From the NCBI GenBank assembly GCA_018266845.1, contig JAFDZO010000033.1:39014-63013 (forward strand): 24,000 nt of DNA, read 5' to 3'. The notes under the pieces are model-generated. The model ran no database searches, was not told the origin of the DNA, and was given only the letters and a program-made list of their open reading frames with translations. Both the position numbers and the translations under genes were made by a program. This document shows positions 1 through 24,000 of this stretch, in pieces (position 1 is the first letter of the stretch; each line of letters starts with the position of its first letter). The stretch is from Bacteroidota bacterium. GTDB taxonomy: Bacteria; Bacteroidota; Ignavibacteria; Tepidaquicellales; Tepidaquicellaceae.

Positions 1-937
1 ATTCAAGAACTGCATTTCTAAGATTATTTGTAACTACCAATGTGTTTGTAATAGTATCATTAGCATGATTTAAGTCAGAGCCTGACTGTGTATATGACTT
101 AATAGTATAAGTTCCCGGTGTTGAGAAATTAAAATTAGGAAATGTTAGCAGCTGCGAAGCGCCCGGCGCTAAATTACTAACAGGCTGCGTGTTTGTATAT
201 GATCCGGGTGAAATCGTTGTAATAACTTCAAATGATTGAGCTGAAGTTCCAAAATTTTTAACGGAAACTTTTGGTCCTTTAGATTGAGGGGTAATTCCCC
301 ATTTAGGCTCTGAAATACTGTTTACCCCTATATCGGAAGAGAAGGGAGTTCCGATTTTTATATTATCCAGATATAAATTGTTTCCAAAGGCAGAAATTGC
401 GCTGAATTTAATTTTGTTCGTTCCTGCCGGGAGAATGTATCTTTTAGTTGCCCACTCAGATGCAGAAGGAACAAATAAGTGCTGAGTAGGTGAGCCGGTG
501 CGGAGAGGACCGGAAGAGCCGCCCGGTAAGTTTATTAATAATGTCCATGTGCTGCCGTTGTCAGTTGATGTATAAACGGAAAGCTGGTCGTTTTCTGATG
601 TAGCCGGAGCATAAGCATGGTCAAATCTTAAAGAGTCGCCGGCTCCTGAGGCAGAGAAAGTTTTTGTAATCAAATCGAATGTTCCTGAAGAGTAATCATA
701 AAAATCAAACATTGCAGAAGCCGAACCGGTGCCGTATCCGCTTGCATAAGATGTTCTAATCCATTGGTACGCATTTGTATTTGCAAGAGTCCATCCTGCC
801 GGAGGAAAACTTGTATTATCAAAATCCTCAATTAAGCTGACCGCCGAATAAGAATTGAGAGGTGTAAAGAACGAAAAAGTTAAAACTGCCATTAATAGAA
901 TTTTAGCAGCAATACCGGAAGTAAAGTTTGCTTTCAT
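1..937 (-). CDS. Secreted protein, N-terminal part only (gene runs off the window at nt 1). Contains a signal peptide, a choice-of-anchor-J/MAM-like module, then a CARDB-like Ig-fold region.
   Basis: Absent from the ORF track because it is open to the window edge. My manual reverse-complement translation from the ATG at 937-935 stays open down to nt 1. It reads MKANFTSGIAAKILLMAVLTFSFFTPLNSYSA VSLIEDFDNTSFPPAGWTLANTNAYQWIRTSYASGYGTGSASAMFDFYDYSSGTFDLITKTFSASGAGDSLRFDHAYAPATSENDQLSVYTSTDNGSTWTLLINL...SDIGVNSISEPKWGITPQSKGPKVSVKNFGTSAQSFEVITTISPGSY...LAPGASQLLTFPNFNFSTPGTYTIKSYTQ. The DFDN..FPP.GW opening is typical of choice-of-anchor J domains. The DIGV...V.V.N.G pattern is typical of CARDB. 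Both family names are from memory of motif patterns, not a search. Confidence 0.7.
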   Translation of the reverse strand, partial: MKANFTSGIAAKILLMAVLTFSFFTPLNSYSAVSLIEDFDNTSFPPAGWTLANTNAYQWIRTSYASGYGTGSASAMFDFYDYSSGTFDLITKTFSASGAGDSLRFDHAYAPATSENDQLSVYTSTDNGSTWTLLINLPGGSSGPLRTGSPTQHLFVPSASEWATKRYILPAGTNKIKFSAISAFGNNLYLDNIKIGTPFSSDIGVNSISEPKWGITPQSKGPKVSVKNFGTSAQSFEVITTISPGSYTNTQPVSNLAPGASQLLTFPNFNFSTPGTYTIKSYTQSGSDLNHANDTITNTLVVTNNLRNAVLE

Positions 938-1021
938 TTTCCCGCTTTAGTTTTGAAAGATAGTTCAATTATACGAGTATTCTTTTTTATAAAAAAGAAT
1001 AAATTCACTGCAAGCGGGAAA
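938..1021. repeat. Nested inverted repeats in the 100-nt spacer between two minus-strand secreted-protein genes
   Basis: The outer 10-bp arms are TTTCCCGCTT (938-947) and AAGCGGGAAA (1012-1021). The inner element is a perfect 22-bp A/T palindrome, ATTCTTTTTTATAAAAAAGAAT (979-1000). On the minus strand the outer arm ends directly against the ATG at 937. Confidence 0.6.
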
Positions 1022-1037
1022 TTTTTAAGCAAATGCC

Positions 1038-2378
1038 TTATTTTACTAATATCATTTTTCTGGTTTCTGAATAATCGCCGGAAGTTAACCGATAATAATA
1101 TGTTCCTCCTGCAAGGTTTCCTGCATTAAAATTAATTTCATAACTGCCCGGAGAATAATTTCTGCTGATTATTGTGTTAACCAATTTACCGAGATTATCA
1201 AATAGCTTTATCGTTATGAAAGACGATTTTTTCACTTCAAATGTTATTAAAGTAGAAGGATTAAAGGGGTTGGGATAATTTTGATTTAACTTAAAATCAC
1301 TTACAGCAAAATTACTTTCCGTAACTCCGATGGAATTGGGCGCAAAAATACGAGCATAATTTTTTGCAAATTCATAACGTGTTGTATGACAGGTTGTCAT
1401 GTTATCCCAGTTGATTGACCATGTCATCATACCCCTCAGGGTCGGATATGTACTTACTCTTGTATATGTTCCCGGCTTGGGACCTGTTCCCATTAGATAT
1501 TTAATAGCTGCCTGTACTGTATCCGGGTGAATAAACGAACCTGCGCCTGCTGCGCTTGAACAGGCAGGTAAGCCTACAGCAACCTGGTCTGCTCTTAATC
1601 CGGGGAACTGACCCCCTGCTGTATTAAATCCGTGGATGACGGCTTCTGTCATAGCAATAATAAAATCGGCTGTGCCTTGATTGTAAATTCTTCCGTCAAT
1701 TCCGAACATGCTTCCGCTATTGTATAACTGTACTTGAAGTATATCTATGGAATCTTTTAAAGCATAAACAACCGGAAGATATGCTCCCCATATATTTCCG
1801 AAACCGGACATTCCTCCCTGAACGTATGCGGTTTCAGGAGCCATAGTTAAATACATTTTCTTATGATGAGTATTTCTGAAATTTGTCATTAATTGTTTAA
1901 CGCCTTCTATCAGGTTTATTATTGGAGCATCAACAGGATTGGCAATAGTTCCTCCTGTTAGCGAAGTAGAATTTTCCAAATCAATATCTATTCCGTCGAA
2001 ATGATATGTATTTATTATACCCGTCATTGAGCTGACAAACGTATTCATTTCAGTTGCATTGTGCAGTATAACCTTCGCCGTTGCTCCGCCTATGGAAATT
2101 ACAACTTTCTTTCCTCTTGCCTTCATGCTGTCAATCTGAGCAATTAGAGTTGCCTGTGAAACAGCGTCAGGTGTAAAACTCATATTGTAAGTTGTTCCTC
2201 CTTGCGGAACAGCAAATGATACTTCGATTACATTATAAGTTGTATCAACCTGTGTAAGGTGGATGTAAGGGCTTTGGGAATCCTGCCAGTTTTGCCAATA
2301 CCCGACCAATGAGCGTGTTTGAGCAAGTATGCTGTTTGTTAACACTATAAAAATGAGAAGCAAAAATATTTTTTTCAT
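1038..2378 (-). CDS. GH18 chitinase with Por/T9SS C-terminal sorting domain
   Basis: 446-aa ORF with signal peptide MKKIFLLLIFIVLTNSILA/Q. It carries the GH18 catalytic motif FDGIDIDLE (DxxDxDxE), the SxGG motif ISIGGA, and the QLYN and MTWSINWD motifs. The last ~80 aa (NYPNPFNPSTLITFEV...GTYYYRLTSGDYSETRKMILVK) fit the T9SS C-terminal sorting domain pattern. Confidence 0.9.
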   Translation of the reverse strand: MKKIFLLLIFIVLTNSILAQTRSLVGYWQNWQDSQSPYIHLTQVDTTYNVIEVSFAVPQGGTTYNMSFTPDAVSQATLIAQIDSMKARGKKVVISIGGATAKVILHNATEMNTFVSSMTGIINTYHFDGIDIDLENSTSLTGGTIANPVDAPIINLIEGVKQLMTNFRNTHHKKMYLTMAPETAYVQGGMSGFGNIWGAYLPVVYALKDSIDILQVQLYNSGSMFGIDGRIYNQGTADFIIAMTEAVIHGFNTAGGQFPGLRADQVAVGLPACSSAAGAGSFIHPDTVQAAIKYLMGTGPKPGTYTRVSTYPTLRGMMTWSINWDNMTTCHTTRYEFAKNYARIFAPNSIGVTESNFAVSDFKLNQNYPNPFNPSTLITFEVKKSSFITIKLFDNLGKLVNTIISRNYSPGSYEINFNAGNLAGGTYYYRLTSGDYSETRKMILVK

Positions 2379-2607
2379 ACAATAAATTTTATTTCCAAAA
2401 ACATAAATACTTTATTACAAATTAGCAAAAAGAAAATATGAAAGTTTACTTAAATTTAAAGCACTTTTCGGGTTTCTGCGTTTAATAAATAGTTGATATT
2501 TTGATGTTTTAATGAGCTGTGCCAATACCTTGAGATTTTATTTATCCTTCTAATTTTATTATTCCTTCTAAAAAAGTTATATTTGATGTAAATATCGAGT
2601 ATTTTTT

Positions 2608-4050
2608 ATGAAGAATAGCAAGCTTGCCTCGCTTTTATCTAAGCTTGATAAAAATGAGTTAAAGGAATTCGGAAAATTTGTGAAATCGCCTTACTTTAAC
2701 TCAAATGCAAAAGTTGTTAAGCTGTATGAACTAATTGCAAAGCATTTCCCTGAATTTGAAAGCGCGAAGCTTTCTAAGGAAAATATTTATAAGCACATTT
2801 ACCCGTCAGAGAAATACAACGATAGCACTGTGAGGGGTTTATTGGCATCTATGCTGAAGCTTGGGGAAGAGTTCTTAGTTGTAAGTCATTTCAAAGTTGA
2901 AAAACATTATTATGATGAATTTCTTCTATCGGAGCTTGCAGACAGAAGAATATTTGACCTCTTTAATATTAATTATAAAAAAATAACTGAAGAATTAGAA
3001 AACTCGAATTCAAAAGATGAAGAATATTATTATTTGAAATTCAGAATAGAGACAAAGCGCAACTCGATACTAAGTAAAACCTTTATTCCGCTCACGCAAA
3101 AAGATATTCCGGGCGATATGAGAACGGAAGATTCGGATGCGCTGATTAATTTTTTTCTTATCTCACTCTACAAAAGGTATAACTATCTTCTCACCAAGAT
3201 GGGCAGCCTGAATGTTTCCGCCGAAATGGACTTTTTAAATGAAACTCTCGATTATTTAGGCAGGAAAGACTTAAAGAAAATTCCGACTCTCAACTTCCAT
3301 TATAACCGGGCTATGCTGTATCTTTCGGGTATGGATGAAAAGTACTTCTTAAAGCTGAAAGATATTCTTTTTAATGACTTTAACAGCTTAGACCACACTG
3401 AGAGATACAATATAATGGCTGTCTTGCAAAATTATTGCGTTCAGAAAGCGCGCGACAAGGAAGATGCTATGGGGCAAATTCAATATGAGCTTTATAATTT
3501 TGCAATTGCGAAAGATATTCTTACCTTTGACAATGTAGAGCCGGTTCACCATATACTTTTTTCAAACATCGTTACGGCAATGCTTTTCGTGAACAAAATT
3601 GATGAAGCGAAAAATTTTATAAAAAAATTTAAAACAAGGGTTGCGCCGGATAGAATGGAATCGGCGGAAAACCTTAATATGGCAAAAATCTGCTTTAAGG
3701 AAAAAAAATACGAAGATGCGTTAACGTTATTGGTCAAAGTTCGGCATGAAGATGTTTTTTACAAAATCGGGATAAAAAATCTTTATGCAATGATATATTA
3801 TGAGATGAACTATATAGAAGAATTATTTATGCAGCTTGATTCGTATAAAAGTTTTATAAGCAGCAATGTTCTTCTGGGAAAGCGCCTCAAAGAAAGCCAT
3901 TCCAATTTTGTTAACTTTCTTTTGAAGCTGGTTAAACTAAAAGATATAGGAAAAAAAGATGATATTGAATACTTAGAGCATGAGATAAAAAAAACATATT
4001 CTCTTACAGGTAAAGCGTGGCTGTTAAAAAAAATTGATGAGCTAAAATAG
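2608..4050 (+). CDS. Hypothetical all-alpha protein with TPR-like C-terminal repeats; no family recognised
   Basis: 480-aa ORF, by far the longest frame in this interval. The composition is K/E/L-rich and helical, with no signal peptide or TM segment. TPR-like stretches include AKICFKEKKYEDALTLLVKV and VTAMLFVNKIDEAKNFIKKF. The N-terminus is LSKLDKNELKEFGKFVKSPYFN. Confidence 0.7.
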   Translation: MKNSKLASLLSKLDKNELKEFGKFVKSPYFNSNAKVVKLYELIAKHFPEFESAKLSKENIYKHIYPSEKYNDSTVRGLLASMLKLGEEFLVVSHFKVEKHYYDEFLLSELADRRIFDLFNINYKKITEELENSNSKDEEYYYLKFRIETKRNSILSKTFIPLTQKDIPGDMRTEDSDALINFFLISLYKRYNYLLTKMGSLNVSAEMDFLNETLDYLGRKDLKKIPTLNFHYNRAMLYLSGMDEKYFLKLKDILFNDFNSLDHTERYNIMAVLQNYCVQKARDKEDAMGQIQYELYNFAIAKDILTFDNVEPVHHILFSNIVTAMLFVNKIDEAKNFIKKFKTRVAPDRMESAENLNMAKICFKEKKYEDALTLLVKVRHEDVFYKIGIKNLYAMIYYEMNYIEELFMQLDSYKSFISSNVLLGKRLKESHSNFVNFLLKLVKLKDIGKKDDIEYLEHEIKKTYSLTGKAWLLKKIDELK

Positions 4051-4056
4051 TTTTTG

Positions 4057-4737
4057 CTAGTTACTCAATGAATAAACTATAATATTTGTTCCCATCTTAA
4101 ATGACTCCTCTTTTTTTTCCGGCGGGTCGTTATGCTCTTTCGTATCAGCCCATCCGTCAGATATATTTGTTTCGTAGGTATAATACATGCAAAGTCTTCC
4201 GTTTTTATAAATGCCGAATCCCTGTGCCGGCTTACCATCGTGCTCATGAATTTTTGGCAGTCCGTTAGGAAATTTAAAATGCGAAGAATATATCGGGTGC
4301 GAAAAAGGCAGCTCTTTCATTTCATCATTCGGGAATATTTTCTTTATCTCCTTTCTGAAAGCTTCATCCATTCCGTAGTCATCATCGGCATAAAGAAATC
4401 CTCCGCTATCACAATATTTTCTCAAGCGGGCAGCTTCTGTTTCGGAGAAAGAAATATTACCATGACCAGTCAGCAAAATAAAAGGGTAATTGAATATATC
4501 ATCTGACGCGACATCAACAGAATAAAATTTCGGTTCATCTACATCAATTGTGGTGTTTTTCTTGAGGTAGTCCATCATGTTTACTTCGGCAGAGGGGTCG
4601 TTATACCAGTCGCCGCCGCCTGAGTATTTCAGGCGGGCGATTTTAAAAGGGGATGAATTTTTGTTCACACCGTCATTCTGCGCATAAATATTTGTGCCTA
4701 TAAGTAGAAAAAAAAATACAACTGCTAAAATTTTCAT
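4057..4737 (-). CDS. Secreted DUF4159-like protein
   Basis: 226-aa ORF with signal peptide MKILAVVFFFLLIGTNIYA/Q. The motif IARLKYSGGGDWYNDPSAEVNM, followed by FILLTGHGNISFSETEAARLRKYCDSGGFLYADDDYG, matches my memory of the DUF4159 N-terminal signature. The stop lies 6 nt from the convergent upstream gene. Confidence 0.75.
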   Translation of the reverse strand: MKILAVVFFFLLIGTNIYAQNDGVNKNSSPFKIARLKYSGGGDWYNDPSAEVNMMDYLKKNTTIDVDEPKFYSVDVASDDIFNYPFILLTGHGNISFSETEAARLRKYCDSGGFLYADDDYGMDEAFRKEIKKIFPNDEMKELPFSHPIYSSHFKFPNGLPKIHEHDGKPAQGFGIYKNGRLCMYYTYETNISDGWADTKEHNDPPEKKEESFKMGTNIIVYSLSN

Positions 4738-5044
4738 AATAAATTTTACTTCTTTGTTTGCATAATAGTTTCATTGTAGCAAAATTGTAACATTTTACTT
4801 GTAACTTCCCCTTCCTTTTTACAAGGGAGAACATGTGCTGCATTGTCGCATTTTTGCCGCATTTATTTTAGAAATATTGAAAAAACAATAACGGCAATCT
4901 AAAAAAATCCGGCATTGACGGGTTTTTGTCGGGTTTTGTTTACATTCCACTTCAACGGGATTCTGCAAAATAAAAGAGCGATTAAACACGTTTCCTATCG
5001 GCATTTAATATAATAATTACCTCATTTCTATGCAAAACAATTCC

Positions 5045-5072
5045 GCCTATTACTAGTAATAGGCATTTTTTT
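5045..5072 (+). terminator. Orphan intrinsic-terminator-like hairpin, or alternatively a palindromic operator, 40 nt upstream of the ABC operon start codon
   Basis: Perfect 20-bp palindrome GCCTATTACTAGTAATAGGC (5045-5064), which folds as an 8-bp stem with a CTAG loop. It is followed immediately by ATTTTTTTC on the + strand. No + strand CDS precedes it within 1 kb. The minus-strand flank (GGAATTGTTTTGC) is less T-rich. Confidence 0.45.
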
Positions 5073-5111
5073 CTCAATTCCTTTTTGCAAATGATTTGTA
5101 TAAATTAACAA

Positions 5112-5774
5112 ATGCTCAGAATCAGTAATTTACAAAAAAGGTTCAGAAACGCCGATGGTGAAGTAACGGAAGTGATAAATATACCGGATTTCTCTTTGCA
5201 GGAAAATTTTAGATTAGCAATTTCCGGCAGGAGCGGTTCCGGCAAAAGCACATTTTTAAATCTTGTTTCAGGAATTATCTCTGCCGATAGCGGTGAAATT
5301 ATTTTTAACGATAAAAACATTTCATCCTTAACCGAATCTAAGCGGGATATATTCCGCTCGCAAAATATCGGATACATTTTCCAGACATTCAATCTGCTTC
5401 AGGCATTTACAGCAATAGAAAATGTAATGCTCGGAATGATGTTCGCTGGAAAAAGCGGCAGGAAAAATGCGGAAGCTCTATTAAACAAAGTCGGACTTGG
5501 CAAAAAAATAAACCATAAGCCTGCTGAGCTTTCAGTTGGGGAGCAGCAGAGAGTTGCCATTGCGCGCGCAGTAGCAAATTCTCCGAAGCTTATCTTAGCC
5601 GACGAGCCTACTGCAAATCTCGATGCAAAGAACGGCGGGATTGCAATTGACCTGATAAAAAATATCTGTGAAGAAAACAAAATTTCTTTGATGCTTGTTT
5701 CCCATGAAGCGGATATTATTAACAGGTTTGAGCACAAAATTAATTTTGAAGATATAAATAAGGTAAGTGCATGA
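5112..5774 (+). CDS. ABC transporter ATP-binding protein, LolD/MacB-type
   Basis: Walker A GRSGSGKST, Q-loop IFQ, signature LSVGEQQRVAIARA, Walker B LILADEPT, D-loop NLD, H-loop VSHE. The stop overlaps the next gene's start (ATGA at 5771-5774). Confidence 0.9.
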   Translation: MLRISNLQKRFRNADGEVTEVINIPDFSLQENFRLAISGRSGSGKSTFLNLVSGIISADSGEIIFNDKNISSLTESKRDIFRSQNIGYIFQTFNLLQAFTAIENVMLGMMFAGKSGRKNAEALLNKVGLGKKINHKPAELSVGEQQRVAIARAVANSPKLILADEPTANLDAKNGGIAIDLIKNICEENKISLMLVSHEADIINRFEHKINFEDINKVSA

Positions 5775-7066
5775 GCATCTTCAGAATCGTTCTTAAAAAT
5801 ATTAAGCAAAGAAGTCTTGCATCGGTTTTAACTGTCTTTTCTATTATGCTGGGAGTTGCACTTGTAATTTCAATTTTGATTCTTAAGCAGGAAAGTCAGG
5901 ATGCGTTTAATCAGACTGCAACAGGATATGAATTAATTATCGGACCCAAGGGCAGCTCGCTGCAGCTTACGCTGAATACGATTTATCATATCGGAGTGCC
6001 GATACAAAATATTCCCTACGATACATATACAAAGCTGAAAGATGATAAGCGCGTTAAGCTTGCAATTCCCTACGTACTCGGAGATAATTATAAAAATCAC
6101 AGACTGATTGGCACTGTACCGGAAATTTTTTCAGAGTTTAATTATCAGAAAGATAAAAAGTACAAGCTGAAAGAAGGGAAGTTCTTTGAAAAAGATTTTG
6201 AAGCAGTGATAGGAAGTGAAGCAGCTTTGAAAACAGGACTGAAGGTTGGTGATAAATTTTCCGGCTCTCACGGAGTTGAAGCATATGAAAATGCAGGGGA
6301 TATTTTAGACCATAAGGAATTTAAGTTTACTGTTACGGGAATTCTTGAGAAAACTTTTACTCCCTCAGATAATGTAATTTTTACTTCGATGAATTCCACA
6401 TGGGGAATTCATCATCATGAAGCGGAGGAAAAACGGAACGAGAATAAACCAAAAGATGAACATAATCATAACCACGATGAGCATTTACATGAAATGAAAG
6501 ATTCAGAAAAATCAGTTACTGCAGTATTAATCAGCTTAAAAAGCCCTGTTTACTTTGATTTGCTTCGCAGACAGGTAAACGAAAACAAATATGATGGAAT
6601 AAATGCGCAGGCAGTTATTCCGGTTTTTGAAATAAAACAACTCTTTGATATAATCGGGAATATTAATTCCATATTGATTGTAATTGCTTACTTAGTGGTG
6701 TTTGTTGCAGTGATTTCAATTTTAGTTTCGATTTACAATTCAATGAATGAACGCAAAAGGGACATTGCAATAATGCGCTCGCTCGGAGCGCGTAAAAATA
6801 CAATACTGAATATAATTCTTACAGAAGGACTTTTAGTAAGTTTTATTGGTGGAATACTCGGAATTATTATTTCTCATTTATTAATTTTTATTTTAAAAGA
6901 TACAATTTCAAATGTTGCAGGAATACAAATTAACGGAACCGGATTTTATCCGTTTGAATTATATATATTAACAGGGACAGTTTTACTGGGAGTTTTTGTT
7001 ACACTAATTCCTGCGTTGAAGGCATACAACACCGATGTTGCAAGTAATCTTGCACCGGTAAGTTAA
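5771..7066 (+). CDS. ABC transporter permease, FtsX/MacB fold (1 TM, large periplasmic domain, 3 TM), with a His-rich insertion
   Basis: 431 aa. The N-terminal TM is LASVLTVFSIMLGVALVISILIL. A ~260-aa extracytoplasmic domain follows, then the C-terminal FtsX-type bundle (ILIVIAYLVVFVAVISILVSIYNSMNERKRDIAIMRSLGA..., plus 2 more TMs). The insertion WGIHHHEAEEKRNENKPKDEHNHNHDEHLHEMKD lies in the periplasmic domain. Confidence 0.85.
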   Translation: MSIFRIVLKNIKQRSLASVLTVFSIMLGVALVISILILKQESQDAFNQTATGYELIIGPKGSSLQLTLNTIYHIGVPIQNIPYDTYTKLKDDKRVKLAIPYVLGDNYKNHRLIGTVPEIFSEFNYQKDKKYKLKEGKFFEKDFEAVIGSEAALKTGLKVGDKFSGSHGVEAYENAGDILDHKEFKFTVTGILEKTFTPSDNVIFTSMNSTWGIHHHEAEEKRNENKPKDEHNHNHDEHLHEMKDSEKSVTAVLISLKSPVYFDLLRRQVNENKYDGINAQAVIPVFEIKQLFDIIGNINSILIVIAYLVVFVAVISILVSIYNSMNERKRDIAIMRSLGARKNTILNIILTEGLLVSFIGGILGIIISHLLIFILKDTISNVAGIQINGTGFYPFELYILTGTVLLGVFVTLIPALKAYNTDVASNLAPVS

Positions 7067-7071
7067 AAAGA

Positions 7072-7686
7072 ATGAACAGATTGAAAAAAAATATCGCAAA
7101 CAACGTTCCTTATCTCGGCTATGCAGTTTTTATAATGGCAATTTGTTTAAGTTTTTTTTCCAATAAAGATACGAGCGGAAAAAACTTTGTATATAATACC
7201 AAAGGCGAGAAAGTTGAATTAAGCAAAATAAATTTTTCGGGAAAAAGCGATTCATCAAAGAAAGGCTCTCTTGACGGCTCGCAGCAGATTAATACTCCTA
7301 AAACTGATTTTACTCCTATAGATACATCAAAACCGTTCAACAGGCTTACCTTCAGAGTTCTAAGGACGTATGTTCCGGGGCAGCCGGTACCAAAAGACAT
7401 AAAAGAATTAGACGGAAAAAATGTTGAGATACTTGGCTTTATGACACCTCTGAACGCGCTGGAAAAAATGGACGAGTTTCTTTTGTGCTCTCAGCCGCCT
7501 TTAAGCTGTTACTGCGCTCCTCCTATTTTCATAAATGAGATAATATATGTAAAGCTTGTGAACGGAGTCAAAACAGATTATTTAACGGGAGCAGTTACCG
7601 TAAAAGGCAGGCTTAAAGTTAATATGGATGTCAAAGACGAATACTCCGATGTAATTTATACTATAGAAGGAGTTTCCATTTATTAA
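7072..7686 (+). CDS. Membrane-anchored DUF3299-like protein
   Basis: 204 aa with N-terminal anchor YLGYAVFIMAICLSFF. The C-terminal block VEILGFMTPLNALEKMDEFLLCSQPPLSCYCAPPIFINEIIYVKL matches my memory of the DUF3299 pattern: G-F-x-x-P-L...FLL...C..C..PP..N-E-I-I-x-V. There is a 5-nt gap to the permease gene. Confidence 0.7.
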   Translation: MNRLKKNIANNVPYLGYAVFIMAICLSFFSNKDTSGKNFVYNTKGEKVELSKINFSGKSDSSKKGSLDGSQQINTPKTDFTPIDTSKPFNRLTFRVLRTYVPGQPVPKDIKELDGKNVEILGFMTPLNALEKMDEFLLCSQPPLSCYCAPPIFINEIIYVKLVNGVKTDYLTGAVTVKGRLKVNMDVKDEYSDVIYTIEGVSIY

Positions 7687-8357
7687 TGAACTCTCAAAGG
7701 TTACATATAGTAAAAGAGGAAGTTTCAGAGCATTTAAAATTTACGGTTATCTCCGTCCTTCTTTGCCTTTCCCTTATCCTTGTTATAAATAAATTCGCGC
7801 AAGGATACATGAATGAAACAACATTCAGCAGTATTCATTATATCCATTTATTTCTTGCTACTATTACTCCCGTTGCAATATATTATGCTTTCAATCCAGA
7901 TGTTGTTCGCGCAATCGGCGTTGGTATTTTATCGTCCTCTATAGGATGTACAGTCAGTGATTCCGTTTTTCCTTATATAGGCGGACACTTATTCGGATAC
8001 GATATGAAGCTGCACATCTGCATTCTCGAAGAGCCGCAATATGCGTGGGCTGCAATTTTTATAGGAGCATTTGCCGGGATTTTTCTTCCCCGCTTATTTA
8101 AAAAAATTACACACGTAACACATTTTGTTCATACATTCGCAGCTACCACCGCTGCAATAGTTTACCTTCTAACATTCGGATTTACCGGCAGCGATACAAT
8201 TCAGATAATTTATTTGATAATAATCCTTTTCATCTCAGTTTTAGTACCCTGTTTATTGAGTGATATTGTAATTCCAAGTTTAGTATTTTCTGAATCAAGC
8301 TTTAATGAGATTATGGAACATCACCACAGCCATAGTCATAGCCACAATCACGATTAA
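7686..8357 (+). CDS. Uncharacterised 6-TM membrane protein with a duplicated C-x-x-S-D motif and a C-terminal His tail
   Basis: 223 aa with six hydrophobic segments. GCTVSDSVFP (nt 7947-7961 for CTVSD) lies in TM3 and PCLLSDIVIP (nt 8250-8264 for CLLSD) in TM6. The C-terminus is MEHHHSHSHSHNHD. The start overlaps the upstream stop by 1 nt (TAATG at 7684-7688). I recognise no family. Confidence 0.75.
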   Translation: MNSQRLHIVKEEVSEHLKFTVISVLLCLSLILVINKFAQGYMNETTFSSIHYIHLFLATITPVAIYYAFNPDVVRAIGVGILSSSIGCTVSDSVFPYIGGHLFGYDMKLHICILEEPQYAWAAIFIGAFAGIFLPRLFKKITHVTHFVHTFAATTAAIVYLLTFGFTGSDTIQIIYLIIILFISVLVPCLLSDIVIPSLVFSESSFNEIMEHHHSHSHSHNHD

Positions 8358-8363
8358 AGAAAA

Positions 8364-10157
8364 ATGCCAAATACAAAAAAGATTAAGCCGGAAATTTTTT
8401 TAAAAGCAAAAAAATTCGGCTTTTCCGATAAGCAGCTTGCCGAAATTTTAAACACAACAGAAGATAAAATAAAAAAATACAGGGAAGAGAATAATATATT
8501 CCCTGTGTATAAAACCGTTGATACCTGCGCCGCTGAGTTTGAAGCAAACACTCCTTATCATTATTCTACCTATGAAAAATACAATGAGGTAACATCATCA
8601 GATAAAGAAAAGATTATTATTTTAGGAGGGGGACCGAACAGAATAGGGCAGGGAATTGAGTTCGATTACTGTTGTGTGCGCTGTGTAAAAGCACTGCGTG
8701 AAGAGGGATATGAAGTGATAATGATTAACTGCAATCCCGAAACTGTTTCAACTGATTACGACATTACCGATAAGCTTTACTTCGAGCCGCTGACAGTTGA
8801 AGACGTGATGAATATAGTTCGCTACGAAAAAAATGTAAAAGGAATAATTGTCAGCTTTGGGGGACAGACTCCGTTAAAGCTTTCCAAAGAGCTTGAAAAA
8901 AACGGATTAAAAATTCTCGGCACTTCTTCGGAAGATATTGACGTTGCAGAGGATAGGAAAAAATTCGGAAAGCTTCTCGATAAATTGAAAATTCCAAAGC
9001 CCGATTATGGCACTGCTTTAGATTTAAAAGAAGCAAAGAAAATTGCAAACAAAATCGGCTACCCTGTTCTTGTCCGTCCTTCGTATGTACTCGGCGGAAG
9101 AGCAATGCAGATTGTTTATAACGATGAGCAGCTCACTGAATTTTTCTTTGAAGCAGCAAAGCTTTCTGGCAAGCACCCTGTATTGATTGATAAATTTTTA
9201 GAGGAGGCGCGAGAGATTGATGTTGATGCAATCGGCGACGGCAAAGATGTTTACATAGGGGGAATTATGCAGCACATTGAGGAAGCCGGAATTCATTCCG
9301 GCGACAGCACTTCAATTCTTCCTCCCATTTCTCTTTCAAATAAAAATTTAAAAGAGATAAAAGATTATACCAAAAAGCTAGCAAGAGCATTGAATGTAAA
9401 AGGTTTATTGAATATTCAATATGCCATCAAGGATAATGTTGTGTATGTCATTGAAGCGAATCCAAGAGCATCGCGAACGGTTCCATTTGTAAGTAAAACC
9501 ACTGGAGTACAGCTTGCTACCATTGCAGCGAAAGTTATTGCAGGAAAAGAGCTGAAAGATTTTAAGCTGAAAAAGTTTGATGACATAGAGTACATAGGAA
9601 TAAAAGAATCTGTTTTTCCGTTCCAGAAATTTCCGAAAGTAAAAATGTTTCTTGGTCCCGAAATGCGCTCGACGGGAGAGGTGATGGGTATCGGCTCAAC
9701 ATTCGGTGAGGCAATGTTGAAGGCACAAACTTCAACAGGAAATCCATTACCCATTGAAGGAAAAATTTTCGTAAGCTTAAACAATAACGATAAAAAACCA
9801 AAGTCATTAAAAATTGTTAAGCAGTTTGCCGAACTTGGTTTCGGAATCATTGGAACAATCGGTACCGCAAAATATCTTAATGAAAACGGAATAGAGGCAG
9901 AGCCGGTATTTAAAGTTCTTGAAGGAAGACCGAATGTTGTGGATAGAATAAAGAACGGCGACATAAAGCTTGTGATAAATACTCCGCTGGGTAAGGAATC
10001 GCGTTATGATGAATACTCTATAGGGTGGGCTGCAGTGCAGCAGAAAATTCCGTTTATTACGACACTTTCCGCTGCAGAATCAGTTGTTCAGGGGATTCAA
10101 AATTTGAAATCAGGCAAAAAAGATGTAAAGAGCCTGCAGGAATATTACACAAAATAG
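8364..10157 (+). CDS. carB: Carbamoyl-phosphate synthase large subunit, C-terminal half only (split carB)
   Basis: 597 aa. It starts inside the oligomerisation domain (FGFSDKQLAEIL...FPVYKTVDTCAAEFEANTPYHYSTYE). It continues through the second ATP-grasp unit (IIILGGGPNRIGQGIEFDYCCV, GYPVLVRPSYVLGGRAMQIV, IEANPRASRTVPFVSK). It ends with the MGS-like allosteric domain (GKIFVSLNNNDK...LVINTP). No first ATP-grasp half lies upstream. Confidence 0.9.
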   Translation: MPNTKKIKPEIFLKAKKFGFSDKQLAEILNTTEDKIKKYREENNIFPVYKTVDTCAAEFEANTPYHYSTYEKYNEVTSSDKEKIIILGGGPNRIGQGIEFDYCCVRCVKALREEGYEVIMINCNPETVSTDYDITDKLYFEPLTVEDVMNIVRYEKNVKGIIVSFGGQTPLKLSKELEKNGLKILGTSSEDIDVAEDRKKFGKLLDKLKIPKPDYGTALDLKEAKKIANKIGYPVLVRPSYVLGGRAMQIVYNDEQLTEFFFEAAKLSGKHPVLIDKFLEEAREIDVDAIGDGKDVYIGGIMQHIEEAGIHSGDSTSILPPISLSNKNLKEIKDYTKKLARALNVKGLLNIQYAIKDNVVYVIEANPRASRTVPFVSKTTGVQLATIAAKVIAGKELKDFKLKKFDDIEYIGIKESVFPFQKFPKVKMFLGPEMRSTGEVMGIGSTFGEAMLKAQTSTGNPLPIEGKIFVSLNNNDKKPKSLKIVKQFAELGFGIIGTIGTAKYLNENGIEAEPVFKVLEGRPNVVDRIKNGDIKLVINTPLGKESRYDEYSIGWAAVQQKIPFITTLSAAESVVQGIQNLKSGKKDVKSLQEYYTK

Positions 10158-10158
10158 T

Positions 10159-10551
10159 TTATACTAATATATCACTCGTTAAATAAAATCTTCCTATCTT
10201 TGCCTCAACTTTTTCTCCGTTATCTTTTTCAAAACAATAATATCCTTCCATTGTTCCCCAGTCAGTATCAAGCGGAGTAAAGCTTGAGTATTCAAAATAC
10301 TGCCCGGGCTTTAAATAAGGGAACTGCCCGACAACCCCTTCGCCTTTAACTTCATTTTCATCGCCGTCAGCATTTATGATAAGCCAGTAGCGCGAAAGCA
10401 ATTGCAGATTATCTTCGCTGTTATTTGTGATGCGAATGTTATATATAAAGAAGAATAATTTTTTATCCGGTTCGGAACGCTCAGGAATAAATTCGGGAGC
10501 TACCTCTATTCTTATTCCGTCGGTTGTAGTATCTGAATTTGGATTTGTCAT
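10159..10551 (-). CDS. apaG: ApaG (DUF525) protein
   Basis: 130 aa. IRIEVAPEFIPERSEPDKKLFFFIYNIRITNNSEDNLQLLSRYWLIINADGDENEVKGEGVVGQFPYLKPGQYFEYSS...GTMEGYY is the canonical ApaG layout. It lies 15 nt downstream of tex on the same strand. Confidence 0.85.
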   Translation of the reverse strand: MTNPNSDTTTDGIRIEVAPEFIPERSEPDKKLFFFIYNIRITNNSEDNLQLLSRYWLIINADGDENEVKGEGVVGQFPYLKPGQYFEYSSFTPLDTDWGTMEGYYCFEKDNGEKVEAKIGRFYLTSDILV

Positions 10552-10566
10552 GCTTTTATGATAAAT

Positions 10567-12795
10567 CTATTTTTTAAACTTTTCAAGTAATAATTTCAGT
10601 TTGTCTTCCTTCTCCTTATTCTTATCTGCTTTGGGTTTATGCTCCTTGCTTACAGGTTTTGAACCCGGCTCTTTCATGCTAAGCTGAATTCTTTTTCTTG
10701 CTAAGTCAACTTCAACGACCGTTACTTCAACTTTTTGAGCAACCTTTAAAACCTCGGCAGGATTTTTTATATACCTGTCTGTAATCTGGCTGATGTGCAC
10801 AAGCCCGTCCTGGTGAACACCTATATCAACAAATGCTCCGAATGCAGTTAAGTTCGTTACAATTCCCGGCAGCTTCATTCCCGGTTTTAAATCTTCCGGC
10901 TTTTCTATTCCTTCGGCAAATTTAAACAGCTCGAATTTTTGCCTTGGGTCACGTCCGGGCTTAGCAAGCTCTTCCATTATATCTGTTAATGTCGGAAGTC
11001 CTACAGTTTCGGTTACATATTTATTTATATCAATTTTTTTCTGTAGCTCCTCTGTGTGCATCAGTTCTTCAACAGTGCATTCCAAATCTTTAGCCATCTT
11101 ATAAACTATCTCATAGCTTTCAGGGTGAACGGCGGACGCATCTAACGGATTTTTTGCATCTCTTATTCTTAAAAATCCTGCTGCCTGTTCAAATGCTTTG
11201 TTGCCGAGACGCGGTACTTTTAAAATTTCCTCGCGTGATTTAAATCCGCCTTTTTCATTTCTGTATTCAATAATTCCTTTGGCAAGTTTTGGTCCTAGAC
11301 CTGAAACGTAAGTGAGCAATTCCTTGCTCGCTGTGTTTAATTCTACGCCAACTTTATTTACGCAGCTAATAACAACATCATCAAGCTTATCTTTCAGAGC
11401 TTTCTGGTCAACATCGTGCTGATATTGTCCTACGCCGATTGACTTCGGGTCAATTTTTACAAGCTCTGCAAGCGGGTCCATCAGTCTTCTTCCTATGGAA
11501 ACCGAACCTCTCACGGTAACATCGTAATCAGGAAATTCCTCTCTCGCAACTTCCGATGCAGAATAAATTGATGCGCCTGATTCATTCACCATTATCACAG
11601 GAATATCTCTTCCGAAATCAACTGTCTTTACAAATGCATCCGTCTCGCGGCTTGCGGTACCATTGCCGATGGCGATAACTTCTGCTTTATATTCTTCGGC
11701 GAGCTTCACTAATTTCTGCTCGGCAAGTTTTTTCATCGCTTCGGACTGCGTCGGATAAATTGTATCGTTCTTCAAAAGTTTTCCGTTTGCATCAAGGCAA
11801 ACAATTTTACATCCCGTTCGGAATCCCGGGTCAATTGCAAGCACTCTCTTTTCTCCAAGTGGAGCGGCGAGCAGAAGCTGACGTAAATTATCTGCGAACA
11901 CAGCGATCGCTTCCTTGTCGGCATTCTCTTTGCTGAACACTCTTATCTCCGTTTCCATTGAGGGACCAAGTAGTCTTTTGTAAGAATCATCAATAGCAGT
12001 TTTTACCTGTGAGGCAGAATCATTATTTCCTTTTACAAAAATGCTTTGAAGTGTCATTACGGCTTCTTCCGTTTCGGGTTCGGCTTTCAGCATTAAAAAT
12101 CCTTCGTTCTCTCCTCTTCTCATTGCCAGCACACGGTGCGAGGGGGCAGCATTTATCGGCTCGCGCCACTCAAAATAATCCCTGTATTTAATTCCTTCTT
12201 CCTCTTTGCCTGAAACAACTTTTGAAATGAACAACCCTTTCTTCTGATAGAGTTCTCTCATTTTTTCCCGGGCTTCCTGATTTTCACTTACCCACTCTGC
12301 AATAATATCTCTTGCTCCCTGTAATGCTTCTTCTATAGTGTTAACGCCTTTTTCTGCATCAATATATTTTTCTGCTTCGGTTATAACATCTATTGTTTCC
12401 TGTGAAAAAAGAATTTCACCAAGAGGTTCAAGTCCTTTTTCCTTTGCAACAGTTGCGCGCGTTCTTCTCTTCGGTCTGTATGGGAGATATATATCTTCAA
12501 GCTCCGTCATTGTTTCGGCAGCTTCTATTTTTTCTTTTAATTCATCGGTAAGTAATTGTCTTTCCTCGAGTGAGTTAAGTATTGCCTGTCTTCTTTTATC
12601 AAGCTCTTCTAACTGGATAATTCTGTCTCTGATAGCTGTAATTACTACTTCATCAAGGCTGCCCGTAACTTCTTTTCTGTATCGCGCTATAAACGGAACT
12701 GTTGCCTCTTCGCTTAATAACTGCGCAACTGCAAGCACCTGTTTTTGTGTTATGGAAAGTTCGGCAGCAATTTTCTTTACGTGTAAAGGGTTCAT
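10567..12795 (-). CDS. tex: Tex-family transcription accessory protein (YqgF/HhH/S1 domains)
   Basis: 742 aa. The Tex N-terminus is ELSITQKQVLAVAQLLSEEATVPFIARYRKEVTGSLDEV. A YqgF-like block follows (VLAIDPGFRTGCKIVCLD). The C-terminal S1 domain is GMKLPGIVTNLTAFGAFVDIGVHQDGLVHISQI. Confidence 0.95.
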   Translation of the reverse strand: MNPLHVKKIAAELSITQKQVLAVAQLLSEEATVPFIARYRKEVTGSLDEVVITAIRDRIIQLEELDKRRQAILNSLEERQLLTDELKEKIEAAETMTELEDIYLPYRPKRRTRATVAKEKGLEPLGEILFSQETIDVITEAEKYIDAEKGVNTIEEALQGARDIIAEWVSENQEAREKMRELYQKKGLFISKVVSGKEEEGIKYRDYFEWREPINAAPSHRVLAMRRGENEGFLMLKAEPETEEAVMTLQSIFVKGNNDSASQVKTAIDDSYKRLLGPSMETEIRVFSKENADKEAIAVFADNLRQLLLAAPLGEKRVLAIDPGFRTGCKIVCLDANGKLLKNDTIYPTQSEAMKKLAEQKLVKLAEEYKAEVIAIGNGTASRETDAFVKTVDFGRDIPVIMVNESGASIYSASEVAREEFPDYDVTVRGSVSIGRRLMDPLAELVKIDPKSIGVGQYQHDVDQKALKDKLDDVVISCVNKVGVELNTASKELLTYVSGLGPKLAKGIIEYRNEKGGFKSREEILKVPRLGNKAFEQAAGFLRIRDAKNPLDASAVHPESYEIVYKMAKDLECTVEELMHTEELQKKIDINKYVTETVGLPTLTDIMEELAKPGRDPRQKFELFKFAEGIEKPEDLKPGMKLPGIVTNLTAFGAFVDIGVHQDGLVHISQITDRYIKNPAEVLKVAQKVEVTVVEVDLARKRIQLSMKEPGSKPVSKEHKPKADKNKEKEDKLKLLLEKFKK

Positions 12796-12816
12796 TATTT
12801 CTCAGTGAAAATTTTC

Positions 12817-12856
12817 ATTATAAAATAAATATGCCATCTCAAACAACAGATGGCAT
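12817..12856 (-). terminator. Hairpin plus U-rich tail after the tandem paralog pair and just upstream of tex
   Basis: ATGCCATCT (12831-12839) pairs with AGATGGCAT (12848-12856) around an 8-nt loop. On the minus strand it is followed by ATTTATTTTATAAT. It lies only ~22 nt from the tex ATG, so it could instead belong to the tex 5' UTR. Confidence 0.4.
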
Positions 12857-12939
12857 TGTGGAATTGTTTATGTAATTTAAATTTAAAAAGTAAAATTTAT
12901 AATACAGAAAAAATTATATTGCGTTGAATGGTCTGTTAA

Positions 12940-13518
12940 TCATTCATTCTCTTTCACACCTTTTTTGATTAATCTTTTTATTATCTCAAATTTTTTATGA
13001 CGTTCATATTTAGATATATTCAGTACTTCATATTCTTTCGAGTCCAGAAAAAATACTGAAGTCAATAACGCAACGGGAATTGCTGTTACTAATCCGAATA
13101 AAAATTCTGTCCCTATTCTATCTGCCACCGTGGGTTTACCGCTGCCATCTCCTACGGGATTAATTTTCCCTTCAATTGCTCCCAAAGTAAATCCAATACC
13201 AAAACCTATCAGTGCTCCGTTTCGAATTATCTCTCCTTTGCTTAATCCAACCTTATATCCAAATTTATTTATCCTGTCAAATACTACTTTTCTTTCTTTG
13301 AATTTATTTTCATTGGAGTTTTGCCCGTAAATTGTTTCATCAAATGAAAGAGAAATGGAATCTAAATTTGTTATTCTTATATCTTCAAAATTGATTTCTT
13401 CCTTATCATAATTTGTGAATGAAATATAGAAGACGGGATCGGTTTTAAAAGTACTGACTTTCTGTGCAAAAATATTTGATGCTGCTAAAACTAATAAAGC
13501 AAAAATTATTTTCTTCAT
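12940..13518 (-). CDS. Secreted glycine-zipper protein of unknown function (paralog B)
   Basis: 192 aa with signal peptide MKKIIFALLVLAASNIFA/Q. It has an RINKFGY motif, a glycine zipper GALIGFGIGFTLGAIEG, a second hydrophobic segment FLFGLVTAIPVALLTSVFF, and the C-terminal KEYEVLNISKYERHKKFEIIKRLIKKG. The architecture matches the upstream gene, and the two overlap by 4 nt (13515-13518). Confidence 0.75.
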   Translation of the reverse strand: MKKIIFALLVLAASNIFAQKVSTFKTDPVFYISFTNYDKEEINFEDIRITNLDSISLSFDETIYGQNSNENKFKERKVVFDRINKFGYKVGLSKGEIIRNGALIGFGIGFTLGAIEGKINPVGDGSGKPTVADRIGTEFLFGLVTAIPVALLTSVFFLDSKEYEVLNISKYERHKKFEIIKRLIKKGVKENE

Positions 13519-14087
13519 TCGTCTTTGTTAAATTCTATGCCTTTGGAAATTAATCTGTTTATTACTTCGTATTTTTTTGAAGATTGGTATGATGATAAAT
13601 TTACACTTTCATATTCCTTTGCACCGATTGCAGTTATTCCTCCAACAACGGAACCTGTAATAGCTCCGAATATAAGTCCTCCAAGTGCTCCATCCAGTGT
13701 ATGATTCTCATAACTCTCGGAGAGCTTAATGCTACCTGCTACAGCACCTAAAACTAAGCCCGTGCCTATTCCAATTGCAGCTCCGGTTCCGATTCTTTCA
13801 CCTACTGTCGAATTGGCAAGATATCCGAAAGAATTTATTTTGTCCAACTTTATTTTATAATTAAGTATCTTTGGCGGAGTAATATTATCGCCTCTTGTAT
13901 AGATTCGTGTAAGATATAAATTGTTTGAATCAACTGAAACAAGTGCTGCTTTGTTCAAAGTAACTTCGTTATTGGTACTATCTTTAAATGTAATTGTAAA
14001 AATGTAATCAGATTTAGCGGATGAGTTTTCCTGAGAAAAAATAAAACCGGAATAGAATAAAAAGAGAACAATGAGAAGTTTTTTCAT
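13515..14087 (-). CDS. Secreted glycine-zipper protein of unknown function (paralog A)
   Basis: 190 aa with signal peptide MKKLLIVLFLFYSGFIFS/Q. It has a KINSFGY motif, the zippers GTGAAIGIGTGLVLGAVAGS and GALGGLIFGAITGSVVGGITAIGA, and the C-terminal KEYESVNLSSYQSSKKYEVINRLISKG. Confidence 0.75.
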   Translation of the reverse strand: MKKLLIVLFLFYSGFIFSQENSSAKSDYIFTITFKDSTNNEVTLNKAALVSVDSNNLYLTRIYTRGDNITPPKILNYKIKLDKINSFGYLANSTVGERIGTGAAIGIGTGLVLGAVAGSIKLSESYENHTLDGALGGLIFGAITGSVVGGITAIGAKEYESVNLSSYQSSKKYEVINRLISKGIEFNKDE

Positions 14088-14093
14088 AGGAGA

Positions 14094-15722
14094 TTATTTA
14101 AATTTTGAGGCAATTGCCTTAGCAACATTCTGCCCGTCCAGAGCGGCAGAAATTATGCCTCCCGCATATCCTGCGCCTTCACCGCAGGGGAAAAGGTTTC
14201 TTATTTGAATGTGCTGATAATCAATTTTGTTCCGCGGAATTTTTATCGGCGAGCTGGTGCGGGATTCCGTTCCTATCATCATTCCTTCATCAGAAAAATA
14301 TCCTCTCATTTTTTTTCCGAAATCAATAAAGCCCTGTTTCAGTCTTTCCGAGAAAAATTTTGGTAAAAGATTTTCCAGATAATAAGAATATACGCCCGGT
14401 ATATATGATGTGTCATTTAGAATGGAGGAGACTTTACCGTTTACAAAATCAGTAATTTTTTGCGCAGGTGCCTGCTGAGTTTCTTTTCCCGATGCGTTAA
14501 AAAATCTTTTTTCTATTATTGATTGAATTAATAAGCCGTCAAATTCTTCGGGCAGCTCATTTACATTATATTCTTTTTTAAAGTAGTCTCTAATTTCATC
14601 TGCCTCATCGGTATATATTTCACCAAGGATTTTTTTAAAATCTTCTGTTTCAATAGCCACTACAATTCCCGAGTTTGCAAATTTTGAATCCCTGCGCGAC
14701 ATTGACATACCGTTAACAACCAATTCATTCGGCGCAGTTGCAGCGGGCACAATCAAACCCCCCGGACACATACAAAATGAAAACACTCCTCTGCCGTTTA
14801 CCTGAGTAACTAATTTATAACTTGAAGCGGGGAGAAACTTATCACGGATTTTTTGCCTGTATTGTATTTCATCAATCATTGCCTGAGGATGCTCTGCTCT
14901 CACACCCATTGCAAACGGCTTTGCTTCAATGTGAATATTTTTTTTACTGCATAGAAAAAATATATCGCGCGCCGAGTGCCCCGTTGCAAGAATTACTGCA
15001 TCGGCAAGATGTTCTTCTTTATCATTTACTATAACTCCTTTAATAGAATAGTTCTCAATAATAAAATCCGTTACCTTAGAATCAAAATAAATCTCTCCGC
15101 CGAATTCAAGAATACTCTCTCTGATTTTTTGCACTACTCCCGGCAGCTTGTTAGAGCCGATGTGTGGATGTGCTTCGATTAATATTTCGGAATTTGCTCC
15201 GTGCTCGACTAATATCTTTAAAGCTTTATCAATATCGCCCCGTTTGTGTGAACGTGTATATAGCTTTCCGTCGGAGTATGTTCCCGCGCCGCCTTCTCCG
15301 AAACAATAATTTGAGTTAGGATTTACAATACTGAATTGCTGTAATGCCCGCAAATCTTTTCTTCGCGTGCGCGCATCTTTTCCTCTATCGAATATAACAG
15401 GTTTTATTCCATGTTCGATTAACTCCAATGCAGCAAAATATCCTGCAGGACCTGCGCCAATGATAATAACTTTTTTATTGGGAGTAACTTTGTGGTAAAA
15501 AGATTTTACTTCCGGCTGCTCTTTGGGAAGCTCGTTTACATAAGCGTTGATAAGTAAGTTTACTCTGGGGGATTTCGACCGCGCATCTATCGAGCGGCGG
15601 ATTTTTTCTATGTGAAGATTATCTGATTTTTTTAATGATAATTTTTTTCGCGTGATTTCAAAAATAAAATTATCATCGTGGGATTCTTTCGGCGAAAGAA
15701 TTAACTCTATTCTTTTAATCAT
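14094..15722 (-). CDS. FAD-dependent oxidoreductase, COG2509-type (uncharacterised flavoprotein)
   Basis: 542 aa. Dinucleotide-binding motif VIIIGAGPAGYFAALEL. The blocks FGEGGAGTYSDGKLYTR, ILATGHSARD, FSFCMCPGG and FPCGEGAGYAGGIISAALDG are typical of this family as I remember it. Confidence 0.85.
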   Translation of the reverse strand: MIKRIELILSPKESHDDNFIFEITRKKLSLKKSDNLHIEKIRRSIDARSKSPRVNLLINAYVNELPKEQPEVKSFYHKVTPNKKVIIIGAGPAGYFAALELIEHGIKPVIFDRGKDARTRRKDLRALQQFSIVNPNSNYCFGEGGAGTYSDGKLYTRSHKRGDIDKALKILVEHGANSEILIEAHPHIGSNKLPGVVQKIRESILEFGGEIYFDSKVTDFIIENYSIKGVIVNDKEEHLADAVILATGHSARDIFFLCSKKNIHIEAKPFAMGVRAEHPQAMIDEIQYRQKIRDKFLPASSYKLVTQVNGRGVFSFCMCPGGLIVPAATAPNELVVNGMSMSRRDSKFANSGIVVAIETEDFKKILGEIYTDEADEIRDYFKKEYNVNELPEEFDGLLIQSIIEKRFFNASGKETQQAPAQKITDFVNGKVSSILNDTSYIPGVYSYYLENLLPKFFSERLKQGFIDFGKKMRGYFSDEGMMIGTESRTSSPIKIPRNKIDYQHIQIRNLFPCGEGAGYAGGIISAALDGQNVAKAIASKFK

Positions 15723-15752
15723 AGTTCACTATTTATGTGAAAATATTTTTGA

Positions 15753-17039
15753 TTAAATTTTTACAGTGAATTCGGTTCCAAGCCCCTTTTCACTTTTTAC
15801 TTCTATAGTTCCATTGTGAAGTTCTATTATTTTTTTGACAATATTAAGTCCTAAACCATATCCCATAATAGCTTTGTTGCGCGACTTATCCACCCTATAA
15901 AACGGTTCAAAGATAAAGCTAAGTTCTTGTTTAGGTATTCCTATGCCTTTATCAGTAACAGTTAATATAAATCCTTCTGTATTATCCGGGTTGGGAACTG
16001 CATTCACTAATACCTCTTCTTTAGAATATTTTAAAGCGTTGTCTATCAGGTTTTTTATAACTGTTTCAATTTTTTCCCTATCTGCTTTTACAATAAAGGG
16101 CTTGTTTTGTTTTTTAAAAATTATCCGGTCATTTAGAATTTTATCTGCGGATGATTGTATTAAAGCATTTAGGTCAAACCCGGAAATTTCCGGCTTTGAT
16201 AGAGCGTTACCCTTTTTGTAGTTATCAAGAAGTTCTCCAACCATATGCTCCATTTCATTTACATCGTCTTTAATTTTGGTTTTAATTTTCTCATCGTCAA
16301 TAAACTCAGACGATAGTTTCATTCTTGTCAAAGGTGTCCTCAACTCGTGAGATACATCAACAAGCAAAGTTTCTTTTGCTTTGATTGAGCGTGAAATGTT
16401 TTCCGTCATATTGTTAATTAATATCGCAAGTTTACCAAGCTCATCTTTTGTCTCCACGTTTATTTTATAATCAAGCTGACCTTTGCTTATCTCTTCAACT
16501 CCTTTTGAAAGAATTTTAACGGGACTGAATAGCCACCTTAAAACAAAATATAAAACCACGATGACAATTGTTATAAAAGCTATTACTGAAATAATAGCCT
16601 TAGGCAGGTTGATAAAATCTCTGGGCAGCCATGGCGCAACGGTAACAAATCCGTTTGGCAGTTTTTTAACTGCATACAATCTGTAATTATAGTATGTATA
16701 AGTTTTAGATGAATCGTAGGATGAGGAGTTAAGTATTTCCTGAGCCGGGGCTATAGTAGGGTCAGTAGTCCATCTGAAGTTGTTTAGCTCATAGCGGATA
16801 TTCATATTCAAATCGTTGGCAAGCTGCTTTGCCTTGTTGGTATCCGGCGGCATACCAATATCCTCAATGATGTATTTACTCAACAAAACAGGGTATCTGT
16901 TTACCATGCTTTGAGGGTTTCTATCTAATGTAAAATAAATTAGAAAGGCAGCAAGTCCGTTAACAAGAATTACAAAACCAATCAGGATAAGAACCAGCTT
17001 TAAAAAAATTGAGGATTTAATTTTCGTCAAAATCGGCAT
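15753..17039 (-). CDS. Sensor histidine kinase (2 TM, ~120-aa periplasmic sensor, HAMP, HisKA, HATPase_c)
   Basis: 428 aa with H-box SHELRTPLT, N-box NLIDNALKYS and G-boxes DKGIGI and GYGLGLNIV. The TMs are LVLILIGFVILVNGLAAFLIYF and IISVIAFITIVIVVLYFVL. The start overlaps the regulator gene by 23 nt. Confidence 0.9.
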   Translation of the reverse strand: MPILTKIKSSIFLKLVLILIGFVILVNGLAAFLIYFTLDRNPQSMVNRYPVLLSKYIIEDIGMPPDTNKAKQLANDLNMNIRYELNNFRWTTDPTIAPAQEILNSSSYDSSKTYTYYNYRLYAVKKLPNGFVTVAPWLPRDFINLPKAIISVIAFITIVIVVLYFVLRWLFSPVKILSKGVEEISKGQLDYKINVETKDELGKLAILINNMTENISRSIKAKETLLVDVSHELRTPLTRMKLSSEFIDDEKIKTKIKDDVNEMEHMVGELLDNYKKGNALSKPEISGFDLNALIQSSADKILNDRIIFKKQNKPFIVKADREKIETVIKNLIDNALKYSKEEVLVNAVPNPDNTEGFILTVTDKGIGIPKQELSFIFEPFYRVDKSRNKAIMGYGLGLNIVKKIIELHNGTIEVKSEKGLGTEFTVKI

Positions 17040-17706
17040 AGAATATATATCCTATTGACTGGACAGTTTTAATCAGCTGCCCTGTCTTGTCTTTTAGTTT
17101 TGTTCTTAATCGTGATACCATTACATCTATACTTCTATCGTAGTATTGCCAGCTCATCCCTTTTGTTTTTTGCATTAAGTATTCGCGTGATAAAACTTTT
17201 CCGTTATTTTTTGCGAACAGGACAAGCAGGTCAAATTCTGTCGTAGTTATATCTATTTTTTTATTGCTGAATTTTACAGAGCGGTTCCCTGTATTTATTA
17301 TGATGTTTTTAAATCTTATCTCTTCGGAAGGGATAACCTTTCCTTCCACTCTTCTGAATATTGCCTGTATTCTCGCAAGAAGTTCTCTCGGTTCAAAAGG
17401 TTTGGCAAGGTAGTCATCAGCGCCAAGTTCAAGCCCGACAATCTTATCTGTAGTTTCTCCTCTTGCAGTAAGCATAATAACGGGGATAAGAATGTTTTTC
17501 CTAAGCTCTTTTAAGGTTTCAAATCCGTCCATATCCGGCATCATTACGTCAAGGATAATCAGGTCATAAGAGGCTGTTTTTAAATTTGCCAGAGCGTTTA
17601 CCGGATTATCAAAATGAGTAACCTTGTAAGAATATTTTTCAAGATAGTCTTTTAAAAGCTCGCCGAGTTTTGCATCATCGTCTATGACAAGTATGTTTTT
17701 ATTCAT
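17017..17706 (-). CDS. OmpR/PhoB-family response regulator (receiver plus winged helix)
   Basis: 229 aa. Receiver features are ILVIDDD, phospho-acceptor context LIILDVMMPDMDG, TARG and KPF. The C-terminal trans_reg_C-like block is LTTTEFDLLVLFAKNNGKVLSREYL...VMVSRLRTKL...IKTVQSIGYIF. Confidence 0.9.
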   Translation of the reverse strand: MNKNILVIDDDAKLGELLKDYLEKYSYKVTHFDNPVNALANLKTASYDLIILDVMMPDMDGFETLKELRKNILIPVIMLTARGETTDKIVGLELGADDYLAKPFEPRELLARIQAIFRRVEGKVIPSEEIRFKNIIINTGNRSVKFSNKKIDITTTEFDLLVLFAKNNGKVLSREYLMQKTKGMSWQYYDRSIDVMVSRLRTKLKDKTGQLIKTVQSIGYIFYADFDEN

Positions 17707-17717
17707 AACCTATTTAC

Positions 17718-17762
17718 AATAATAAAAATAAAATAGGCGGTATTAAACTGAATAATACCGCC
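17718..17762 (-). terminator. Rho-independent terminator or attenuator between the Spy/CpxP-like gene and the regulator gene
   Basis: A 10-bp stem, GGCGGTATTA (17736-17745) with TAATACCGCC (17753-17762), around a 7-nt loop. On the minus strand it is followed by TATTTTATTTTTATTATT. It sits 13 nt after the Spy-like stop and 12 nt before the regulator ATG. Confidence 0.7.
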
Positions 17763-17774
17763 CATGTTTTGGAA

Positions 17775-18302
17775 TTATTTTTCCGGGTTAAAGTGTTCGA
17801 TTCTATCAACGATTTTTTCTCTTAACGAGGTCATCTTATCGGCAGCCTGTTTTCTCTGTTCAGGAGTCAGGATGTTATGAAACTCGACTATCTTGCTTTC
17901 AACATAATCTTTCATTTCATTCCTTTCTGCCTGGTTTTGCTGAAACATATTTTCAAGCGATGCTTTATCCAGATTATCCTTTGTAAATTCAGAAATGAAT
18001 TTATCGAACTTTTCTTTTCTCACCGGCTTTTTTGATTCCATTTTTTCTTTTATATCAGTTTTCAAAGCGGAAATCCTTGCTTTCTGGTCATTTGTCAGTT
18101 TCATATCTTCAGTAACTTTATCAATCAGAATTCCGATAGGTCCTTCCTTTTTTAAGTCATGAATTTTTTTGGCAAAGCTAATTCCGGCAAACGAAACTGT
18201 TAGAATTAGAAAAGCAAGTAAAGAGAAAAGAATTTTTCTTTTTGCGGTTGAAAAAATTCCTTTTTTTGTTCCATTGTTTTTTTGAGTCATTTGGGTTTCC
18301 AT
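17775..18302 (-). CDS. Spy/CpxP-family periplasmic protein (two LTXXQ motifs)
   Basis: 175 aa with N-terminal hydrophobic segment ILFSLLAFLILTVSFAGISFA. The two LTXXQ motifs are KLTNDQKARISALK and ILTPEQRKQAADKM, in a K/E-rich helical protein. A GGAG sits 8 nt upstream of the ATG. The start could instead be the internal Met at codon 5. Confidence 0.75.
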   Translation of the reverse strand: METQMTQKNNGTKKGIFSTAKRKILFSLLAFLILTVSFAGISFAKKIHDLKKEGPIGILIDKVTEDMKLTNDQKARISALKTDIKEKMESKKPVRKEKFDKFISEFTKDNLDKASLENMFQQNQAERNEMKDYVESKIVEFHNILTPEQRKQAADKMTSLREKIVDRIEHFNPEK

Positions 18303-18372
18303 TGTAGTGTCTCCATGTTTAAGTTTACATTACAAAAATACGAAGGAGATATTACATGGAATTATTGGAAAT

Positions 18373-18387
18373 GTAAATGTTTGTAAC
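18373..18387 (+). promoter_or_regulatory. CpxR-box-like tandem pentamer GTAAA-N5-GTAAC upstream of the Spy/CpxP-like gene
   Basis: GTAAA (18373-18377), tgttt, GTAAC (18383-18387), located 71-85 nt upstream of the start codon at 18302. It resembles the E. coli CpxR consensus GTAAA-N5-GTAAA. It could arise by chance in an AT-rich spacer. Confidence 0.3.
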
Positions 18388-18534
18388 AAAGACTGTAGCA
18401 GCATTACGAGGTGATAATGCTGATATGGATTTTGGGAGAAATTATGCTGATTTATTTACTTTTCAGCTTTGAAAAACAGGCAGAGCCATGCCGAACAAAA
18501 ATTACTAAAGATTATTGAAGGAAGATTTTTTGGA

Positions 18535-18588
18535 GGAAAAAAGAAGAACCATTTTGTAAATAGCTTTATTCAATTTACAAAATGGTTC
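18535..18588 (-). terminator. Rho-independent terminator of the outer-membrane-protein gene
   Basis: A perfect 16-bp stem, GAACCATTTTGTAAAT (18546-18561) with ATTTACAAAATGGTTC (18573-18588), around an 11-nt loop. On the minus strand it is followed by TTCTTTTTTCC. It begins 12 nt after the stop at 18600. Confidence 0.75.
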
Positions 18589-18599
18589 GTCTGTAAAAA

Positions 18600-19247
18600 T
18601 CAAAATTTTACACCAAATCCCATTTGGAATCCGGTTAAATTGCTGATAGGTTTATTGTACAAGCTGTTTACTTCTTTTCCTATGGGAGTTACATACGAGT
18701 AATTTACATAGAGCGAAAAGGCAACGGACTGCGTTTCGGAAAACTCCAATCCTGCGCCTGCATATCCGCCAATAGCAAAAGCCGCCTGCATATATCCAAA
18801 AGCATTGAAGTATTCTCTTGAGTATGGGTTTGTCAAAATCAGCGAAGGGGAGATTCCTGCCTGCACAATCGGTTTTATTGAGCCGGTAATATCATCCGAG
18901 AACATTTCCTTTTTAATGCCGATATTCAACGGAAGCATAAATATTCTGTTTTCTTTGTTGGGGGTTATTCTATTTCCAAAATAATCATATTGTTCAAATT
19001 CCCTGCTGTCTGAAACACTCATCAAAGATAGGCCCGTAATAAGCTGCGTAGTGCTGTTAAGATTTTTATGATAGCTAACCGCAGGACCAAAGCCGTTTTC
19101 GCTGTAAATGAATGAAAGTCCCCACGGACTTGGTGTTTCCTTTTTCACAACAGGTTTGTTTTTTGCTTTTGAACTGTCGCCGGCATAAACATTGGTAATG
19201 AAGAGGGGTACGAACACAAAGACTAAAACTATGCTTAGTTTCCTCAT
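18600..19247 (-). CDS. Outer-membrane beta-barrel protein (small, ~8-stranded type)
   Basis: 215 aa with signal peptide MRKLSIVLVFVFVPLFITNVYA/G. It shows alternating hydrophobic/aromatic beta-strand patterning (AFAIGGYAGAGLEFSE, VAFSLYVNYSYV). The C-terminal beta-signal ends in aromatic F (GFQMGFGVKF). Confidence 0.7.
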   Translation of the reverse strand: MRKLSIVLVFVFVPLFITNVYAGDSSKAKNKPVVKKETPSPWGLSFIYSENGFGPAVSYHKNLNSTTQLITGLSLMSVSDSREFEQYDYFGNRITPNKENRIFMLPLNIGIKKEMFSDDITGSIKPIVQAGISPSLILTNPYSREYFNAFGYMQAAFAIGGYAGAGLEFSETQSVAFSLYVNYSYVTPIGKEVNSLYNKPISNLTGFQMGFGVKF

Positions 19248-19375
19248 AATTTTTCTTTTATTTATTAGTGGAAATAGGTTTTACGCCAATAAAATTCCTG
19301 AAGATGTGAGCGAAAATAACTTTATTGTATTACCTAAGTTAAATGGTTAATTTTATTCAGAAATAGCATTTTAAT

Positions 19376-19957
19376 TTGACGGAAAAAAGGTATAAAAAGA
19401 TACTTAGTGTAGTAGAGAAGAGACAGGATGACCTCACAATCGTTCTGGAAAACATTCATGACCCGCATAATGTGAGCGCAATATTGAGAAGCGTTGAATC
19501 CGTCGGCATAGATGAGGTTTACTTAATCTATAATACGAATAAGTTTCCCAGAATCGGCAGGGTTTCATCTGCCAGCGCGAATAAATGGGTTACGCTTAAT
19601 AAATTTAAGACAGTTGAGGAATGCTACGGTATATTAAAAGAAAAAGGCTTTAAAATTTATACAACTCATCTTGCTGAAAATACCGAGAATGCCTCGTTGT
19701 ATGATTTGGATTTTACAGAAAGATGCGCAATAGTAGTAGGCAACGAGCATGCCGGAGTTTCGGAAGAAGCAGTGAGATTATCGGATAAAAATTTTGTTAT
19801 CCCTATGTATGGGATGATACAATCTTTAAATGTTTCTGTTTCTGCTGCCGTATGCCTTTATGAAGCCCTGAGACAAAGGCAGGTAAAAGGGATGTATGAG
19901 AGGAAATTTTCCGAAACGGAACTTAACAAAAAATTAGAAAAATATACTAAGAAATAA
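19376..19957 (+). CDS. trmH: SpoU/TrmH-family RNA 2'-O-methyltransferase, probably tRNA Gm18
   Basis: 193 aa with a TTG start at 19376. The SpoU motifs are HDPHNVSAILRSVESVGI, IVVGNEHAGVSEE and IPMYGMIQSLNVSVSAAVCLYE. Confidence 0.85.
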   Translation: MTEKRYKKILSVVEKRQDDLTIVLENIHDPHNVSAILRSVESVGIDEVYLIYNTNKFPRIGRVSSASANKWVTLNKFKTVEECYGILKEKGFKIYTTHLAENTENASLYDLDFTERCAIVVGNEHAGVSEEAVRLSDKNFVIPMYGMIQSLNVSVSAAVCLYEALRQRQVKGMYERKFSETELNKKLEKYTKK

Positions 19958-19958
19958 T

Positions 19959-20780
19959 ATGCTACCCGAATATTTTAAGAAAGAGCTTGGGCTGAAAAAT
20001 CTTCATAATTTTCTGCTTATCGCCGGACCTTGTGTGGTCGAAAGCAAAAGCATTGTTTTTAAAACTTGTGAACGAGTGAAGGAAATTACATCTAAGTTAA
20101 AAATTCCATTTGTTTTCAAATCTTCTTTTATCAAAGCGAACAGAACTTCATCTGATTCGTTTAGAACGATTGGAGTTGATAAATCTTTACAGATTCTCGC
20201 AGATGTAAAAAAAGAATTTGGCGTTCCAATATTAACTGATGTTCATTCAGAAATTGATACTGAAATTGCATCTGAAGTAGCAGATATTTTGCAAATCCCC
20301 GCCTTTCTATGCAGGCAGACTGAACTGCTTGAAGCAGCAGGGGATACCGGAAAAATTGTGAACATAAAAAAAGGTCAGTTCCTTGCGCCTCAGGATATGA
20401 TTTATCAGGCGGAGAAAGTAAAAGCTACGGGCAATAATAAAATTTTGCTGACAGAAAGAGGAAGCACATTCGGATATAACAACTTAGTCGTTGATATGAG
20501 GGGAATGGTAATTATGAAAAAAACCGGGTATCCGGTTATATTTGATGCTACTCATTCAGTTCAGATGCCTTCAGCGGAAAGAGGAGTTACAGGAGGAACG
20601 CCTGAATACATTGAGCCGCTTGCAAGCTGCGCAGCTTCTATAAACGTACAGGGATTTTTTATTGAAACTCACCCAAACCCGAATAAAGCTTTGAGTGATG
20701 CGAAAAGTATGCTGCCGTTAGATAAGCTGGAAACGCTTCTGGCAAAACTTCAAAGAATTTACAAAGCGGCGGAAAAGTGA
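19959..20780 (+). CDS. kdsA: 3-deoxy-8-phosphooctulonate (KDO8P) synthase
   Basis: 273 aa. LIAGPCVVES, FKSSFIKANRTS, LTDVHS, LQIPAFLCRQTELL, NIKKGQFLAP, LTERGSTFGYNNLVVDMR and FDATHSVQMP are canonical KdsA blocks. There is a 1-nt gap after trmH. Confidence 0.95.
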   Translation: MLPEYFKKELGLKNLHNFLLIAGPCVVESKSIVFKTCERVKEITSKLKIPFVFKSSFIKANRTSSDSFRTIGVDKSLQILADVKKEFGVPILTDVHSEIDTEIASEVADILQIPAFLCRQTELLEAAGDTGKIVNIKKGQFLAPQDMIYQAEKVKATGNNKILLTERGSTFGYNNLVVDMRGMVIMKKTGYPVIFDATHSVQMPSAERGVTGGTPEYIEPLASCAASINVQGFFIETHPNPNKALSDAKSMLPLDKLETLLAKLQRIYKAAEK

Positions 20781-20861
20781 TTTTTCAAAAGAACACTTAA
20801 TATTTCCCTTTAAAAGTTTTTTTAAAAGAACAATATTGAAGTAACATCCATTTTTCTATCC

Positions 20862-21272
20862 TTGATGAGTGACCAAGAAAAGTTAGGGAATACAATTCCT
20901 CTTACAATATTAATCGCTGAAGATAATCTTATTAATCAAAAGCTGATTGCAAAAATTTTTAACAGCATGGGCTACAATGTTGATGTTGCCGATAACGGAG
21001 TGAAAGCGCTTGAGCATATGGAAAAAAAATCTTATGAGCTTGTAACGCTTGATATTCAAATGCCTGAAATGGACGGAATAACCTGCGCTAAAGAGATTCA
21101 TAAAAAGTATGGAGAAAGCAGACCTGTGCTGGTTTCTATAACAGCAAACATTCAGCTTCTTAATCCTGAAGGATTTGATAAGGATGGAATGGATGATGTA
21201 ATAACCAAGCCGTTTAAAGCAGAAGATTTAAAGAATATGATTCTTAAATGGTTCGGAAACAAACAGAATTAA
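20862..21272 (+). CDS. Stand-alone response-regulator receiver domain (CheY-like)
   Basis: 136 aa. Features are ILIAEDN, phospho-acceptor context LVTLDIQMPEMDG, SITAN and ITKPF. There is no output domain. The start may be the TTG at 20862 or the ATG at 20865. Confidence 0.85.
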   Translation: MMSDQEKLGNTIPLTILIAEDNLINQKLIAKIFNSMGYNVDVADNGVKALEHMEKKSYELVTLDIQMPEMDGITCAKEIHKKYGESRPVLVSITANIQLLNPEGFDKDGMDDVITKPFKAEDLKNMILKWFGNKQN

Positions 21273-21282
21273 ATTTATTTTT

Positions 21283-23670
21283 TTGGCAAAGAAGAGCAGT
21301 TTTAAATCAGTATATTTTACAGGAATATTTCTTACCGCGCTTAGTACTCTCTTATTAGAATTTACTCTCACCCGTATTTTATCCGTTTCGCTTTGGTATC
21401 ACTTTGCATTTATGGTAATCAGTGTGGCGTTGCTCGGTTTTGGCGTTAGCGGAGTGTTTCTTTCACTGAATGAGAAAATAAAAAAAGTAGGCACGGATAA
21501 GCTTTTAACATGGCTTTCAATTTTGTATGGCGTTTCCATTTTGGCATCTTTTTTAATAATTAACCAGATTCCGTTTGACCCGTTCAGTCTTTTAACCGAT
21601 ACCATTCAATTTTTGTATCTGCCGCTTTATTATCTTCTTATCACGATTCCATTTTTCTTTTCAGGGCTGATAATTTCAATTCTGCTTTCATACTTCAAAA
21701 ACGAAATTTCAAAATTATATTTTTTTGATTTAATAGGCGCAGGCGCTGCATGTTTTGCATTTGTATTTTTTATACCTGCCCTTGGCGGCGGCGGAACTAT
21801 TGCAGTTATTGCCTGTCTGGCGTTTGTTAATGCGGCTATATTCGGATTTAAAGAGCACAAAACTCTTTCTCTTTCTGCGGGAGTGCTTGCGCTGCTTAGC
21901 TTATTCTTTTTAGCCGGCGGTGGATTATCAATTAACTCTTCACCGAATAAAATTTACGGCAATTATATTAAATCCCGTCCTGATCTCAATGTATTTTCCG
22001 GCTGGAATACTTTTTCTAAGATAGACGTAATGAAGGAAGAAGAAAAATCAGAAGACGGCTATGATATTATGCTTGCTATCATAGATGACGGTAATGCAAC
22101 TACGAATATTCCCAATGTTAAAAAATTTCCTTTAGAATCAAAGCCTGCTGATGCTTCAAACATGGCATTTGCATCAAAGGATACAGTGAATAATGTGTTT
22201 ATTATCGGTTCTGCAGGAGGCGGTGAAATTCTTGCAAGTCTTTATAATAATGCGAACAATGTTACAGCGGTTGAGATTAATGGAATATTGAACGATTTGA
22301 TTTCAAAAGATATGGCTTACTGGACGGGACCATTGGTAAAGAATAATCCGAAAGTAAAGCTGATAACTGATGATGCGAGAAATGTAATCACAAACTCTCC
22401 TGTAAAATATGATGTAATTATTTCGGCTCACACAATTTCCGCTTCGGCTGTTTCCAGCGGCGCAATGAGTATGGTTGAGAATTATATTTTAACTAAAGAG
22501 GCAGTTGACGAATACATAAGTCATTTGAATGACAGAGGGATAATTTATATTTCACGCCCTGAAACGCAAATACCAAAGTTAATTACCACGCTAAAAAAAT
22601 CTGTAAGTGATTTAACGGATGGAAAAGATAACGGAAAGAACGATATAATGATTTTTAGAAGACCTCCGAATGATTTTGAAAAAGAAAAAAGCTTTCTTGC
22701 AGGAGTGCTTTTTAAAAAAGGCGGTTTTAATTACAACGATATTATTAAAATCAAAAATGAGGCTTCAAAGCTTAGCCTTGATATTGAATACGACCCTCTT
22801 TCAAAACAGGAAGGTTATTACAAGCAGTTAATAGAATCGGAAAATATAGATAACGAAATTAATAGCTCGAAGCTGAATATTACTCCGGCTACGGATGATA
22901 AGCCTTTCTTTGACAGGAATATCGGTTTTTCAAACCTGTCGTTTGATGGAATAAAAGAAACTTTTTCACAGGATGATAAAGCAATTCTTGCTTTAAAAGA
23001 CAAGCCCGTTGCAGAGACAACTTTATTGGCAATTCTCGTACAGACAGTCTTAATTTCATTTATTCTAATTCTTCTCCCTTTGAGAATTTTCAGAAAAGAT
23101 AAATCCGGCGAGCCTGTTGATAAAAAATTTCTTATCTATTTTGCATGTCTTGGGCTGGGATATATTATGCTGCAGATTTGTATGATACAAAAGTTTACTC
23201 TTCTTCTCGGTCAGCCTGTGTTTACGCTGCTGACTGTTGTTTCTACTATGCTTGTAGCTTCAGGCATAGGAAGCTTTTATTCTAAAAAACTTTTTAAAGA
23301 TAAAAAAATAATTTTTATTGTTATTGCTGTATATGCCGTTATACTGGGAATTCTGAATCCTGTTCTGTTCAAAGCGTTTGCAAGTTATGGCTTATATCTC
23401 AGAATCATCATTTCTGTGATATTAATTTTTCCGTTAGGTTTCTTTATGGGAATGCCCTTCCCTTCAGGGCTGGCATTGATAAATGACGAGCAGAAAAAAT
23501 TTATTCCTCTTGCTTGGGGAGTAAACGGATTTTTTTCTGTAATAGGTACTGTATCTGCAATGATACTTGCGATGACTGTAGGATTCAAAATGGTCTTCAT
23601 TATAGCGGGACTTGTTTACCTGTTAGCCATGCTACTTATAAGCAGCCGGCTTAAATTAAAAACCGTGTAA
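21283..23670 (+). CDS. Polytopic membrane protein with a central spermidine-synthase-like (class I MTase fold) domain; fused membrane/spermidine-synthase-like family
   Basis: 795 aa with a TTG start. About 7 TMs lie at residues 1-215 and about 6-7 TMs at residues 580-795. The central soluble domain carries VFIIGSAGGGEILASL...VTAVEIN...YDVIISAHT...LNDRGIIYIS. This parallels SpeE blocks (IIGGGDGG / VEID / DVIIVDSTDP) but with the acidic catalytic positions replaced. Confidence 0.8.
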   Translation: MAKKSSFKSVYFTGIFLTALSTLLLEFTLTRILSVSLWYHFAFMVISVALLGFGVSGVFLSLNEKIKKVGTDKLLTWLSILYGVSILASFLIINQIPFDPFSLLTDTIQFLYLPLYYLLITIPFFFSGLIISILLSYFKNEISKLYFFDLIGAGAACFAFVFFIPALGGGGTIAVIACLAFVNAAIFGFKEHKTLSLSAGVLALLSLFFLAGGGLSINSSPNKIYGNYIKSRPDLNVFSGWNTFSKIDVMKEEEKSEDGYDIMLAIIDDGNATTNIPNVKKFPLESKPADASNMAFASKDTVNNVFIIGSAGGGEILASLYNNANNVTAVEINGILNDLISKDMAYWTGPLVKNNPKVKLITDDARNVITNSPVKYDVIISAHTISASAVSSGAMSMVENYILTKEAVDEYISHLNDRGIIYISRPETQIPKLITTLKKSVSDLTDGKDNGKNDIMIFRRPPNDFEKEKSFLAGVLFKKGGFNYNDIIKIKNEASKLSLDIEYDPLSKQEGYYKQLIESENIDNEINSSKLNITPATDDKPFFDRNIGFSNLSFDGIKETFSQDDKAILALKDKPVAETTLLAILVQTVLISFILILLPLRIFRKDKSGEPVDKKFLIYFACLGLGYIMLQICMIQKFTLLLGQPVFTLLTVVSTMLVASGIGSFYSKKLFKDKKIIFIVIAVYAVILGILNPVLFKAFASYGLYLRIIISVILIFPLGFFMGMPFPSGLALINDEQKKFIPLAWGVNGFFSVIGTVSAMILAMTVGFKMVFIIAGLVYLLAMLLISSRLKLKTV

Positions 23671-23681
23671 AATTATTTGAT

Positions 23682-24000
23682 ATGAAAAACGAACAATATC
23701 ACAAAAAAAATCTTGCAATTGTAGTTGGCGGCGGTCCTGCGCCGGGCATTAACGGAGTGATTCGTTCAGTTACAATTGAAGCAATAAACTCCGGGCTTAA
23801 TGTCATAGGTGTATATGACGGATTTGAGTGGCTTGCAAAAGGAGACCACTCTCATTTTACAGAATTAAGAATTGACGATGTTTCACGTATTCACTTTTCT
23901 GGAGGCAGTATCTTAAGAACATCGAGAGAAAACCCTGCCTCAAGCAAGGAAAAATTAGATAAAACTATTAAAGCGCTCACTCAGTTATCTGTTGATTATC
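23682..24000 (+). CDS. 6-phosphofructokinase family protein (ATP- or PPi-dependent), N-terminal 106 aa only
   Basis: Absent from the ORF track because it runs off the window. My translation from the ATG at 23682 reads MKNEQYHKKNLAIVVGGGPAPGINGVIRSVTIEAINSGLNVIGVYDGFEWLAKGD...ILRTSRENP. The GGG-x-x-PG-x-N nucleotide/sugar-phosphate loop and the G-x-x-GF block are PFK hallmarks. The residues that distinguish phosphoryl donor lie beyond the window. Confidence 0.85.
   Translation, partial: MKNEQYHKKNLAIVVGGGPAPGINGVIRSVTIEAINSGLNVIGVYDGFEWLAKGDHSHFTELRIDDVSRIHFSGGSILRTSRENPASSKEKLDKTIKALTQLSVDY

Follow-up and report, generated by a model that had tools for sequence, protein, structure and literature searches.

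In this study we describe four genes (g1 to g4) of an Ignavibacteria MAG, found in a 24,000-nt stretch of DNA that is called the window throughout, which together appear from their sequences to be a real, partly novel metal-handling locus. As far as it can be known here from sequence, g1, g2 and g3 (the trio) follow the basic plan of the Zur-regulated Zrg/PA4063-66 systems, and g4 is a putative divalent transition-metal (Zn2+-like) transporter. In our estimation the chances are about even that two separable modules are joined here and share one promoter, namely a machine of the Zrg/PA4064-66 type and g4 as the membrane route of the metal. The features on which this reading is based are provided in Table 1.

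Table 1. Features annotated in and around the g1-g4 operon (window positions)
Feature	Position	Strand	Basis
Perfect palindrome GCCTATTAC-TA-GTAATAGGC, divergent promoter region	5045..5064	.	conserved arms
7-1-7 inverted repeat TGCAAAT-G-ATTTGTA, 12 nt upstream of g1 ATG	5086..5100	.	conserved block
g1, ABC ATPase of LolD/MacB/FtsE type, 220 aa	5112..5774	+	ABC_tran, LolD TIGR02211
g2, 4-TM type VII (MacB-fold) permease with periplasmic domain, 431 aa	5771..7066	+	FtsX, MacB_PCD, Foldseek
Invariant H167 and H181 of g2, just upstream of insert	6266-6277 region, 6305-6322 region	+	alignment
His/Asp/Glu-rich periplasmic insert of g2, residues 214-241	6410..6493	+	homolog alignment
g3, membrane-anchored periplasmic DUF3299 protein, 204 aa	7072..7686	+	PF11736, 4hsp_A match
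g3 Cys cluster LCSQPPLSCYCAPP, residues 138-151	7483-7524	+	translated sequence
g4, 6-TM protein with 3+3 repeat, 223 aa	7686..8357	+	profile searches, hhalign, AF2
g4 first-half motifs HxxH; CxxSDxxxP	7836-7847; 7947-7973	+	
g4 H110/C112	8010-8021	+	
g4 second-half motifs HxxH; CxxSDxxxP	8121-8132; 8250-8276	+	
g4 cytoplasmic His tail HHHSHSHSHNHD, residues 212-223	8319-8354	+	
C-terminal half of carbamoyl-phosphate synthase large chain, 597 aa	8364..10157	+	domain search, synteny

Gene layout and the ABC-DUF3299 trio

The ORF listing placed the four same-strand ORFs at 5112-8357, exactly as in the initial annotation, whose claim of four coupled genes held to the base: g1 and g2 share an ATGA overlap (5771-5774), g2 and g3 are separated by a 5-nt gap (AAAGA) and g3 and g4 share a TAATG overlap (7684-7688). 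Because these ORFs are long, have strong family matches and possess conserved homologs, we do not regard them as chance features. The gene for the C-terminal half of carbamoyl-phosphate synthase (CPSase-half), which the initial annotation did not mention, starts 6 nt past g4. No terminator-like site was seen in this 6-nt gap, so that g1-g4 do not form a sharply bounded unit; the CPSase-half gene is probably co-transcribed with them. It is a housekeeping gene that anchors the syntenic slot and lies outside the system.

The 7-1-7 repeat upstream of g1 is a candidate for an operator, a promoter element or both. It lies inside a 34-nt block, GAATTCCTTTTTGCAAATGATTTGTATAAATTGA, which is identical in L009, L011 and L014-17, the remaining intergenic region having diverged, and L018 carries a perfect TGCAAACAGTTTGCA together with a second copy. 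The element was absent upstream of the loci with the trio only, and its matches elsewhere in 1.25 Mb were approximately at chance level, with no second regulon member. The palindrome in the divergent promoter region could be a hairpin or an operator, and L009, L011 and L014-16 preserve its outer arms, CCTAT...ATAGG; a terminator is not expected there because both flanking genes start in this region. No metal regulator gene, Zur included, was found in the 24,000-nt window, and no Zur box could be assigned.

The Pfam search matched g1 to ABC_tran (1.1e-31), and its best NCBIfam matches were LolD, DevA, YbbA, FtsE and MacB, the top one being LolD TIGR02211 with 204 bits, under the equivalog cutoff of 307.75. 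g2 scored 68.6 bits with FtsX PF02687 (cutoff 25.5; C-terminal 3-TM domain) and 51.5 bits with MacB_PCD PF12704 (cutoff 27), and its AF2 model (pLDDT 77.7) matched MacB, LolE, 5xu1 and HrtB in Foldseek (lowest E 6e-17, highest TM 0.68). Pfam, NCBIfam and Foldseek agree with the earlier assignment to a LolD/MacB-type ATPase and an FtsX-fold permease, and, on sequence and modelled fold, we classify g1-g2 as a split type VII (MacB-fold) ABC transporter.

As with the FtsX and MacB_PCD models, DUF3299 PF11736 was matched above its cutoff, in this case by g3 (47 bits, cutoff 22, 3.5e-12). In addition, g3 matched PDB 4hsp_A (phmmer, E 6.7e-6), its CYC motif aligning with CIH. This structure is PA4066 (PMC8561739), and both matches bear out the DUF3299-like description of g3, which is, at sequence level, a homolog of PA4066/ZrgE. 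C146 of g3 was invariant and C148 nearly so; a hydrophobic stretch at residues 12-30 provides the TM anchor, and the protein contains no histidine. An assignment to TIGR03943 was rejected (E 0.092, 12 bits vs a cutoff of 88.8), and the two-component pairing of that family, a periplasmic-domain subunit with a multi-TM permease, may serve as an analogy for g3 only.

The His-rich insert of g2 was present in most of the 16 homologs sampled, even at an identity of 41%; its length and sequence vary and its His richness is kept in most of them. H167 and H181 were invariant in 17 permease sequences, and residues 229-240 were disordered in the AF2 model. The permease of a high-GC DUF3299 operon (L101), 30% identical to g2, has neither the His loop nor H167/H181, and a small separate His-bearing protein adjoins it. 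This complementary distribution (loop vs small His protein) fits the earlier suggestion that the His-rich element was built into the permease instead of being a separate binder; the capture element may thus take either form. The g2 loop would provide low-affinity metal capture, replacing the separate His-rich ZrgA/PA4063 protein found elsewhere.

The six-helix protein g4

None of the families in Pfam or NCBIfam was matched by g4, including ZIP, CDF, NicO and CbtA, and its profile gave 0 matches at E<=10 with PDB sequences. In 105 members of the g4 family, the Zip/CbtA matches were all sub-threshold and due to His-rich inserts. The AF2 model of g4 is of moderate confidence (pLDDT 77) and had no structural analog in the PDB by Foldseek, the best TM being 0.39 with a TRIC channel. 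The six TM helices are backed by this model and by family-wide positive-inside statistics, and with the His tail located as well, the earlier description of an unassigned, His-tailed 6-TM protein stands.

The family comprises ~320 representative clusters from bacteria and archaea, with members in the reduced genomes of CPR, DPANN and Dependentiae. Its invariant residues are H16, H54, D92, H146, H149, C189 and D193, and these His, Cys and Asp sit in TM helices. An internal 3+3 repeat was detected (hhalign 96.7%, E 4e-10), each half having HxxH on one helix and CxxSDxxxP on the next. The predicted topology is N-in/C-in with two inverted 3-TM repeats, which would build two pseudo-symmetric His2-Cys-Asp ligand sets, one near the periplasmic and the other near the cytoplasmic face. 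His tracts occurred, at variable positions, in 55 of 129 family members (43%) vs 12 of 517 neighbouring proteins (2.3%). As far as we could find, neither the family nor its pair of HxxH and CxxSDxxxP motifs has been described. It is an unannotated, widespread membrane-protein family whose ligand signature is clear and which lacks structural precedent.

Linkage between the modules and alternative readings

The same-strand adjacency of trio and g4 was kept in the clade of the window down to 60% identity (L009, L011, L014-18). Outside this close clade, the neighbours within ~8 kb were inspected at 77 g4 loci, and only one of these, the fusion at L094, had a DUF3299 or this FtsX type; at species level, 75 other loci had g4 without a linked DUF3299/FtsX. 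The slot before CPSase-half is occupied in sister Ignavibacteria by the trio alone (L095-98) or by g4 alone (L008, in which the g4-CPSase linkage exists at 46% identity), so each can do without the other in cis. DUF3299 was the invariable partner of the ABC pair (window clade, L095-98, L100/L101). The view of g4 as a conserved fourth component was not upheld, given its separation in nearly all 77 loci and the slots with trio or g4 only.

The expected co-occurrence of g4 with DUF3299/FtsX genes thus failed at most loci outside the close clade and was found at one. At L094, in an unrelated organism of 63% GC, P0105 is a g4::TM::DUF3299 fusion inside an ABC-FtsX-DUF3299 operon (FtsX / small His protein / DUF3299 / rotamase), of which L101 is the unfused version. 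The extra TM helix of P0105 agrees with the predicted topology of g4, and the fusion suggests a functional link between the modules. The commonest partner of g4 was a pot-like importer, which has no His signature and is preceded by g4 in 33 of the 77 loci. Other neighbours were PvlArgDC, a polyamine-related arginine decarboxylase (2 loci), and, in diverse phyla, CDF (2 loci), DtxR-type (2), Fur (1), YbjQ (1) and CxxCxxCC genes. A second fusion, P0130, joins g4 to a methyltransferase.

In the two-module reading, the g2 His loop and DUF3299 would take up and pass on periplasmic metal, the ABC ATPase would power this periplasmic hand-over by mechanotransmission, and g4 would be the route of the metal through the membrane; the gene layout, homologies, g4 repeat, conserved residues, topology, linkage pattern and fusion are shown by the data, and from them we infer the identity of the metal, the direction of transport and the physical cooperation of g3 with g4. 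A bolder version, which we consider rather doubtful, would make the g4 family a conduit usable by type VII ABC systems with DUF3299: DUF3299 would dock on g4, in the arrangement that the g4::DUF3299 fusion has frozen, Zn2+ would pass to the two stacked His2-Cys-Asp sites, and the MacB-fold pair would use mechanotransmission to power periplasmic capture and hand-off. If true, this would be the first type VII ABC machine driving import via a separate carrier, and g4 would be a new transition-metal transporter family across bacteria and archaea.

It is unlikely, though deserving of attention, that the trio is instead, as has been proposed for PA4064/65, an exporter, in this case of a metallophore or metal chelate from the periplasm or membrane to the outside, with g4 as an independent metal transporter that shares a metal-responsive promoter, so that there would be neither physical cooperation nor ABC-driven import. 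All characterised type VII ABC systems expel, extract or activate periplasmically and none imports (PMC11481552, PMC12646458); the trio and g4 are separable, as the trio-only and g4-only slots and the 75 unlinked loci indicate, and the g4 loci of archaea, CPR and Dependentiae have no DUF3299/FtsX gene within ~8 kb. Nevertheless, the g4::DUF3299 fusion implies a direct cooperation of at least these two, neither a gene for a MacA-type adaptor nor one for an outer-membrane channel was seen adjoining the trio, and in growth assays Vibrio Zrg acted like a system for uptake (PMC9820375).

Less probable still is that g4 does not transport metal, being a polyamine or small-cation carrier or a His/Cys/Asp membrane enzyme whose position before CPSase-half is inherited synteny. 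The potABCD-like operon context in 33/77 loci, the arginine decarboxylase neighbours, the trio-less linkage to CPSase at L008, the methyltransferase fusion and the lack of a fold or family match to known metal transporters would be in line with it. Against this must be set the His-rich tracts that 43% of the members carry at variable positions, the two symmetric His2-Cys-Asp ligand sets on adjacent helices, the metal-homeostasis genes nearby and the fusion of g4 to DUF3299 within a Zrg-like operon. Finally, that g1-g2 is a Lol lipoprotein release or an antimicrobial-peptide/macrolide (MacB, BceAB-like) system with incidental, low-complexity histidines is very improbable despite the top NCBIfam matches to LolD and LolC/E and the fold like those of LolCDE and MacB, since the scores are far under the cutoffs (LolD 204 vs 307.75 bits, LolCE 60 vs 362; LolCDE identity was rejected on them), DUF3299 is an invariable partner as in Zur-regulated systems, and H167, H181 and the loop composition are conserved, the two histidines invariantly.

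Comparison with known systems

Small 6-TM metal carriers include CDF (HxxxD/DxxxD sites), NicO/RcnA, MntP, GDT1 and CcdA/DsbD, which have 3+3 repeats or paired helix motifs. In its way of working g4 would resemble them: the shared features are six helices, a 3+3 duplication within the protein, paired ligands that sit one helical turn from each other on adjacent helices, and cytoplasmic tails or loops rich in His. However, no sequence or fold relationship to any of them was detectable, and its membership in these families is unsupported.

With the type VII ABC systems MacB, LolCDE, FtsEX, HrtBA, YbbAP and Spr0694-95, the locus shares the NBD type of g1 and, in g2, the fold and the order of the domains (TM1, a periplasmic Porter/Sabre-type domain and three more TM helices). 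Unlike g1-g2, those systems have no DUF3299 partner, no His-rich periplasmic loop and no linked 6-TM protein, and g1-g2 scored under every equivalog cutoff of the known ones. The operons L101, L100 and L094 (ABC, FtsX, small His protein, DUF3299, PpiC rotamase) have the same ABC-FtsX-DUF3299 core and a permease 30% identical to g2 over its full length, but they differ in the separate small His-bearing protein, the permease without a His loop and the rotamase that follows. A g4 domain belongs to the operon at L094 too, although there it is fused N-terminally to DUF3299 via the extra TM helix. This core therefore reaches well beyond Proteobacteria.

The closest framework is that of ZrgABCDE and PA4063-PA4066, which the initial annotation had named, DUF3299 accessory included, and which was borne out by the literature (PMC9817125, PMC9820375) and by the match of g3 to PA4066. 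In Vibrio, the 4-TM MacB-like permease is the product of zrgB, the ATPase of zrgC, the DUF3299 protein of zrgE and the His-rich binder of zrgA, and Zn limitation induces all of these genes 75-205x (PMC9817125, PMC9820375). The homologous operons of Vibrio and Pseudomonas are Zur/zinc regulated (PMC9817125, PMC9820375, PMC11481552). Zrg aids the growth of Vibrio in Zn limitation (PMC9820375), while PA4066 showed no evident Zn binding and PA4064/65 were proposed to export pyochelin-Co (PMC11481552). The literature is split between zinc import and chelate export for these systems, which are under strong zinc control and play a part in virulence, and whose permease fold is not known to carry anything through the cytoplasmic membrane.

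The locus agrees with them in having a LolD-like ATPase, a 4-TM MacB-like permease and a periplasmic DUF3299 protein in one operon, as well as a His-rich periplasmic element. In contrast to them, the permease itself bears the His-rich loop, and no gene of the ZrgA/PA4063 type (DUF2796) was found in 4057-10157 or in the ORFs that were scanned from other parts of the window. The operon also has no ORF corresponding to ZrgD (DUF2607, ~100 aa, single TM), which is missing in some Vibrionaceae as well (PMC9817125). With respect to PA4066/ZrgE, g3 is TM-anchored and has CxC where PA4066 has CxH. Lastly, the host is not a gammaproteobacterium, and the 6-TM g4 is added. With its two symmetric His2-Cys-Asp sets and its occasional fusion to DUF3299, g4 is a concrete, mutable partner candidate, and the operon offers a testable candidate for how DUF3299-type ABC machines could move metal across the membrane.

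Gene order and the g1–g3 trio

The initial annotation had described four translationally coupled genes, and both the ORFs (g1 to g4) and their junctions were found exactly as claimed (Table). The window is from an Ignavibacteria-type MAG, and its close relatives carry the label Ignavibacteria. The transcription unit probably extends beyond g4 into the gene for the C-terminal half of the carbamoyl-phosphate synthase large chain (CPSase-half gene), because, judging from the sequence, the gap between them is 6 nt and holds no terminator-like site. The large chain is split here, its C-terminal half being encoded as a stand-alone protein. Among Ignavibacteria the slot upstream of the CPSase-half gene varies, and it is occupied by the trio g1–g3 alone (L095-98), by g4 alone (L008) or by both; trio and g4 are therefore separable modules. 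A functional tie between g4 and the CPSase-half gene was rejected, since the trio without g4 also precedes the latter. Where either module occurs without the other (L008, L095-L098), a gene for a NuoG-like Fe-S protein lies just upstream.

Table. Coordinates of the features discussed (window positions unless a related locus is named)
Feature	Position	Strand	Remarks
g1, ABC ATPase	5112-5774		
g2, FtsX/MacB-fold permease	5771-7066		ATGA overlap with g1, 5771-5774
g3, DUF3299 protein	7072-7686		5-nt gap after g2
g4, 6-TM protein	7686-8357		TAATG overlap with g3, 7684-7688
CPSase-half gene	8364-10157		597 aa
Paired direct repeats GNCGNNTTTTT-GNCGNNTT	4845-4863, 4917-4935	+	11-nt period; 374-nt divergent DUF4159/g1 intergenic region
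Perfect 9-2-9 palindrome GCCTATTAC-TA-GTAATAGGC with T-run	5045-5064		outer arms kept in relatives
7-1-7 inverted repeat TGCAAAT-G-ATTTGTA	5086-5100		within the 34-nt block upstream of g1
Histidine kinase, OmpR-type response regulator, LTXXQ protein	15753-18302	-	~8 kb from the locus
Response-regulator receiver gene	20862-21272		stand-alone
795-aa ORF	21283-23670	+	
Small His-bearing protein, permease/DUF3299 interval	L101 3009-3494		161 aa; 50% identical to that of L094
Small His-bearing protein, permease/DUF3299 interval	L094 145-675		176 aa
Microsatellite-like tandem repeats	L016 ~5100-5250; L015 ~2700-2800		GCATTGTT and CATAACT units; expanded DUF4159/g1 intergenic region

The product of g1 was a LolD/MacB/FtsE-type ATPase (ABC_tran, 1e-31; LolD, 204 bits, under the equivalog cutoff). 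That of g2 matched the MacB_PCD and FtsX domains, both over cutoff, and its AF2 model (pLDDT 77.7) matched the structures of MacB, LolE, S. pneumoniae 5xu1, HrtB and YbbP (E down to 6e-17); it is a type VII ABC permease. The g3 protein, with a hydrophobic anchor at its N-terminus, belonged to DUF3299 (47 bits, cutoff 22) and directly matched PDB 4hsp (E 6.7e-6), which is PA4066 of Pseudomonas aeruginosa (PMC8561739); its conserved C146-Y-C148 aligned with C-I-H of PA4066. Membership of g3 in TIGR03943 was discarded, the match being non-significant. The Zrg framework given in the initial annotation agrees with the literature, in which zrgA encodes a His-rich zinc binder, zrgB a 4-TM MacB-like permease, zrgC the ATPase, zrgD a small single-TM protein and zrgE a DUF3299 protein, all of the genes being strongly induced under zinc limitation (PMC9817125, PMC9820375).

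The periplasmic domain of g2 carries an insert (residues 214-241) that was disordered in the AF2 model. In 17 permeases, with identities as low as 41%, its length and sequence varied freely, yet in most of them it was still His/Asp/Glu-rich; H167 and H181 were invariant. The permease of L101, a high-GC DUF3299 operon, aligned with g2 over its full length (30% identity), the alignment gap coinciding with the insert, and had neither H167 nor H181; in that operon a separate His-bearing protein is encoded between the permease and DUF3299 genes. The initial annotation had placed the capture element inside the permease itself, and this complementary pattern of loop and separate protein fits the proposal, which we infer rather than demonstrate.

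The g4 family and its fusion to DUF3299

A word-indexed search found only 10 relatives of g4; when a profile was searched exhaustively, 320 representative clusters were recovered (86 at E<=1e-30). Their hosts comprised Ignavibacteria, Planctomycetota, Dependentiae, Dehalococcoidia, CPR, and DPANN and Hadarchaeota archaea. In 105 members scanned, the g4 domain was matched by none of the Pfam or NCBIfam models, nor did the g4 profile match any PDB sequence; the family appears to be undescribed in these three resources. The AF2 model (pLDDT 77, pTM 0.73) consisted of six long helices and had no structural neighbour (best TM 0.39). Over 65 diverse members, H16, H54, D92, P96, G127, H146, H149, C189, D193 and P197 were invariant and E12, H51, S91 and H110 nearly so. 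The two halves of g4 are homologous (hhalign 96.7%, E 4e-10); in each of them a helix with HxxH is followed by one with CxxSDxxxP. The K+R counts indicated an N-in/C-in topology; therefore, one ligand set would face the periplasm and the other the cytoplasm, where the His tail would also lie. His tracts, defined as 4 or more His within 12 residues, were present in 55/129 members, either at one of the termini or in loops, compared with 12/517 neighbouring proteins (mean His content of g4 members 6.0% vs 1.8%). Among individual members, helices 3 and 4 of P0118 are separated by a His-rich insert of ~130 residues, and P0025 and P0016 have long His/Glu-rich extensions, N-terminal or in a loop.

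In the family member P0105 (588 aa), the g4 domain is joined through one additional TM helix to a DUF3299 domain (29 bits, cutoff 22); a g4 with N-in/C-in topology requires one more helix of this kind if DUF3299 is to lie in the periplasm. It is encoded in L094 (63.5% GC), in the order C-terminal end of an FtsX permease, small His-bearing protein, P0105 and PpiC rotamase. The unfused form, L101, contains an ABC ATPase, a MacB_PCD+FtsX permease, the small protein, a TM-anchored DUF3299 protein and the rotamase. The small protein may be a functional analog of ZrgA/PA4063; as a ZrgA homolog it had neither Pfam nor PDB-sequence support. Members of the g4 family are therefore found in ABC-FtsX-DUF3299 operons of two very distant lineages, once as neighbour and once as fusion, and this joining would be hard to explain if g4 and DUF3299 had no functional relationship. 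When 40 longer members were checked for more domain fusions, only His-rich extensions were found. In P0130 the fusion partner of the g4 domain is a SAM methyltransferase, for which the top NCBIfam matches were weak and ArsM-type.

The region upstream of g1

A 34-nt block directly upstream of g1, which contains the 7-1-7 inverted repeat, is identical in relatives, and outside it the long intergenic region is divergent; L018 holds a perfect copy of the repeat and a second copy. Such 7-1-7 geometry is that of Fur-family operators. The Zur-box label was withheld, because a scan of 1.25 Mb of related loci gave only chance-level matches outside the g1 promoter and the element is absent from trio-only loci. 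In addition, no Fur/Zur gene lies within the window. The Rfam search of the whole window returned no match, and hence no riboswitch is recognized in the 374-nt leader region. A terminator would be unexpected at the 9-2-9 palindrome, since both flanking genes start there. The direct-repeat pairs had 2 matches where 0.01 were expected, and relatives have 1-3 copies of the motif GACGAATTTTTGACGGATT, equally placed and oriented, with none at any other site of the 98 loci; the repeats could be a response-regulator binding site or a local repeat element. It must be noted that the DUF4159/g1 intergenic region is unusually long (~370-770 nt) and repeat-rich throughout the clade.

Elsewhere in the window, the LTXXQ protein encoded beside the histidine kinase and the OmpR-type response regulator is periplasmic and CpxP/ZraP-like, and it matched Metal_resist weakly; the three genes may together form a module for envelope or metal stress. 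The receiver gene is just upstream of the 795-aa ORF, whose sole domain match was a weak one to spermine/spermidine synthase (E 1.7e-4, just under cutoff).

Genomic context of g4 and readings of function

Loci with g4 were retrieved using the narrower alignment A1, the diverse alignment A2 being too variable. The genes g1–g3 border g4 only within the clade of the window, at >=60% identity (L009, L011, L014-18); in 75 other GTDB species-level loci, searched with HMMs on six-frame translations, neither DUF3299 nor a g2-type FtsX was found within ~8 kb. In cis, g4 is mostly not part of the system.

The reading that we prefer, to which we give about an even chance, is a Zrg-type periplasmic machine co-expressed with a metal carrier of a new kind. 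The g1–g3 proteins would capture metal in the periplasm and hand it off, using the built-in His loop, and g4 would be the carrier, probably cooperating with them. Alternatively, the trio would be an exporter and g4 an independent metal transporter under a shared promoter. We consider this the main rival, possible although unlikely: export has been proposed for the Pseudomonas counterpart, whose ABC pair was re-interpreted as a pyochelin-cobalt exporter, PA4066 showing no evident zinc binding (PMC11481552), and the joining of g4 to DUF3299 in two lineages points to a relationship between them. A more novel reading, in which DUF3299/type VII systems would use g4 as their conduit, is judged unlikely.

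It is quite improbable that g4 is not a metal protein, given its conserved His and Cys residues and His tracts; its pot-like and polyamine contexts speak for this reading. In 33 loci (L005, L007, L042, L047, L049, L055-L093) g4 is the first gene of a same-strand potA-potB-potC-potD-like ABC importer operon. These pot-like partners were considered as a possible metal importer in disguise: the 131 proteins of their three protein clusters had no His tract, and the best matches were PotA/B/D, under cutoffs. This association is conserved, its hosts being Dependentiae/Babeliales and related MAGs. The 19 Ignavibacteria loci at ~40% identity had unrelated neighbours, among them a CxxCxxCC protein, and the other 26 had mixed ones, including CDF (2), DtxR-type (2), Fur (1) and YbjQ (1) proteins, rRNA methyltransferases and arginine decarboxylase. 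A function in the Lol pathway or in peptide export is very unlikely.

The trio is a new form of a known and poorly understood system, and no newer mechanistic work was found. In carriers of Zn, Co and Ni such as CDF, ZIP and NicO, ligands are typically paired one turn apart on neighbouring helices, and the cytoplasmic tails are typically rich in His. Tests of g4 for membership in these families were negative, and its likeness to them, in ligand pairs and His tails, is one of functional analogy.
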